From the IMG/VR virus record IMGVR_UViG_3300033388_005265, positions 32,001 through 96,000 of that record: a stretch of 64,000 nt of DNA. One strand, 5' to 3'. This DNA is from a virus. This document shows, one piece after another, positions 1 to 64,000 of this stretch. Both the position numbers and the translations under genes were made by a program. The stretch's first letter is position 1, and every line of letters begins with the position of its first letter. The notes beneath the pieces are model-generated. The model was not told where the DNA came from and did not search any database. It saw only the letters and a list, made by a program, of their open reading frames with translations.

Positions 1-2140
1 TCTTCAGGACGTTCTTAACCATCTTCTCCATATCAGGTAGAAATGTTGAGACGTTTGTAAACTTAAACCATCTCTTAAACATCTCTGCACAATCAACATG
101 ACTTGCTATTGCTACCTGCACTGGAGTGATTCCCATTCCTTCAATGAGATCAATACACTTTTTAGTGTGCTTTACTCCAGCGGATCCTGAATATCCATAC
201 GCCCATGGATTTCCATCAGACAACACAATCATTATCTTTTTGTTGTCCTTCTTCGCTACCTTTAAAAAGTCTTTAGCTATGGCGTGCATTGCTATGCCAT
301 CCATGTTCTGATATCTGGCTCTCAACTCAGATATAGACTCCTTATTAGGGTATCTTCTTATTACAACTTGATTTTCATCTCCATAACCTTCTGATTCTTC
401 TTGAGCACTGTGTCCATATATCTTTAACTCAACTGTCTTAGAGCCCATGAATGCTTCAGAGAATAGACATGCTAATGCTCTTGCTGCATCTATTCCTGGT
501 CCACCCATACTACCAGATTCATCTACAACAAGACATATTGATACACTGTTAGCTATATCAACATATGTTTTCTTATAGATTTTATCAGTGCTATTTGCTA
601 TAGCTAGCTTACCTCTGTCTAATGTTCCACGTCTTTGTGATGTAAGTGTAGTCTTTTTGGTTAAGTCTCTAAACTTCATCATCCTTTTAAGAGGTCCAAC
701 ATATGCATCAATACCTCTTTTAATTATGTCGTAATCATCTCTATCACCTTTCATTGTGTAGAAGTTTACATCAAAATTCTTGAAGTGTGTTAGTCCTTTT
801 TCAACTGGATCCTCTGCTTCATAACTTGAGTAGTCGTAATTCTCAAGCCTTTCAAGAGCAGACATAACTTCTGATTCTCCTTCTGACATTTCTCTTTTAT
901 TCATCATACCTAAAAGACTTTTGTTTGCCTCTAGTCTTTCAAGTACTTCTTGTAATGCTGATTCATTTATTCCGGATACATCTTCTGCTGGAGTTTCAAC
1001 TCCAATCTTACTTTGAGCAGATAGAATAACCATCATAGTCCGGGCAGCTTTTTCAAATATGTTATCCTTAGTAAGGTCAGAGATATCTACTATCCTTTCT
1101 AACATTGTATGTGTATTAACAATATCCGTATAAACTGTAGGATCTGTTGGCTCTATATGTGTCTTAGCAGCATCTAATACATCTTGAATCTTTTCCGGAT
1201 GTCTAATTGCAGTGTATGCTATATCAAGAGCAGTTAATGTCTTGAACTTTGTAACACCGGTGACCAGACGTTCAGCATAATAATAGTCTCTAAAGCTAGT
1301 TATATAATTTCTATACCCTGGACTATTTTTAATAACATCTTCTTCAACCATCTTTTCTGCAAGCATAGAAACAATATACTTAAGAAGCGTTGATACCTTC
1401 TCTGCATGTGCATGCTTTAAAGCATACTCTGATATCTTTCCTTTAGTTGCAGCAGTTATCCCAGTCTTAACAGACGAGTTACTCATGACTGCAGTCATTA
1501 GACATTGTCCACTAAGAATGTCAAGTCTTTCATTGAATGACTTAACAGAACTATCCATTAGAAGAACATCTGCCATGATAGGAACATTACTAGTCACAGG
1601 ACTTAGTATATTTCCAATACCACTGGCTGTATCAGCCTGAAATATGATATGTCTTTTAGTGGAAGAGTCATGTATAGCCATAAGGTTAGACACAAAGCTT
1701 TTTATATCTAGATGCTCACGAAGATTAGATATATCTGTAGCACTTCCTCCATAAGTAGTGGAATATGAAGCAGACCTAGAACTAAAAATAGAATTAGATC
1801 CGCCTGCATAATATGAACGTCCAGTACTGTATCCTGAATAAGCAGAGCCATATCCATCGTATGAGCCAGAACTATATCCTCCGTATGATCCGTATGACGT
1901 AGTGTCATCTTCTTCATCGTCATCTTCGTTTTTTCTGTCTTCCCACCATGATCTAGCAGCAGTCTCATGGGCACTTGGCTCGTGAGATGCAGACTTTTTC
2001 CACCAGGCATCCTTCTCTTCTTTTTCTTTCCCACTATCTTTAGAAGCAAGGTAGTCATCTAGCCAACTATACTTAGAGTCATCCTCTTCGTCAGTCTTTT
2101 TACTCTGTTGTTTTGCTATACTACTAAGCTTACTGCTCAT
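1..2140 (-). CDS. vWA (von Willebrand A) domain protein, CobT/NorD-like partner of the MoxR ATPase; runs off the window edge
   Basis: Not in the ORF track. Hand translation from ATG at 2140 (MSSKLSSIAKQ...); stretches checked at both ends share one frame. C-terminal MIDAS motif LVVDESGSMGG and IVLSDG. Confidence 0.85.
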   Translation of the reverse strand, partial: MSSKLSSIAKQQSKKTDEEDDSKYSWLDDYLASKDSGKEKEEKDAWWKKSASHEPSAHETAARSWWEDRKNEDDDEEDDTTSYGSYGGYSSGSYDGYGSAYSGYSTGRSYYAGGSNSIFSSRSASYSTTYGGSATDISNLREHLDIKSFVSNLMAIHDSSTKRHIIFQADTASGIGNILSPVTSNVPIMADVLLMDSSVKSFNERLDILSGQCLMTAVMSNSSVKTGITAATKGKISEYALKHAHAEKVSTLLKYIVSMLAEKMVEEDVIKNSPGYRNYITSFRDYYYAERLVTGVTKFKTLTALDIAYTAIRHPEKIQDVLDAAKTHIEPTDPTVYTDIVNTHTMLERIVDISDLTKDNIFEKAARTMMVILSAQSKIGVETPAEDVSGINESALQEVLERLEANKSLLGMMNKREMSEGESEVMSALERLENYDYSSYEAEDPVEKGLTHFKNFDVNFYTMKGDRDDYDIIKRGIDAYVGPLKRMMKFRDLTKKTTLTSQRRGTLDRGKLAIANSTDKIYKKTYVDIANSVSICLVVDESGSMGGPGIDAARALACLFSEAFMGSKTVELKIYGHSAQEESEGYGDENQVVIRRYPNKESISELRARYQNMDGIAMHAIAKDFLKVAKKDNKKIMIVLSDGNPWAYGYSGSAGVKHTKKCIDLIEGMGITPVQVAIASHVDCAEMFKRWFKFTNVSTFLPDMEKMVKNVLK

Positions 2141-2142
2141 TA

Positions 2143-3249
2143 TTAGCCCTTCTTCTGTAAAGCTTGTTTAATCTTAGTTGCATCTGATGATGCAGTACCA
2201 TCGTCATCAAAGAAAGGTAGTATTGATGCCTCTATACTTCTATTGAAGCTAAATCCATCAGCTATCATATCTCCAGCCTCGATAGTCATTCTTGTAGACA
2301 CTGGTGAATATACTTCACCTGCCTTCCACATACCTCTGCATGTTTCTGCAAAGTCTGCTACCATTTCTGCATCTTCTGCACTGATACCAGTACGTTCAAT
2401 AAGCAGAGCCTTCTCTTGATCCTTATTAAGATAGTCTATTTCTATGATTGATACTCTATCTTTGAATGCACGGTCAAGTATATTTGTTCCTACATACTCA
2501 TCACCAATGTTTGCTGTTCCTATAAGCACACAAGACTTGCTCTTTTTAACAACTGGAAGCTCAGGATGCTCATCAAGCTCAAGATATCCCTGACCATCAA
2601 GAAGAGTCAACATCATGTTGTTAACTTCTGGATTGCTTCTGTTAATCTCATCCATTAGTATGACTGACTTGTCTCTTTGTATGTCTGTAACAAACCTTGA
2701 CTCTACAAAATTAGTTACATTACATTTTCCAGACTCATCCATAACAAGATTAACAGATCCGATAAGTTTGCTTCTTGGATCCATAGCATTACCTAAGTTA
2801 TAGGCGCTGTAGTTATACTCTAGGACTTCTGCTGCATGCTTAACAAGCTCACTTTTTCCTGATCCTGTAGGACCAACCAGAACTGTATGCTTTCCTTTGA
2901 ATATGTTTCTCAATAGTAGAGTCCATGTTTCGTCATCTACTATGAATCCATCTGGCTTTGGTGCTTCACGAAGAGTTTCATATAGGCTTTTCTTTGCCTT
3001 CTCTACTGCACTCTTTGTTATGCTACCACTTCCATACCAGAAGTTTCCTTTTGCCCTGTGCTTTAGTTTTGTACAGGAGAAGATATCTCCTTCTACCGGG
3101 GATAGACGATCTGAAATCTTTTTATTAATAACAACCTTACTTCCTGCTAGTACCTGTGTACCATCCACGTCAGTGGAGTTGCTCATCAATGAGAACTTTC
3201 TGTTTTTCTCAAATCTTATTTTTACTGCTCCTCTATCTGTATCACTCAT
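2143..3249 (-). CDS. MoxR-family AAA+ ATPase (CbbQ/NorQ/CobS-like)
   Basis: Walker A GPTGSGKS, Walker B ILMDEINR, IGTAN, LDRAFKDR, STR in lid; adjacent to vWA gene. Confidence 0.9.
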   Translation of the reverse strand: MSDTDRGAVKIRFEKNRKFSLMSNSTDVDGTQVLAGSKVVINKKISDRLSPVEGDIFSCTKLKHRAKGNFWYGSGSITKSAVEKAKKSLYETLREAPKPDGFIVDDETWTLLLRNIFKGKHTVLVGPTGSGKSELVKHAAEVLEYNYSAYNLGNAMDPRSKLIGSVNLVMDESGKCNVTNFVESRFVTDIQRDKSVILMDEINRSNPEVNNMMLTLLDGQGYLELDEHPELPVVKKSKSCVLIGTANIGDEYVGTNILDRAFKDRVSIIEIDYLNKDQEKALLIERTGISAEDAEMVADFAETCRGMWKAGEVYSPVSTRMTIEAGDMIADGFSFNRSIEASILPFFDDDGTASSDATKIKQALQKKG

Positions 3250-3272
3250 CTCTCACTCTCTCCTTTACTCTT

Positions 3273-3557
3273 TTATGTTTTTTTTAACTCTGGCTCCCCA
3301 GATATATAACCTGTTTCAAGCTTAGCAGCATGCTTAGCATATGATAGTGTCATACTAACTACTATTCCAACAAGACCAGCAGCTATTAGTGCAGTTGCAG
3401 TTCCACCTAGGAACATATATGTTACTCCAGCAGCTAATGCATCGGTCAGGATGTCACCTTTAAGTAGCATCTTTTTCATCCAGCCTGGCAGCTTTCTATA
3501 TAGTAAAACCATTCCTATAAAAGTTACTGTTGCTAGAGCGAATGCGTTAAATATCAT
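3273..3557 (-). CDS. small membrane protein
   Basis: 2-3 hydrophobic segments; strong SD (aaggag). Confidence 0.65.
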   Translation of the reverse strand: MIFNAFALATVTFIGMVLLYRKLPGWMKKMLLKGDILTDALAAGVTYMFLGGTATALIAAGLVGIVVSMTLSYAKHAAKLETGYISGEPELKKT

Positions 3558-3602
3558 TGTGTATCTCCTTTAAGATTTTTAATAAAGAGATAGAATATTA
3601 TT

Positions 3603-4184
3603 TTAATGAGGTGGCGGTGACATTTTTATTTCATACCCATTATTAATTGTAATATCGTTAATGAGTTTGTAGCTATACTTAAGCTGCTCTATGATCCCTT
3701 TCCAAAAGTCCTTAACGATCTGTGCATTATATATAACATCGTCATACTCTTGAACACCATTACTTGCTATTGTTTGTAGTGTTGTAGAAGCTGGAGCTTT
3801 ACCATCCTTACCTGTTCTTGCATCGGTAGTCTCTCTATACTTTTCTCTGTATGCCTTCTCTCTTTCAGATCCATAAGCTTTTTCAAGGGCGCCTGCTCTA
3901 CTATAATAGAACGATGCTTCTTGATGCTTCTCTGAGAGCTCAGCTAACAACTGCTTACACTTGGATGGATGCGCATCTTTTTCTATCTTAATATAGAAAT
4001 GCTCTCTCCATTCAGGCATAGTCTTACCATCTATTCTGTACTGAGTATAGAACTTTTCGTTAACCCTATTAAAGGTCTCTTTGCTATCTTTAACTTTCTC
4101 TATAAAGTCTTTGGCTTGGTCGTCTTTAAGATCTTTGATTTTAGACATAGCCGATCTAACTAATTTACTATCTGCTGCACCCAT
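3603..4184 (-). CDS. helical hypothetical protein, possibly UvsY-like recombination mediator
   Basis: Helical and charged; C-terminal pattern (IVKDFWKGIIEQLK) loosely recalls UvsY; weak call. Confidence 0.4.
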   Translation of the reverse strand: MGAADSKLVRSAMSKIKDLKDDQAKDFIEKVKDSKETFNRVNEKFYTQYRIDGKTMPEWREHFYIKIEKDAHPSKCKQLLAELSEKHQEASFYYSRAGALEKAYGSEREKAYREKYRETTDARTGKDGKAPASTTLQTIASNGVQEYDDVIYNAQIVKDFWKGIIEQLKYSYKLINDITINNGYEIKMSPPPH

Positions 4185-4200
4185 CTCTCACTCTCTCCTC

Positions 4201-4229
4201 AAAAAACAAGGCTGCCCGGAGGCAGCCTA
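4201..4229 (-). terminator. Rho-independent terminator
   Basis: Minus strand AGGCTGCC-TCCG-GGCAGCCT followed by TGTTTTTT. Confidence 0.85.
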
Positions 4230-4235
4230 GTATTA

Positions 4236-4490
4236 CTAATCAACATTAATAAGATTCTCAATGTTGGTCTTGATGTTCTCGGCTTGCTTCTTACTCTTAC
4301 TGAGACATTCTTTCTTCTCAGTAACATCTTTCTTGACAGTGTTGAATACCTTTTCAGCATCTGAAAGTTTTTCATCTGCTTTGCCATCTTCAACAACCAC
4401 TTCCTCTATACCAAGCTGTAGCTCGGTGATTTGTTTCCTGAAGTTTGATACAACCTTATCAATTCTTGCTACGCCTTTTTCAAAAGCCAT
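4236..4490 (-). CDS. coiled-coil hypothetical protein
   Basis: SD ggag, heptad-like pattern, followed by terminator. Confidence 0.7.
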   Translation of the reverse strand: MAFEKGVARIDKVVSNFRKQITELQLGIEEVVVEDGKADEKLSDAEKVFNTVKKDVTEKKECLSKSKKQAENIKTNIENLINVD

Positions 4491-4514
4491 TTCTTACTCC
4501 TTAAGTGAGTTTAA

Positions 4515-4922
4515 TTACGTTGTTGGCACAGCCGGTACATCAACCTCAAGCATAGATCTCTCGATACTTGTAAGACCTTTTACACTGTCGAAGAATGCAG
4601 ATTTACATTCAGTAAGTCTCCTAAGACCCTTCTCGAATGCACCTACTTTCTGAAGCTGCGTAAGAGCTTCCTCCCTTCTGACAACGTTCTCTGACAGATG
4701 ACTTGAGGTAGCTTCTACTGCTCTACCATGAGCCTTGTCCCTTCCTTTTGTCTTCCTGGGATTCTCAGTTGGAGAACAAATAGCTACTCCTCTGGCGAAC
4801 TTTGTAAGTCTCTTATTGTGCATCAGGCACACGGTGATAATTGGCTTACCATCCTTGTCGCTTAGCGTGTAGAACCTTTCTTTGTAGCCGGCTGGTTGTT
4901 TCCTTACTGTTGTCTTGCTCAT
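4515..4922 (-). CDS. hypothetical phage protein
   Basis: SD aaggag; globular sequence with ARGVAICSP..GR..A.GRA motif. Confidence 0.7.
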   Translation of the reverse strand: MSKTTVRKQPAGYKERFYTLSDKDGKPIITVCLMHNKRLTKFARGVAICSPTENPRKTKGRDKAHGRAVEATSSHLSENVVRREEALTQLQKVGAFEKGLRRLTECKSAFFDSVKGLTSIERSMLEVDVPAVPTT

Positions 4923-4953
4923 CTTACATCTCCTTGTTTTGTTTTTTTTATTT

Positions 4954-5973
4954 TTATATTAAAGATTTTAATCTGTCTATTTCATTTCCACTTATATCTA
5001 ATGCTTCGTGTAAGCCGTCAAGCGATCCATACATTACAGATAAACCATTGTATAAGCAGTGCGTAAATTCTGATATCTTTACATCGTTTACGTCATCGTA
5101 ATCTAAGAAGCTTACAGTGCTTCCTGCCTTACCATTTAACTCTGATTCTGGTACTCTATAAGGACAGCCGGTCATTTTTCCTTCAGGCCATATAGAAACA
5201 TGATCTATTCCAGCTCTACATGTATAAGTTGTATCGTTTATAAGATTTCTTAACACAGTCTTTACACATGCGTCTATATCTATCTTGTCTCCGAATACTT
5301 TCTTGTATTTCATAGCAGTCTTGACATAATCTTCGAATACATCTTTGAACTGCTGCATATGATCGTTGTTGAATAAATTCTTAATTGGTTTATTCATTAT
5401 TAGGTGTATAGAATCTGCAAATGATTCAGCATATGAAAGTGTTAAGTAGTCATGGTCAATCTCTTCATTTGAACTTGCACCAGATGGCTCTAGTAAAAAG
5501 TTTATATTTATATGAAGATCAGGATGATTTGCTATGATCCCTTCCATTGCATCTGTAGCTTCCATTCTTGCACCAAGTCCCATCTTATCCCACTTGACTC
5601 TATCAAATGAGACGTTTAGTGCACTACACTCACTGAAATCTATAATATCTGCGTAAACTTCAATGCTATTTACAGAAAATGCATAATGAACTTTTTCTTT
5701 GTCCATCTTTCTTATAAATGGTTTACATGTTTGATATGACCATACTGCATCACCTTCATCAAGATCATTAAAACTAATAGTTACCTGATTAAACTCAGCC
5801 ATATCTTTACTGACTGCAGTTTCTATCTCAGACATACTCTTGATGAACTCGGCAGAACTATAATCAGATCCTTTCAGAGCATAGCACCCTTTACATCCAA
5901 CATTACATTTGTAATCTGGTTGTACAAACAATGAAGTCTTATGAATTCTGCCTTTTGTGAGATTCTTAATCAT
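4954..5973 (-). CDS. radical SAM protein with SPASM/twitch-like C-terminal Cys motif
   Basis: CNVGCKGCY (CxxxCxxC); CRAG....SIWPEGKMTGCPY twitch-like motif. Confidence 0.85.
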   Translation of the reverse strand: MIKNLTKGRIHKTSLFVQPDYKCNVGCKGCYALKGSDYSSAEFIKSMSEIETAVSKDMAEFNQVTISFNDLDEGDAVWSYQTCKPFIRKMDKEKVHYAFSVNSIEVYADIIDFSECSALNVSFDRVKWDKMGLGARMEATDAMEGIIANHPDLHININFLLEPSGASSNEEIDHDYLTLSYAESFADSIHLIMNKPIKNLFNNDHMQQFKDVFEDYVKTAMKYKKVFGDKIDIDACVKTVLRNLINDTTYTCRAGIDHVSIWPEGKMTGCPYRVPESELNGKAGSTVSFLDYDDVNDVKISEFTHCLYNGLSVMYGSLDGLHEALDISGNEIDRLKSLI

Positions 5974-6048
5974 GTTATCCTTTTTTTTAATTAGTCTTAT
6001 TCTTTCTAGTTAGTGCGCCTCTTTCGAGGCAGACCTTCCAGACTCTTA

Positions 6049-6234
6049 TCAGTCGTCCCTATAGTTCGGCAGCGACTCTCTGTAATGGAACTCTTCCGTT
6101 ACGTTTTCATCCTCGATCTCACGCCCCGCAACGAGCTGTGCAGTAACTTCCGTACAGCTTTCGCCTTTAATTCCGTTGACTTCGAACGTGGTCTTACCAC
6201 TTTTATGATCTATACACACAATTACTTGTGACAT
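6049..6234 (-). CDS. DUF2997-family small protein
   Basis: FEVNGIKGESCTEVT...TEEFH signature; lies next to DUF1257 and Ycf46. Confidence 0.8.
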   Translation of the reverse strand: MSQVIVCIDHKSGKTTFEVNGIKGESCTEVTAQLVAGREIEDENVTEEFHYRESLPNYRDD

Positions 6235-6291
6235 TTTTGTACTCCTTTCAGTCTTAAAAATTTTATTTACAGAACCTAGTATATTAGGATT

Positions 6292-6690
6292 CTAGTTGTG
6301 CGGATTAGTGGCAGTGAACTCAATTTGTCCACGCTCATTGACCTGGAAGTCATCTTCGTTGTCAACGAAATAACCAAGTCCTTCCAGCTTGTCGACGGCA
6401 TCTTCGATGTAATACCTTGTAGACAATTGTTCTGTAAGATCTCTTTGGTTGAACTTACCGTAGTAGAAATCTCCTACGAACGCCAGGTTTCCATCATCCT
6501 CTTTCACAAGACCGAGATGTCCTTTGCCATCTTCAATCTTGATATCTACATTCGCAGTTCTACCTTCAGCTGTAACTGAAAGCTGTTTCTTACTGGTAGA
6601 TACCTCGTGATTTATACCAAGCTTTGTAAGTGCCTTGGAAGCAATTGCTATGTCCTCCAGCTTTGTAGAAACCTTTACCCAATGTGACAT
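6292..6690 (-). CDS. ycf35: DUF1257 / Ycf35-family protein
   Basis: N-terminus MSHWVKVSTKLED...KAL.KLG; GL...DG...FVGD.Y. Confidence 0.8.
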   Translation of the reverse strand: MSHWVKVSTKLEDIAIASKALTKLGINHEVSTSKKQLSVTAEGRTANVDIKIEDGKGHLGLVKEDDGNLAFVGDFYYGKFNQRDLTEQLSTRYYIEDAVDKLEGLGYFVDNEDDFQVNERGQIEFTATNPHN

Positions 6691-6716
6691 TTGAAACTCC
6701 TTTCTTTAATGTTTAA

Positions 6717-8510
6717 TTACGATTTTTTTTCTGTTGTCTTCTTTGCGACAGCGGAACCTTTCACAATACCACCAAGACCTTTCGAGATACTGGTCTTTAC
6801 TTTCTTCTTCTTGCCTGACCTGTTACTAAGAGCTTCGCTAGACGCAAATCTTGCCTTATCATCAGCCCAGCTTCTTAGTGTACCGATCTTATCTGCCATC
6901 TGCTTGGAGATAGGCTTAAGTTCACCACAAGCCTGAAGAACATGCTCAGATGAAACCTTCTTAGCTCCGAGTGTATACGCAGATGCTATAGACTCCTGAA
7001 CGATCTTCTCGATTTCTGCACCGGTATAACCATTAGTCTGTGCAACAATCTCTTTGATATCGAAATCTTCAGGGTTCCTGTCTCTTTTCTTGAGATGGAT
7101 CCTAAGAATCTCTTCTCTTTCAGCATCTACAGGAAGATCAACAAAGAATACTTCATTGAACCTTCTGATAAGCTCAGGTGGCAGCTGGGATACATCGTTT
7201 GCAGTAGCGATTACAACAACATCTTCTTCGCATTCCTGCATCCAGGTAAGCAGAGTACCAAACACTCTTGCTGTAGTTCCACCATCTGTGCTTCCACTGC
7301 TTTGAGTACCGGAGAGACCTTTCTCCATTTCATCTATCCACAGGATACATGGAGCACATGCAGCAGCATGCTTTAGAGCATCTCTCATTCTTTGTTCTGA
7401 CTGTCCAACCAGAGAGCCCATGATCTTACCGACATCCATTCTCAGGAGTGGAAGTTTCCACATGCTTGCAACCGCTTTCGCAGCCAGTGACTTACCTGTA
7501 CCTGCTATACCGGTAAGAACGACACCTTTAAGAGCTTCAACTCCGAATTCTTTTGCTTCGTCGCTGAATGATGAACGATACTTGTCGAAATATCTCTTGA
7601 GCTCATCAAGTCCACCAACATCATCCATAGATGCAGACAGGCTAAGAACTTCAAGTATATCAGACTTTTTGATCGCCTGTTTCTTGTGCTCAAGAACTGC
7701 TTGAACGTCGATTGTACCTGTGTCAATCAGAGATGTTGCCATAGCTCTGGTAAACTCATCGAATGTCATACCCTGACCGGCACGTGCAATCTCTTGTATG
7801 CCATCGTCATCAAGGTCAATAAGATCTGGCAGACCTTCTTCTTTCTTAGCTGCATTGATCTCTACAACCGCAGTCCTTACGATATCTTCAAGCTCATCTC
7901 TATTCAGAAGATCGTAATCGAGAACAACGATATCCTTTTCAAGAGTTATTGGAAGACCGCCACCTCTGTTGCTTTGGCTGAACCCTATCTCTGGAGCTAC
8001 TACAATGATAGAGATCGGAGGACTATCGTCTCTCTTAGCCAGCCAGTTGATTGTATCCCTCATCTGTCTTGGGATAGGCTCATTGAATACAGTGTGCATA
8101 TCTTTCATGAAGAACACTGCGCCATTCGCCTTATCAGTAACCTCGTAGTTGGCAATGTTTCTTAGTGCCAGCGAAGGATTGTAAGACTTAGGGAATTCAG
8201 CTGTGCTTGGCTCATTGTCATCGCATGTAAATCTTTGATCACGCTCTGAATCCCTGATGATACCTGTGAATGATGACCAATGCAGAACCTCTACACCATT
8301 CGGGAATGCTACATGCTCCCTGAAATCCTTAATCAATCTTTCTTCTTCCGACGTTACACAGTATATCAGCTGTGTGTTTGCCATAACCAGGGTCTTAAGT
8401 TCACTAAGAGCCCTTGGAATACCTCCGGACTTCTTAACGACTCGCCGCCTTTTTGATACTGCAGGTGGCTTTACTTCATCTTTAACTGCTACTTCTTTTC
8501 CTGTCGCCAT
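6717..8510 (-). CDS. ycf46: Ycf46-family AAA+ ATPase
   Basis: TSEEER and MKDMH in degenerate N-terminal AAA; DVGGLDELK, GIAGTGKS, LWIDEMEK, ATAN, PPELIRRF, GAEIE. Confidence 0.88.
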   Translation of the reverse strand: MATGKEVAVKDEVKPPAVSKRRRVVKKSGGIPRALSELKTLVMANTQLIYCVTSEEERLIKDFREHVAFPNGVEVLHWSSFTGIIRDSERDQRFTCDDNEPSTAEFPKSYNPSLALRNIANYEVTDKANGAVFFMKDMHTVFNEPIPRQMRDTINWLAKRDDSPPISIIVVAPEIGFSQSNRGGGLPITLEKDIVVLDYDLLNRDELEDIVRTAVVEINAAKKEEGLPDLIDLDDDGIQEIARAGQGMTFDEFTRAMATSLIDTGTIDVQAVLEHKKQAIKKSDILEVLSLSASMDDVGGLDELKRYFDKYRSSFSDEAKEFGVEALKGVVLTGIAGTGKSLAAKAVASMWKLPLLRMDVGKIMGSLVGQSEQRMRDALKHAAACAPCILWIDEMEKGLSGTQSSGSTDGGTTARVFGTLLTWMQECEEDVVVIATANDVSQLPPELIRRFNEVFFVDLPVDAEREEILRIHLKKRDRNPEDFDIKEIVAQTNGYTGAEIEKIVQESIASAYTLGAKKVSSEHVLQACGELKPISKQMADKIGTLRSWADDKARFASSEALSNRSGKKKKVKTSISKGLGGIVKGSAVAKKTTEKKS

Positions 8511-8513
8511 ATT

Positions 8514-8819
8514 CTACTTCTCCTTTTTTATTTTTATAGTTTTTAAATGAATATTTTTTGAATCACAGTTTTCACAACTGGCTTTAAACTTGGCGAACTC
8601 TTTACTAACGTCTTCATCTTCAAACAGAGGCATTATTGTTTCACATTCTTGACAGTAATACTGATACTCCTTTCCTTCAATCACTACTGCTTCAAGAACA
8701 CCTAGTAATGTACGATCTACCTTACTTATCAGTCTAGGTCCATATTTTTTTAGCTGATAGTAGCAGAATGACATTCCGAATTCTGTTATGAGACTTCTTA
8801 CTAATGGGTTTATAATCAT
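8514..8819 (-). CDS. zinc-ribbon hypothetical protein
   Basis: CQEC...CENC. Confidence 0.6.
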   Translation of the reverse strand: MIINPLVRSLITEFGMSFCYYQLKKYGPRLISKVDRTLLGVLEAVVIEGKEYQYYCQECETIMPLFEDEDVSKEFAKFKASCENCDSKNIHLKTIKIKKEK

Positions 8820-9421
8820 GAGGCTTCATCATCTTCCTTTCGTCTTTCAAATTTTATTGTCTTGGCATTGAATCCAAGCACTGATAACATGATTGCTATG
8901 TATTCGTCAACTGTCATAAGAACATCATATGTATTTTCATGTCCTTCAAAGTCTTTAACGCTGTCAAATATACCAATTACATCACCACTATTATTTGTTA
9001 TAACGATTGGTTTTTTATAAGACCTCTTGTAAGTCTCTATGAACGCGGCTATTTTATCCCTGTCTAGTATGTCAGGCAATGAGCCTATGTTAACATCAAG
9101 AATACTTATGTCTGCTCTCTTATTTTTACTTAAGAATTCACTTATATTTAATTTAATTGTTTCAAGAGCTTTAAGCTTTTCATCTGTCTTCATATCACCT
9201 GATACATCTATTAGAGTAGCTCTTTCAAGCTTCTTTAATACTTGTTGATCAGTAGCAAAGACAAGATCATTATCCGGATGTTTCTTGCCGGCATAGCCTT
9301 TTATATCCCTGATTATAATAAAGCCTTCTGGCTCTAAATCTGGTGAGACATCCGAGAACGCTAGAAAGAATGCCTTCTTAGCAGTCTGTACGTCCTTAGT
9401 GTATACATATATCTTACTCAT
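8816..9421 (-). CDS. hypothetical protein
   Basis: Long ORF; start moved to MSKIYV (9421), which has an SD. Confidence 0.65.
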   Translation of the reverse strand: MSKIYVYTKDVQTAKKAFFLAFSDVSPDLEPEGFIIIRDIKGYAGKKHPDNDLVFATDQQVLKKLERATLIDVSGDMKTDEKLKALETIKLNISEFLSKNKRADISILDVNIGSLPDILDRDKIAAFIETYKRSYKKPIVITNNSGDVIGIFDSVKDFEGHENTYDVLMTVDEYIAIMLSVLGFNAKTIKFERRKEDDEAS

Positions 9422-10070
9422 CTTTCTCCTCGTCATCGTCGTCGTCATCTTTCTTATCAAACGCACCAGATTCCTTCATGCTTTGAACAGCCCTATCGAG
9501 AACTTCTGAAAGCTCACCGGTCATAGCTGCCTTTGTTGCAAGGTCTTGAACTTCCCCTCTTGCTTTTATAAGGTCAAGTTCATCTTGAGTGATGTCTTCT
9601 CTGGTAGACTCTATCTGAAGATTACTTTCTCTTAACATGTTACCCATTAGGAATCCATGCATTACAGCAGTGACAGCAATCTCTTTTGCTAATGGATTAG
9701 ACAGTATGAATAGTGCTGTTTCACCTTCGAATGTATCTATTGCCCAGTTAGCTATTGAACTAAACAGGAACGGTTGTACCATACTTGCAAGTGCACTCTT
9801 GCTATCATCCATTTCCTCTTTGATATATTCATTTATATTTTGAACCATCTCTGGCATTGACTGCTCTTCATCATCTTCATCAACTATTCTGGTACTAAGC
9901 TTTACCATGTCCTTAGTGTTAATGATGACTGCTTCTGCACTCTTAAACATATTTAACATGTGCTCAACCATACGCGGATCAAGTCTTGGATGATCTCCTT
10001 CTACATGCTCTGAAGATTCTTCTGAGTCATCGAACTCATATACATTTTTCTTATCCTTTTTATCCGCCAT
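9414..10070 (-). CDS. acidic hypothetical protein
   Basis: Long ORF; start moved to MADKKD (SD ggag). Confidence 0.65.
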   Translation of the reverse strand: MADKKDKKNVYEFDDSEESSEHVEGDHPRLDPRMVEHMLNMFKSAEAVIINTKDMVKLSTRIVDEDDEEQSMPEMVQNINEYIKEEMDDSKSALASMVQPFLFSSIANWAIDTFEGETALFILSNPLAKEIAVTAVMHGFLMGNMLRESNLQIESTREDITQDELDLIKARGEVQDLATKAAMTGELSEVLDRAVQSMKESGAFDKKDDDDDDEEKDE

Positions 10071-10389
10071 TCTGATCTCCTTCAATGTTATTTATATCTA
10101 AGATTTCAAAGTATTTATGTCCTATTACTATTTTTGTAAAGTTTTTTCCTAAAGGACTTTCAACTTTTGCCTCATTGATTAAGCACCATGTTCCTGGGAC
10201 CAGTTCTTCAACAAAATCTTTGCTTTCTTTTGGAACTATAAGTTCACATAAATATGAATGTTCTTTACATATTCTGTGATGAGGGTCAACAGATACTGCT
10301 TGGAACTCAATCCTAGACCAGTATTGACTGGTGTATCCTATTATTGCAGGAGTCGTTACCTTTATAATTCCATGACAAAATAAACTCAT
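10060..10389 (-). CDS. hypothetical protein, possible OB-fold
   Basis: Beta-rich; EELVPGTWCLINEAKV recalls the SSB 'L.kG..V.V.G.L' strand; weak. Confidence 0.4.
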   Translation of the reverse strand: MSLFCHGIIKVTTPAIIGYTSQYWSRIEFQAVSVDPHHRICKEHSYLCELIVPKESKDFVEELVPGTWCLINEAKVESPLGKNFTKIVIGHKYFEILDINNIEGDQNGG

Positions 10390-10391
10390 TC

Positions 10392-11006
10392 TTAATCCTT
10401 GGTCTCTATTTTACTACCACTTTTCTTAAGCCTTTCTTCTGCCTGAACAATGGCTTCTTCATCTTCACCAAATGATACAGTAGGCTTTGATTTTTCCTTA
10501 GCTGACTCTTTGTCACTGCTAAGCTTGATTGACATTACAAGTTCAGGTGGCATAATTACTATAACATTTGTAGTTGTAGAAAATGCTGCCAATCTTTCAA
10601 GATACTCATTCATATCCATTGCATTACAATCAAGAGTCCCTTTGTCTATCTCTACTCTTAAGAACTCTATGTCTGAACTGTTACAACGCAAGGCACAAGT
10701 ATCAAGTATAATACTCATGAGTCCTGGTCCTTTGTCTATGGCTACCCTATCAAGGATCCCATTGTTAAATGCCAGTGTTAGTTTCCCGTCTTCGTATCTT
10801 GCATATGCAGTGTTCTCATCAGTTGGCATCATATGCTTACCTCCACCATGGAACACTTCAAACATTTCTATCGACAGCTCTATGTTATCTATAGTTCTTT
10901 TTATTTCATTATAAACTCCGACTGGTAAATAGGATATCCTATTGGTTCTTCTGAGTTCATTAAGTATTGATTGTAACTCAAGTTTAATTAATGACATTAT
11001 CCCCAC
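10392..11006 (-). CDS. hypothetical protein
   Basis: 204 aa ORF tightly packed in the operon. Confidence 0.65.
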   Translation of the reverse strand: MGIMSLIKLELQSILNELRRTNRISYLPVGVYNEIKRTIDNIELSIEMFEVFHGGGKHMMPTDENTAYARYEDGKLTLAFNNGILDRVAIDKGPGLMSIILDTCALRCNSSDIEFLRVEIDKGTLDCNAMDMNEYLERLAAFSTTTNVIVIMPPELVMSIKLSSDKESAKEKSKPTVSFGEDEEAIVQAEERLKKSGSKIETKD

Positions 11007-11440
11007 CTCAATATCTTTGTTATTGCAGTCTCAAACAAGACTGTTAAAGCAAATACTTCGTCCATGCTCATTGCAACATTGATTCTTTTTACTGGAACCC
11101 TGTCCTTGACAACGCTGACATTCATATAGTATCCAGTAGCTGATCTTTTGAATGATATATTCTTACTGATCTTACCTTTATCATCTGTCCCGGCACCTGG
11201 ATCATGATATATTTTAATCTCTTCTGTCCCGTTGTTGAATCCACTTGCTATCTTAGTCAAGTCAGGAATGCCAAGCTTCACTGTGACCTTATCATCCCAT
11301 AAAAAGCCATCACCTTTAGGTGTATCCGATAGCTCAAGGAATACTCCTGGCCTATCTATGTCAGCCGCAAGCTTAAACTGTGCCGCCGCCTTTCCTTTTC
11401 TATATATATCAAAACTCTTAGGGTATTTCTTATCTGACAT
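10997..11440 (-). CDS. Whirly-family ssDNA-binding protein
   Basis: Collinear with plant Whirly as recalled: IYRKGKAA, FLW..K, YHDP..G..D.G...K, GYYMNVSV, E...L...F......LRW. Confidence 0.85.
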   Translation of the reverse strand: MSDKKYPKSFDIYRKGKAAAQFKLAADIDRPGVFLELSDTPKGDGFLWDDKVTVKLGIPDLTKIASGFNNGTEEIKIYHDPGAGTDDKGKISKNISFKRSATGYYMNVSVVKDRVPVKRINVAMSMDEVFALTVLFETAITKILRWG

Positions 11441-12078
11441 TATTCCTCTCTCCTCACTCTCAATGAATTTCTTAATGCTGTTTTAGATATCACACTACGT
11501 TCTCTAGTAGCTGCTAAAGGCCATAGCTTATTAATCAAATCAACTATTATGTCTCTATTAAACTCTATAAATATGTCCTTTGTTTTATGCTCATAGACTG
11601 AGCCATCATACGGTGTCATTGTTACTGTTTCATTATTTTTACATCCAACTACCTCATGTCTTGTTAGATTGTTATGTATTATTACTAAGCCATTTGGAAT
11701 TAAGATATTATTTCTTGTAACAGTAGATAGCTTAGTTATCATTCCTGAATTACATGAAGCACCATATGATTTAAGTTCTATGTTATCTATTTCAAAGAAG
11801 CTTTCTACATCTATGAACATCGCTTTATCAGGATCTTTAAATATATTAAAGTTTTTATTGTCACGTATTAATCGTAGCATATTTATAAATGCTCCTGTAT
11901 TAGCAGGCACATTAGAATGGTTATGATCATTAATACTTATGAATTGATATACCATGACTGATCCTAGTGACTTATTATTTGTCACTACTACTGCATAGCC
12001 GGCTTCATCGTTACCTAGTAGGCCATTACATAAAACTATATCTCCGCACTCATAATCGTCACTCATTTTTACTTGCAT
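11440..12078 (-). CDS. hypothetical protein
   Basis: 212 aa ORF, translationally coupled. Confidence 0.6.
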   Translation of the reverse strand: MQVKMSDDYECGDIVLCNGLLGNDEAGYAVVVTNNKSLGSVMVYQFISINDHNHSNVPANTGAFINMLRLIRDNKNFNIFKDPDKAMFIDVESFFEIDNIELKSYGASCNSGMITKLSTVTRNNILIPNGLVIIHNNLTRHEVVGCKNNETVTMTPYDGSVYEHKTKDIFIEFNRDIIVDLINKLWPLAATRERSVISKTALRNSLRVRREE

Positions 12079-12289
12079 TCCTTTTTATTAATCCACCTTT
12101 AACAAACTCTTCAAACTGCTTATTATTTATTGGTGTCTTGGTTGAATTTGCTTTGATATATTTTTTTATCTTATCGAAATTTTTATGAGTTACGTAGTAT
12201 TCTGCTTCTGCATACCATGCTTTAGATACTATGTCTATTTCTTTTCCACTCGTCAATTCTATCTTGATCAGATCTGGATTCTTTTTCAT
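12059..12289 (-). CDS. hypothetical protein
   Basis: TATAAT 5 nt upstream of ATG (possibly leaderless). Confidence 0.55.
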   Translation of the reverse strand: MKKNPDLIKIELTSGKEIDIVSKAWYAEAEYYVTHKNFDKIKKYIKANSTKTPINNKQFEEFVKGGLIKRNASKNE

Positions 12290-12318
12290 ATTGTATTATA
12301 ATTTTAAATTAACAGCAT

Positions 12319-12350
12319 AAAAAAAGCCAGACACACGAGGCATCTGGCTT
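12319..12350 (-). terminator. Rho-independent terminator
   Basis: AAGCCAGA/TCTGGCTT stem followed by a T-tract on the minus strand. Confidence 0.85.
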
Positions 12351-12387
12351 TAGTCTGTATAGGCTTACGCCGGTTACAGGATGTTAC

Positions 12388-12714
12388 TTAAAATGGAGCA
12401 TCGTCATCGAGATCCTCATAGGCCTTAGTAACAATCTCACTGATCTTGTTACCAATCTCTTTGTCAATCTTACCATCGTCACCAACAGGTTTTACCATGT
12501 CAAACCATGGAATCTTCCCATCGTCTCCTGCTTCTTTGCCTTGCTTACGAGGCCAAGACACGAAGTATGAGTCTTGATATGCAACGAGTGCAATATCCAC
12601 ACTGATAACTCCACCCAGGATAAGCTGCCCTACAGCAACTTTAGGCTCCCAGTCAACCTTCTTCAGCTTAACATCCGTGATAAGCTTGCTTACATCTACT
12701 TTCTTGTCTGCCAT
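12388..12714 (-). CDS. spoVG: SpoVG-like nucleic-acid-binding protein with acidic DDDAPF tail
   Basis: ITDVKLKKV, FVSWPRK, I...V..AY match SpoVG (VTDVRLRRV, FVAMPSK, I.DAVL.EY). Confidence 0.75.
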   Translation of the reverse strand: MADKKVDVSKLITDVKLKKVDWEPKVAVGQLILGGVISVDIALVAYQDSYFVSWPRKQGKEAGDDGKIPWFDMVKPVGDDGKIDKEIGNKISEIVTKAYEDLDDDAPF

Positions 12715-12737
12715 TCTCTCTCATCTCCTCTCTTTGT

Positions 12738-13412
12738 TTATTGTTTTAGTTTTGCAGTTAAATTTTGTACATATATTTCCTCTTTAATGTAGTTAATACG
12801 CTGCTTATTTCTCTCGACTTTAACCCAGTAGTCTGAATAATTTGCTAAGCCACTACCTTTAATAATTTTATCAACATTCTCGTGACCCATATTGTATGCA
12901 GTTACTGTTGCTTGCCAGTCCCCATCATATCTTTCATGAAGTCTATTGATTTCTGCCATCCCAAGATGTATGTTGTCCCACAATCCCATAAGATTCTTTG
13001 CAGCTTTAATTCCATTATACTTCTTGGCATTCTCTGCTGTAGGCTCAAGTATCTGCATCAAACTATATGCAGGTCCATCTTTATAGTTAAGATCTCCAAG
13101 AGCATTTGGATTAAAATGACTTTCAACACCCATAATGCTTATGGTTATCTCTGTGCCATTCTCTAATACAGAGCCTTCTCCAAAATATCTTGGAGCAAAA
13201 TGCTTTACTGCTGCTATTATTTCTCTAGCAGTCTTCTTATTTAGGCGCGGGTTCTTTTCATCTATAAATCTTAAGTATGCCTGATTACAATTAGTCTGTG
13301 CACAGTTTACTCTAGAATCTAATACTGATCCACCAGGATCACCCGTACTATTACTTACGCTACCAGCCAAAATGGCTATCACTATACATAGTGCTATTGT
13401 AAATGACTTCAA
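12738..13412 (-). CDS. lytic transglycosylase (SLT domain) with N-terminal signal/anchor
   Basis: GVES.FNPNA, SLMQI, NI.LG, AYNMG motifs. Confidence 0.9.
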   Translation of the reverse strand: MKSFTIALCIVIAILAGSVSNSTGDPGGSVLDSRVNCAQTNCNQAYLRFIDEKNPRLNKKTAREIIAAVKHFAPRYFGEGSVLENGTEITISIMGVESHFNPNALGDLNYKDGPAYSLMQILEPTAENAKKYNGIKAAKNLMGLWDNIHLGMAEINRLHERYDGDWQATVTAYNMGHENVDKIIKGSGLANYSDYWVKVERNKQRINYIKEEIYVQNLTAKLKQ

Positions 13413-13430
13413 ATTTGTTCCTCCGTGCTA

Positions 13431-13931
13431 TTATGTTAGAGGAAATCCAGTGTACCCTCTGTTCTTGAGGTCTGTTTTTAATGTATCCTCATGAAATTTA
13501 GCAACAGCATCGAAGAGCTTTCTCTTCTCTGCATAATTACTAAAGTCTATTTTCTGTAGTCTTTTAAACTTATCTTTAGTCATAGGCATTACATTCTCTA
13601 CCCAGGCAAGAAAGTCTTCTTGAGCTACGTTTTCAAGCTTAGTCTGTTTGCCCTTGATGTTCAATTGTATTTCCGGATCCTCATCTTCTTCAGCAAATGG
13701 AACCGTAGCTACTTTTGGTTTACATGAACAGTCAGGACAATCACATTTCTTTTTATCCTCCTTTTTTTCTTCAGTCTTAGTTTCCTTGGGAGCTGCTTCT
13801 TTGGCTTCTTTTTTAACTACTTTGCCAGCAACATCTCCCATGTTAAGACTTAATGATGCCTTCTTTTTCTTCTTAACTTCAGGCTTCTTTGTCTCGCCTT
13901 CTGTCTTGTCGTCCTTCTTTTCGTCAGCCAT
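13431..13931 (-). CDS. hypothetical protein with charged low-complexity N-terminus
   Basis: SD aggaga; CDCPDCSC cluster. Confidence 0.6.
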   Translation of the reverse strand: MADEKKDDKTEGETKKPEVKKKKKASLSLNMGDVAGKVVKKEAKEAAPKETKTEEKKEDKKKCDCPDCSCKPKVATVPFAEEDEDPEIQLNIKGKQTKLENVAQEDFLAWVENVMPMTKDKFKRLQKIDFSNYAEKRKLFDAVAKFHEDTLKTDLKNRGYTGFPLT

Positions 13932-13938
13932 AGTTCTC

Positions 13939-15450
13939 CTATTTCTTCAGCTTACTTTTTCTTTCTACGATGTCAGCCTTGAGAGACCTGTGATGATTCC
14001 ATACTTCTTTCCATACGGTAAACTCATCAGTAAATTCTCCTGCATCTCTCTTCTTCATAAGAGTAGCTGACACTTTTAGAAATCTATCAAGAGTCTTATA
14101 TTTTATTGCCTTTTCATATTCAGCGTCTATAATATTAACAATCTCTTCCACCTGCTTTCTTTCTTTTGTCGTGTGGAATAGAGATCTTTCTACACCTATA
14201 AAAGCAAACACTTCGTCGAGACTCTTAAACTCTTTTTCTATAAGCCTACTAACAACTTTACTGGCATGCTTTTGAGTAAGACCTATTGTATCACAAAGGA
14301 CTTTAGAATGGAAGCACTTATTTATATCAATCCCATTCATCTTAAGTCTTGGAGCATACTTTCTTTTAAGTGAAGCATACTTAGACCATGTAAGTCTACT
14401 CTTTCTGGCTCTTGTAACCCCACTTTCACCGGTGTTAAAATCTCCAGCAAACAGCTCAGATCCAACCCTCATAATATCCTTATAGATACCAAGAACGTTA
14501 GCATCTCTAGCATCTCTAGAGTATGATAGTGCCCAGTCCTTTTCCATCTTAGACAGATAAGCATAGCTTTCATTCTTAGCATGCTTAATAGTACTGCCGT
14601 CAATGTCTTCTTCTTCCCAGCCTAACAAACTGTTACATTCTGCTGTAAACTGTACTTCTACACCATAGTCAGCATCTATCTCTTTCAGATGACCTGATAT
14701 ACAGTCTCTTATAGCCTCTTCAGCAGGATGCTCTGTTGAAATGAATGTACCTATGTCTATGAATGAATTAGCTATTGTTGTCGACATGATAGATCCATTG
14801 TCATGCATAGCTACTACAGTCTCTGTAAAATAATCAGACCAGTTTTCATACCAGTCATACTGAACAAAGTCATGATAGGCGCCAGCATTCTGATCAAATA
14901 TATGCCTTGTATGTACATAATTACTAAGCAATATACTTGCATTCGATCTTAGCATCATCAGGAGCATGTTAATCTTGCCTGATTCAGGATGATCTTCAGG
15001 AAATTCATCGTAGAATACCTGGTTGCTGTTACCGCAATGGATGAACTTTGGTCTTGGAGTTGACGGAATCTCATGTGGTTCTATGTTCTTCTCATAGTCT
15101 TCCACAGATATTGCAGTCATTATACCTGACTCATACATGTCTTCTGGATCAGGGTTCATACATACACCTTTAGCTTCAAGAAAAGCTTCGGCTCCTTCAG
15201 CATCCATATCTCTGAAGTCATGTATAACCTGATACATATTGTCTTCCATTCTCATGATGGTGCCATCTGCAAAGCTAAGCAGCTCATGATATATGGTTCT
15301 GTCTATAGCACGAAGAGAAGACTGATGATTCATCGTAGCATTACCGATCATAGAATGACCTTTATCTTCAGGTGTTGCACCCTCTTGTGTCTCTACAGTA
15401 AAGATTGCTGCATTAGGATTGGTGCCTGCAAAAATAGTATCTGGTGTCAT
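13939..15450 (-). CDS. hypothetical protein, possible C-terminal helix-hairpin-helix
   Basis: 503 aa; IGLTQKHASKVV...FKSLDEV resembles HhH; TATAAT promoter and SD upstream. Confidence 0.65.
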   Translation of the reverse strand: MTPDTIFAGTNPNAAIFTVETQEGATPEDKGHSMIGNATMNHQSSLRAIDRTIYHELLSFADGTIMRMEDNMYQVIHDFRDMDAEGAEAFLEAKGVCMNPDPEDMYESGIMTAISVEDYEKNIEPHEIPSTPRPKFIHCGNSNQVFYDEFPEDHPESGKINMLLMMLRSNASILLSNYVHTRHIFDQNAGAYHDFVQYDWYENWSDYFTETVVAMHDNGSIMSTTIANSFIDIGTFISTEHPAEEAIRDCISGHLKEIDADYGVEVQFTAECNSLLGWEEEDIDGSTIKHAKNESYAYLSKMEKDWALSYSRDARDANVLGIYKDIMRVGSELFAGDFNTGESGVTRARKSRLTWSKYASLKRKYAPRLKMNGIDINKCFHSKVLCDTIGLTQKHASKVVSRLIEKEFKSLDEVFAFIGVERSLFHTTKERKQVEEIVNIIDAEYEKAIKYKTLDRFLKVSATLMKKRDAGEFTDEFTVWKEVWNHHRSLKADIVERKSKLKK

Positions 15451-15488
15451 TCTTTTCTCCTGTATATTATATTTTTAAGAGAGAAAAA

Positions 15489-15866
15489 TTAAATCTTTAA
15501 GTGTATCCCAAGTTTGTTAGCTGATGTAACTTTTGTTGTTACTTTACGTGATTTAGATTTAATATCAGACTTTGCAGAAGCGTCCTTTGCTAGTGGCTTT
15601 CTATCTTTATGCACACACAACTCAATCATCAGGCACTCATCTTTTATGCATTTAGCGCCGGGATTTGTTCCCAATCCACACCTAAGAACATCTGCATCTT
15701 TATCCAGTGTTTCTAAGGCTTCAGTACCAAACCAAGCAGTCACAAGCGTAATCATATCACTGTCATCAAAGACATCAGGATTATCTTTTACTATAGATAA
15801 TGCCTCTTTGTAATTATGCTCACTCTTAGACTGCTGTTTCTTTTTCTTACGCTGCAAGTCCAGCAA
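15489..15866 (-). CDS. hypothetical protein
   Basis: ORF in operon; Cys cluster CG..C..C..C. Confidence 0.55.
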   Translation of the reverse strand: MLDLQRKKKKQQSKSEHNYKEALSIVKDNPDVFDDSDMITLVTAWFGTEALETLDKDADVLRCGLGTNPGAKCIKDECLMIELCVHKDRKPLAKDASAKSDIKSKSRKVTTKVTSANKLGIHLKI

Positions 15867-16104
15867 TTGTTACCTCTACTTCTTCTTTTGTGATAGCAGT
15901 TTCATAACCTTTGCCGGCTTCAATCATCATCTCTTTGACAAAGCCAAGTTTCTTTTCACCAACAATCTTATTGAATGTTCTTGCTGCTGCTCCTGCACCA
16001 TAACCTATACTGTATGCTACTGTAAGAAGTGATGCCTGGACTGCAACCTTGGCTGATGCCACTAAATTCTTAGTTGCTTCTTCAGTTATTTCAGCCTTCT
16101 TCAT
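15847..16104 (-). CDS. hypothetical protein
   Basis: Start moved to MKKAEI (SD aaggag). Confidence 0.55.
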   Translation of the reverse strand: MKKAEITEEATKNLVASAKVAVQASLLTVAYSIGYGAGAAARTFNKIVGEKKLGFVKEMMIEAGKGYETAITKEEVEVTIAGLAA

Positions 16105-16717
16105 CTTGTTGTTCTCCTTTAATGAATGTTCTAGCGAACAGCTCCATGATTTGCATGGTAACTTTAGCCATTTTTTCTCCATCAATTTTACCATCCTCAC
16201 CTTGATACTGGTTCATAATTGAATCATTATACTTCATTGTCTCTTTAGCAAGAGCAGTCTTTTCTTTGACACACTTAGTAGTGTAATGAAACGGAGCAAA
16301 AAACATTTTGATATAGAACGCAATTTTACCACCGTTATTAGCTCGTATTCTTAATGTAATATTCTTTTGTATCTTCTTATTACGTGCTACTCCTATGATT
16401 GCATCCTGCATCATAAACTGTGGAGCCCTCATATAAGGAATCTTTTTCTTTTGGATGTTCTCAAAGTAAATCCTTTGCATCTCGTTATAAACGAGACCTG
16501 AATATGGAATTCCCCAAGGAGCTGAGATTAAAATGCCTATGTTTCTGAGCGTTCCAATCATAGCATCTATAACAGACTTAACCGTACGCCATGCATGCTC
16601 AATCATAAACTTTAGAACACTAGGCTCATGCTCTTCGTATCCTGGTGCATCAGGGCATTCGTTATTGTCACATGTCTTACATTGTTCATCTGGACAGCCT
16701 TCTTTCTTGTCACTCAT
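16091..16717 (-). CDS. hypothetical protein
   Basis: SD aggag; N-terminal Cys cluster. Confidence 0.6.
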   Translation of the reverse strand: MSDKKEGCPDEQCKTCDNNECPDAPGYEEHEPSVLKFMIEHAWRTVKSVIDAMIGTLRNIGILISAPWGIPYSGLVYNEMQRIYFENIQKKKIPYMRAPQFMMQDAIIGVARNKKIQKNITLRIRANNGGKIAFYIKMFFAPFHYTTKCVKEKTALAKETMKYNDSIMNQYQGEDGKIDGEKMAKVTMQIMELFARTFIKGEQQDEEG

Positions 16718-17063
16718 GTAATACTCCTTTATTATATGGAATTTTTATTGAAACTATGCTTACCATGTTATTAAACAAACGTTCACATAAGATAAAACAT
16801 ATGGGTGTCGTAAGTATTTCATAGTAATCATAATTTTTATCAGGAGAAATATTAAGGTTGAATAGACATCTGAGAATAAATGTCATGTCTGCTTCGTGAG
16901 GATTAAACATCCCGCTGACCTGAAGACTTGAATGATACAAGTCATCTAGATCAACGGGCGCCATAGCTTCTTTTCCATTTGGAAGAAGGTAAAACAGCTT
17001 AGGAAAATTTTTTTTCAATTCGCTGTATATTAGATCGAAATTCTGTATTCTATCGAGTTGCAA
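16710..17063 (-). CDS. hypothetical protein
   Basis: Packed ORF. Confidence 0.5.
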   Translation of the reverse strand: MQLDRIQNFDLIYSELKKNFPKLFYLLPNGKEAMAPVDLDDLYHSSLQVSGMFNPHEADMTFILRCLFNLNISPDKNYDYYEILTTPICFILCERLFNNMVSIVSIKIPYNKGVLHE

Positions 17064-17312
17064 TTACCTGAAGCCACCGCTATTATGTATTAGACGAGCT
17101 AATCCAAGAATAGCAAATCCTGCTCCACCAAAACCAGCTACTGCTGTATCATAACTGATACCTATGCCTATAAGAAGTCCTCCTGCTGCAAAACTACCTA
17201 CAGCCGCAATATCAACCACTGTTTTTGCATCTATCTTAGCGATAGACTCTTCAACAGCAGATCCTATCTTCTTTTTAATCTGTGTTATTATACCTTCTTT
17301 TCCTTCAGACAT
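17064..17312 (-). CDS. small membrane protein
   Basis: Two Gly/Ala-rich hydrophobic helices. Confidence 0.6.
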   Translation of the reverse strand: MSEGKEGIITQIKKKIGSAVEESIAKIDAKTVVDIAAVGSFAAGGLLIGIGISYDTAVAGFGGAGFAILGLARLIHNSGGFR

Positions 17313-17481
17313 CTGTTTGCTCCTTAATTAGTTGTTTATCTTCTTGTCTTCTTTTCTTCTTCTTTACAGACTTTTTATCCCTGTCTAGGAGACCTCCCTT
17401 CATAGTAAACAAAGAGCCGTCTGCTACACATGGATTACGTGCTGTTATTTTTTTCTTCTTCTTTTTCTGTCTCTTTTTCAT
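17305..17481 (-). CDS. small basic protein (58 aa)
   Basis: Hand-translated MKKRQKKKKKITARNP...; fills the gap between packed genes. Confidence 0.45.
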   Translation of the reverse strand: MKKRQKKKKKKITARNPCVADGSLFTMKGGLLDRDKKSVKKKKRRQEDKQLIKEQTDV

Positions 17482-17482
17482 C

Positions 17483-17869
17483 TCATCTATGTAATTTCAT
17501 TCCTCTATGTGTTATGTCACCTGATACAGTTCTAATTGCGCCGCCTACTTGTCCACAAATAACATCTCCAGATACTGTCTTAACGTCACCATATACCTTA
17601 CCACACTCTATATCTCCTGACGTAGTATGTACACTTTTTACGTTTCCTTTTATGTTAACTGTATTGCAACAATCTACATCAAGGGTATCTACATCACCCT
17701 CAATAGATATGTTAATATTCTTTGAATCTGGAGTAACATCTTTGCCATTAATAGTAACCTTACCATTGCATATCTGTATGCTACTGCCTGCAACAAGGTC
17801 TCCACTAATTTTTACTCCATTTATGCTTATTCTATTCATAATCTTATTTAAGAATTTTCTTATTCTCAT
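17483..17869 (-). CDS. beta-solenoid repeat protein (DUF4097-like)
   Basis: Repeated V.T.SGD(I/V).C motifs. Confidence 0.7.
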   Translation of the reverse strand: MRIRKFLNKIMNRISINGVKISGDLVAGSSIQICNGKVTINGKDVTPDSKNINISIEGDVDTLDVDCCNTVNIKGNVKSVHTTSGDIECGKVYGDVKTVSGDVICGQVGGAIRTVSGDITHRGMKLHR

Positions 17870-17942
17870 GATATTAATAGCGTCCAGGGGCCAGAATTCA
17901 CTGACCCCCAGACTTGGGGTTGGGCGCTAGTCGCGCGTTGGG

Positions 17943-19169
17943 TTACTTGGTTGACAAGTCGAGTGACAGATCTTTCATGGCCTTTACGGTCAGAGTCTCC
18001 ATCATCGTCTGTGCTGCACTGTATTGTGCTGTTCCGCCTGTTCCACCACCGCCACCGTAGACGATTTGTGGAACCCAGTTACCTTTGTAGTCCCTGATTG
18101 CTTCGGCGTTGATCCTGGCAATTTCCTTCATGGTGTCCATTTTCATCTTCAGAGCACCGTCAGCCTTCATGATCAGCTTACGCTTTTCAGCTATACCTTG
18201 ACCAAGAAGAATGTCTTTGTCTTTGGTAAACCTTGCTGCTTCTTTATCAAGCTTTGCAACTTTCTTGTTCTTTTCAGCAAGAGCAATATCCGTTGCATTC
18301 AACGTTTCCTGTGCCCATTTTGCAGTGGCAGCATTTGCTTTACCTTCTTCAACGGCCTTGATTGCATTCTGCTCAGCTTCTTTAGCCTTTGCAATAGCAG
18401 TCTGAATATCCATGAAGATCTTACGCTGAGCTTCGATCTGACGCTCTACGTTTTTGTCGTACTTGATCTTTTTAACCTGAAGGTTGAAGATCTTAATACC
18501 AAACCTTTCAAGAGGACTTTCTTCAAGTCTAGCTCTCTGGTTAATGGCCTTTACGTCTATAAGAATCGTAGCTACTGTTACTGTTCTTTTTTCGCCGGAA
18601 AGAGGATCTATAATCTCTTCGTCACTTGTCTCTATCTTGTATACGCCGTTGTTTGTCTGGTCTGTAATATATTCTACAAGAACAGGACGCTTTTTCGCTG
18701 TAGATTCTTTTGAACTCATAGTAGGACCAGTCATATAAACTGCCCTTTGAATCGCCGGACGAATTAGTTGTGCCTCAAGCTGCTCCATTGTAGGAAACTC
18801 TGTACGTAAGAGCTTAAGTTCCTTTTCATTTGTAGACAGAGTATATGATGCATCTCCGAATATTACCGCAGCACCCTGGTCGTTAAACCTGATTGGCATA
18901 CCGTAAATCTTCGCATTTGGATCGTCCATTGCCATGCCTTTAGGCGCATTGAACTCAACAAAATCCCTTTTCTTATACGTGGCTATTTGGTCAAACCACC
19001 TTTGCTTGATACCGGCTGTTTGATGTACGGTAAGATCACCACTGATAACGCCCTGGAAAACCTTTACCTCATTTGAGTCGACATTTTCAACTGCCTGGTC
19101 CCAACCTATTCCGATTGCGGCAGCGAGTGCTACGCCAACTACTGCTGACAAAATCTGTTTAGTTGTCAT
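17943..19169 (-). CDS. SPFH/band-7 (prohibitin-like) membrane protein
   Basis: N-terminal TM, IRFND, ERFGIKI.NL, C-terminal coiled coil, VPQIVYGGG. Confidence 0.85.
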   Translation of the reverse strand: MTTKQILSAVVGVALAAAIGIGWDQAVENVDSNEVKVFQGVISGDLTVHQTAGIKQRWFDQIATYKKRDFVEFNAPKGMAMDDPNAKIYGMPIRFNDQGAAVIFGDASYTLSTNEKELKLLRTEFPTMEQLEAQLIRPAIQRAVYMTGPTMSSKESTAKKRPVLVEYITDQTNNGVYKIETSDEEIIDPLSGEKRTVTVATILIDVKAINQRARLEESPLERFGIKIFNLQVKKIKYDKNVERQIEAQRKIFMDIQTAIAKAKEAEQNAIKAVEEGKANAATAKWAQETLNATDIALAEKNKKVAKLDKEAARFTKDKDILLGQGIAEKRKLIMKADGALKMKMDTMKEIARINAEAIRDYKGNWVPQIVYGGGGGTGGTAQYSAAQTMMETLTVKAMKDLSLDLSTK

Positions 19170-19489
19170 TATTTATCCATCTCCTTTTCTTCATTAATTT
19201 TACTTACCTGTTTTATGATCTTCTTGCCCTGCTTTATTGTACTGGACGCAGTCTCTGCGAACTTTAAAGCCTTTTCTTCTGCCACTCCTATGTCACCAAC
19301 CGCTTCCTCCATTTGCGTGATTGATTCATTAAGGTTTTCTTTTGCATCACTAAATTTTTGTATTTGATCGGCATCTTTTTTGTCAAGCTTAGCAGGTTCA
19401 GCCTGAGAAAATGCCGGAATCAACACCTTTTTTACTACAAGTATGACAATTCCCATACTCACTATAAACATTATCAATTTTATTATCAA
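19169..19489 (-). CDS. membrane-anchored coiled-coil protein
   Basis: N-terminal TM; coupled to the SPFH gene. Confidence 0.65.
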   Translation of the reverse strand: MIIKLIMFIVSMGIVILVVKKVLIPAFSQAEPAKLDKKDADQIQKFSDAKENLNESITQMEEAVGDIGVAEEKALKFAETASSTIKQGKKIIKQVSKINEEKEMDK

Positions 19490-19772
19490 CGTTAACCTCC
19501 TGAAAAATTTTTATGAATTTATGGTATATTAGGACTCTTCTTTAGTAAGCCCAAGCTTCTTCAACTGCAATCTTTTTTCTAACTCTGTTCTATAATGCCA
19601 GATAAAGGTATCATACCCACTGTAGAACAGTAATGAATCTGCTATTACGCAAATACTTAAAAAAAACCAAAACATGTTTTTCTCCTTTCTATAATTTCAA
19701 AAAGTGATTAAAAATAATATTTAAAGATATGCGTATTATACACATAGCTTAATATTTTGTAAAGAGTTGAAT

Positions 19773-19859
19773 TGGCGGAGAGGGTAGGATTTGAACCTAC
19801 GCAGGTGTTACCCAGACTCCCATTAGCAGTGGGGCGCCTTACCGCTCGGCCACCTCTCC
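19773..19859 (-). tRNA. trnS: tRNA-Ser(GCT)
   Basis: Cloverleaf, loop CT-GCT-AA, long variable arm, encoded CCA. Confidence 0.92.
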
Positions 19860-19878
19860 TAAAGATATGAAAAAAATC

Positions 19879-20088
19879 TGTTGTTGGCGGAATAACAATA
19901 TTGACCACTTAGCGTTTAAAATCTCATGCTTGCATACCATATGAATCATGTTATGCGATAAAATTTCAACTGTGTTATTCCTTTACCGATGTTACACTAT
20001 ATCGTTCTTAAAAAGCGCCGATAATGTAACAGTTTGTCGTCTCGCTTATTCCCATTAGCTCAGGTCGGGTAATTGGAAACCAACAACA
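19879..20088 (-). ncRNA. candidate structured ncRNA (~210 nt) between two tRNAs
   Basis: 9-bp closing stem TGTTGTTGG/CCAACAACA, internal hairpins, T-tract after the 3' end; no ORF. Confidence 0.5.
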
Positions 20089-20100
20089 AAATTGTATTTA

Positions 20101-20192
20101 TGGTGGAGAGAGGAGGACTCGAACCTCCACAGGCTTATTGGCAATGCGGCGGATTTACAGTCCGTTGAGCTCAACCAGTGCTCAGCCTCTCC
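20101..20192 (-). tRNA. trnY: tRNA-Tyr(GTA)
   Basis: Cloverleaf, CT-GTA-AA, long variable arm, CCA. Confidence 0.92.
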
Positions 20193-20198
20193 ATATGA

Positions 20199-20411
20199 TT
20201 ATACGTACATTTCTACGGATGCTTCACATGATGGACATCCTATATGATCCTCAGTAACAATAACTTCATCAGCTTCAAGATCATCATTACATGAATTACA
20301 ATGAAAATGAAAATGTTCTATTGCTTCATGTATTTCTGTTTCATCTTCGCTAAGACATCTAAGCTCGCAAACCTTTTCAAGTATATCATCTGGTACAGTA
20401 ATAAGTGCCAT
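20199..20411 (-). CDS. zinc-ribbon protein
   Basis: CNSC...CPSC. Confidence 0.6.
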   Translation of the reverse strand: MALITVPDDILEKVCELRCLSEDETEIHEAIEHFHFHCNSCNDDLEADEVIVTEDHIGCPSCEASVEMYV

Positions 20412-20412
20412 T

Positions 20413-21444
20413 TTACGCCTTTATATTAATTAATGGTTTAACATGGTGCATTACATGCACAAGATCACTCTGAGCTTCCATAACCTTAAATGGATCTTTA
20501 TATGCAAGCTTTGATTCATCAAGAGTTCCTTTTTCTACTTTAGCTACAATATCGCTTCTTTTCATTCTATTTCTAAAGGCAGACATACTTAGTCTTTCTC
20601 TTATGACTGCACCGGTAATCTCGTCTCTTTTGCCTTCTTTGGCTTCTCTTCTGCCCATTAATCTTCCAGCTCCATGAGAGCTTGAGCATAGGCTATCAGG
20701 ATTACCTTTTCCTCTGACTATGAATGATCCATCTTCCATATTGCCTGGGATAACTCCCAACATGCCAACTTCAGCATGAGTAGCTCCTTTTCTATGAATC
20801 CATTCGCCATCTTTTAGATCTGCATGGTTATGATTACTATTTATAATTAATTTATCGTTTTTACGTATGAGCCAAGTTGCAAGCTTAACAGATAATGCTT
20901 TAGGTAATATCTTGCCAATAACACCTATAACTCTAGCAGCCATTTGTCTTCTGTTTTCAAGAGCAAATTCAAGACAGAAGTTAAGGTCAGTTATATAGTC
21001 CTTACCATCTTGAGAATTTACATCTAATGCATAGTGACCTTCTCTAGCCTTTCCTACACCAGATGCTGCTTTCATGTAGTGAGTAGCTGAAGAATGACCT
21101 ACATTTCTGCTTCCTGAATGGATAATAATCCATACATCGTCATTCTCGTCATAACCTATTTCTATAAAATGGTTCCCACCACCAAGCGTACACAGCTGTC
21201 TAAATCCACCTTTGTCATTAAACATTTCAACCATAAATGGAGTCGCAGCAGTATCCTTATATGCAGGCCATTTAGACTTCTTATCATTCTTATTGAATCC
21301 AGTAGGAATAGCTTCATATATAGCATCAAAGATTTCCTTCCTATAAGACAGGATATCTTCCTTTGCATCTTTTCTTCTTCTTATATCATCTTTGTGGTCA
21401 TCTGCTGATCCGAATGAACCTCCAAATCCTATATCCCATTCCAT
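20413..21444 (-). CDS. rtcB: RtcB RNA ligase, N-terminally truncated
   Basis: LGGGNHFIE, HSGSR, HRKGAT, SHGAGR present; N-terminal MPDxH and DIGCG Cys motifs absent. Confidence 0.85.
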   Translation of the reverse strand: MEWDIGFGGSFGSADDHKDDIRRRKDAKEDILSYRKEIFDAIYEAIPTGFNKNDKKSKWPAYKDTAATPFMVEMFNDKGGFRQLCTLGGGNHFIEIGYDENDDVWIIIHSGSRNVGHSSATHYMKAASGVGKAREGHYALDVNSQDGKDYITDLNFCLEFALENRRQMAARVIGVIGKILPKALSVKLATWLIRKNDKLIINSNHNHADLKDGEWIHRKGATHAEVGMLGVIPGNMEDGSFIVRGKGNPDSLCSSSHGAGRLMGRREAKEGKRDEITGAVIRERLSMSAFRNRMKRSDIVAKVEKGTLDESKLAYKDPFKVMEAQSDLVHVMHHVKPLINIKA

Positions 21445-21650
21445 TATCCATTGTCCTTTCCTTTACAGTGATCGCCTTTATTATAGCATGGTCCAGCTAA
21501 TGTATTGTGAGCTTCAGTACCACAGAGAACACACATAAACCGATCAGTATGATAGTGTGCATCATCAACCCTATCTGTTGGGATTAAGACGTAACCGGTC
21601 TTAATACATTTCATTTCTCTATTACATTTTAAACAATATGGAACAGACAT
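21444..21650 (-). CDS. zinc-ribbon protein
   Basis: CLKC...CVLC. Confidence 0.55.
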   Translation of the reverse strand: MSVPYCLKCNREMKCIKTGYVLIPTDRVDDAHYHTDRFMCVLCGTEAHNTLAGPCYNKGDHCKGKDNG

Positions 21651-22169
21651 TTAATATTCTCCAAAATGCAGCATATTATGACATATGCCACACATTAAGT
21701 TGCATTTTTCAACTTCTTCAAGTACTTCTACTCTAGTGTTATTCATCATTCCAGCAGTTATGTCAAATTTCTTTTCTTTTGGATCTCTATGATGAAAATC
21801 AAATCCAGCTGCATTTTTACCGTTATATTCAAGACTACATTCTATGCATTTGCTCCCTTTTAATTTGATAAGCTCTATTTTAAACTGTCTGTTTAGTTTA
21901 CGTTTTTCAGCATACTTTTCTTTACTTTCCTTTTTAACTCTTTCTTGGTTTTTTTCATACCAAGCTTTGCTTCGATTGTATCCAACTGGATATTTACGAG
22001 AACTATGTCCATTAATATATTCTTTTTGTCTTCCCCAGTTATCTATGCTTTTTGTCTTTTTTCCACAGCCACATTTACACTCAATTAATGGAGCATCTTT
22101 ATGCATCTGCTTAAATCTTCTTTTTTCGTTTTCGCTAGGTCTCTTATCGTTTCGCTTTTCTTCTAACAT
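21651..22169 (-). CDS. HNH homing endonuclease
   Basis: CIEC, FDFHHRDP, CNLMCGICH; N-terminal C.CGCG. Confidence 0.85.
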   Translation of the reverse strand: MLEEKRNDKRPSENEKRRFKQMHKDAPLIECKCGCGKKTKSIDNWGRQKEYINGHSSRKYPVGYNRSKAWYEKNQERVKKESKEKYAEKRKLNRQFKIELIKLKGSKCIECSLEYNGKNAAGFDFHHRDPKEKKFDITAGMMNNTRVEVLEEVEKCNLMCGICHNMLHFGEY

Positions 22170-22253
22170 TAGCTTCCTCCTTTAAAGGGTTTAGCTAATA
22201 TTAAACAAATTCAGCAACTTATGTCCTAGTATTTATTTCTTTTACTAAAGATG

Positions 22254-22820
22254 CTATCTTTTTCTTGCGGCATCCTTACTGAGGTAGTTTTTATTGTTAG
22301 GCTTAGCTCTCATAATCTCAATGACTTCATCTACATGATATGGATAGAAGTTATTAGTATCAACACCTACATCAAGAATCTTGCCGATCTTATCATAAGT
22401 AGGCCTAAGGTTTCCATGAGAATGCCCATGGCAATGAAATGAATTAAAATGAGATCTATCCCAATGATACATAGGATAATGGGACAATACTATTAATTCT
22501 CCATCATGCTTTAAGTTGTATATTTCTCTTGTATCTGTAAACACTCCATCTAATTTCTTTAATACATTAGAATAATCATGATTTCCTTTAAGAAGAAATA
22601 TATTGCCATTTAGATAAGTTTTAAACTTACCATATAAAGCTTCATCTCCCCATGCAAAATCTCCAAGATGATATACAATATCTCCTTTTCTGACCTTAGC
22701 ATTCCAATGATCTACCAAGCATTCATCCATTTCTTTAATAGATTTAAAGGGTCTGCCTGCATGTTTAATTATATTCTTATGACTAAAATGCGTATCTGCT
22801 GTTATCCATTTATCTGACAA
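22254..22820 (-). CDS. calcineurin-like metallophosphoesterase
   Basis: DTH, GDF, GNHD, SHYP, HGHSH. Confidence 0.9.
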   Translation of the reverse strand: MSDKWITADTHFSHKNIIKHAGRPFKSIKEMDECLVDHWNAKVRKGDIVYHLGDFAWGDEALYGKFKTYLNGNIFLLKGNHDYSNVLKKLDGVFTDTREIYNLKHDGELIVLSHYPMYHWDRSHFNSFHCHGHSHGNLRPTYDKIGKILDVGVDTNNFYPYHVDEVIEIMRAKPNNKNYLSKDAARKR

Positions 22821-23040
22821 CTCCTATTCTCCTCACAAGCCTAGCTATCTTTATGCTAGGTGTATTCTTTTCTATTTCTTTTACAAGTTTTCCAAGCACA
22901 CTTACTTTTTTCTTGAATGCTCTAAGCTCTTTTACTTCTTTTTCAAGTTTCTTATGTTCTACTGCTAATCTTTCATGTTTACTTTCTAATTCTGGATCTC
23001 TAAGATGTACTATCCAGGACACCCACAAGTTTTCACTATG
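22810..23040 (-). pseudogene. coiled-coil ORF with no clear start (probably 5'-truncated)
   Basis: Coding-like 3' half, but no SD/ATG; abuts a degenerate tRNA. Confidence 0.4.
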
Positions 23041-23042
23041 AT

Positions 23043-23111
23043 ATACGTAGCTGGTTTGACCCAGCAACCGTACGCTCTAAAGGCGTATGCTCTACATTGA
23101 GCTATACTTTA
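23043..23111 (-). pseudogene. degenerate tRNA (loop CT-TTA-GA)
   Basis: D arm GCTC/GAGC and anticodon stem TACGC/GCGTA intact; 6-nt T loop, mispaired acceptor, no CCA. Confidence 0.6.
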
Positions 23112-23159
23112 TCATTTGTGGTGATCTAGTTTTAGTCTTTTTATCGAGTAACAAGCTTC

Positions 23160-23260
23160 ATTTTAAAATCCCCACGTATTAACCATTGATACGACACCCC
23201 GTCATTCTCTATCTTTTATTTGGTAGGGGTGACCAGACTCGAACTGGCATTTCAAGTTTA
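23160..23260 (-). ncRNA. circularly permuted tRNA-like module (YrlA/Y-RNA-like topology)
   Basis: Order on minus strand: T arm GCCAG-TTCGAGT-CTGGT, CACCCC(T)-ACCA, linker, GGGGTG, D arm GTAT-CAATGGTTA-ATAC. Confidence 0.65.
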
Positions 23261-23520
23261 GTTTAGGGTACAGTGCCAATTACTCATACTAATTCCGATC
23301 TTAAGCTATAGGGCAATACATCAACGATGATTTTTATCACTACCAATTTGCCATTCATGGCTGCTTAGGTAGATCTGACAACAACGATAAGTTTATCCCA
23401 TATCTTTAACTTATAAAACTATTAACTTAACATCAAGCCTACAGACTGACATATGCTTTATCCAGGCAAGAAAGCGCATCTCGTCAGTCCCTCCACCATC
23501 CTCAGCTAAACGTTAAGGTC

Positions 23521-24279
23521 TTAACCTAACAGGTAATCTACTATTGACTTACCAACTTTCTTATCAACAATCTCGATGTCGTTTGCTCTTTGACGAGCTT
23601 TTTTAACACCACCGATAAGCTTATCTACTCTTCCGAGCATTGTGCTTTTCTCATGAACAGAGATCATACTACACCATTCTTCACGTGTATACTTTCCAAC
23701 TTTCTTGGTGTCATTCCAGGTATGGATCTGTGCAGGCAATGACTGTCCACCTTCACCTTCCTTAGGGAATGTAGGAGGTACGAGTACAGTATTCTGTATC
23801 TCTTTCTCATCCTTGAAAGTTTCTTCAGGATGCACTCTCCTTAGTACTCCGTCTCTTTGACCTTTATCTTCTTCCCAAGCAACTCCAGGTGCAAGAGTAG
23901 GAATCGAGTCTACAAGCTCTCTAACAATCTTAAGCTTTGACTCAAGGCCAAGGAGGAATGTAGCCGGCAGTCCTTCTGCAAGTACTTCTCCGTCAACAAC
24001 CAGATCTGCAACAGCATTCTGATTTGTAGCCTCTTTCTGAAGAACTACATCGTAGTACTTTGAGACCGGACCAAGGGCATAAGCAAGCTTACTAAGCACA
24101 GTATCGACAACATCACTCCTGTCTATTTCTCCGCCTTCATTTGCCTGTCTTACGTCATTAAACATAGCCAGGGTCTTAATGTGACCTTTGAAGTGATCTG
24201 CTCTCTTTGTAAATGTAGAGATTGCCTCCTCAGTAGTCTTCTTTGCAAGACCTGCACGATCTCCTTCTACTGCAAGTAG
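23521..24279 (-). CDS. conserved phage/bacterial protein of unknown function (recalled as DUF7873-like), native start missing
   Basis: NQNAVADLVVDG, LPATFLLGLE, PAQI, RV.KLI..VKKARQRAN. Frame stays open upstream of ATG 24165 to LLAVEG at 24279, then an in-frame TAA. Confidence 0.7.
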   Translation of the reverse strand, partial: LLAVEGDRAGLAKKTTEEAISTFTKRADHFKGHIKTLAMFNDVRQANEGGEIDRSDVVDTVLSKLAYALGPVSKYYDVVLQKEATNQNAVADLVVDGEVLAEGLPATFLLGLESKLKIVRELVDSIPTLAPGVAWEEDKGQRDGVLRRVHPEETFKDEKEIQNTVLVPPTFPKEGEGGQSLPAQIHTWNDTKKVGKYTREEWCSMISVHEKSTMLGRVDKLIGGVKKARQRANDIEIVDKKVGKSIVDYLLG

Positions 24280-24389
24280 TTAATGGTATTATATATTGTG
24301 CTGCATCTTCAATCGTATCAAAAGACCTCATGGTAGAGACATTTAATCTGCCTCTCCAGTATTCTGCTGCTAAATATGTCTCTTGTATG

Positions 24390-24794
24390 TTATTCATTTA
24401 TTACCATATTAGTTTTTCTTCTAAACTCTATCTCATTACGAAATACTTGTCTTATTTCTTCAGATAACTGTAATTGAGTTTCAAGGATAGCATTTATATG
24501 ATTATTTGTCAAGTCTTTTAACAATTTAAGTTTAAAATTCTCAGTACCACTCTTACCATATGTTCCCCAAGTAACTACTTCTCTAATCTGTTCATGAGGA
24601 TCATCAACATACAAAGATAACTCTTCATAGGGAGCTTCTTCGTTTAGATTACGTCTTAAGTAGCTCATGCCTCCGTCTACCATATACTCATGTTTATTTT
24701 TATCTATATAAGTAACATAGTCATGTACACTTCTGCTTACTAGAACTGTACCATCTGGAGTCTGTATGCTATTATGAATTATTCGTCTTGTCAT
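24390..24794 (-). CDS. conserved phage hypothetical protein
   Basis: IQTPDGT.L.SR..HDY....YMVDGG..YLRR motif. Confidence 0.75.
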   Translation of the reverse strand: MTRRIIHNSIQTPDGTVLVSRSVHDYVTYIDKNKHEYMVDGGMSYLRRNLNEEAPYEELSLYVDDPHEQIREVVTWGTYGKSGTENFKLKLLKDLTNNHINAILETQLQLSEEIRQVFRNEIEFRRKTNMVINE

Positions 24795-24966
24795 ACTTCT
24801 TGTTTATCTTTTGTAGTATTCCTATTATTCTATCCGGATCTTTACATAATTTTTCAAGTGGAGTTTCACTTTCAATCACTCTAGTATTTGCTCCACACCA
24901 GTCACACTTCTGATCTTCGTCACCTTCTAGTTCATGATGACATTTTGTGCACTTTAAATAAGGCAT
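24772..24966 (-). CDS. zinc-ribbon protein
   Basis: CTKC...CDWC; start moved to MPYLK. Confidence 0.6.
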   Translation of the reverse strand: MPYLKCTKCHHELEGDEDQKCDWCGANTRVIESETPLEKLCKDPDRIIGILQKINKKYDKTNNS

Positions 24967-24971
24967 CAATA

Positions 24972-25361
24972 TCACCTCACTACAAAATATGGCATTCCGC
25001 CTGGCATTACTTGCCACATATCACGTGGCATTAAAAAAGCAGCTAAGTCAGCAGCAATACCAAGAGAAAGTAACTGTTCTATGTTCATGTGCTCTCCCCA
25101 CTGTATGCCATCTTTATCTACGCATGCATTTAAAAAACTCCAACCGCCACCTGATAACTCCTGAAACTTTTCAGGAAGCTGCTTTAATAGATTATGTATT
25201 TCAGGCTTATGAAGTTCAATTTTTACTGGATCAAATCCAAACTTACATGTTACAGAGTCTACTATCGTAGCATCATCAGTTAAAGACTCTTGACTTGTTC
25301 CATATGGAAATAAGCAATCCTTAAAAATCTCATTTACCTTATCTGCTGTTAATGTAGTCAT
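24972..25361 (-). CDS. conserved phage hypothetical protein
   Basis: FKDCLF, GGGWSFLNAC.D..G.QWGEH motif. Confidence 0.75.
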   Translation of the reverse strand: MTTLTADKVNEIFKDCLFPYGTSQESLTDDATIVDSVTCKFGFDPVKIELHKPEIHNLLKQLPEKFQELSGGGWSFLNACVDKDGIQWGEHMNIEQLLSLGIAADLAAFLMPRDMWQVMPGGMPYFVVR

Positions 25362-25690
25362 CTTCCAAGCTTCCTCAGGCCTTTAAGACCTTTCATATTT
25401 GCCATTCCTTTGGCGCCGACTCTTTCTCTTAAGTCAACTTCTTTTCTACCAAGATCTGAATCAGGAACAAGTCTTATTCCTGTAGGCAGTATATCATGTT
25501 CCTTAACTCTTTTAATAATCTTAATATGCTTACAGCCGTCTGCTGGACGATAATTTATCCATCCAGGACAGCTACATAGCCATTCATCTTTATCTGTATC
25601 ATGAGTAACTTTATACTCTTTTCCCTTCTTGCTTGATGCTGATTTAGCATACCACTGAGGAAACTTACTAAACTTCGTTTTTCTAGCCAT
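25358..25690 (-). CDS. SWIM zinc-finger protein
   Basis: WLCSCP....CKHI. Confidence 0.75.
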   Translation of the reverse strand: MARKTKFSKFPQWYAKSASSKKGKEYKVTHDTDKDEWLCSCPGWINYRPADGCKHIKIIKRVKEHDILPTGIRLVPDSDLGRKEVDLRERVGAKGMANMKGLKGLRKLGR

Positions 25691-26387
25691 GAGTACTCTT
25701 GCTCCTAGGCATAATTTTATTTACACTAATTACTTCTCTTGTAGGCAATATTATTGCACTAAGTTTATTATTGAAGCATCCAGCAGTATCTATGTTTGCA
25801 CCTACTATATCTTGTTTTTCAGCAATAGGATTCCATTTCTGTAAGAACTCTACTTCTTGCTGAGGGGTATGCCCAAATACTTGGAATTTACCTAGATTTT
25901 TAGCCTTGCTACTACGATCCCATACTAACATCTCTTGAGATCTTTCACTACAATCTCTAAAAGTCTTTTCAACATGTATCGGTACACCGGCATGAGACAG
26001 TATAAAATCATCAGTCTCTATGTAGTAAGGCATATTAATCATGTATTCTAAATGGCTATCTGGAATATCTACTATTTTATCTCCATTATCATAAGACTTA
26101 AGAGTAGTTAGTCCACCATTCATTTCAAAGATACCAGGATTATACTTTCCTCTTTCTCCAATATAGTCGATGAACATATCTTCATGGTTGCCTTTAACAC
26201 TGATTATCCCTCTGTCTATACATTCCTGTATAACAGCCTTACTGTCTGGCCCACGATCTATTAGATCGCCGGTAGTGTATACCTGTTCAATATCTGCGGG
26301 CAGTTTTTCAAGCAATTCAAGAAGCTCTGCATGCAAACCATGTATGTCACCTATTATAGCTACTTTACTCATTGTCAATATCCTCAA
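25683..26387 (-). CDS. Ser/Thr protein phosphatase family metallophosphoesterase (lambda NinI/PrpA-like)
   Basis: GDIHG, GDLIDRGP, GNHE, HAG, GHTP, IDT. Confidence 0.92.
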   Translation of the reverse strand: MRILTMSKVAIIGDIHGLHAELLELLEKLPADIEQVYTTGDLIDRGPDSKAVIQECIDRGIISVKGNHEDMFIDYIGERGKYNPGIFEMNGGLTTLKSYDNGDKIVDIPDSHLEYMINMPYYIETDDFILSHAGVPIHVEKTFRDCSERSQEMLVWDRSSKAKNLGKFQVFGHTPQQEVEFLQKWNPIAEKQDIVGANIDTAGCFNNKLSAIILPTREVISVNKIMPRSKSTHG

Positions 26388-26661
26388 CTATGGCTTCTTT
26401 TACTCTACCATCAGTAACCCGAATGCTCATTTGTACTAAATCTGCATCTTGTGTGGTATCTACTCCAAGAAGATTATTAGTCATACCTACCATAGCAAGC
26501 AGAGCATCATAAGTTTCAATATCCTTTTCAGTGATTAGATCTATTGCTCCACACTTTGGACATGATTTATTAAGCCATACTTGCATGTTGTTAATTTCCA
26601 TTTGAAAATCACAATCATCACATACTATTGTGACTCTGTCATTTTGTATAGGCTTACTCAT
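26365..26661 (-). CDS. zinc-ribbon protein
   Basis: CDDC...CPKC. Confidence 0.55.
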   Translation of the reverse strand: MSKPIQNDRVTIVCDDCDFQMEINNMQVWLNKSCPKCGAIDLITEKDIETYDALLAMVGMTNNLLGVDTTQDADLVQMSIRVTDGRVKEAIVEDIDNE

Positions 26662-27164
26662 TGTATAAATACCTCATATATTGCATATAGAATACAAATT
26701 ACTAAGGTTACTTGTGCTACAACCTTCATTCCATCTGCTACTGTGCTAACTGGACTTTCAATGCCTGGGAGATCATCATCATTATATGAGTGGTCTCCAT
26801 CATACATATGATATGGCTCTTTAAAGAAATCATCATCATCAGCTTCTAAGAGTAACTCATTAGCTTTTTCAAGTTCTTCTTCAGACCTTTCTTTTGCTGC
26901 TCTTAAATTACACTTGACTTCGTTAAATACAGCTTCATGAGATATTACCCATTCAAAAAGCTCATCATCTTCTTTATTATCAAGCGTCATTCTTATTTTC
27001 ATTTCTAACATTTCTTCATGACGTGATTCTAGCCACTCTTCAAATGTTTTTAGATCTTTTACATGCGTATCAACCGAGAATTTACCTAAGGGATTCTTAT
27101 TAAGCAACTCAGATAAAGGAGTCATTCCGGCTTCTTTCATTCTTTTGTCAAGATCTTCTTTCAT
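26658..27164 (-). CDS. hypothetical protein with C-terminal TM
   Basis: Packed ORF; hydrophobic C-terminus. Confidence 0.6.
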   Translation of the reverse strand: MKEDLDKRMKEAGMTPLSELLNKNPLGKFSVDTHVKDLKTFEEWLESRHEEMLEMKIRMTLDNKEDDELFEWVISHEAVFNEVKCNLRAAKERSEEELEKANELLLEADDDDFFKEPYHMYDGDHSYNDDDLPGIESPVSTVADGMKVVAQVTLVICILYAIYEVFIQ

Positions 27165-27484
27165 TAGTTAGCCTTTTCTATATGTGTTATATCAAGACAC
27201 AATTTATCTTTTAAGTTTTTAAAGACACGTCCTTTTACAGTAACTCTAATGTCTTCCTTCATAGAGTTAAACTCTATATGGCTGCTCTTACTTATACTTT
27301 CATGCTTAATGTAAACTAATATAGACTCTACTCCATCATGGAGCTCTATAATAGAGGTAGTTCCTTTAGTCCCTTTATTTTTCATTATTCCAGTAACTGA
27401 ATAAAGATCCGCGATCTTTTTAAGCTTCAATTCTGAAGAACCATCATACTTTAACTTAAGCGTCTCTATACATGTATCTTTCAA
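27164..27484 (-). CDS. OB-fold-like protein
   Basis: IELHDGVESILV...VTVKGRV pattern of tRNA_anti-type OB folds. Confidence 0.5.
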   Translation of the reverse strand: MKDTCIETLKLKYDGSSELKLKKIADLYSVTGIMKNKGTKGTTSIIELHDGVESILVYIKHESISKSSHIEFNSMKEDIRVTVKGRVFKNLKDKLCLDITHIEKAN

Positions 27485-27516
27485 TTACTACTCCTACCTG
27501 TTTTATTTTTCTTTTA

Positions 27517-27729
27517 TTAATAGTTTTTGTATAGCTTGTATTGTCGAATAAGTTCTTTATCATTGTCCTCTTTGTTCTTAATTGCAAGACATATAGCTAA
27601 TGGGCAAAATAAAGTGTTCAAAATAAAACATTTTACTTTTTTATCTTGTCTATTTAAAATTGTATGCATTTTTGTAGCAAATATTCCCCACATTATTGCA
27701 GTAAATACATATAATATTATAGATATCAT
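27517..27729 (-). CDS. small membrane protein
   Basis: Two hydrophobic segments. Confidence 0.5.
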   Translation of the reverse strand: MISIILYVFTAIMWGIFATKMHTILNRQDKKVKCFILNTLFCPLAICLAIKNKEDNDKELIRQYKLYKNY

Positions 27730-27825
27730 TTTATCTTCCCCTTTTCTGTTTTCTTTTTATTATGCAATTTAATTATTTTTTGTTTTATACTATAATAAGA
27801 ACATTAACCTACAGGAGACTTAAAT

Positions 27826-28578
27826 ATGTCTAATCCAATTGAAAAACAATGTGCCGGTCCATGTGGACTAATAAAATCTTTATCCGATTTTCATATCCAT
27901 AAGAATGGTTTATATGGACATCGCTCTAGATGTAAGATTTGCAAATCTCAAGAAAGTGCTGAATATCGTAAAAACAATCCTAATCAAGCTATACAGTATC
28001 GTAAAAACAATGCTACTAAAGCAAAAGTCTATGGAGCTAAATACCGTAAAGACAATGCTAACATTCTTAAAGATTATTTTACTCAACATCGCCTAAATAA
28101 TCAAGATACTATTATTAAATGGCGTAAAGACAATCCAGATTATGCCAAATTATACCGACAAGACCATAAGGATACAATTTTAGCAAAAGCAGCTATTTAT
28201 CGTCAAAATAATAAGCAGGCAATTGCTGAACATGCTACTATTTATCGTAAAAACAACAAACAAAAGCTAGCTGAGTACGGCGTTAAGTATCGTCAAGACA
28301 ATCCAGGCAAAGTAAATGAAATAACTGCTAAGCGTAGAGCAGCTAAACTTCAGAGGACAGTAGCTTGGGCAGACTTAAAAGCAATTAAACAAGTTTACGC
28401 TGATTGCGAAGAAATAAACTTAGCTGCTAAAACAGCAGGATGCACCGATATATTTACTGTAGACCATGTTATTCCTCTTCAAGGAGAGTTTGTTTCTGGC
28501 TTACATGTGGAATATAATTTAGATATAATTACTCTTTCAGCAAACTCTTCTAAAGGTAATAGGTTTACTCCTGGCTAA
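27826..28578 (+). CDS. HNH homing endonuclease, YRxxN-repeat family (copy 1)
   Basis: CAGPC...CKIC; YRKNN repeats; VDHVIPLQG..VSGLHV.YNL. Confidence 0.9.
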   Translation: MSNPIEKQCAGPCGLIKSLSDFHIHKNGLYGHRSRCKICKSQESAEYRKNNPNQAIQYRKNNATKAKVYGAKYRKDNANILKDYFTQHRLNNQDTIIKWRKDNPDYAKLYRQDHKDTILAKAAIYRQNNKQAIAEHATIYRKNNKQKLAEYGVKYRQDNPGKVNEITAKRRAAKLQRTVAWADLKAIKQVYADCEEINLAAKTAGCTDIFTVDHVIPLQGEFVSGLHVEYNLDIITLSANSSKGNRFTPG

Positions 28579-28579
28579 T

Positions 28580-29401
28580 TCAGCGTTTCTTTTTTAGTTT
28601 ACCAGCTTTAAGCTTTCTTTTTCTGTTGTCAGGCATCTTACGAAAAGAACATTCGTTAAACCCCTTCTTTTTTATCATACTTTTATCACTTACTTCAACC
28701 AATTCTGGTGTATTTCTAGGAATTACTCCTCCCATATACATAGAGATCTCCTGGTATGCTGTAAATGCATCTATCTTTTCAAAGAAGTGGAGATCTTTTA
28801 GATTGTTATTAATTATTAATCCTCCATTAACTAGATCAGGATGTTTCATTGTGCTATGATCCGAAGGAGTAAGTCCAATTTGTAGCTTCATATGTTGTAC
28901 TACTGTAAAAACGGGAGCCTTATTACCTATAAAGAACTTTTCAAACTCTTTACTACGTTTACCAAGCTTAAAAAACTCCATAGTAGACTTTTTATTAGTG
29001 CCCCAAAGTGAAGTCTTATCTCGTACTTCTTTTAATTTTGACTCTAATTTATACTTTCCTAATATTTCTATTAGTTTTTTGTAACTATATACATATATCA
29101 TCTTATATTTAGCATCCCCAAATATATCTTTTCCAATACGTATTTTTAGCTCCATACCAGGAAACACCCTTCCACAGAAGCCTATTATAAACGGTTCAGC
29201 AGTAAGTTTTATTTCACTCTTATCATAGCGCCATCTATTACTGCTCCACCTAGGAGCACAGCTAAACAGATCCTTAATGAACTTACATTCAAACTCATCC
29301 AGTTTAATCTTACGAGGATGCCTCACATATACTAAGGTTTCATCTATTCCCAATCCTTGGGCTGAATCATAATAATCTCGTTCTTTAGATATAATTCGCA
29401 T
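28580..29401 (-). CDS. conserved phage hypothetical protein
   Basis: MRIIS..RDYYD ... AYQEISMY..G ... KKGF...SFRK. Confidence 0.7.
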   Translation of the reverse strand: MRIISKERDYYDSAQGLGIDETLVYVRHPRKIKLDEFECKFIKDLFSCAPRWSSNRWRYDKSEIKLTAEPFIIGFCGRVFPGMELKIRIGKDIFGDAKYKMIYVYSYKKLIEILGKYKLESKLKEVRDKTSLWGTNKKSTMEFFKLGKRSKEFEKFFIGNKAPVFTVVQHMKLQIGLTPSDHSTMKHPDLVNGGLIINNNLKDLHFFEKIDAFTAYQEISMYMGGVIPRNTPELVEVSDKSMIKKKGFNECSFRKMPDNRKRKLKAGKLKKKR

Positions 29402-29430
29402 ATTCTTACCTGTTTTGTTTTATATTATAT

Positions 29431-30102
29431 ATGTCCAATATAGTAGAAAAAACTTGCTCAGGTCCATGTAGACTGACTAAACTTGTTTCTGATTTCTATG
29501 TCGATCAGATCAACAAGGATCAGTCTATTCGTTATCGCAATAAATGTAAATCTTGTATTTCTAAAGATAAAGCTAAGCATTATCGAAAACATAAAGAAGA
29601 AATCTGCAAGAGATCTTCTGATTATCGTAAAGCTAATCCTGACTACGCTGTGTCTTGGCGAAAAAATAATCCTAATTATAATTCAAAATATAATGCGAAT
29701 AACATTGAAGTCACACAAGCATATAAAAAAACAAATAAAGCTAAAATTAAAGTTCAGAGAGCAGAGCACTATAAAAGAAATAGAAAAACAATCATTGAGC
29801 GTTCTATCAAGTATAGTCTTGACAATCCAGGTAAGACTAGAGCAACTAAAGCTAAGCGTCATGCAGCAAAACTTCAGCGTACGGTAGCTTGGGCCAATCT
29901 AGAAGCAATCAAAGATATCTATAAGGATTGTGAAGAAATTAATTTAGCCGCTAAGACAGCAGGCTGTACAGAAATATTTACTGTAGACCATATAATTCCT
30001 CTTCAAGGAAAGCTAGTATCTGGCCTTCATGTAGAATATAATCTGGATATTATTACTCTTTCTAATAATTGTTCCAAAAGCAATAGTTTTATTCCAAGTT
30101 AA
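29431..30102 (+). CDS. HNH homing endonuclease, YRxxN-repeat family (copy 2)
   Basis: Same C-terminal AKLQRTVAWA...VDHIIPLQGKLVSGLHVEYNL. Confidence 0.9.
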   Translation: MSNIVEKTCSGPCRLTKLVSDFYVDQINKDQSIRYRNKCKSCISKDKAKHYRKHKEEICKRSSDYRKANPDYAVSWRKNNPNYNSKYNANNIEVTQAYKKTNKAKIKVQRAEHYKRNRKTIIERSIKYSLDNPGKTRATKAKRHAAKLQRTVAWANLEAIKDIYKDCEEINLAAKTAGCTEIFTVDHIIPLQGKLVSGLHVEYNLDIITLSNNCSKSNSFIPS

Positions 30103-30144
30103 ACTTTCCTCTCAATGCTGGACGAGTCATAATAGTCTTTTTTC

Positions 30145-30336
30145 TTAGATACGATCTTCATAAGCTATATCCTTACAATGTTGAAGCTCACCTTCATAAT
30201 CAAAGCATATCTTTTCACATGCTTCTTCTAGCTTTGTTAAAGATTGACTAATATGGTTATCACCAGATTTTATGTCATCTATAACTTCGTGTTTAGCATG
30301 CTGGAGTTCTAGGTATTGATCATCAAGTGTACTCAT
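30145..30336 (-). CDS. hypothetical protein
   Basis: Packed small ORF. Confidence 0.5.
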   Translation of the reverse strand: MSTLDDQYLELQHAKHEVIDDIKSGDNHISQSLTKLEEACEKICFDYEGELQHCKDIAYEDRI

Positions 30337-30565
30337 AATCTGTACCTATACTAACAACCTCTATTCTAGAGTGATCGGTAACATGTATCATCTCTTCATT
30401 AGGGTTATTTGTAGGTTGATATGCATTAGCATTATCACATATTTGTTTTGCATTACCATGAGTATATTTGCCAGCCTGTCTTAAGCTACTTGTATAGCCA
30501 CAGTTATTCCGTCTCCACCAGCCATTATGTTCAAAACTCCATATATAGTAATTAAGATCAATCAT
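30323..30565 (-). CDS. hypothetical phage protein
   Basis: IWSFEHNGWWR.N..GYT..L..AG.Y motif. Confidence 0.6.
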   Translation of the reverse strand: MIDLNYYIWSFEHNGWWRRNNCGYTSSLRQAGKYTHGNAKQICDNANAYQPTNNPNEEMIHVTDHSRIEVVSIGTDYEYT

Positions 30566-30788
30566 AATCTTTTATTGCCTCTATTGCTGCGAAGATATTC
30601 TCTGCATCATTAATAGCTTTTACACATTCATGCTCAGATCTAAACTGAGACTGCTTCCATCTATTACCAGCAACTCTATACCATACTCTGCTGCTACCTC
30701 TAAGTCCTCCAGAACCAGGACCATCGAACTCATCTGTAGATTTTATTATTATTTCACTATTGTTTTTACAGTTTATTATTCTACTCAT
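30558..30788 (-). CDS. hypothetical protein
   Basis: Packed small ORF. Confidence 0.5.
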   Translation of the reverse strand: MSRIINCKNNSEIIIKSTDEFDGPGSGGLRGSSRVWYRVAGNRWKQSQFRSEHECVKAINDAENIFAAIEAIKDYD

Positions 30789-31036
30789 ACTTTAACCAGA
30801 TCTTTCAATCTGATTTTACTCCCTTTTGCTGTAACTTTTTTTATTTCTATAATTTTATTTATTACAAATTTTTCATAGAGACGTTTGCTTCCATATCCTT
30901 TAAGTCTTAATGCTTTGGGAATCAAGCCATGTTTTTGGTAACTTTCAAAGCAGCCAATGCTCATAGGAATTCCGAGCGAACCTTTCTTAATCACTTCTTT
31001 AACTATTTCGGCTCTAGTATAAAACTTATCACTCAT
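30785..31036 (-). CDS. MerR-like HTH protein
   Basis: Y.KHGLIPKA.R..GYGS.RLY pattern. Confidence 0.6.
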   Translation of the reverse strand: MSDKFYTRAEIVKEVIKKGSLGIPMSIGCFESYQKHGLIPKALRLKGYGSKRLYEKFVINKIIEIKKVTAKGSKIRLKDLVKV

Positions 31037-31130
31037 TAACTTATTTCTCCCTTATCGAACTATTTTTAGCATATCTTCGTACACTTTGTTTTATATTATA
31101 CTATAGCACGTAGCTAATGGAGACATCAAT

Positions 31131-31733
31131 ATGAATAAGATAACTGAGAAAAAATGTACTGGTCCATGTAGCTTAGTAAAGACTATTAATGAATTCTATA
31201 TTGATAGGAATCCTAAGTCTAAGTCTGGTTATCGTTCTCAATGTAAGACTTGTATAATTGAAAGTCGTACCGAATACTATTATAATAACAAAAAATTAAG
31301 AACAAAATATCTTATAGACAATGCAGAAACAACTGCTATCACACGAGCTGCTTATCGTAAAAACAACAAAGAGAAAATTGCTATTCAAGTGGCGCGAGCT
31401 CGAAAAAAGAATCCTGAGTTATTTCGCAAAAGAAACTCAGATTACAAATCAAATAATAAAGATAAGATTAATGCTGCTACAGCTAAACGTAGAGCAGCAA
31501 AGCTTCAGCGTACAGTAGCTTGGGCAGATCTAGGTAAAATCAGAGACATATATGATCAATGTATTGAAATCAATTTAACAGCTAAAACTGCAGGTTGTAC
31601 TGAAATCTTTGTAGTTGACCATGTCATTCCTCTAGTTGGGAAACTTGTATCTGGTTTGCATGTGGAAAACAATCTACAGATAATGACACTTAAAGATAAT
31701 TGTCGCAAACATAATAAATTTATTCCAGGCTAA
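31131..31733 (+). CDS. HNH homing endonuclease, YRxxN-repeat family (copy 3)
   Basis: CTGPC...CKTC; VDHVIPLVGKLVSGLHVENNL. Confidence 0.9.
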   Translation: MNKITEKKCTGPCSLVKTINEFYIDRNPKSKSGYRSQCKTCIIESRTEYYYNNKKLRTKYLIDNAETTAITRAAYRKNNKEKIAIQVARARKKNPELFRKRNSDYKSNNKDKINAATAKRRAAKLQRTVAWADLGKIRDIYDQCIEINLTAKTAGCTEIFVVDHVIPLVGKLVSGLHVENNLQIMTLKDNCRKHNKFIPG

Positions 31734-31735
31734 TT

Positions 31736-32881
31736 CTAAAGATCAGGTTCAAATACTCCATCTTTATTTATTGCACCTGAACGGAAACTAACTCCAACCG
31801 GAAAACGAGGCAGCCCATCATCCGTAAGGCCGAAATATCGTACTGTAATAAATGATTTTGCTGCAACTATTCTATCTAGATTGTTCCATAGAGCAGCTCG
31901 GTACTCGTGATTCCCACGAGGAACACAGCCAAACTCTTTATTGTCCGTGGTCTTACATATAAATGTGACGTGTCCTTCTGCAGAGCCAGAACCCTCATAA
32001 CCCCCAACCACTTGGTACTCGGCATCATCAAAAGACTTAAGTTTTAAAAGTCTATTTGAACGCTTTTTATATTCATAACCTCCGGTCATTGATCTAATAA
32101 TGGCTCCTTCGTAACCCATTTTTACAATCTCATCATGACACTTGTAAACTTCTTCTTCGTTATATGCTACATATGATTCAACAGTTACTAGTCCTGGAAA
32201 ATCTTTTTTTGAATAGTATTGTCTATATCTATACTTAAAATCTTTTTCTGGATCTACGACATCGTATATCCAGAATTCAATCTTAAGACTGTCTTCTCGC
32301 TCTTTTTTAACAGCTGCTGTTATCTGTTGAAAAGTAAGATCATGTGAATACAACTCTCCATCAAGGGTCTCATCAATCTGCATTTTTTCTAATAGCGATG
32401 GCGTCAAATGACTTACTGTTGTTATAGGTTTGCCCTTTCTAGTTTTATAGGTGATTGTATCGCCATTGATCTTAGTGGCTAGACAACGAATTCCGTCAAG
32501 CTTCATTTGTACCATTACTGGATAATTCACTTTGTTTTTATGGTCCTTATAGTTCTTAGCAAGCATAGGGAGTCGAGGAATAGATAGACTAGTCTGATCC
32601 TCCGAGTACCCTTCTTGCTCTTTCTTCTTCAAATGTTTGCTTGTTATCTCGGCTATAGCCTGTTCATATGAAGAGGTCTGATTTTTCTTGCCAAGATTCT
32701 TTCCTTCTCTTATAATCTTGCCCTGTTCTTGCAGTTTACCGTCTTTAAGCCCATGGAGAGTCTTAAATCCAGCTGTGCCATCTATATCTTCATATGCCCA
32801 AGCGCGCCATACTTTTATTTTACCTTTTGAATCAAGCCCATATAATACTGGTAAGCTGTGTGTTGGTAATTCCATTATCAT
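31736..32881 (-). CDS. ATP-dependent DNA ligase
   Basis: Motif I KLDGIR, LDGELY, EGAIIR, LLKLK; WGR-like N-terminus. Confidence 0.93.
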   Translation of the reverse strand: MIMELPTHSLPVLYGLDSKGKIKVWRAWAYEDIDGTAGFKTLHGLKDGKLQEQGKIIREGKNLGKKNQTSSYEQAIAEITSKHLKKKEQEGYSEDQTSLSIPRLPMLAKNYKDHKNKVNYPVMVQMKLDGIRCLATKINGDTITYKTRKGKPITTVSHLTPSLLEKMQIDETLDGELYSHDLTFQQITAAVKKEREDSLKIEFWIYDVVDPEKDFKYRYRQYYSKKDFPGLVTVESYVAYNEEEVYKCHDEIVKMGYEGAIIRSMTGGYEYKKRSNRLLKLKSFDDAEYQVVGGYEGSGSAEGHVTFICKTTDNKEFGCVPRGNHEYRAALWNNLDRIVAAKSFITVRYFGLTDDGLPRFPVGVSFRSGAINKDGVFEPDL

Positions 32882-32925
32882 TTTCTCTCTCCCTATCTTA
32901 TTCTTTACTCTCTTTTATTTAACGT

Positions 32926-33114
32926 TTATTCTTCACTATCCTTAGCTTCTTTTAGCGCTTCCATAATGTAGCCTACCATTACTTTAGCTCCACTATCATT
33001 CCATTGCTCTTCACCTTCCTTCAATATAGGTGGGTCAAATTCTACATTTATATTTGCTTCATCCTCACCTTCCTTGCCTGTAATTGTTACAATACATTTG
33101 AGATCTTTTTTCAT
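32926..33114 (-). CDS. hypothetical protein
   Basis: SD gagga; packed. Confidence 0.5.
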   Translation of the reverse strand: MKKDLKCIVTITGKEGEDEANINVEFDPPILKEGEEQWNDSGAKVMVGYIMEALKEAKDSEE

Positions 33115-33136
33115 CTTCTCTCCTCATCTCTCTATT

Positions 33137-33655
33137 TTAAAAAGGTACTTCATCATCATCACTACCGTCATCATCACCACAATATTCATCATCACAATCT
33201 GGATCATCACAATGAATACATACTGTTTCTACTTCTCTGCTAGTAGGTCCAGTTACATCCCAAGCTTCAGTTTTTTTTGCGCCATTCTTCATGATTTGAA
33301 CTAATTTTTTACCGTGGGAATTCTTTTCCTCTATTTCCTGTATCTTTATTATCTCCTGTATAGAAGCGTCTTGATGCATTAGTTCAGCTATACGATCTAT
33401 CTCTCTATCTATTTCAGCATACACTCTATATATTGTTCTCTGATCTTTATTAGCAGGAAAAGAATGTTTAACAGATGAAAATTCACCATTATTAAATATT
33501 ATTGTAATCATGTATTGCTTTTTTGTTGTTGTTCTTCTAGGTCTAAGCCCGCTGCTTGAAGTCACTACAACTGATGGAAAATCTTCTTCATTTATATGAT
33601 ACACGAACTCGTCTTTTCTAGTGTGTCTTTGATTCTTTAATAAGTTTTTCTTCAT
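33137..33655 (-). CDS. hypothetical protein with Cys/Asp tail ending DDDEVPF
   Basis: CIHCDDPDC followed by an acidic tail. Confidence 0.6.
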   Translation of the reverse strand: MKKNLLKNQRHTRKDEFVYHINEEDFPSVVVTSSSGLRPRRTTTKKQYMITIIFNNGEFSSVKHSFPANKDQRTIYRVYAEIDREIDRIAELMHQDASIQEIIKIQEIEEKNSHGKKLVQIMKNGAKKTEAWDVTGPTSREVETVCIHCDDPDCDDEYCGDDDGSDDDEVPF

Positions 33656-34052
33656 CTCTCACTCTCTTAAATAGGCTATTTTTTATAACTTTAGCTACAC
33701 TTGACATCTCCTTTCCTTTATCACCAAGCATATTCTTATACATATTAGCTTCTATATTAGATTGTATAGCTTCATCTGTAGCAATTCTTGCAATATCCTG
33801 TAATCTTACAACTTCATCAAGTATAGCATCCATAGCATCTTCAACTTCGTTTCCTAGACGCTCTACATTACGCTTATGCCAATACTTATCATCTCTTGAA
33901 TATTTTTTATACCTTGGACTTTCCTTTATTCTTAATGTAGCATGAATAGTTAAACTATGTAACGTATCCTTAACATCTTGCATTTCATATTCAGGATACT
34001 TTTTTGCATGTCTAGCAGCTTTTCTTCTTAATGTTTTTTTCTTGCTAGCCAT
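33618..34052 (-). CDS. hypothetical protein
   Basis: SD aagga; helical. Confidence 0.6.
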   Translation of the reverse strand: MASKKKTLRRKAARHAKKYPEYEMQDVKDTLHSLTIHATLRIKESPRYKKYSRDDKYWHKRNVERLGNEVEDAMDAILDEVVRLQDIARIATDEAIQSNIEANMYKNMLGDKGKEMSSVAKVIKNSLFKRVRDEEKLIKESKTH

Positions 34053-34066
34053 AATATTCCTTAGAT

Positions 34067-34143
34067 TGGCACCGGAACTAGGACTTGAACCCAGACATCT
34101 TTGGTTTTGGAAACCACTGTTTTACCAATTAAACTATTCCGGC
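34067..34143 (-). tRNA. trnW: tRNA-Trp(CCA)
   Basis: Loop TT-CCA-AA; CCA end. Confidence 0.85.
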
Positions 34144-34442
34144 TCCCTAACTATGTATTCGTATGTACCATCATCTTGTAATGGAATATTAGAATTCTCT
34201 CTACCTACTTCTGTAAGAATACATGTAACAACTTCAGTTTTTACTAATCTTTTAACAGGATGATTATTATACTCGTTACGGTATTCCATGCTTTTTTCTT
34301 CATAGTTTCTATGAGCGCATGCTTGTCCTCTTGCACCACTAATACTATAAAGTTTTCCTCTTTTCAAATAGTAATGAGATCCATCTGAATATACAAGTCT
34401 AACTCTATAAACATATTCTCGTTCCATATTAGTTATTATCAC
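34134..34442 (-). CDS. hypothetical protein (paralogue of 38264-38578); stop codon lies inside tRNA-Trp
   Basis: EYVYRV.L...DG..YY.K.GK.Y. Confidence 0.6.
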   Translation of the reverse strand: MIITNMEREYVYRVRLVYSDGSHYYLKRGKLYSISGARGQACAHRNYEEKSMEYRNEYNNHPVKRLVKTEVVTCILTEVGRENSNIPLQDDGTYEYIVREPE

Positions 34443-34728
34443 CTACCATACTATCTCTGAGGTCTAACAGAGCATAAGTATTCTCATTTCTAGGTAAATC
34501 ATCAATTATCAATACTCTCCTATTATCTGAGCAGCCGCCTCTTCTAGGCTTACTTGGTGTTCTTTGAAATGAATATCGTGCATTTGTATAGAATACAGAC
34601 ACTCTACCAGCATCTACATGATCTACAACACCAAGATCAAGAGCTCCATCGTTACCTTGTCTCTTTCCTATTGCTACTATTTGTCCTCTACTGATTGTTC
34701 TTCCTATTTTATCGTTCATTAAACGCAC
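34429..34728 (-). CDS. hypothetical protein (SH3-like beta)
   Basis: DKIGRTI..GQIV pattern. Confidence 0.55.
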   Translation of the reverse strand: MRLMNDKIGRTISRGQIVAIGKRQGNDGALDLGVVDHVDAGRVSVFYTNARYSFQRTPSKPRRGGCSDNRRVLIIDDLPRNENTYALLDLRDSMVGDNN

Positions 34729-34770
34729 CTATACACTAGTATTAGTCTCTTATTAAAATTTACTTGGAAA

Positions 34771-34845
34771 TGGCTCCGCATCCTAGGTTCGAACTAGGGA
34801 CCTTCTCCTTAACAGGGAGTTGCTCTACCACTGAGCTAATACGGA
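34771..34845 (-). tRNA. trnN: tRNA-Asn(GTT)
   Basis: CT-GTT-AA; CCA. Confidence 0.92.
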
Positions 34846-34916
34846 ACATTAATTTAAACGGTGGGTTCACTAAGATTCGAAGCCACTTTGTCTAATGAAT
34901 TGTTTTATACTATACC

Positions 34917-35534
34917 ATGGGAACATACATAAAGTTAAAATGTCCAACATGTGACATGTCTTTTAATAAACCATTCAAAGAGTACAATAGAGCTAATAAG
35001 CGTGGACATGCACATGTGTGCTCTAGAGCATGTCGTGACAAAAAACGATCATTTGACAACACTACCAAAACACATTGTACTAATTGCGATAAATCACTTA
35101 TTATGGCTAATTCAGCTATAAAAAAGTCTAAATCTGGCAATCATTTTTGTTCTAGATCATGTGCTGCTACTTATAACAACAAAAATAAAACCTATGGTAC
35201 TCGTCGTAGTAAACTTGAAGTATTCATAGAGGACAAACTTCAATCTGAATTACCTGATCTTATTTTTATTGCAAATAGCAAGAAAGTTATAGGTTCAGAA
35301 TTAGATTTTTATTTCCCAGACTTAAAACTAGCCATTGAAGTTAATGGACCACTTCATTATAAACCAATTTATGGAGAAAAAAAATTCTTACAAATTCAAG
35401 CTAATGATCAAATTAAAATATCTGCCTGTCAAAAAGCTAATATTACTCTTGCTATTGTTGATAATTTAAAAGATTATACAAAATCATATGTAAATGATCG
35501 TTGGACTATTATCAAACAGATACTAATTAAATAA
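34917..35534 (+). CDS. PD-(D/E)XK (Vsr/DUF559-like) endonuclease with Zn-binding repeats
   Basis: CPTC, FCSRSCAA, ELDFYFPDLKLAIEVNGPLHY. Confidence 0.8.
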   Translation: MGTYIKLKCPTCDMSFNKPFKEYNRANKRGHAHVCSRACRDKKRSFDNTTKTHCTNCDKSLIMANSAIKKSKSGNHFCSRSCAATYNNKNKTYGTRRSKLEVFIEDKLQSELPDLIFIANSKKVIGSELDFYFPDLKLAIEVNGPLHYKPIYGEKKFLQIQANDQIKISACQKANITLAIVDNLKDYTKSYVNDRWTIIKQILIK

Positions 35535-35536
35535 AA

Positions 35537-35613
35537 TGGTGGGCCTTCCAGGGATTGAACCTGGGATATTCCGCTTATGAGGCGGATGCCTTAACCAACT
35601 AGACGAAAGGCCC
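35537..35613 (-). tRNA. tRNA-Ile2/Met(CAT)
   Basis: CT-CAT-AA; GGGCCTT acceptor; CCA. Confidence 0.88.
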
Positions 35614-35615
35614 AT

Positions 35616-35691
35616 TGGTACTCCGTGCAAGAATTGAACTTGCGACATTCCGATTAAAAGTCGGATGCTCTACCGGTTGAGCTAACGGAGC
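35616..35691 (-). tRNA. trnK: tRNA-Lys(TTT)
   Basis: CT-TTT-AA; CCA. Confidence 0.93.
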
Positions 35692-35910
35692 CTATTGCTT
35701 GAGATACTCAGGTTTGACCATCTCTGTAATTGTTTGTTGTACCATGTCTTCATAAAATATAGCGTAGCTTACATTTTTAGCTACCCAATAAGTACCATAT
35801 AGGAATACACAAAATATTAATGTACCTATTATTGAAACTCCTACTTGCATCTTTGATTCTTTACTCACTATCTTTCTCCCTAAGATTTCTTCTATAAACT
35901 TTTGCTCCAA
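35692..35910 (-). CDS. small membrane protein
   Basis: TM segment; stop abuts tRNA-Lys. Confidence 0.55.
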   Translation of the reverse strand: MEQKFIEEILGRKIVSKESKMQVGVSIIGTLIFCVFLYGTYWVAKNVSYAIFYEDMVQQTITEMVKPEYLKQ

Positions 35911-36211
35911 GTACAGTTACGACTAAAATATATAACGGCCAAGCTATACTTAAAACCATGTGCAGAATAAAAGTTACTGCTATTATTATCAACTCACCAA
36001 AGAATGATACTTCATCTTCTATGAACTTCATAGTCTTCTTATCTAATCTGAAAACTTCACCCATATCATAAAGTGCAAGTTTATTTCCAGTGTATTCAAA
36101 CCCTTTATCATTTATAAAATACCATAGAAATTTACCTATGGCATATATAGCTACCATAAGTAGCAGACAAGCTCCTGGTTTTGCAATTAAATTTACTACT
36201 GTATCGTACAT
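35861..36211 (-). CDS. membrane protein
   Basis: SD aaggag; 2-3 TM segments. Confidence 0.6.
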   Translation of the reverse strand: MYDTVVNLIAKPGACLLLMVAIYAIGKFLWYFINDKGFEYTGNKLALYDMGEVFRLDKKTMKFIEDEVSFFGELIIIAVTFILHMVLSIAWPLYILVVTVLGAKVYRRNLREKDSE

Positions 36212-36250
36212 AACTACTCCTTTGTGTACTCGAACTTAACTTTATTTTTA

Positions 36251-36275
36251 AAAAATTAGGTATACTTTCGTATAC
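36251..36275 (-). terminator. terminator downstream of tRNA-Arg
   Basis: GTATAC-GAAA-GTATAC followed by CTAATTTTTT. Confidence 0.6.
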
Positions 36276-36306
36276 ATTGTTTTATATTAACATAACAGCT
36301 AATCTA

Positions 36307-36391
36307 TGGTCTCCTGGGCAGGACTTGAACCTGCAATGCACAAGGCGACAGCTTAGAAGGCTGTTGGTCTATCCAATTAACCAACCAGGAG
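36307..36391 (-). tRNA. trnR: tRNA-Arg(TCT) with enlarged variable loop
   Basis: ACAGC-CT-TCT-AA-GCTGT; 13-nt extra loop; CCA. Confidence 0.85.
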
Positions 36392-36396
36392 AAATT

Positions 36397-36936
36397 ATGC
36401 TAGTTATGTGCAAAAATTGTAATATCGAATTCAATAAACGTCCAGCTAATGTTAAAAGAACTAAAAATCACTTTTGCTCTAGATCGTGCGCTGCAACATT
36501 TAATAACAAGGGACAACAAAAAAATCCTCCAATTGTCCGAATCTGTAAGCATTGCAAATCTGATTTCATAAGAAACAAAGCTAATAAGCGTTCTGCTACA
36601 TTGTGTGCAGATTGCAGAACTAAATTTGACACTAGATCTGATTTTTTAAAAACATTAACCTTAGGCGAATATCAAGCTAAAGAATCTGTTGCCGGTAAAC
36701 ATCCATCATGGATAAACTCTCATGTTAGGGTTCTTAACCGTTCATGGAACAAAGATATGACTAAGCTTCCATGTGCTAACTGTAACTATAGCAAGCATGT
36801 AGAGCTATGTCATAAAAAAGCAATTACCAGTTTCCCTCTTACTACAACTCTTGGAGAGATAAATGCCAGAGAGAACAATATTCAACTATGCAGAAATTGC
36901 CATTGGGAATATGATCATGGTCTGCTAAAAATTTAA
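36397..36936 (+). CDS. HNH homing endonuclease
   Basis: Start moved to MLVMCKNC; FCSRSCAA module; HVELCH...NNIQLCRNCHWEYDH. Confidence 0.85.
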   Translation: MLVMCKNCNIEFNKRPANVKRTKNHFCSRSCAATFNNKGQQKNPPIVRICKHCKSDFIRNKANKRSATLCADCRTKFDTRSDFLKTLTLGEYQAKESVAGKHPSWINSHVRVLNRSWNKDMTKLPCANCNYSKHVELCHKKAITSFPLTTTLGEINARENNIQLCRNCHWEYDHGLLKI

Positions 36937-37012
36937 TGGTGGAGCTAGAGGGAATCAAACCCACGACCTCTTGATTGCAAGTCAAGCGCTCTCTCAACTG
37001 AGCTATAGCCCC
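36937..37012 (-). tRNA. trnA: tRNA-Ala(TGC)
   Basis: CT-TGC-AA; G3:U70; CCA. Confidence 0.93.
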
Positions 37013-37036
37013 AAATATATTCTTTTTTATGACAAT

Positions 37037-37110
37037 TGGGGTGAAGCCGGGAATCGAACCCTGGTCTCCTGATCCACAGTCAAGCGTTCTACCACTGAAC
37101 TAGCGACACC
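37037..37110 (-). tRNA. trnH: tRNA-His(GTG), imperfect acceptor stem
   Basis: CT-GTG-GA; G-1/C73; two mismatches, 3' strand appears 1 nt short. Confidence 0.75.
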
Positions 37111-37268
37111 ATATTATATTGTTTGCCAGTGTCCAACAATTATACACGCTAACTGGCTGCCATGATTTTTGGAGCACAATAGGCATTAAAATATTACGGA
37201 CTCTACCTATTGAAAGACAATGCGCATTGTTGACAACTACGTCCAATTACATGTGAGTCCTAAATTAT

Positions 37269-37349
37269 TGGTACCAGCGGGGAGACTCGAACTCCCACCC
37301 GAAGACTAGATCCTAAGTCTAGCGTGTCTACCAATTCCACCACGCTGGC
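37269..37349 (-). tRNA. trnL: tRNA-Leu(TAG)
   Basis: CTAGA-CT-TAG-GA-TCTAG; variable arm; CCA. Confidence 0.92.
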
Positions 37350-37358
37350 ACATATTAT

Positions 37359-37568
37359 TTAAGCATTTTGCAGCTTACAATGTGCTAAGAAGCCATCATT
37401 ATATTCTATTGCTTTACTGTCTCTAAAGCATGTTGCACCTGCAAGTATATTAGTCTTATCTTTAAGACGAAAGAATGGACATTCATTTCCACAATGACCG
37501 TCTCTATCTACAATAGACTTTGCTTTCCTATCTGAAATCTTTCCTGAACTTATCACTTGACACCTCAT
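37359..37568 (-). CDS. small Cys-rich protein
   Basis: CG.ECPF...C...C. Confidence 0.5.
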   Translation of the reverse strand: MRCQVISSGKISDRKAKSIVDRDGHCGNECPFFRLKDKTNILAGATCFRDSKAIEYNDGFLAHCKLQNA

Positions 37569-37999
37569 TTGTAATTTCGTGCTATAGCACTTGCAATTTT
37601 GCCGTCATATTTTCCTGGGTATTTAGCAGCCAGATCTTTCATGACTTTACCCATGTCTTTTGGCATAGTATATTTGTTTTCAGTCACCATAACAGATATT
37701 ATAGTCTTTAATTCATCTTCTGTCAACTGTTTTGGCAAGTATCTTTCAATAAGTTTTTTTTCTGCTTGCAAAGGCTCTGTTTGTACTTCCGGAGGACATA
37801 CTTTTAAAGTCTCATCAATATGCTTTATAAAGCTTTTAGCTATCTTGATTACTTCTTCATCAGTAGACTCTCTATTGCCTTTGGTTTTACCAACCATGGC
37901 AGCTTCACTATATAGGACTGTTAATGTTGCAGCTTTACGCTTATCTCCAGCCTTTCTGCATGCAACTTGATCATCCTTTATTTCTTGTATTAGACTCAT
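37565..37999 (-). CDS. yqeY: YqeY (GatB/YqeY domain) protein
   Basis: TDEEVIK, YLPKQLTEDEL, KDMGKVMK, DGK..S. Confidence 0.9.
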   Translation of the reverse strand: MSLIQEIKDDQVACRKAGDKRKAATLTVLYSEAAMVGKTKGNRESTDEEVIKIAKSFIKHIDETLKVCPPEVQTEPLQAEKKLIERYLPKQLTEDELKTIISVMVTENKYTMPKDMGKVMKDLAAKYPGKYDGKIASAIARNYK

Positions 38000-38282
38000 C
38001 TTCTTCTCCTGGTTTAACCAGTCTTATTTTTTCTCGTCTTTCTTCTGGTGTCTTTGTTCTAGTTAAATTTGCAGGATGTTGTTGTCCTTCAAAATCTACA
38101 TGCATTACATTGCAATCATGTCTTATACACCATACTTGCAATCCATCAGGAGTCCATCCTACTTCATAACGAGCGTATTCCTTCATAGATGTATTGCCGG
38201 GTTTTTCTTTAAAACATCTAGTACAATGTAAATATTGTAAAATCTCGTTATTATGCCCAACCATTATTCTTGCTCCGCACAC
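37971..38282 (-). CDS. conserved hypothetical protein
   Basis: HC..C...EVGWT..GLQVWC.RH..NV.H.DFEG..HPAN. Confidence 0.65.
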   Translation of the reverse strand: MCGARIMVGHNNEILQYLHCTRCFKEKPGNTSMKEYARYEVGWTPDGLQVWCIRHDCNVMHVDFEGQQHPANLTRTKTPEERREKIRLVKPGEEDESNTRNKG

Positions 38283-38578
38283 TCATAAAGAAATTTTCCC
38301 TTAGGTAGAGATTGAATAGTATTATCATTAGTTTCTTGTAATGCATATGGAATCACTTTTGCTGACTTTAACTTAATCCTATCTCGGACAATATAGTCAG
38401 GATTTCTTTCCAGTCTTCTTAATGTAATTCTAGCTTCTCTTTCTTCTATCCCTATTCTGTATGAAGCCGTTCTTCTTGCCGGACCTATGTTTTGATAGAT
38501 TTTACCGTCCTTCATATAATAGCTGGTTCCATCTTCAAATGTCAACAGTACTCTGTAAACGTATTCTTTCTCTTTCAT
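38264..38578 (-). CDS. hypothetical protein (paralogue of 34134-34442)
   Basis: EYVYRVLL...DG.SYYMKDGKIY. Confidence 0.6.
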   Translation of the reverse strand: MKEKEYVYRVLLTFEDGTSYYMKDGKIYQNIGPARRTASYRIGIEEREARITLRRLERNPDYIVRDRIKLKSAKVIPYALQETNDNTIQSLPKGKFLYECAEQE

Positions 38579-38591
38579 ACAGCCTCTAAAA

Positions 38592-38666
38592 TGGAGCGGG
38601 AGAAGGGACTCGAACCCTCAGCAGTCTGCTTGGAAGGCAGAAACTCTACCATTGAGTTACTCCCGC
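38592..38666 (-). tRNA. trnG: tRNA-Gly(TCC)
   Basis: CT-TCC-AA; CCA. Confidence 0.93.
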
Positions 38667-39145
38667 TCATGTTCTTTAAAATGTAACACAGTATGACATC
38701 TAGTACAATATAACGTACATTGTTGTATTTCTTTTAATATCCTTTCCCATGACCATCCTTTCATTCTAGCAAAATTTGGATCTTTTGCAGTAGGATCAAG
38801 ATGGTGAATAGCTAATGCACATTCGTACTCGTCATATCCACATTCTATGCATTTTCCGCCTAAATAGGCTATTGCTTTACTTCTGTTTTTTTTAAAGCGT
38901 TTTATAGATAGCTGATTATGACAGTTCTTACATGTTGTTTTTCCTTTTCCGTAAAATTTATCTGGACTAGTTTCTCCACACTTACATCTATATTCATGCT
39001 TATCTTTTATGTGTACCTTGCTTGTATTATGCTCACCCCATGGTGAACAAGTTAAACAATACTTTCTGTTACATAGGTTTTTTGTCTTTCCGTCTATCTT
39101 AATTCTATTTGGAAATTTATTATTGCACTTCTTGCATACTGGCAT
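38657..39145 (-). CDS. HNH homing endonuclease; stop inside tRNA-Gly
   Basis: CKKC, YCLTCSPWG, GGKCIECG, HHLDP, LYCTRCH. Confidence 0.85.
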   Translation of the reverse strand: MPVCKKCNNKFPNRIKIDGKTKNLCNRKYCLTCSPWGEHNTSKVHIKDKHEYRCKCGETSPDKFYGKGKTTCKNCHNQLSIKRFKKNRSKAIAYLGGKCIECGYDEYECALAIHHLDPTAKDPNFARMKGWSWERILKEIQQCTLYCTRCHTVLHFKEHERE

Positions 39146-39290
39146 CTATGGAATCCTCCTAAGGGTTTCCATAGTATTAAACAAGAGCGCAACTTAAATG
39201 CTAATTTATTTTACTTTTCATCTAAGCTACGCTCTTAATCTATAATCCTGTGCTGACTTCTTTAGCTATTTTAGTCAGCAATTTTGCCAT

Positions 39291-40211
39291 TCAATCGGGC
39301 ATATCATCGCCACATTCCTCACATATTGCTTTAAATGGAGGAAGAAAAGCCGAAGGATTTCCATAATTATAATCCTTTGCTACTTCAGAAAAACTCTTTG
39401 CGATATCTACCGCTTGCTCAAGAGTTTTCTTGTAAACAAGCATGTAAGTCATAACTGCTTTTACATGGTCTATTGATAGTCCTGCAGTTTGTTCTGCAAG
39501 TTCAACCATATCAATCTTTTCCTGAGCTTCTATAGGTAGCTTAGCTTTCAAGATCTGAGCTCTATGATCAGCAGACGGAAGTGGAATCTCCTTTACAAAG
39601 TTAAACCTTGACGGGCGATTCTTTATTCTATCTGAAACCTTATGCATATAATTGGTTGCAGCAAGATAAATAACTCCAGGCTCAGACAGATGTCCATCAA
39701 GGAAGTTCAAGATATCCATCTCAGCATTACCTCTTGAATGCTTTTCAAACTCATCTGCAACGATCATGATCAGTCTATCTGGATCACCATCTCTTATAGT
39801 CTCCACAATAGTAGAGTACATATTTGTAGCTGGACCATATATGACTATTGCATCATGCTTAGCTATAAACCATTCGATCAGCTGATGCATAAACGATGTC
39901 TTACCGGTTCCTGGCTTACCATACAACAGTATACCAGTTTTCCATAGTGTGCCTAGTGTCCTGTGAGCTTCCTTTCCTTCATCTGAAGCAAAGTTATCCA
40001 CATATGTTCTAAGCTCATCATATATACCACCTTCAAGCTTGATTAGCTCGTCAAAGTTCATTTCCATCTCTGTGAATAGCGGAGGACTGAACATTGGAAT
40101 ACTAAAATGATATGTTCCAGCTGGTAATCTTTTTGCAACTTTGCCTTCTTTTGGGGTAGGCTGATAACTAAACTGCTTTTCTTTGAACTCATTGTTTATT
40201 CTATATGACAT
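39291..40211 (-). CDS. AAA+ ATPase
   Basis: GILLYGKPGTGKT, VADEFE, AATN, RPSRF. Confidence 0.9.
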   Translation of the reverse strand: MSYRINNEFKEKQFSYQPTPKEGKVAKRLPAGTYHFSIPMFSPPLFTEMEMNFDELIKLEGGIYDELRTYVDNFASDEGKEAHRTLGTLWKTGILLYGKPGTGKTSFMHQLIEWFIAKHDAIVIYGPATNMYSTIVETIRDGDPDRLIMIVADEFEKHSRGNAEMDILNFLDGHLSEPGVIYLAATNYMHKVSDRIKNRPSRFNFVKEIPLPSADHRAQILKAKLPIEAQEKIDMVELAEQTAGLSIDHVKAVMTYMLVYKKTLEQAVDIAKSFSEVAKDYNYGNPSAFLPPFKAICEECGDDMPD

Positions 40212-40248
40212 TTTTTCTCCTATTTTGATTTTTATTAAATTATATTTT

Positions 40249-40339
40249 TGGCGGAGGGAGAGAGGATCGAACTCTCAAGGCTGTTACACTCGGCGGTTTT
40301 CAAGACCGCTGCCGTCGCCAACCGTCGGCTTGCCCCTCC
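40249..40339 (-). tRNA. trnS: tRNA-Ser(TGA)
   Basis: CT-TGA-AA; long arm; CCA. Confidence 0.93.
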
Positions 40340-40492
40340 ATTCTTAAAACTTAAACACAAACATGTCTTCACAAGTTGTAGTATAGCTATCAGTTGTATC
40401 CATTTTTAACGTGCTCTCTGGATCACATCCATTAAATGAAGCACATCCTGTTGATGTTAACAGTATAATTAGTAATAATATTTTTTTCATAA

Positions 40493-40912
40493 CTACCAAC
40501 TGTTCTGCCTATGATTTGTTGCCCACTTTATACGGCCAGTATTATTTATGCCACCAGTATTATCAAAAGCAGCTCTTTTTTTGTCAATACTTTTATCTAT
40601 TGTAGCTTTTTCTTGTTCTGCTAAAGCTATTAATTTAGCTTCTTTAGCTTTTCTTTCTCTTTCTGCATCTTCTTCTGCTACTACGTTAGCACCAAGTCTT
40701 TTTATTCTTAACTTTTTGATCAGTTCTTTCTTAGCACTTATAGTCATACTACATAAAGACTTACCTTCATCTGATCTCCACCATTCATTAAAATCAGAAG
40801 TGACTTTTTCTGATAGCCTGAGTTCAGAAAACAACGCTTTATTCCAACTCATATCAACAGTAGCACAACCAAATGACATTAAAATTATAATTAACAATAT
40901 TACTTTTTTCAT
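40493..40912 (-). CDS. putative lipoprotein
   Basis: MKK + hydrophobic stretch + lipobox SFGC. Confidence 0.65.
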   Translation of the reverse strand: MKKVILLIIILMSFGCATVDMSWNKALFSELRLSEKVTSDFNEWWRSDEGKSLCSMTISAKKELIKKLRIKRLGANVVAEEDAERERKAKEAKLIALAEQEKATIDKSIDKKRAAFDNTGGINNTGRIKWATNHRQNSW

Positions 40913-40922
40913 TAATTCTCCT

Positions 40923-41000
40923 TGGAGGGCCCTACAGGACTCGAACCTGTGACCTCTTGGTTCGTAGCCAAGCGCTCTAATCCAACTGAGCTAAGGACCC
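40923..41000 (-). tRNA. trnR: tRNA-Arg(ACG)
   Basis: CT-ACG-AA; CCA. Confidence 0.93.
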
Positions 41001-41206
41001 AGATCTTTTTTAACATCAGTAAGAATCTGTTTAAATGTTTTCTTTAAGTCTGGCCAAATACTCTTCCATTCTTTAATCAATACTTTTATTTCATCTGAAT
41101 TAAATATCCAGAAGTATGGAATTGATCCTCCAGATACAGCCGGTATAAAGATTTGTGTTATGAATAAAAATATTATTAAAAATACAATAAATGCTACAGC
41201 TATCAT
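40991..41206 (-). CDS. small membrane protein; stop inside tRNA-Arg(ACG)
   Basis: Start moved to MIAVAF (SD aggaga); N-terminal TM. Confidence 0.6.
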   Translation of the reverse strand: MIAVAFIVFLIIFLFITQIFIPAVSGGSIPYFWIFNSDEIKVLIKEWKSIWPDLKKTFKQILTDVKKDLGP

Positions 41207-41224
41207 CTTTTCTCCTTTCTTAAA

Positions 41225-41300
41225 TGGTAGACGAAGCAGGGTTCGAACCTGCGACATCAGCCTTGTAAAAGCTGCGCTCTCCCAGCTGAGCTATTCGTCC
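41225..41300 (-). tRNA. trnV: tRNA-Val(TAC)
   Basis: TT-TAC-AA; CCA. Confidence 0.93.
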
Positions 41301-41848
41301 ATTTTTAATTTATTACGTGTTCTTCTGCCTTTTCCTTTATTAAGAGCTCCAAATGTTGGTGTTAACGAATGACAACTAGGGCAAATTAACTCCATATTTT
41401 TTGGAATTGTATTTTGAAAGTCTCCATCCTTGTGTTCTGCTTGCACTGGAACTTTACCTGTAGCCGGATTAACTTCCTTCCAACCACATCTTTCGCATTT
41501 ATCTCCTCTTGTTTCTCTAAGCCAACGTTTTACATTATTAGAGATCTGATCTTGTGCTTTTCCTATATTTCCAGTCTCAAGTCCTTTTAACCATCTTTCT
41601 ATATATAATTTGTATTGAAAATCACTTTTACATGTAGAGCTACAATATTTAGCTTCATATCTTCCTACTATATTTTCACAGTTAAGACATTTTCCTTTTT
41701 TTCTATCTTTTTCATGTATTTGCTTTGTATTGTGTTCACCCCATGGCGAACAATCTAAACAGTACTTTCTATTGCCTAAATTTTTCTGTACTCCTTCTAT
41801 TCTTATTTTAAACGGAAACTTCTCATTACACTTCTTACATATCGGCAT
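41291..41848 (-). CDS. HNH homing endonuclease; stop inside tRNA-Val
   Basis: N-terminus shared with 38657; CERCG, AEHKDG...N.ELICPSCHSLT. Confidence 0.87.
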   Translation of the reverse strand: MPICKKCNEKFPFKIRIEGVQKNLGNRKYCLDCSPWGEHNTKQIHEKDRKKGKCLNCENIVGRYEAKYCSSTCKSDFQYKLYIERWLKGLETGNIGKAQDQISNNVKRWLRETRGDKCERCGWKEVNPATGKVPVQAEHKDGDFQNTIPKNMELICPSCHSLTPTFGALNKGKGRRTRNKLKMDE

Positions 41849-41945
41849 CCTATGGATCCTCCTTTAAAGGGTTTCCATAGTATTAAACCAAAGCGTAACT
41901 TAAATGACTAGTTTATTTATTTTTATTGCAAGATTGCAGACTAAG

Positions 41946-42182
41946 TTACTCGTCCACATCTTTTTTAGTATTCCTAAATTTCATTGAACTTGCACTATAA
42001 GCAGCTTGGTAGAAATCAACCATCTTCTCTGCTATCTCATCAGCCATCTTTTTTAATTCAGGCTGTTCATCAAGCATTTCATGTTGAGATATATTAGTAT
42101 CCCAAGAATCCTGCAAGACACTTGCTCTATCCATTACTTCATGATATCCAAACTCATCATTCGCAGGCATTATCTTTTTCAT
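41946..42182 (-). CDS. hypothetical protein
   Basis: GYHEVMDRA motif; helical. Confidence 0.55.
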   Translation of the reverse strand: MKKIMPANDEFGYHEVMDRASVLQDSWDTNISQHEMLDEQPELKKMADEIAEKMVDFYQAAYSASSMKFRNTKKDVDE

Positions 42183-42339
42183 CCTTGATTATCTTATCGC
42201 TTTCCCTTCTTCTTGCTTTGTTTATCATTTTTTTGAAATATTTAGTAATACCATTTTTACTTGCATTTTTAGACCAATCGTATCTAAACATTTTAAAGTG
42301 AGCTTCACTCTTAGTCCCCGGTTTCATCTTTTCCTTATT

Positions 42340-42414
42340 TGGAGGGCAAAGAGGGAATCGAACCCCCGTAAACTGGGTTGCAATCAGTCACCTAAGCCAC
42401 TCGGACACTTGCCC
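42340..42414 (-). tRNA. trnC: tRNA-Cys(GCA)
   Basis: TT-GCA-AC; U73; CCA. Confidence 0.88.
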
Positions 42415-42418
42415 TTAT

Positions 42419-42496
42419 TGGTGGAGAGAGGAGGAGTCGAACCTCAGGCCTCCTGTGCTTCAAACAGGCGCTCTACCACAGCTGAGCTACCTCTCC
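42419..42496 (-). tRNA. trnF: tRNA-Phe(GAA)
   Basis: TT-GAA-GC; CCA. Confidence 0.9.
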
Positions 42497-42509
42497 ATAT
42501 TTTAAATAA

Positions 42510-42585
42510 TGTAGGCGGGCAAGATTTGAACTTGCGTCCTCCAGCTAAACCGCTGGCGCTCTACCGGACTGAGCTACCAACCTAC
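42510..42585 (-). pseudogene. tRNA-like element with 6-nt anticodon loop
   Basis: D and T arms normal; CCAGC-GGTTTA-GCTGG; no full CCA. Confidence 0.65.
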
Positions 42586-42602
42586 CTTCACATAAATAGA
42601 GT

Positions 42603-42673
42603 AAATACGCAAGAGTCGAACTTGCCATCTCCCGGCTTGTGCCAGGTGCCCTGCCCGCTTAGGCCACTATCTA
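42603..42673 (-). pseudogene. tRNA-like element with 6-nt anticodon loop
   Basis: CCTGG-CACAAG-CCGGG; T arm GCAAG-TTCGACT-CTTGC; no CCA. Confidence 0.6.
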
Positions 42674-43167
42674 CATCTATGTAAATTCTGTTTTTTCTTC
42701 TTTATGTTTCTGCCTGTGAATGTGTCCAATTGACTATCACAATGCGGACATACCATTCTTAGATTCTCTATCCTATTGTCATTATTTGTGCCATTAATAT
42801 GATCTAATCTTAGTACTAATGGTTTTCCTTGCCACTCTGGTCTTATGCCACATATTTGGCATTTATTTTTTAACAATCCTTTTTCAAATAGTCTTTTTTT
42901 TAAATTAGTATTATTGTTATATGTACTATTTTCGACTAATATCTTTTCTAATGGAATTTTTTTAGCCCAATCGTGTTTTCTATCTTTTAAATAGCCTTGT
43001 CCTGTGAAATGAGATACATCTAAATTAAGTCTTTTAATAGCGTTGTTTAAAGTATTATAATTTCCTCCAGCTGGAATTAATCCTAATTTCTTTATTGCTG
43101 CCGCCTTTGAAAAACATGCCTTAACTGCTTTTGATACATCGTCATCTGTATATGATTTTTCTCTCAT
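42667..43167 (-). CDS. HNH homing endonuclease
   Basis: CQICG, LRLDHINGTNNDNRIENLRMVCPHCDSQ. Confidence 0.9.
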   Translation of the reverse strand: MREKSYTDDDVSKAVKACFSKAAAIKKLGLIPAGGNYNTLNNAIKRLNLDVSHFTGQGYLKDRKHDWAKKIPLEKILVENSTYNNNTNLKKRLFEKGLLKNKCQICGIRPEWQGKPLVLRLDHINGTNNDNRIENLRMVCPHCDSQLDTFTGRNIKKKKQNLHRCR

Positions 43168-43190
43168 CTTATTGACCTCATTATATTATT

Positions 43191-43267
43191 TGGTAGGAGT
43201 GATGGGATTCCAACCCACACTTAATAGGGCTTAAACCTATTGCCTCTGGCAATTGGGCTACACTCCT
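43191..43267 (-). tRNA. trnL: tRNA-Leu(TAA), atypical (short variable loop)
   Basis: ATAGG-TT-TAA-GC-CCTAT; D loop lacks GG; T loop TTGGAAT; CCA. Confidence 0.75.
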
Positions 43268-43445
43268 ATACTCTAATATAAACAAAATCAACTAAATGGA
43301 AGACTTATTTTTTTATTATTCTCTTACGTCTACCTGTTCCTTTTATCCGAATATCAAAAATAATACTATGGAAGCTACTAATATTGCACCTGCCACCTTT
43401 GTTAGTATCATTGTAGTCCTACATGTATCTGTTTTACATTCCATC

Positions 43446-43982
43446 TTACCATCCATCACTATTCCTATTTGACCAATTAGTTCTTTTTCCGTCATCCTTT
43501 ATCGCATTCTTTATCGGACTTGACATCCCTGATACTTTTAACTTTTCTTCTGGAGGTTGAAAACTTGGTTCTACTCCATTACTCCAAGGAGACTCTGTCC
43601 AAACGTATCCTTCTGGTGTTGCCTTTATTCTTATTTTTCCTTCAATGGCATCTCTCTGTCCTTCGAAATATGCCTCTTCCATTGCTTTTCCAATGGGAGT
43701 ATCTGATAATCTAGCTTTTTTTACAGCCTTGCCACTTTCAACTCTATCTTTAATATCCCTGTACTCTTTTAAAGAGTTTGTTCCACGAGTCTTTAAAGAA
43801 GCTAACCATGCTTTCTTTGTTAATGTAGTAACATTATTTTCAACAGCATAATTATAATATGCTCTTTCTCTATAACTAGCAAACTGTGGAATAGCTATAG
43901 CTGCAAGCATACCTACAATAACCACAACAATTAACAATTCTATAAGGGTAAAGCCACATGGATCTTCTTTACTATACATCAT
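43446..43982 (-). CDS. type IV pilin-like protein (prepilin N-terminal methylation site)
   Basis: G|FTLIELLIVVVIVGMLAAIAIPQFASYRERAY with E5; SD aaggag. Confidence 0.9.
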   Translation of the reverse strand: MMYSKEDPCGFTLIELLIVVVIVGMLAAIAIPQFASYRERAYYNYAVENNVTTLTKKAWLASLKTRGTNSLKEYRDIKDRVESGKAVKKARLSDTPIGKAMEEAYFEGQRDAIEGKIRIKATPEGYVWTESPWSNGVEPSFQPPEEKLKVSGMSSPIKNAIKDDGKRTNWSNRNSDGW

Positions 43983-43997
43983 AACTACTCCTTAAAT

Positions 43998-44072
43998 TGG
44001 TAGGACTACCTGGGTTCGAACCAGGGACCTTCTGCTTATCAGGCAGATGCTCTACCGCTGAGCTATAGTCCT
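43998..44072 (-). tRNA. trnI: tRNA-Ile(GAT)
   Basis: CT-GAT-AA; CCA. Confidence 0.93.
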
Positions 44073-44078
44073 AAATTA

Positions 44079-44333
44079 TTAACGATATTCTACTATTCCG
44101 CCTTCACTATTAGCGACATACATCTTATCTCCTACAGTAATAAAATATATGGCAATCCAAGGATCACTAATGGCTCTTTTCATAGTGAATTTAATTGGCT
44201 GCTCTTTCTTAGTCGCCTCATGACATCCGTTGCATCCATAATCCCAGTCACCTGCGTGAGCATAAGAAAATATACCAAGTACTGCTAACATTACTATAGA
44301 CATTATCAGTGTGTTCTTAAGCATTCTAATCAT
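44079..44333 (-). CDS. small secreted protein with one CxxCH motif
   Basis: Start moved to MIRMLK; Sec signal ending AHA|G; CNGCH. Confidence 0.6.
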   Translation of the reverse strand: MIRMLKNTLIMSIVMLAVLGIFSYAHAGDWDYGCNGCHEATKKEQPIKFTMKRAISDPWIAIYFITVGDKMYVANSEGGIVEYR

Positions 44334-44355
44334 TTCTAACTCCTTTGTTAAGGTC

Positions 44356-44389
44356 AAAAAAAATCCCACGCTCTTATGAGACATGGGAT
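44356..44389 (-). terminator. Rho-independent terminator after tRNA-Thr
   Basis: ATCCCA...TGGGAT stem followed by TTTTTT. Confidence 0.75.
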
Positions 44390-44394
44390 GGTAG

Positions 44395-44470
44395 TGGAGC
44401 CGAAGGAGGGATTCAAACCCCCGACAAGCTGATTACAAATCAGCTGCTCTATCAGCTGAGCTACATCGGC
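44395..44470 (-). tRNA. trnT: tRNA-Thr(TGT)
   Basis: TT-TGT-AA; CCA. Confidence 0.92.
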
Positions 44471-44731
44471 CTAATCTACCATCTTCTTTAGTTGCCATGA
44501 AGGTAATGTTTTTACACCACCCATAATTTTTTCATCACCGGTAATCGGCAATATCTTTCCATAACTATCATGGTCATATCTATTATCGCCATGGCACATC
44601 GAGCCAAAAGCGTATAATCCAGGTTTATCTGCATTAATATCTGTTGTGTCTATATCTTCTTGAGTTATATCTAATACAACCCAAAATCTATCGTGTCCTT
44701 CTTTTTTTACTAAAGCTCCAGAGTATAACAT
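44471..44731 (-). CDS. hypothetical protein
   Basis: SD aagga; stop abuts tRNA-Thr. Confidence 0.55.
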   Translation of the reverse strand: MLYSGALVKKEGHDRFWVVLDITQEDIDTTDINADKPGLYAFGSMCHGDNRYDHDSYGKILPITGDEKIMGGVKTLPSWQLKKMVD

Positions 44732-44772
44732 GTTCTTCCTTCTGTGTCAATTTATTATTGAAAAAAAATAAG

Positions 44773-44850
44773 TGTAGGCATGGTAGGATTCGAACCTACG
44801 GCCCTTGGGTTTATGAGCCCAAGTTCTACCTCTGATATACACTGCCTACA
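44773..44850 (-). pseudogene. tRNA-Met/Ile(CAT)-like element with 8-nt anticodon loop
   Basis: TTGGG-CTCATAAA-CCCAA; good T arm; bulged acceptor, weak D stem, no CCA. Confidence 0.65.
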
Positions 44851-45016
44851 ACTGGAATTTTGCAAGTCAAACCCTGTTATTAGGCAATTAATACTACACG
44901 ATGACTTTATAACAGATAAATACTGCTCACCAGCAAGTTCTTGGATAACCAAGAACGACCCCATAAATTACTTAATAATAAGACATATTTATTGTTATTT
45001 TGTTTTATATTATAGT

Positions 45017-45634
45017 ATGGGAGCTACAATATCATTAAAATGTCCAACATGCCTTTGTATTTTTGACAAACAAATGACAGCATATAGGCGAAGCAATAAA
45101 CGTGGCTATAATCACTTTTGTTCCAGAGAATGTGGCTTTAAAAATCACACTTCTGAAGGAACATCAAAAGTAATTTGTCGCAATTGTGATAATGTTTTCA
45201 CTAAACATAACAGTGAAATTCTAAAAAGTACTAATAATTTTTGTTCTAAATCATGTGCTGCTACATATAACAATAAGAACAAGTCTTATGGAATTCGTCG
45301 CAGTAAACTTGAAATTCATATTGAAAATAAAATTAAATCTGAATTCCCACACATATCATTCGTATCAAACTGTAAAAAAATCATAGGATCAGAACTTGAT
45401 CTATATTTTCCAAGTTTAAATCTAGCTATTGAAATCAATGGACCACTTCATTATGAGCCTATATACGGTGAAGAAAAACTTCTTCAAATTCAAGCCAACG
45501 ACAAACTTAAAATAAATGCATGTAGTGATGCTAACATTAAATTAGTTACCGTAGATAATTTACAAACCTTTTCAAAAACGTATTCTAATAAATGTTGGAA
45601 AACAATAAAACCATATTTAATTGGTGACCTATAA
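45017..45634 (+). CDS. PD-(D/E)XK endonuclease, paralogue of 34917-35534
   Basis: Start moved to MGATISLKCPTC; ELDLYFPSLNLAIEINGPLHY. Confidence 0.82.
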   Translation: MGATISLKCPTCLCIFDKQMTAYRRSNKRGYNHFCSRECGFKNHTSEGTSKVICRNCDNVFTKHNSEILKSTNNFCSKSCAATYNNKNKSYGIRRSKLEIHIENKIKSEFPHISFVSNCKKIIGSELDLYFPSLNLAIEINGPLHYEPIYGEEKLLQIQANDKLKINACSDANIKLVTVDNLQTFSKTYSNKCWKTIKPYLIGDL

Positions 45635-45696
45635 GGGGATCGAACCCTTGCTGCCTGATAGAAAGTCAGGTGTCCTAGCCACTAGACGAATAGGTC
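45622..45696 (-). tRNA. trnE: tRNA-Glu(TTC)
   Basis: CCTGA-CT-TTC-TA-TCAGG; CCA. Confidence 0.9.
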
Positions 45697-45704
45697 ATTA
45701 AATT

Positions 45705-45782
45705 TGGTCTGGATGGCAAGATTTGAACTTGCGACATCTCGCGTCCAAGGCGAGAACTCTGACCAAACTGAGCTACATCCCG
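45705..45782 (-). tRNA. trnP: tRNA-Pro(TGG)
   Basis: CT-TGG-AC; CCA. Confidence 0.9.
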
Positions 45783-46096
45783 TTATCATTATCTCCAGCA
45801 GAGTATTCTCTTAGAACCTTCTCTACCTTATTTAGTTCACTTCTTTTTTTATTTATTAAAGCAATCATATCATAAAATGGTACGACTGTCAAGTCAATTT
45901 TCTTTACAGGATCAACTGCCTTATGTATTCTTTTAGTGAGCCTACCTGAAATTATCTTTCTTATTAGAACCATATCGAAATCATTTCCAGGTTCATAATA
46001 CTTAGGGTCTTCAACCACATAATATCCTGGCTCAAAAGGCCATGATGCTGTTACTATGTCTCCTTTATGGAGTGGCTCAGTCTTTTTCATTCCCAT
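45773..46096 (-). CDS. hypothetical protein; stop inside tRNA-Pro
   Basis: KGDIV...G.YVV SH3-like start. Confidence 0.6.
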   Translation of the reverse strand: MGMKKTEPLHKGDIVTASWPFEPGYYVVEDPKYYEPGNDFDMVLIRKIISGRLTKRIHKAVDPVKKIDLTVVPFYDMIALINKKRSELNKVEKVLREYSAGDNDNGM

Positions 46097-46376
46097 TCCA
46101 TCCCCAAGTCTGCTCTATTCGTGGTCCATTATCTTCTTCAGCATATTCAATTTCTTTTGTCTCAGTAATATTGATCTTCGGAACTTCAGATGTCTCAATA
46201 ACTTGTTCCTGTACTTGAGGAGTAACTCCTGTCTCAGTTTCTTGTTCGTCGTCTCCAAAATCAAAAGCTCCAAATATTAGTAATACGAATCCTATCCACA
46301 TAGCATTATCTAGGTCTATTATATCTAGTGCAATAAAGAACCCCATAATCACAATGAATATTAATAACATTTCCAT
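46077..46376 (-). CDS. membrane protein with acidic tail
   Basis: Two N-terminal TM segments. Confidence 0.6.
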   Translation of the reverse strand: MEMLLIFIVIMGFFIALDIIDLDNAMWIGFVLLIFGAFDFGDDEQETETGVTPQVQEQVIETSEVPKINITETKEIEYAEEDNGPRIEQTWGWNGNEKD

Positions 46377-46377
46377 A

Positions 46378-46731
46378 TTATTTCCAATCTATTCTCTTAT
46401 TACCAGAATTATCTGATGCTGCATCCTTTTTACTGCCAAGTAATATATAAGTTCCACTAAAGAAAACTTTTTTCTTATCTTTAGTTCTTCCTTCCCATTC
46501 TGTTGGCGTTCCTGCATGACCGCAGATTGTACCATACATCAATATGGTATATCCAGGAATTGTCAATGTCCATGGTTTATCACTAGCATCAGATCCTGGT
46601 ACACAATCTTCTTCTGCCGCCTTTGCAGCAGTGCTTACAAACAATGTCAGGATCATTAGAACCATAAACATTACAAAACCTTTCTTAGCATTATCACTCA
46701 TTTGTATGTCCCCATTATAAATTCTTTCCAA
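46378..46731 (-). CDS. secreted protein
   Basis: Signal ending AKA|A; two Cys; true start probably MSDNAK. Confidence 0.6.
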   Translation of the reverse strand: MERIYNGDIQMSDNAKKGFVMFMVLMILTLFVSTAAKAAEEDCVPGSDASDKPWTLTIPGYTILMYGTICGHAGTPTEWEGRTKDKKKVFFSGTYILLGSKKDAASDNSGNKRIDWK

Positions 46732-47675
46732 AATTCAAAGTTAGGCTCTTCTGAAAAGCCACTATTTTCTGATAGCACTTCTATTTGATCCATTTTCTCT
46801 TCTATTAGCGGCGCCACTTCAGTCGTATAGTCTAGTTCACCTAGTTTTACTTGTCTTAAAAAGTCTGCCGATTTTAATGGAAACACTATGGTTCCAGTAG
46901 TAAATAGCTCTTCAAGCTGAAATGCAGCTCTTAATGCATGACTTAAGGCTTTCCAGTCTATATTCTCGTTGTTCTTAGCTGCCATAGCTCTAGCGCCATA
47001 TTTTTCATACACTAATTGAAGTGCATCTCTAGTGTATTTTACCTTAGCTGTTTCCTGGAACTTCCTATTACAGACCTCATACATTCTGTATCTATCTGGC
47101 TTAACACTATCATCTGTAGCTGGATGCTGAGCTATATGCTCTCCTAAAGGAAGGCAATCCCATATATCAGCAAGCTTTTCATCATCAGGACGAGTGTTCA
47201 AATATTCAATTGCCCTAGTTACTGCATCCAGTCTGGAACCTTTTATTCCATATTTAGCAGCCTGCTTTCTTGCATAGTCAACGAATGCACTTAGATTCTT
47301 ATGATAAAATTGTTCTTTGTTTATAGTAATATAGGACCAATGTAAGCTAGACTCTATTATCATTTCACAAGGAGCATGTATCATATCTATTTGTGCTGTT
47401 TGTCCTTCACATGCAAGCTTTATAAACTGATGTAAAGAGAACAATTCAACATCTATGTCATCCTTAGTATTTTTCCCTTTTTCATCACCGCTACTATGAT
47501 TTATAGTTGGCTGTGCTTTTTGCAATATTAAGTCTTCTTTAGATGGAAGAAATACTCCTTTATAATCTACGTCACTATGCTCAGTATCAGTACCATATAA
47601 ATGGCTACCAAATTTCATAAGAACTACTAGTTCTCGTCCATCAAGCAATTCACGTACAACTTCCATGTCAGTCAT
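46698..47675 (-). CDS. DNA polymerase-beta superfamily nucleotidyltransferase (RlaP-like)
   Basis: FGSHLYGT....SDVDYKGVF; WKAL.HA.R; LR.VK.G. Confidence 0.85.
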   Translation of the reverse strand: MTDMEVVRELLDGRELVVLMKFGSHLYGTDTEHSDVDYKGVFLPSKEDLILQKAQPTINHSSGDEKGKNTKDDIDVELFSLHQFIKLACEGQTAQIDMIHAPCEMIIESSLHWSYITINKEQFYHKNLSAFVDYARKQAAKYGIKGSRLDAVTRAIEYLNTRPDDEKLADIWDCLPLGEHIAQHPATDDSVKPDRYRMYEVCNRKFQETAKVKYTRDALQLVYEKYGARAMAAKNNENIDWKALSHALRAAFQLEELFTTGTIVFPLKSADFLRQVKLGELDYTTEVAPLIEEKMDQIEVLSENSGFSEEPNFEFWKEFIMGTYK

Positions 47676-47923
47676 CTTTTAATTCCTTTCAGCATTGAAC
47701 TGTTAAAGATCCCGGCGGGCTTCTTTTCCTCTATGACTTCTTCTTCTACTATTACTTCCTCTATCTTCTTATTAAGAAATCTTTCTGGAGGATTGCTAAG
47801 CTTTATCTTAGTCTTACTATTAACAATTGCAAAAGAGTTTATTTCCAATATATGTCTAAATGCTGCCTCTGCTCTTTCAGCATCAGCTGCGGTATCATAT
47901 TCAATTGAATAAGACGGACTCAC
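47672..47923 (-). CDS. hypothetical protein
   Basis: C-terminal IFNSSMLKGIKR. Confidence 0.55.
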   Translation of the reverse strand: MSPSYSIEYDTAADAERAEAAFRHILEINSFAIVNSKTKIKLSNPPERFLNKKIEEVIVEEEVIEEKKPAGIFNSSMLKGIKR

Positions 47924-47934
47924 CTTATCTATAT

Positions 47935-48270
47935 CTAGTAATGATCTATATCTAGTAATGTCGTCAATATTATAGATGTTTTAGAAGGAGCATTATCTAT
48001 ATTGTTATAGAGGGTATTTCCTCTTCCATAATAATATGTAGATGGAGAGCCATAATTACTACCTCTTTTAGATAGAACTTCAATCGTATACTGAACATCT
48101 CCTATTGTTCCAGCAGCATAAGGAGTATGATGATCATAAAATCTATCCTTAAGATCTTCAGCTAATATCTTGGTTGCTACTTTTAACTTTTTACCACTAA
48201 CTGTAAGCTTTACAGCTCCAAAATACTCTTCTTTTGTGAAATATAAAGTGTTAGTATCTTTATCTAGCAT
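47935..48270 (-). CDS. hypothetical protein
   Basis: SD ggaggg. Confidence 0.55.
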   Translation of the reverse strand: MLDKDTNTLYFTKEEYFGAVKLTVSGKKLKVATKILAEDLKDRFYDHHTPYAAGTIGDVQYTIEVLSKRGSNYGSPSTYYYGRGNTLYNNIDNAPSKTSIILTTLLDIDHY

Positions 48271-48271
48271 T

Positions 48272-48862
48272 CTATCCCTCCTCTATTATGGTGCCAGCAC
48301 CTATAACATGAGATATATTTCCTACGCTAGACTCTGACTCTTCTTGTTCAGTGTTATCGACAAGCGAAGCTAAAGACTTTTTATTAAATATCTTTAGTTT
48401 CTTTGGCTTTTTAATTCTTCGCCTCATTCTTGTCATTTTAAGTTTTTCTTCTTTATCTGGATCAGTGGTAAGTCTTTCTCCTTTGCCTAGGACTTGACCT
48501 CCAAGCTCCTCTATCATCATTTTAAACTTTTCATATGACTTTAAAGCAGCATTTCCTCCACCATATACCATGCATCTGCTAGACTTGCCAACTCTATCGT
48601 CCATATTAGGAAATGTCAAGCAATTACTTCCAATACTAGGTCCCCAATTACTGGTCTTTATCATAAATACTTCATTATGTCTTGGAGGTATTCTACAGGT
48701 TATGAGAAAACCTTTTCCCATTAATCTTTTCGGTATTTTAGTGGCTGTTAAGCATAATGATCTTCTTCCGTAAGCTCCAGTCATATCACTAACATACATT
48801 CGCACTACTAAATCTTTTCCTTCATCCATAACCCATTTGGTTACGGTTTTTCTCTTAGCCAT
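48272..48862 (-). CDS. hypothetical protein
   Basis: 196 aa; first gene after the ncRNA region. Confidence 0.6.
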   Translation of the reverse strand: MAKRKTVTKWVMDEGKDLVVRMYVSDMTGAYGRRSLCLTATKIPKRLMGKGFLITCRIPPRHNEVFMIKTSNWGPSIGSNCLTFPNMDDRVGKSSRCMVYGGGNAALKSYEKFKMMIEELGGQVLGKGERLTTDPDKEEKLKMTRMRRRIKKPKKLKIFNKKSLASLVDNTEQEESESSVGNISHVIGAGTIIEEG

Positions 48863-48869
48863 TCTCTCA

Positions 48870-49890
48870 TTTCTCCTCTCGTCTTACTACATCATCCTCT
48901 CAAAGATGTGCCCAAGTCAGGCGTTCTTGGGCTCCTATAGAATTACCACGGCTAGACCGTCATACAACGGGTTTTCGCTTCGTACCTACATGGATGCTGG
49001 TTCTTTATTTATTATAAATTCTTTTATGGTATTATTACTGTATCAGCTATATGTTAAGGGACAGACAAATGGACTAGACATCTCTTGCTGCTTCGACCCA
49101 ATCCCACTAGAGCTCTGACTGTTTAGGTCTTTCCCTAATGTTTTGGTCCACAGCAATTAACTGAGAAGCTCCAACATCTCAGGTTGCCTCTAATCGTTAA
49201 TACTCTAAGCATAAGCTATTATGGAGCCGATATAATGGAAACGTACACCGTCATTAAGGCTTTCACCGTTGAAGGTTCGTCCATCCGTCCCGAAACATTT
49301 TTCTTTCCAAGTGTGAGTTATACCATTTCACCGCTTTAATCAACTCTGATTAAATCGGGATTTTCAAAGAAAATCACAAGGTGAAACTCCGGTAATAACT
49401 AACAGTTCTAAGTCTACCCGAATATTTATCTCTCTTTGACACTTCTAATAGTACACTTTAGTGCCAATAAAGATTCTTAAAAAGTAATTTATCAAAGATA
49501 TTACTAAAAGAACATATGTCAAGATAAGATAAACCGGGGGTCTGACTTTTCTTACAATGCCGATACAGCATTGATTGCCCATAGGCCGCAGTTCTTACCG
49601 AGGCCTATAGGACTTCTATTAAGTTAATCAATTATTATACTTCTACTGTCTTAGTTTGCCTACCGTGTCTTGCCGCCGGCGTTCACAAAACCTTATAGGA
49701 CTTTGTATGTGTTGCTCTGATCATCATAGTATGAGGCATGTTTCAGCCTAGACTTTACCTACTCCTACGCTACCTCGCAGGGAGTATTATTTTTTTATAA
49801 GTAGGCACTAGGTCTAAATCTACATCGGAACCTCCATTTAGGCATAATTAAGATAATTTAGGTACTTTAATATTAATTTTTGTTACTTTT
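48870..49890 (-). ncRNA. candidate large structured ncRNA(s)
   Basis: About 1 kb with no credible ORF on the coding strand; dense perfect hairpins; upstream sigma70 promoter. Confidence 0.55.
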
Positions 49891-49895
49891 ACTTA

Positions 49896-49924
49896 ATAAT
49901 AACATAACTGCTTTTAATAATCAA
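49896..49924 (-). promoter_or_regulatory. sigma70-type promoter
   Basis: TTGATT-17 nt-TATTAT with TG extended -10. Confidence 0.65.
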
Positions 49925-49999
49925 TACTTACATTACATAACACCTTATGGCATTCTAATGATTTAGGCGTCTTTTATTATGGAGATTTTGCCTGTATCA

Positions 50000-50482
50000 C
50001 TATGGAGATTTTATATTCTTTATGACTGTTCTTCCAAAGAGCTTTCTTTTCTTTGGCGCGACATCTTTATTAAACATGGTAGTCTTAGCCCCTGGCTTAG
50101 GATATGTCATTACTGCTGCAACATTTGATCTGTCTATGAATACATATGACCCATCAGCCATGTTTATAATAAATCCATCTGAAGACTCAGTTACACTATA
50201 CTCATTATATTCGTGTTCTTCTCCTAATGATAATGAACAGTGTTGTAACATTTTAATACTACTATCACTAGGCATATCTTCTAGTGCAATTAAGCATTGA
50301 GACCATGATCCTTGATATAAGGCATCATATGTTACTGAGATACCTGCATCCATACATATTTCATTACTGCAGTCTTGATTACACAGGTCCTTAATGGTTA
50401 TCTGAACTGAATTTCCTCTTTTAATCTCTGCATTAATAAGATCTCTATTAGTCATCTTAGCTATGTAATCCACTAAGTTCAC
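50000..50482 (-). CDS. hypothetical protein
   Basis: C-terminal LFGRTVIKNIKSP. Confidence 0.55.
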   Translation of the reverse strand: MNLVDYIAKMTNRDLINAEIKRGNSVQITIKDLCNQDCSNEICMDAGISVTYDALYQGSWSQCLIALEDMPSDSSIKMLQHCSLSLGEEHEYNEYSVTESSDGFIINMADGSYVFIDRSNVAAVMTYPKPGAKTTMFNKDVAPKKRKLFGRTVIKNIKSP

Positions 50483-50777
50483 TAAGGAATTCCTTTTTCT
50501 TCATTCTTTTTGTCACAGGCTCAACAGCTGCTACTTTTTCTATCTTTCTTATAGCGCAGATCTTACTATTTATATTGGCGCCTACTTCACTAAGAGCATT
50601 TGTAACACGCCCATCTTCAACATGCTTAAAGACACCATCATATGTCATAAGCATATCGCCTTCATGAACTAAACCGTCACCTTCTTCTGCGAAAACAATT
50701 CTCCAATCATCATGAATAATAGTTACTTTCCCTGAATAGTCAACTGATCTACCGTCATGTGTCGCATACTTTGACAT
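50457..50777 (-). CDS. hypothetical protein
   Basis: SD aggaga; C-terminal KEFLSELSGL. Confidence 0.55.
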   Translation of the reverse strand: MSKYATHDGRSVDYSGKVTIIHDDWRIVFAEEGDGLVHEGDMLMTYDGVFKHVEDGRVTNALSEVGANINSKICAIRKIEKVAAVEPVTKRMKKKEFLSELSGLHS

Positions 50778-51156
50778 CTTTCTTTGCTCTCCTCATTTTA
50801 TTAATCATATCAGTGGAACCTGTACTCATATCAACTCTGAATACAACAGCTGCATCTGAATAGTCACGCATATCTCCGTTCCTATCAATACCTGCTTTGG
50901 CATTATACTTCTTGCCATACTTGTTAGTCTTTATAATTGCACCTGGAGCATCTAAGTTATCCCAGTCTGCTGCAAATCTTTTCCAGCTATAACCTTTTTC
51001 TAAAGCATATCTGTGCCCCATGTCATCAGCACCACGAGCCTTACCATCAACGATCTGTATATCGTCTTTGATATCCTTTAAAAACTTGTCCAATTCTGCC
51101 GATAAAAGTTTGTAATTCCTGAACCCTCTGCTCCCCGCCACTATTACTTTGTACAT
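50755..51156 (-). CDS. SLOG family protein (DUF2493/YspA-like)
   Basis: Start moved to MYKVIVAGSR; GKARGAD; RN..M...D....F....GS..MI. Confidence 0.85.
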   Translation of the reverse strand: MYKVIVAGSRGFRNYKLLSAELDKFLKDIKDDIQIVDGKARGADDMGHRYALEKGYSWKRFAADWDNLDAPGAIIKTNKYGKKYNAKAGIDRNGDMRDYSDAAVVFRVDMSTGSTDMINKMRRAKKDVKVCDT

Positions 51157-51373
51157 GATCTTCTCCCTCTTTAATAGTTTTGCAATTAGAGAAAGAATAT
51201 TTAGTTTTAAGGGATTGCACGAACTCATCTACATAGCCATCTATTACACTGATTACTACGTATCTCTTTATTTTAGAAGACCCTTTAAGTTTCTGATTTA
51301 AAAAAGCTTTTAGCTCTTCTTTTATTTTATTTTCATCTATATACATGGTTATCTCCTTTATAGTGGAGAAAGA

Positions 51374-51571
51374 TTAAGATTCTCTTGTTTCATCACATAT
51401 ATATTTAGGACATTCAGTAATGATTTTTGTAAGAACTGGAGAGTCCTCTGGTTTTGGACCAAAGAATTCCATGTTCTTTAACAGAGAATACCTGGAGGCT
51501 TCATCTGTATCTGGTGGTACAGGACACTTATCTGCAAAATTGCAGCTGTAACACAGGTCTTTATATCTCAT
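51374..51571 (-). CDS. small Cys-rich protein
   Basis: CYSC....CP...ECPKY. Confidence 0.5.
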   Translation of the reverse strand: MRYKDLCYSCNFADKCPVPPDTDEASRYSLLKNMEFFGPKPEDSPVLTKIITECPKYICDETRES

Positions 51572-52257
51572 GCTTGATTCCTCACAGCCTTAACTAATCT
51601 GCTTCTTATTTTACTTACTTCTCCATCTTCTTCGAAGCATGCAAGTTTACGTTTTAACTCAGCATTTTCTATTTGTAGTCTTGCTGTTTCATTTTTATAC
51701 AGACCATTACTTTTACTAAGCTTATTTTTTTCTGCTCTTTCTTTTCTTATTGTTCCATCTCGTGTCTTTATTCCAGTATCAAGCACTGTTACTTCTCTTA
51801 ATGCCTGCTTAACAAAGGTGACATGATCTCCTACTTCTCTTCTAAATTTACTATATATAGTATTAGCCTTTTTTCTATTCGGCTTCTCTCTATCTAATTG
51901 ATTTTTTAGCTGATTTAACAGCTCATACAGATAGTCAGGATCAATCTTGTCATTATCTCTATTAGTCCTGGCTTGAAGACCCATTAACTTAAGAGTCTTG
52001 GCAGCTTCAGCACCCATCATTGATTTGCCGCCAGCACCAATCGTGACACCAGCACCAATCATAGAACCAACATGCATATCACTTATTAGTATTGGAGTAC
52101 AGTTATAATCAGCTACGATATAGCCTTCGTTATCGTCTACAGCTTCACTTCTAAGCTGAATCATTTGCTCAGACATTGTCATGTCTTCAAACTTCTTTTT
52201 AGGAGTATAATATTCTCTATACTTCTGTCCTTTAGGCCAACATCCTTCCATTGTCAT
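51568..52257 (-). CDS. coiled-coil hypothetical protein
   Basis: 229 aa. Confidence 0.6.
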   Translation of the reverse strand: MTMEGCWPKGQKYREYYTPKKKFEDMTMSEQMIQLRSEAVDDNEGYIVADYNCTPILISDMHVGSMIGAGVTIGAGGKSMMGAEAAKTLKLMGLQARTNRDNDKIDPDYLYELLNQLKNQLDREKPNRKKANTIYSKFRREVGDHVTFVKQALREVTVLDTGIKTRDGTIRKERAEKNKLSKSNGLYKNETARLQIENAELKRKLACFEEDGEVSKIRSRLVKAVRNQA

Positions 52258-52445
52258 AGCATGCTCGCAATCTTTAATTTATATTTGACTTATTTATTTA
52301 TTTGTGATATAATCCGTCTTTAGTATTAAGACATACAGTTATGCTTGCACTTCGTGCTTAACTGAGACATATAGAGACTACTAGCTTCTAGAGATAAAAC
52401 CATAGGAAGGATCCATTATAATATCCCCTAATTGGAAATCTTTTA

Positions 52446-52946
52446 TTACTCTTCTATTACTTTATACGGGTGTAATACTCTTGTACAGTCTATTGCGGAT
52501 TCAATATACGATGCTAAATCGTTTACTGCATCATCCAGATCACTCCAAACATCAGTGTATTCTTGTTCTTCTTTAGCTTCTCTGATGTTAGCTTCACTTG
52601 GCACCTGGACAAACTTGATGTCTTCTAGATCTGATAGTCCATCTTGAAGTGTTGAAATTCTATCATCCATATCCTCATATCTACTGGTATCGCTATACTT
52701 CACTCCCATAGTTATGATCCAGCTATGAAGCTCCTCATGCACTCTTCTCATTGATACGTATACATAAGATCCTACTTCTACGGACTTCTTTATATTCTCA
52801 ATTATTCTAGCTACATCTGCTTTATCAAATGTACCATCATCTTGAAGTAGTTTAGCAACCTCTTCCTTTAAGCTTTCAGCAGTTGTATATATTTGTTCAA
52901 GAACAGCTAATGATTTGTCTAGTTCTTGGCCGGCAGTTGATTTCAT
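52446..52946 (-). CDS. coiled-coil hypothetical protein
   Basis: SD ggaga; helical. Confidence 0.6.
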   Translation of the reverse strand: MKSTAGQELDKSLAVLEQIYTTAESLKEEVAKLLQDDGTFDKADVARIIENIKKSVEVGSYVYVSMRRVHEELHSWIITMGVKYSDTSRYEDMDDRISTLQDGLSDLEDIKFVQVPSEANIREAKEEQEYTDVWSDLDDAVNDLASYIESAIDCTRVLHPYKVIEE

Positions 52947-53456
52947 TTATTTCTCCATTAAGTTACTTAAATTATTAAGAAATTCTTTCTGAGATACTCG
53001 TTTAACTTCTGGTTTTCCTGGTAGCTCTGGTGTAGTACCAATAGGTCTAAACACATGACCATCTATTAAATCATATTTCAACACATTAAGATCACTGATT
53101 AATTCAAACTTAGAGAACGGAACTACATGAGGCATTCCTCCATGTTCTATTTCCAGCCATCTTCTTTCAAGCTCATAGCTATTCCCTATTGTAGAAGCAT
53201 ATACTCCCATGAAATTATCATGAGCAACACATCTAGTTTCTTCTGGCATGCTACTTACGACATGATCGTAATCACCTTTATAGATATGTAGAGTTCCTCT
53301 GAATGTTTTGCCTGGTGTTTTCAATGGACATTCGTCATCAAATTCACATTCATTACTACAATAGGTAAGATCTCTAGCTTGGACTAAAACAGTAGGAGCC
53401 TCTATTTCTGTATCAGCAGTAAATTGTTTTAATGGTATCTGATCGTTAGTTCCCAT
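52947..53456 (-). CDS. hypothetical protein
   Basis: Cys cluster; C-terminal KEFLNNLSNL. Confidence 0.6.
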   Translation of the reverse strand: MGTNDQIPLKQFTADTEIEAPTVLVQARDLTYCSNECEFDDECPLKTPGKTFRGTLHIYKGDYDHVVSSMPEETRCVAHDNFMGVYASTIGNSYELERRWLEIEHGGMPHVVPFSKFELISDLNVLKYDLIDGHVFRPIGTTPELPGKPEVKRVSQKEFLNNLSNLMEK

Positions 53457-53859
53457 TTCTATTCCCTTTCACTAATCTAGTTAGCTTACTTGTAGATCTA
53501 GCTACATCTTTTACCTTTTCTGCCTTCTCTGCATATTGTGCAAGCGTATTGCCAAGGCCTTGATTACTAGCAAGAAGCACGCTTACTTTAGACTCTAAGA
53601 TTTCTATCTGTTCTCTCTTTCTTTTGACGCTTCTTTGTAGGTTTCTCATGTGCTCTATGTTCACATCAGTATTAGGTTTTTCATATCGACTTATAGTCCC
53701 ACATATGATATCAGTATGGAATGATATGACAGAAATCTTTTCTTTAGCGAACTCTACATGCCCATCCTCTACATGTGCGCTAAGTTCATTAATAGCATTC
53801 ATTATTAAACCTGCTGATTCTTGCCAATCAGGTGCATCGCTACGTCCCATTATGAGCAA
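53446..53859 (-). CDS. coiled-coil hypothetical protein
   Basis: Packed ORF. Confidence 0.55.
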   Translation of the reverse strand: MLIMGRSDAPDWQESAGLIMNAINELSAHVEDGHVEFAKEKISVISFHTDIICGTISRYEKPNTDVNIEHMRNLQRSVKRKREQIEILESKVSVLLASNQGLGNTLAQYAEKAEKVKDVARSTSKLTRLVKGNRNGN

Positions 53860-54116
53860 CCAGCTCCAAGTGACTTCAGAATGTCACCGAAGTTCCATAT
53901 AAGTGTTATGATCCATGCTATTAACATTATAGCTGCAATAACAATCTGTCCTCCAGCTATGTACCAGCCATATTCTGCTACCTTCTCTACAGTCTCTTGT
54001 TTAGCTTTAGCTACTTCTTCAAGAAACTTTAGATCAGTAAGAATATGAGTAATACCACCTGAAATAACTGCAGTTACAATTAAAGTTAATACTCCTTTAA
54101 ATAGCAATGTCATCAT
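53850..54116 (-). CDS. membrane protein
   Basis: Two TM segments. Confidence 0.6.
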   Translation of the reverse strand: MMTLLFKGVLTLIVTAVISGGITHILTDLKFLEEVAKAKQETVEKVAEYGWYIAGGQIVIAAIMLIAWIITLIWNFGDILKSLGAGCS

Positions 54117-54121
54117 GATGT

Positions 54122-54616
54122 TTACTTCTCCTTTAAGTCTTCTGGGTTTATTATACAGCCTCTGTCTTCATCAATCAAGGACACATGACCACCTACAATG
54201 TTAATTCTAACAGTCATATTGACCATTGGATCCTTTTCATACACAAGCTCTCCGCTCTGCACTCTTGCAACTGCTTCGCTAAGCTCGTTCATATCTTTCC
54301 ACTTGCTTTTAGCTATTTCAAGAGCTATTAGCTCTTCTTTCTTGGTGCTGTATACAGGAACCTTCTTAACATTCTTTAGTTCTTCTTCGAATACTTTTCC
54401 ACCAAATACCATGGCATCTAAGCTTATACCAGTATGTATAGATATATTTTTAAGAGCTCCCAGGCATACTCTGGAATCTTCATAATTTCTATATGTGCCA
54501 TAAGACACATCAACCGCATTAGCAAATGTCCTTTGGGCGCCTCTCACATCACCACAAACCGCATTTCTAATAGCCTTAACTCTACTGCATATCTCTTCTC
54601 TCTCACTCTTCGTCAA
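54122..54616 (-). CDS. XRE/Cro-C1-type HTH protein
   Basis: RVKAIR....Q..FA.AV.VS..TY.NYE...L..I....GISLDAMVFG. Confidence 0.75.
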   Translation of the reverse strand: MTKSEREEICSRVKAIRNAVCGDVRGAQRTFANAVDVSYGTYRNYEDSRVCLGALKNISIHTGISLDAMVFGGKVFEEELKNVKKVPVYSTKKEELIALEIAKSKWKDMNELSEAVARVQSGELVYEKDPMVNMTVRINIVGGHVSLIDEDRGCIINPEDLKEK

Positions 54617-54822
54617 TGGCTAACTCCTTTTTTATCATTCTTTCTACGTCTCATTTGTGTTGTAACTCGTCTTGCTTCAGACATAGAAACAGCACTTTTT
54701 ACATTTTTATTTTGACATATAGGACATTCATCTTTATTGTCCTCTCCCACTCTATGCCATCTTGCGAAACAATTCCTGCATATTGAGATCATTTCTCTCT
54801 CCTCAGTTTTATTTAATCGCAC
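54613..54822 (-). CDS. zinc-ribbon protein
   Basis: CRNC...CPIC. Confidence 0.55.
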   Translation of the reverse strand: MRLNKTEEREMISICRNCFARWHRVGEDNKDECPICQNKNVKSAVSMSEARRVTTQMRRRKNDKKGVSH

Positions 54823-54885
54823 TCCTCCATTATGTATATATCGCCTACCTTTTGCTTAAGCTTCAGGGTTCTTCCTTTATCATCC

Positions 54886-55467
54886 TTAAAAAGGTTGCTC
54901 CCATTCTTCAATAGGACCATCTCCTGGCCATCCTCCAAGTTCTGAGTTAAAAGTGATCTTGGGTCCTCGCTCTTCGACACTCTCAACTTTATCATTATTG
55001 CTCCCTTGTTTAACTATATTAACTAATCTTCGCATACTTCTGATATCGCTATTTTTAACGATATTTAATTTTTCTTCAAGCCCTCTTTTCTGTGTGCTTA
55101 AAGTATTCTCTCTATCTATAGACGCATAGAGATCCTGTCTTAATTTTCTTCCTTCTTTTTCTATCCATCTTGCATCTTCTATTAGCGTTCTCATATCTTG
55201 AAGCATATACATTATATCTTTTGCTGTATCAAGCTGAACATTTATTTTATCAATATTCCCTATTGAACAAGTTAAACTATCCATAGCTAACATAGCTGCA
55301 TCAAGCAATGGATCAGCAGAATATCTAGGTTTTTGTATCTGGTTATAATGATCTGCATAGTCGTCATAGCTATCAACAACATTTCCATATTGATCCATTT
55401 GTAGATTTTGCCAATCCATGTCTGGAGCAGCAGCACTGGTTGACTTAAGCTTCATCTTTGACCTCAT
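54886..55467 (-). CDS. coiled-coil hypothetical protein
   Basis: 193 aa. Confidence 0.55.
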   Translation of the reverse strand: MRSKMKLKSTSAAAPDMDWQNLQMDQYGNVVDSYDDYADHYNQIQKPRYSADPLLDAAMLAMDSLTCSIGNIDKINVQLDTAKDIMYMLQDMRTLIEDARWIEKEGRKLRQDLYASIDRENTLSTQKRGLEEKLNIVKNSDIRSMRRLVNIVKQGSNNDKVESVEERGPKITFNSELGGWPGDGPIEEWEQPF

Positions 55468-55826
55468 GATAAACCCTTTCTAAACAATTTAGCAGTCTTA
55501 TTAGCAGCAGAGAACTGTTCTCCAATCTTTTTGTATTGTCTTAAGTCTTTTTCTAGCTGAACTACATGTTTTTCTATATTGATTATTTTTACTGTTAAGT
55601 CTTCATTTTCTCTTGTTAAATCAGACAAGTTTTCACATTCTTCTTTCCAGTATGCCACTTCGCTATGAGCATCGCTTAGCTCTTCTTCTAGACGTTCTGT
55701 AATATCTGTATCAATAAGATTTACAGTATCATGTATTCTAGTTAGTTCATCTGTAACTTTTTGCGGCATCTTTTCATAACATAGTAGATACCATAATCTG
55801 TTTGAAATACTATTCAGATAGTCCAT
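55464..55826 (-). CDS. coiled-coil hypothetical protein
   Basis: Packed ORF. Confidence 0.55.
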   Translation of the reverse strand: MDYLNSISNRLWYLLCYEKMPQKVTDELTRIHDTVNLIDTDITERLEEELSDAHSEVAYWKEECENLSDLTRENEDLTVKIINIEKHVVQLEKDLRQYKKIGEQFSAANKTAKLFRKGLS

Positions 55827-56385
55827 TTTTAGCTACCTTTCTCAGGTTCTTTATATTTGTAGTTCTTCTAATACCACCAAATACATCTTTTAAAGTCTCT
55901 ATTTCCTTTGCTAGTATCTTAAGTTCTTTATCCTTATCCTTAGCATGCTTATGTAATGCAGAGTTCTCTTTTCTTAAGCGATCTATTGTAGTAAGTACTG
56001 GTCCTTTGTCTCCTTTAGCACCAGCTACTCTTCTAACTCTACGTCTCACTGTATTCTCTCTTGATTCATCCTTAACAATAGTCTCAATTTTATCTTGATC
56101 TTCAAATGTCTTAGCCATATCCATAGCCATAGTCTTTACATCAGCTATTGATAGTCCCAAGGACAATATACTATTACTAAGGTCGTCATGTCCCATCATC
56201 CTCTCTTCATCAAGAATATTGATGACCTTGCTCCATAGTCTCTTTACTTCTTTATTAGCTTCTGTAACGTCTTGCTTAGAGTATACATCTTTTCTCTTGT
56301 CACCACTGGTAAGGGTTCCATTATCTTTGGCATCATCATACTTCTTCCTTATCTTTTTAAATTCATCACTACGTTTGGTTGCCAT
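55810..56385 (-). CDS. coiled-coil hypothetical protein
   Basis: 191 aa. Confidence 0.6.
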   Translation of the reverse strand: MATKRSDEFKKIRKKYDDAKDNGTLTSGDKRKDVYSKQDVTEANKEVKRLWSKVINILDEERMMGHDDLSNSILSLGLSIADVKTMAMDMAKTFEDQDKIETIVKDESRENTVRRRVRRVAGAKGDKGPVLTTIDRLRKENSALHKHAKDKDKELKILAKEIETLKDVFGGIRRTTNIKNLRKVAKNGLSE

Positions 56386-56662
56386 TCTGTATCACTCTTT
56401 TCCATCCGGATATAGGCTTATCTTTTTCATATACAGGATTAGCGAGGTACTCAAGTACCTCCTCAATATCATAGCATGGGTTAACACTTAAACTGTTCTC
56501 ACCCATTGTATAATCAGTACCATAGTCATGGTTCTTAAACCTATGAGCTTCAGCATTCATCCATGCAACAGCCCTAGCAGTAGACAGGTATATCTTAAGC
56601 CAATTATCAAGTATCGTATCCCGTCTTACTATGATCTCTTGTTTAGGCTCTGGTCTTTTCAT
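56369..56662 (-). CDS. hypothetical protein
   Basis: Packed ORF. Confidence 0.5.
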   Translation of the reverse strand: MKRPEPKQEIIVRRDTILDNWLKIYLSTARAVAWMNAEAHRFKNHDYGTDYTMGENSLSVNPCYDIEEVLEYLANPVYEKDKPISGWKRVIQNGNQT

Positions 56663-56825
56663 CTATTTCTTTGTTCAATTGTTTAAGTCTTTCTGTAACC
56701 TTGGCTAACTCTTCAGTAGCCTCTGCTTTAGCAGCCTTTACGTCAAACCGGTGCTTTACAAGCACACGTATAGTTCTCCATGAAGCCCATAGGTTATCGT
56801 ATATCTTCTCAAGTTTCTTTTTCAT
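56643..56825 (-). CDS. hypothetical protein
   Basis: Packed ORF. Confidence 0.45.
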   Translation of the reverse strand: MKKKLEKIYDNLWASWRTIRVLVKHRFDVKAAKAEATEELAKVTERLKQLNKEIDEKTRA

Positions 56826-57012
56826 CTCTTTCTCCGTTCCACTCCCAGTGCTTACATGCAGGCATATACATTCCTAGACCACATACATCAGTGTCCTTCT
56901 CATAGAATCTGCAGTTATTACATGTCTTTGCCGGCAAGTTTTTATTACAGTAGTAATATATGGTTAAAAATATAACAAGTATAACTATTCCTGTTACTAT
57001 GTATCCAATCAT
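56809..57012 (-). CDS. membrane-anchored Cys-rich protein
   Basis: TM segment followed by CNNC..C..C. Confidence 0.55.
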   Translation of the reverse strand: MIGYIVTGIVILVIFLTIYYYCNKNLPAKTCNNCRFYEKDTDVCGLGMYMPACKHWEWNGERDEKET

Positions 57013-57187
57013 TATGCTTCTCCTTTAATACGTTGTGGAGCTACTCCATCCTTTAGGATTACCCAAACGGTAACACAAGGAATTAAGTTAATACAGAACC
57101 TCTTAGTATTATCTGAATAATGAACACCTATCCAGAAGCTTCTAAGTCGGAATAATATTCCTATTGATTTTAGTCTAAACATTGTAT

Positions 57188-57439
57188 TTATTCTTCTTTA
57201 TATGCCTCAAAGTATTTCTTTATCTTATCATTTTCTGCTTTTGCTATGGCATCTATAACATGGCCTTGTTTTGTTACAACAAGATACACTATGTATGGTG
57301 CACATAGCAACAGAAGCATTGACGTAAAGCTAGCTTTCTTAGCCTTAGTTTCTCTAACTGCATGAATTCCTGCAGCAATAAGTATATTTAAGATAAATAT
57401 TTCTACACATGTTAACAATACTGTTATTATGACTGGCAT
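57188..57439 (-). CDS. membrane protein
   Basis: Two TM segments. Confidence 0.55.
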   Translation of the reverse strand: MPVIITVLLTCVEIFILNILIAAGIHAVRETKAKKASFTSMLLLLCAPYIVYLVVTKQGHVIDAIAKAENDKIKKYFEAYKEE

Positions 57440-57753
57440 TCTTCTTCTCCTGCTTTACCTGGCGGCATGCCTACTGCTATGTAGCATTCTGTACAATAGA
57501 ATTCACCAGTCTCTTCGTTATATGTGCCTTCTTCTTTCTTGACATACTCGACAGGAGTTATGCCTTCTTCTCTAGAGAAGCTAACATACTCATCTATCTC
57601 GTCAGGTGTACATCCACACTTTCTGCATGTTATTGGTTCTATGAACTCACAATGCTCATTACACTGAGGACACAAGCCTAATGTTGACCAATCAGGACCA
57701 TCTTCAGATACTAGTCCATCTTCTGACCAGCAGCAGTTGCTAACCTTTTCCAT
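57427..57753 (-). CDS. multi-zinc-finger protein
   Basis: CPQC.EHC, CRKC, CTEC. Confidence 0.6.
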   Translation of the reverse strand: MEKVSNCCWSEDGLVSEDGPDWSTLGLCPQCNEHCEFIEPITCRKCGCTPDEIDEYVSFSREEGITPVEYVKKEEGTYNEETGEFYCTECYIAVGMPPGKAGEEECQS

Positions 57754-58118
57754 TACTTTCTCCTGTGTCTAGCTTTTACTCTTTTCTTAACACGCAGCCT
57801 ATTGACTTTCTTTTTCCTGCCTCTATGTGAAGGTCTTGATGATCTGGCATCTGTTAAGAACATACTTCTTGAGAAGTCTTTTCTTAATGCCCATGGATCC
57901 ATGTACCCTTTCATATCTTCAACAGATCTTAGTATCATTCTTAATGGCTCTATATATCGCATCTGTTCAGTCTCCTTAAATGTACCTAATGTGTCTATTA
58001 CTATAACACCACCTTTAGATTCTTCACTAACACGCATATTTGCATAAGCTTGACGTAGAGCAGCTAACAATACTTCTCGTGATCCTGCTCCATCATGCAC
58101 CATTAATATTCTGCCCAT
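57753..58118 (-). CDS. hypothetical protein with basic tail
   Basis: Packed ORF. Confidence 0.5.
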   Translation of the reverse strand: MGRILMVHDGAGSREVLLAALRQAYANMRVSEESKGGVIVIDTLGTFKETEQMRYIEPLRMILRSVEDMKGYMDPWALRKDFSRSMFLTDARSSRPSHRGRKKKVNRLRVKKRVKARHRRK

Positions 58119-58175
58119 GCCTTCTCCGCGCCGCTTATTTCATAGCTCACTCCCAAGCTGTCTTGGTATAGTTCG

Positions 58176-58430
58176 CTATGTCTTTTTTCTGATTCCTGCT
58201 TTGATAACTTTTCTTAACACTGACTTAGAATCTTCTGGTTTCTTTCTTATTGCAAACCATTGGCCACCTGTTGGAAAACCAACATGCTGTAAGTTTGCAT
58301 ATTTGAATGTGCCACTGTTTCTATACCATAGTTTATCACCATGGTGTACAACGCCAAATTCACCTACTTCTTCCCATCCTTTTGGGATAAACTTTCTTGC
58401 AAATCTAGCCATTTTACTTTTAGTTCCCAT
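58176..58430 (-). CDS. hypothetical protein
   Basis: Packed ORF. Confidence 0.5.
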   Translation of the reverse strand: MGTKSKMARFARKFIPKGWEEVGEFGVVHHGDKLWYRNSGTFKYANLQHVGFPTGGQWFAIRKKPEDSKSVLRKVIKAGIRKKT

Positions 58431-58434
58431 AGTA

Positions 58435-58629
58435 TCACCAAGTAAACACTATCTGCTCGTCATCAGTAATAAGTAGTATTTTATATCCTTCTTTCAGAAG
58501 TATATCATTTATAAAGATACTTGTATCTCCCAGGTCGACATACAATGCATTCTTGTTCTGATCAATAGCATCAGATATCTTTACACGGATATCCTGTAGC
58601 TTTTCTTGATCCTTCTTATCCAGCCTCAT
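58435..58629 (-). CDS. hypothetical protein
   Basis: Packed ORF. Confidence 0.45.
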   Translation of the reverse strand: MRLDKKDQEKLQDIRVKISDAIDQNKNALYVDLGDTSIFINDILLKEGYKILLITDDEQIVFTW

Positions 58630-58816
58630 CTTCTTTCTTTTCCTCTTCTTTTGGTTTTAAGAGCGCTTTGATTTCTTCAAGCTCATAACTAAGCAGGAGA
58701 TATGCGATGACTATTGCAAGTAGTTCCATGATTCTGGTACCTCTATCTTTTTTAGGTAAATAAGTATTTTTCATGTTTATATTATAGTAAGATATAAGTT
58801 ACTATAAGGAGAAAAT

Positions 58817-59308
58817 ATGAGCGAATACTATAAAGCATGGCGAGCAGCTAATATGGATCATATAAGAGAGTATGATAAAGAATATCATAATACTCATAAA
58901 GATCGAATTAATAAAAATCGTAGAGCATGGAAAGCGGCCAATTCAGACAAAGTAGCAGCAACTAGGAAAAAGCATCATGAACGTAATAAGGATAAAATGA
59001 ACGCAAAAACTAAAGCATATAAAATAGCTAATCCAGACAAAGTAAAAGCATGGAATGCTAAACGTCGTGCTGCTAAACTTCAACGAACAGTAGCTTGGGC
59101 TGATGATCAAGCAATCAAAGATATCTATAAAGATTGTGAAGAAATCAACTTAGCTTTTAAAGCAGCCGGTTGTACTGAAACTTTTGTAGTAGACCATGTT
59201 GTTCCTCTTGTAGGTAAACTTGTATCTGGCTTACACGTGGAATATAACCTAGATATTATTACTACAGCCGAAAACTTATCTAAGAATAATAAATTTATCC
59301 CGCACTAA
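58817..59308 (+). CDS. HNH homing endonuclease, YRxxN-repeat family (copy 4, no N-terminal Zn finger)
   Basis: RRAAKLQRTVAWAD...VDHVVPLVGKLVSGLHVEYNL. Confidence 0.9.
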   Translation: MSEYYKAWRAANMDHIREYDKEYHNTHKDRINKNRRAWKAANSDKVAATRKKHHERNKDKMNAKTKAYKIANPDKVKAWNAKRRAAKLQRTVAWADDQAIKDIYKDCEEINLAFKAAGCTETFVVDHVVPLVGKLVSGLHVEYNLDIITTAENLSKNNKFIPH

Positions 59309-60267
59309 ACGGGAATTTCCATCCATTCTTCAGGCACATAGCCTGAGTCGGTTAGTCTATCGTTATGAATATTTATCCAATCATCTCTATACTCAGGATT
59401 AAATATAGCCACGGTATAGAATTTCGGATAGGTGAGCATGCCACTGTCACCGCGTACCATAATATATCTATTTTTAGGAGCAGTGTCTATTGGTTTCCAC
59501 TTTGACTCTGACTCCGGCTTAACTACCTCTTCTTTGGTAGGTATCTTGGCAACTATGTTGTTGAAATCAATACCAAGAGCACCTCTTTTCTTTACAGGCT
59601 TTAGATACTCTTCAGCACTAACAATTTTACAGCCACGATTCACACAATCTGATTTTTGATCGAAGCCTTCACCGGTATCAACATAGATACACTTCTGGTT
59701 GTAATGATTTAGTCCATCCCAGTCTGGAACGTCTTGAGTTCTTTTTCTAGCTCTTCTTCTAACTGCATTCCATTCTTCTTTTGTTTCACAGAGCACAGCT
59801 CTTTCTTTAATTGTTCTTCTTGGTGGATGCAGATATTCTGATGCTGTTAATACTTCATAGTTATTTCTAAGACAGTCATCTCTTCTATCGAAGCCATTAT
59901 GTCTATCAAGATAGATACATATGTCACCATAGTGACTAACAGCTCCCCAGTCTGCTACACTAGGTAAATTAGCCTTAGCTTTAACTGCGTCCCACTCAGT
60001 TCCTGTTTTACATAGTACTGCTATTTTTTTATCCATTCTTCTTGAGGTTGGTCCTTTATATTGGTCTGCTGTAATGATCTCATAGCCATTGCGAATACAA
60101 GCTTCTTGTGGATCACAGCCTTTATGCTCATCATAAACATAGACACATATATCATTATAGTGTCTAGCTGTTCTCCAATTCATTATGCCGGATTTACCAG
60201 CTTTAAGCTTGGTATCTTCCCACTCTTGCTCGTTTTTACACAATACTGCTACTTTTTCATTAGCCAT
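59305..60267 (-). CDS. three tandem ~70-aa domains plus C-terminal DUF551-like domain
   Basis: 3x AVLC....EW.....A....DW....HY...C.Y.....G.D...C....Y....A..Y; WKPIDTAPK...WMEIP. Confidence 0.75.
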   Translation of the reverse strand: MANEKVAVLCKNEQEWEDTKLKAGKSGIMNWRTARHYNDICVYVYDEHKGCDPQEACIRNGYEIITADQYKGPTSRRMDKKIAVLCKTGTEWDAVKAKANLPSVADWGAVSHYGDICIYLDRHNGFDRRDDCLRNNYEVLTASEYLHPPRRTIKERAVLCETKEEWNAVRRRARKRTQDVPDWDGLNHYNQKCIYVDTGEGFDQKSDCVNRGCKIVSAEEYLKPVKKRGALGIDFNNIVAKIPTKEEVVKPESESKWKPIDTAPKNRYIMVRGDSGMLTYPKFYTVAIFNPEYRDDWINIHNDRLTDSGYVPEEWMEIPV

Positions 60268-60274
60268 GATTGTA

Positions 60275-60688
60275 TTAACTTCTTTTAAGCTGACTTAACA
60301 GCGAGCTTATTGCCATTGCCTTAGGAGCTACAATACGTTCAATATTACATAGTGTCATTAATATGCCACCAGCTGATATGAAGCATCCAATCAAAACAGC
60401 AATTGTTACGCTTTCTGAATAGTCGTTATACAGAGTAGTCTTGAAGTTACTGCTGCCAATAGTATAATACTTGTCAGCCTGTGCTATTGCATCAGGATAC
60501 ATCAGGAATATAAATATTGGGCCTAATAGGCATAAGAATATCCCACCGCCTGTCCATACAAAGCCGCGTATCTTTTCAAGTACCGTATACTCAGGGATGA
60601 TTGCAGTAGCACCCATGCCAAGCTTTTCAGCGATCTTATCAATTGTATTGGTTAGCTCAAGTGAGAACTCTATTTCTTTCTTAGCCAT
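60275..60688 (-). CDS. membrane protein
   Basis: Two TM segments. Confidence 0.6.
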   Translation of the reverse strand: MAKKEIEFSLELTNTIDKIAEKLGMGATAIIPEYTVLEKIRGFVWTGGGIFLCLLGPIFIFLMYPDAIAQADKYYTIGSSNFKTTLYNDYSESVTIAVLIGCFISAGGILMTLCNIERIVAPKAMAISSLLSQLKRS

Positions 60689-61010
60689 GATATTACTCCC
60701 GGTTAATTGATTAATTACTTACGTATATACAGAAGGCTATTCCCAGGAAGAATCCTGAGAGCAGATATCCAGCGCCATTACCTAGACCAGTGAATACACC
60801 TGCTAACACCAGGCATCCTATACCGATCTTATTGTCGGTACTGATAGCTTTCATATCCTGTTACCAGCTTTAGTCTTAAGCTCAGTAGTTATAGCACTAC
60901 CACCTTTTTCAATATACCTGGCAGTATTACTTACGTTAATGATGCCATAGTATGCTAGCAGTATTGCTACAATAAACCCAGCCGTGAATCCTATTCCAAG
61001 TCTTATCATC

Positions 61011-61439
61011 CTATTCGCCTCCGTCTCTTATTTCCATAAGCATTTTGCCTAGGTGATTTTGACCAGTTCCTGACTTACATCTAGAGCATACACAGTTGCC
61101 CCAGTAATTATCATGCCAGTTATTGGTCTCTACTATTTCGCCTTTACTGGCGTCAAGCCTTGTTCTCCACGTAGTTCCACGAGCAAACTTTTGATTCAAT
61201 GCTTTACGCATTACTATCAGCTTGCCAAGACTCCAGTCAGGCCTATATTCAAAGTCCTTTACCTTTCTCTTGGCATCATAAGGATTCATCTTAGCGATAG
61301 CTTCTCTGTCTGGCATCCTGGCGCATTTAGCAGCCTGGTACATGTTTTCAACAGTCTTATGCGATATACCATCGTCATCAATGATAGGCTTATCACATTC
61401 CAGCATGTTACTGAACCAGTTCTTAATCCATTTAGGCAT
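61011..61439 (-). CDS. NADAR (YbiA-like) protein
   Basis: WFSN, TVENMYQAAK, M..AL..KF, E.N.WHD.YWG, G.NHLGK.LMEIR. Confidence 0.9.
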   Translation of the reverse strand: MPKWIKNWFSNMLECDKPIIDDDGISHKTVENMYQAAKCARMPDREAIAKMNPYDAKRKVKDFEYRPDWSLGKLIVMRKALNQKFARGTTWRTRLDASKGEIVETNNWHDNYWGNCVCSRCKSGTGQNHLGKMLMEIRDGGE

Positions 61440-61441
61440 GA

Positions 61442-61702
61442 TTATTTCTCCTCATTGGCTAATTCTGCTAATACATCTCCATGGCATGCCCTTGGTGCAC
61501 ACCAACAACCTAAAGTTTTTCCTTTAAGCTCATGTAATGAGCTCATAAGAACCGGTTGTTCTACAACCCACGCTCTATACTTCTTTACGACATCCTCACG
61601 TGTACCGTCTTTACCAATCTCAAAAGGGTTGCCCCATTTGCCAGGTCTTCCTATGTACACATCGAACTTCTTTTTTTTGCAATGAACTACGTTATCTCCC
61701 AT
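61442..61702 (-). CDS. DUF4326 protein
   Basis: VYIGRPGKWGNPF, L.ELKGK.LGCWC.P..CHGDVL. Confidence 0.9.
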   Translation of the reverse strand: MGDNVVHCKKKKFDVYIGRPGKWGNPFEIGKDGTREDVVKKYRAWVVEQPVLMSSLHELKGKTLGCWCAPRACHGDVLAELANEEK

Positions 61703-61735
61703 GTCTTTCTCCTCTCTTGAATTACCAAGGAGAAA

Positions 61736-61999
61736 TCATAAGAGTGGGTGTAGTACCCAGGTTGTACCAGAGTTGAATATTGGGGAGGGGACAGCAGTAA
61801 GACCACACTCATGTATGATCTTTAATGCGTCTTCTTTTTTGATAGTTACTTTTACTCCATCTACTTCAGTGAGCCTGTATTCGTCTTTCCATTGTAACAC
61901 AGCTACATTAGTATCGAACAACTCTATGATTGCATCGACATCTATGTCACATGGCCCAGTACTGGGCATATGTATGAGTTTATCTTTAACTCTGCTCAT
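61736..61999 (-). CDS. hypothetical protein
   Basis: Packed ORF. Confidence 0.5.
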   Translation of the reverse strand: MSRVKDKLIHMPSTGPCDIDVDAIIELFDTNVAVLQWKDEYRLTEVDGVKVTIKKEDALKIIHECGLTAVPSPIFNSGTTWVLHPLL

Positions 62000-62233
62000 C
62001 TTCTTTTATCTTCCTTAGTTCTATAACAGCATTAACCATTGAATAGGTCTGATTCATAGCAGCCATAGCAAAGTCTGATGCGTAGTTATACACTCCACAC
62101 TCACCTATTATAGCTAATAGTCCTTCTGCTATCTCTTCTTCAGACTTTCCCATAAGTTCTTTGAACTTTGGAGTTATCTTTTCATCTATTTTATATTTCT
62201 TAAGAGAAAGAATAAGAGTTTGCGGGCATCTTT

Positions 62234-62524
62234 TTAAATAATACTCTTAATCATGTTACGCTTAAACACTCTATTGTCATCTTCTTTTATAACAACAATA
62301 GGACCTTCAACAGGTTTAACTTTATCGAATGTCTCATCAGCTGTACACACTATATATTGCATTGTACGCTGAGTAAATTCGTTATACTTACATTCACTAC
62401 AAGCAATAGATCCTATTCTAGTTCCTTCTATTCCTGATATATCTACAGATGGCATATGAGAATATGGGCATAGCTCTTGACAATGCCCCAGGTCATCTTC
62501 TGTATAATGTAACTCTCTACTCAT
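62234..62524 (-). CDS. Cys-rich hypothetical protein
   Basis: C..LCP, CSEC; C-terminal VFKRNMIKSII. Confidence 0.55.
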   Translation of the reverse strand: MSRELHYTEDDLGHCQELCPYSHMPSVDISGIEGTRIGSIACSECKYNEFTQRTMQYIVCTADETFDKVKPVEGPIVVIKEDDNRVFKRNMIKSII

Positions 62525-62777
62525 TTTTATTTATCTCTAGAATACCAGAGGTAACCAGTGCATATCTGTCACCATAATGACACATGCCTCTGCTACATAT
62601 GTTGCCTATAAAATCACAGGCACTATCAGGTAGCTTAATAGCTACTCTATCATGAAGAACAAGAGAAGCTTCTTTGTTCTGTATTTCTAACACAACCTTG
62701 TATGGTCTGAACTCACCGTCCTTAGGTACAGTAACCTTACCAGTTAAATCTTCTATTTTGTATGGTATTAATGTCAT
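62517..62777 (-). CDS. hypothetical protein
   Basis: Packed ORF. Confidence 0.5.
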   Translation of the reverse strand: MTLIPYKIEDLTGKVTVPKDGEFRPYKVVLEIQNKEASLVLHDRVAIKLPDSACDFIGNICSRGMCHYGDRYALVTSGILEINKNE

Positions 62778-62792
62778 TATTTCACCATTGCA

Positions 62793-63347
62793 TTAGTAAT
62801 CATCTATACCATCATCAAACATGTCATCGTCGTCATCGAATACAGGCTTAATATCATTACTATTATTGTGATTGTACCTTGATCTAGCACACTGAGTGAT
62901 ATCAAATACTCTGTCACAATTGTTCTCTTGAATATCACTAAAGTCATCACATCCACTATTAAAACAGCGTATGTCTTCGACTTTTGATATAGTTGTTGAT
63001 ATTTCTATATTTTCTTTTGCTTCTATGATTGTATCATCTGTTTTACTGGCAGCATGTCTCTGTGCTACATCAACAAGCCTTCTTACTTCTTCTGGTATAT
63101 ATCTTCTTATGACACATGTCCTGCTACCCACTTCACCAGGATACTTATCAAGGTTATCTATTAACACAAAGCGATTGTTTCTTTTGCTGTATGCCATATC
63201 ACCAGACTTAAGATCTGATCCTGAGTAGTTACCAGTCTCAAACATCACAACGTATCCCTCTGGTACACGTATTATCTTATCATTAATAGATACGAAGTGT
63301 CCTTGTTGCTCACAGCTACATATCTCTTTGTCTAATTCAGTTTGCAT
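62793..63347 (-). CDS. hypothetical protein with Cys-rich segment and acidic tail
   Basis: 184 aa. Confidence 0.55.
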   Translation of the reverse strand: MQTELDKEICSCEQQGHFVSINDKIIRVPEGYVVMFETGNYSGSDLKSGDMAYSKRNNRFVLIDNLDKYPGEVGSRTCVIRRYIPEEVRRLVDVAQRHAASKTDDTIIEAKENIEISTTISKVEDIRCFNSGCDDFSDIQENNCDRVFDITQCARSRYNHNNSNDIKPVFDDDDDMFDDGIDDY

Positions 63348-63550
63348 ACAGTTGCTTTGATCTTTTTCCTTCTTGGTTTTCTTTGTTTAACCGGTCTCTC
63401 ATTAGGAGACACCTCTTTATTCTCATAGTAAGTTCTAACTGAGTGTCTAACAAATACTAGTTTACAGTTTTTACAACTATAAAACCTTGTATAGTACGCA
63501 TGTAGATTAGTTATCTTACAAGCTGGACATTTAATGTCAGTCTCTTTCAT
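63332..63550 (-). CDS. zinc-ribbon protein
   Basis: CPAC...CKNC. Confidence 0.55.
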   Translation of the reverse strand: MKETDIKCPACKITNLHAYYTRFYSCKNCKLVFVRHSVRTYYENKEVSPNERPVKQRKPRRKKIKATVCKLN

Positions 63551-63746
63551 CTTTTCTCCTTATATCGCGGGCACCTTTTTGAAGTATGACTATCTTAGTC
63601 CTAGTCCTTCTCCATACATTACACCAACAAGACATCTTATACCTATTAGTATTAAGACTCTTATACAGAGAGAACATATAACCATTAACCATTACATGGA
63701 TAGAACTACTAGTTATACTAAAGTAACTACCGTATTTCATATTCAT
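63537..63746 (-). CDS. hypothetical protein
   Basis: Packed small ORF. Confidence 0.4.
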   Translation of the reverse strand: MNMKYGSYFSITSSSIHVMVNGYMFSLYKSLNTNRYKMSCWCNVWRRTRTKIVILQKGARDIRRKDERD

Positions 63747-64000
63747 TCACCTAATTAGCTATAAGCTATACACCATATAACTGTACCAATACATACTACT
63801 ACATACATGACAACAAATACTGGTCTAACACTAGTTTGCTTTTTCATCTCTTTCCCCTTATACTAGCATCAACAACCTTCTTAAGTATACTTGGAGTCTT
63901 ACGTATAGTAATTGAATATTTAATTGGAGTACCTGGTGATGGACTATGTCTATGCTCCCATTTACCATCATCTTCATATACTTCTAACCAGTTACCACCT

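What the first reader, a model, noticed from the sequence alone, without database searches (positions are those of the whole stretch)
48870..49490. Candidate ~600-nt highly structured RNA upstream of the tRNA-array operon
Seen: no credible coding-strand ORF. Perfect hairpins include CCCAAG/CTTGGG (48911-48931), CTGAGA/TCTCAG (49161-49182), TTTAATCA/TGATTAAA (49335-49354) and GATTTTC/GAAAATC (49358-49377), with two CGGTGAAA GNRA-like loops. A TTGACA at about 49522 may be its own -35. Known: giant ornate RNAs (ROOL, GOLLD) occur next to phage tRNA clusters and are of this size class. Inference: a member of those classes or a new large ncRNA. I cannot assign the family by eye.
Basis: partly seen in the sequence, partly recalled or inferred. 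Interest (0 to 1): 0.72.

Follow-up and report, generated by a model that had tools for sequence, protein, structure and literature searches.

The report
New giant structured phage RNA
The gene-free stretch encodes a real, elaborately folded non-coding RNA of about 0.9-1.0 kb, belonging to no catalogued family; uncultured marine-sediment phages carry it a few genes upstream of their tRNA genes, and one of its loops looks built to pair with a second copy of the same RNA.

Summary
The finding is real, but it is larger than described and lies on the minus strand. The whole 1,137-nt gap (48863-49999) has no ORF. At least 48907-49791 (885 nt) is a multi-domain RNA whose helices are kept by compensatory changes in eight relatives from metagenomes:
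- 5' domain: 96.7% of cells paired; 11 pairs changed on both sides, against 5.6±1.6 in shuffles.
- Three-way junction plus core, with a divergent ninth member: 96.6% paired; 20 such pairs against 7.3±1.9.

Many G·U pairs fix the strand as minus.

Rfam 15 gives no match to ROOL, GOLLD, introns or RNase P, even at E≤10, for the window and for all relatives.

CTGAGA/TCTCAG is replaced by a covarying long-range helix. One of the two "GNRA loops" is real. The TTGACA at 49522 sits inside a covarying helix, so it is unlikely to be the RNA's promoter.

New here: an 8-nt palindrome in a hairpin loop (CGCCGGCG, 49674-49681) stays palindromic through mirrored changes (CGUCGACG, UGCCGGCA). Published work on OLE and GOLLD reads that pattern as RNA-RNA self-association.

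Best reading: a new class of large ornate phage RNA, working like GOLLD and ROOL but not a member of either. Expression, ends and function are not shown.

The parts
49896..49924 (-). Candidate sigma-70-type promoter: TTGATT, 17 nt, TATTAT with an upstream TG. A start here would put the 5' end near 49889.
   Evidence: Consensus scan. The block is nearly identical in L005, L006 and L015, while the sequence just upstream diverges in L006 (columns 66-112). It is a consensus match only; no 5' end was mapped.
49792..49889 (-). Possible 5' leader with two invariant hairpins. Whether it belongs to the RNA is not shown.
   Evidence: Conserved in win, L005, L006 and L015, with almost no variation to test pairing. 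In L008 the homology stops at about 49799 (loose end).
49550..49791 (-). 5' domain: nine helices, including hairpin 49760-49786, the stem-loop 49666-49692 that carries the palindrome, long hairpin 49578-49611 and hairpin A.
   Evidence: 96.7% of cells paired; 11 pairs changed on both sides against 5.6±1.6 in shuffles (2 of 500 reach it); slid controls give 0-4.
49674..49681 (-). An 8-nt palindrome, CGCCGGCG, in the 11-nt loop of a covarying 8-bp stem. Candidate intermolecular (homodimer) kissing loop.
   Evidence: Mirrored changes keep the palindrome: L008 CGUCGACG, L015 UGCCGGCA (helix 5: 2 of 4 pairs changed on both sides, 100% paired). It is the only palindrome of 6 nt or more present in all sequences. 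No other partner of 6 nt or more exists in the RNA.
49555..49573 (-). Hairpin A: CAAUGC-UGUAUCG-GCAUUG. Its loop is complementary to UGAUACA at 49039-49045, giving a candidate long-range pseudoknot or an alternative closing helix.
   Evidence: The stem covaries (L007 CAACGC/GCGUUG). The loop and its partner are invariant, so that pairing is untested. RNAalifold and single-sequence folds pick the long-range form.
49387..49554 (-). Long irregular hairpin of the middle domain. It contains UUGACAU (49516-49522) paired with GUGUCAA (49436-49442).
   Evidence: Independent folds of six homologues give the same topology. The helix covaries: CG:4 UA:1 and AU:4 GC:1. In the middle domain 14 of 43 pairs change on both sides.
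49327..49385 (-). Three-way junction: stem UUCACC/GGUGAA (49380-49385 with 49327-49332), hairpin 49359-49375 and hairpin 49335-49354.
   Evidence: Both hairpins and the stem change compensatorily in L006, L007, L015 and L030 (L015 UUCGCU/AGCGAA; L030 AUUCAU/AUGAAU).
49051..49298 (-). Conserved core domain, closed by a long-range helix (49279-49298 with 49051-49074). It contains the GAAA tetraloop hairpin (49258-49267), a variable-length hairpin and several invariant junction strands.
   Evidence: 93.8% paired, 12 pairs changed on both sides against 5.3±1.5 (0 of 500). Searches, with the divergent L030: 96.6% paired, 20 against 7.3±1.9 (0 of 500), slid controls 2-6. Model R1 built on its 5' half finds L030 at 34 bits.
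48907..48995 (-). 3' domain: an outer helix with an inner variable hairpin, then the terminal 7-bp hairpin with a 9-nt loop (48910-48932).
   Evidence: The outer helix has two pairs changed on both sides. The inner hairpin differs by sequence: CCGU/ACGG, ACCA/UGGU, GUUG/CAAC (read). No U-tract terminator follows.
48863..48906 (-). Spacer and Shine-Dalgarno region (GAGAGGAGAAAUGAGAGA) of the downstream 196-aa gene.
   Evidence: Conserved block in front of the ATG at 48862.
48272..48862 (-). Downstream 196-aa basic protein of unknown family. It lies next to the RNA in 6 contigs (win, L005, L006, L007, L008, L009); in L030 a 28%-identical remote relative (P0132) lies one gene away.
   Evidence: No Pfam or PHROG match. 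The AlphaFold2 model has pLDDT 46.
50000..50482 (-). Upstream 160-aa protein of unknown family; the gap begins at its stop codon.

Best explanation
Window 48907-49791, and perhaps up to about 48895-49889, on the minus strand encodes a stand-alone, multi-domain non-coding RNA of about 0.9-1.0 kb. It belongs to a family absent from Rfam 15 and from every collection I could search.

Shown:
- No coding capacity.
- More than 40 base pairs across four domains are kept by changes on both sides.
- G·U pairs fix the strand as minus.
- The same position, about 3 kb upstream of a same-strand tRNA island, recurs in five related contigs.

Inferred:
- The RNA folds into a 5' domain, a long hairpin, a three-way junction, a conserved core closed by a long-range helix, and a 3' domain.
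- The apical palindromic loop (CGCCGGCG, 49674-49681) pairs with the same loop of a second molecule. The RNA would then act as a homodimer or larger RNA-only assembly, as GOLLD, ROOL and OLE do.

Guessed:
- It acts in trans during infection with the phage's tRNA and RNA-repair module (22 tRNAs, RtcB, RlaP), as a scaffold, container or decoy for translation or tRNA-related components.
For: Coding is excluded.

Covariation, with controls:
-, 5' domain: 96.7% paired, 11 double-change pairs against 5.6±1.6.
-, core: 12 against 5.3±1.5.
-, middle domain: 14 of 43 pairs.
-, junction plus core with the divergent L030: 20 against 7.3±1.9, 0 of 500 shuffles, slid controls 2-6.

Strand: G·U is the commonest pair at several positions, and the folding z-score is -3.64 on minus against -1.99 on plus.

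No known family: Rfam gathering and E≤10 scans of the window and of all relatives, ROOL and GOLLD.

Self-association: the palindrome is kept by mirrored substitutions in 2 of 5 sequences and has no alternative partner of 6 nt or more. The same argument is accepted for OLE L9.3 and GOLLD L21a, where cryo-EM shows the intermolecular pairs (bioRxiv 10.1101/2024.12.08.627333, read).

Context: a tRNA island starts 2.7-3.1 kb downstream on the same strand in the window, L005, L006, L007 and L030. RtcB, RlaP and a DNA ligase are in the window.
Against: - No transcript, 5' end or 3' end is shown.
- No intrinsic terminator follows the 3' hairpin. The downstream gene's Shine-Dalgarno site is only about 35 nt away, so the RNA could be a very long leader of that operon.
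- The family has only nine sequences, most of them closely related. Counts of cells therefore overstate independent events.
- Parts of the core fold changed when L030 was added (GGCUCC/GGAGCU against AUCG/CGAU plus GCUC/GAGC). The detailed model is provisional.
- The palindrome argument rests on two variant sequences. A DNA-level palindrome, such as a protein-binding site, is not strictly excluded.
- Whether the 5' domain that carries the palindrome is on the same molecule as the core is not shown.
Confidence: 0.55

Rival explanations
1. A giant cis-acting leader (5' UTR) of the downstream operon (196-aa gene, 191-aa gene, RlaP, tRNA island). It would control transcription read-through or translation of that operon rather than act as a free RNA.
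For: No terminator is predicted between the 3' hairpin and the next gene. The Shine-Dalgarno block starts about 35 nt after the last hairpin and is conserved. The RNA and the 196-aa gene are adjacent in 6 contigs.
Against: At 0.9-1 kb with about 30 helices it is several times larger than any known riboswitch or T-box leader (established knowledge). In L030 another 138-aa gene lies between the RNA and the 196-aa homologue, and the 3' domain is missing, yet the core is kept. The palindromic loop points to RNA-RNA assembly.
Confidence: 0.17
2. A highly divergent member of GOLLD or ROOL that the Rfam models are too narrow to detect.
For: It shares their setting: phage-encoded, close to a tRNA island, 0.6-1 kb, ornate, with a self-complementary loop (for the published traits).
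Against: There is no match, even a partial one, at E≤10 to RF02032 or RF03087 in the window, the whole 119-kb genome or eight relatives.
Confidence: 0.06
3. A catalytic RNA: an ORF-less self-splicing intron, or a self-processing or otherwise enzymatic ribozyme.
For: It has long invariant junction strands, a GNRA tetraloop and a long-range closing helix around a conserved core, as large ribozymes do.
Against: No group I, group II or RNase P model matches. The flanking ORFs are separate genes, each with its own stop or its own Shine-Dalgarno site and start, not halves of one gene. No reverse transcriptase or homing endonuclease lies beside it.
Confidence: 0.07
4. A DNA-level element (replication origin, packaging site or regulatory protein-binding region) or a decayed gene, with hairpins by chance.
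For: An AT-rich stretch and an imperfect 23-nt tandem repeat lie at the 5' edge of the gap (49967-50012). The palindrome could be a protein-binding site.
Against: Compensatory changes with frequent G·U pairs on one strand only are an RNA signature. There is no codon periodicity and there are 20-38 stops in each frame. No iterons lie inside 48907-49791.
Confidence: 0.03

Closest known systems
GOLLD RNA (Rfam RF02032)
   Same: Phage-encoded, often near tRNA islands, 0.8 kb or more, with many covarying helices. It has a symmetric kissing loop whose palindrome covaries, and its function is unknown (bioRxiv 10.1101/2024.12.08.627333).
   Different: No sequence or structure match to the family model at E≤10. 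The domain order here is a 5' domain with the palindrome, a long hairpin, a three-way junction, a core and a 3' domain. No tRNA is embedded. The oligomeric state is unknown.
ROOL RNA (Rfam RF03087)
   Same: A phage or prophage RNA near tRNA islands, about 0.6 kb, with pseudoknots, a variable linker and quaternary kissing loops.
   Different: No match to the family model. This RNA is about 50% longer and comes from marine-sediment phages rather than rumen or Firmicutes phages.
OLE RNA (dimer via the L9.3 palindromic kissing loop)
   Same: The same kind of evidence for self-pairing: a loop palindrome that switches between palindromes.
   Different: OLE is a bacterial, membrane-associated ribonucleoprotein RNA of extremophilic Firmicutes. 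There is no sequence relation.
HIV-1 dimerisation initiation site (established knowledge, not tested here)
   Same: A hairpin loop with a GC-rich palindrome flanked by purines that forms a loop-loop homodimer.
   Different: A 6-nt palindrome in a 9-nt loop of a viral genome. It is a mechanistic analogy only.

Membership tests
GOLLD (RF02032) | Match to the Rfam covariance model at or above 150 bits | tested here: not met
   No match at E≤10 in the whole 119-kb genome. None in the window at gathering score or at E≤10, nor in eight relatives.
GOLLD (RF02032) | Phage or prophage location near tRNA genes | tested here: met
   The nearest tRNA (Pro, 45705-45782) is 3.1 kb downstream on the same strand. 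The same holds in L005, L006, L007 and L030.
GOLLD (RF02032) | 14-mer RNA-only nanocage | not testable with these tools
   Needs cryo-EM or solution sizing.
ROOL (RF03087) | Match to the Rfam covariance model at or above 99.1 bits | tested here: not met
   No match at E≤10 (the tool's control genomes held no ROOL either, so that call lacks a positive control). The full Rfam scans also gave nothing.
Group I / group II introns, RNase P, tmRNA, rRNA | Match to the Rfam models. For introns, also an interrupted host gene. | tested here: not met
   No such match at E≤10. A group II D1-D4 model scores below 12 bits, and only elsewhere in the genome. ARAGORN finds no tmRNA. The flanking ORFs are independent genes.
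Large 'ornate' phage ncRNAs (a kind, not a homologous family) | Over 500 nt, non-coding, with many helices supported by covariation | tested here: met
Large 'ornate' phage ncRNAs (a kind, not a homologous family) | Covariation evidence for intermolecular (self) pairing | tested here: inconclusive
   The palindrome is kept by mirrored changes in L008 and L015. That is only two variant sequences, and there is no physical test.
Large 'ornate' phage ncRNAs (a kind, not a homologous family) | Expressed as a discrete RNA | not testable with these tools
   No run on record as RNA holds the stretch.

The most novel reading that the evidence does not exclude
This is a new class of giant phage RNA that, like GOLLD and ROOL, assembles into a symmetric RNA-only multimer. 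At minimum that is a dimer through the CGCCGGCG kissing loop; possibly it is a cage. If so, RNA-only quaternary assemblies placed beside tRNA islands would be a recurrent, independently evolved phage strategy, not a quirk of two families.
Probability: 0.35. Interest if true: 0.8.

Novelty: new variant of a known kind. Interest (0 to 1): 0.66.

Why it matters
Few large bacterial or phage RNAs of unknown function are known, and three of them (GOLLD, ROOL, OLE) were recently shown to form RNA-only multimers.

A further, unrelated class of about 1 kb in the same genomic setting, with its own covarying self-complementary loop, would point to a general function tied to phage tRNA islands. It would also give structural biologists a new cryo-EM target.

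The phage also carries RtcB, RlaP and 22 tRNAs. That makes a link between such RNAs and the tRNA-centred arms race between phage and host testable.

The limits are real: nine environmental sequences, no host, no expression data and no function.

Tried and rejected
Searches for more members:
- BLASTN of the gap against 50,697 phage records: no match.
- The search for related loci with four flanking proteins in IMG/VR: only three distant loci, none with the RNA.
- Exact or degenerate motif scans of viral, metagenome and genome collections: nothing, or chance 16-17-mer hits.
- nhmmer with the family profile: no second copy in the 119-kb genome.

Expression:
- No RNA holder is listed.
- One run of uncertain kind (X12, labelled 'METATRANSCRIPTOMIC ChIP-Seq') has a single 151-nt contig at 49242-49390 and nothing on the flanking genes. 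I do not count it as evidence.
- Runs holding small shares are marine-sediment and cold-seep metagenomes. The three DNA runs laid (X1, X2, X3) held fragmentary relatives.

L014, a 189-kb contig with a 55%-identical RlaP:
- Model R2 (3' domain) hits a 528-nt gene-free gap at 25 bits, just before a canonical terminator.
- Sequence alignment is not significant (z about 2).
- Models R1 and R3 score at most 10 bits.
- Kept only as a possible distant relative.

The 196-aa neighbour:
- No Pfam or PHROG match.
- The AlphaFold2 model has pLDDT 46, too poor to search with.
- ESM Atlas gives TM below 0.5 only.

Other:
- I first took RF01998 for GOLLD from memory. It is a group II intron piece. The test was redone with RF02032.

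Full report
**Where it is.** The window is part of a 119-kb linear IMG/VR virus record, 61% complete by CheckV. Around the finding, every credible gene and all 22 tRNA genes lie on the minus strand. The gene-free stretch is not 620 nt but 1,137 nt. It runs from 48863 to 49999, between a 160-aa ORF (50000-50482) and a 196-aa ORF (48272-48862), both of unknown family. It is the largest gap in the window that holds no tRNA.

**The observation.**
- The minus strand folds better than the plus strand: -250 against -213 kcal/mol over 48891-49791, z -3.64 against -1.99.
- The gap has 20-38 stop codons in every frame.
- Substitutions against relatives show no codon periodicity (68/72/71), whereas the flanking gene gives 27/28/57.
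- Relatives differ by 67-219 indel columns. It is not a gene or a recently decayed one.

**Relatives.**
- BLASTN against public phage genomes found nothing.
- A protein search with the downstream 196-aa protein found five relatives at 59-85% identity. Their contigs (L005-L009) keep the same gap upstream of the gene.
- The upstream protein added L015.
- An exhaustive profile search added a 28%-identical protein, P0132. Its contig, L030, starts inside a divergent copy of the RNA: model R1 scores 34 bits, E about 1e-8.
- That makes nine sequences in all.
- All motif scans of the viral, metagenome and genome collections were empty or gave chance hits.
- Public runs that hold small shares of the stretch are marine-sediment and cold-seep metagenomes.

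**It is a structured RNA on the minus strand.** The alignments show runs of invariant bases alternating with variable stretches of changing length. Pairs counted with controls:

| Region (window, minus strand) | Cells paired | Pairs changed on both sides | Shuffled mean ± sd | Slid controls |
|---|---|---|---|---|
| 5' domain, 49550-49791 | 96.7% | 11 | 5.6 ± 1.6 | 0-4 |
| Core, 49034-49299 | 93.8% | 12 | 5.3 ± 1.5 | 2-6 |
| Middle domain, 49289-49575 | not counted | 14 of 43 | not run | not run |
| Junction plus core with L030 | 96.6% | 20 | 7.3 ± 1.9 (0 of 500) | 2-6 |

- Folding six homologues independently gives the same topology for the variable middle part.
- At several positions G·U is the commonest pair. 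On the plus strand these would be A·C mismatches, so the RNA strand is minus.
- Caveat: the sequences are few and related, so cell counts overstate independent events. Adding L030 also changed part of the core model.

**Anatomy, 5' to 3' on the minus strand.**
- A consensus promoter at 49924-49896, conserved in relatives.
- An invariant leader that cannot be tested.
- The 5' domain, 49550-49791.
- Hairpin A, 49555-49573. Its 7-nt loop is complementary to UGAUACA at 49039-49045.
- A long hairpin, 49387-49554.
- A three-way junction, 49327-49385.
- A core, 49051-49298, closed by a 20-bp long-range helix and containing a GAAA tetraloop hairpin.
- The next gene's Shine-Dalgarno block follows about 35 nt later. 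No intrinsic terminator is predicted.

- Two hairpins are the arms of the three-way junction and covary.
- The 3' hairpin is conserved.
- CTGAGA/TCTCAG is not conserved. Its 3' arm pairs elsewhere, in a helix that covaries (helix 8).
- One 'CGGTGAAA' is a real GNRA loop; the other is a stem strand.
- The TTGACA at 49522 pairs with 49436-49442, covaries, and is partly deleted in L006. It is also preceded by 270 nt of covarying structure. I read it as structure, not as the RNA's promoter.

**A loop that seems made for self-pairing.** In the 5' domain, an 8-bp covarying stem carries an 11-nt loop whose last eight bases are the palindrome CGCCGGCG (49674-49681).
- L008 has CGUCGACG and L015 has UGCCGGCA. 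Each carries two mirrored changes that restore the palindrome (helix 5).
- It is the only palindrome of 6 nt or more present in every sequence.
- Nothing else in the RNA can pair with 6 nt or more of it in all sequences.
- Adjacent bases cannot pair within one chain, so the covariation argues for pairing between two molecules.
- Kretsch et al. use the same argument for OLE L9.3 and GOLLD L21a, where cryo-EM shows the intermolecular pairs (10.1101/2024.12.08.627333).
- With two variant sequences this is suggestive, not proof.

**Comparison with known families.**
- Rfam 15 (4,227 families) gives only tRNAs at gathering thresholds.
- In the gap at E≤10 it gives only two chance-level matches, at E 3 and 5.6 and far below their gathering scores.
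- The same holds for all relatives.
- ROOL (RF03087) and GOLLD (RF02032) have no match at E≤10 in the whole genome.
- The RNA therefore works like, or at least looks like, the large ornate phage RNAs: phage-borne, beside a tRNA island, large, and probably self-associating. It is not a member of either family.

**Context.**
- In the window, L005, L006, L007 and L030, a same-strand tRNA island begins 2.7-3.1 kb downstream.
- The window also encodes an RtcB-type RNA ligase, an RlaP nucleotidyltransferase, an ATP-dependent DNA ligase and a SLOG-family protein. This is the kind of tRNA and RNA-repair set that phages use against tRNA-cleaving defences (established knowledge).
- A functional link to that module is my guess, not a result.

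**Verdict.**
- A real structured non-coding RNA: about 0.95.
- A new family: about 0.85-0.9.
- Self-association through the palindromic loop: about 0.5.
- Function: unknown.
- Earlier notes of this scan describe several other uncatalogued large RNAs beside phage tRNA genes. None shares sequence with this one. The pattern seems recurrent, which lowers the surprise of one more case and raises the interest of the class.

Noticed in passing
window 47672-48270 (minus): The 111-aa and 83-aa ORFs together equal one 191-aa gene in L005, L006 and L007. In the window the gene is split where a 17-nt tandem duplication (CATTACTAGATATAGAT twice, about 47927-47960) brings in a stop codon.
   Followed up: partly
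window 20413-21444, 31736-32881, 46698-47675, 50755-51228: An RNA and DNA repair set sits around the tRNA island: an RtcB-type tRNA-splicing ligase, an ATP-dependent DNA ligase, an RlaP nucleotidyltransferase and a YAcAr/SLOG-family protein.
   Followed up: partly
window 42510-42585, 44776-44846, 23047-23107: Odd tRNA-like genes. ARAGORN gives one with an undetermined anticodon ('tt'). Two Rfam tRNA matches (31.4 and 42.8 bits, the latter truncated) are not called by ARAGORN.
   Followed up: no
window 50000-50090, 47672-47710; L030 about 1330-1371: The proteins flanking the RNA end in a similar peptide: LFGRTVIKNIKSP in the 160-aa protein, IFNSSMLKGIKR in the 83-aa or 191-aa protein, and IFGRSLVKSK... 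near the end of P0132. It is conserved in relatives.
   Followed up: partly
L014:3109-3605: A 528-nt gene-free gap in a 189-kb related contig ends in a canonical terminator (3575-3602). Just before it lies a 25-bit match to the 3' domain model, with the same 7-bp stem and 9-nt loop. This may be a smaller distant relative.
   Followed up: partly
window 49967-50012: An imperfect 23-nt tandem repeat (…TATGGAGATTTT twice) spans the stop codon of the upstream gene.
   Followed up: no
window 56663-57187 and 60689-61112: Two further gene-free gaps of 525 and 424 nt; not examined.
   Followed up: no
window 42667-43167 and 43446-43982: Inside the tRNA island lie a weak HNH-endonuclease match (below Pfam's cut-off) and a protein with a prokaryotic N-terminal methylation (pilin-like) motif. 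The latter also occurs in L005 and L030.
   Followed up: no
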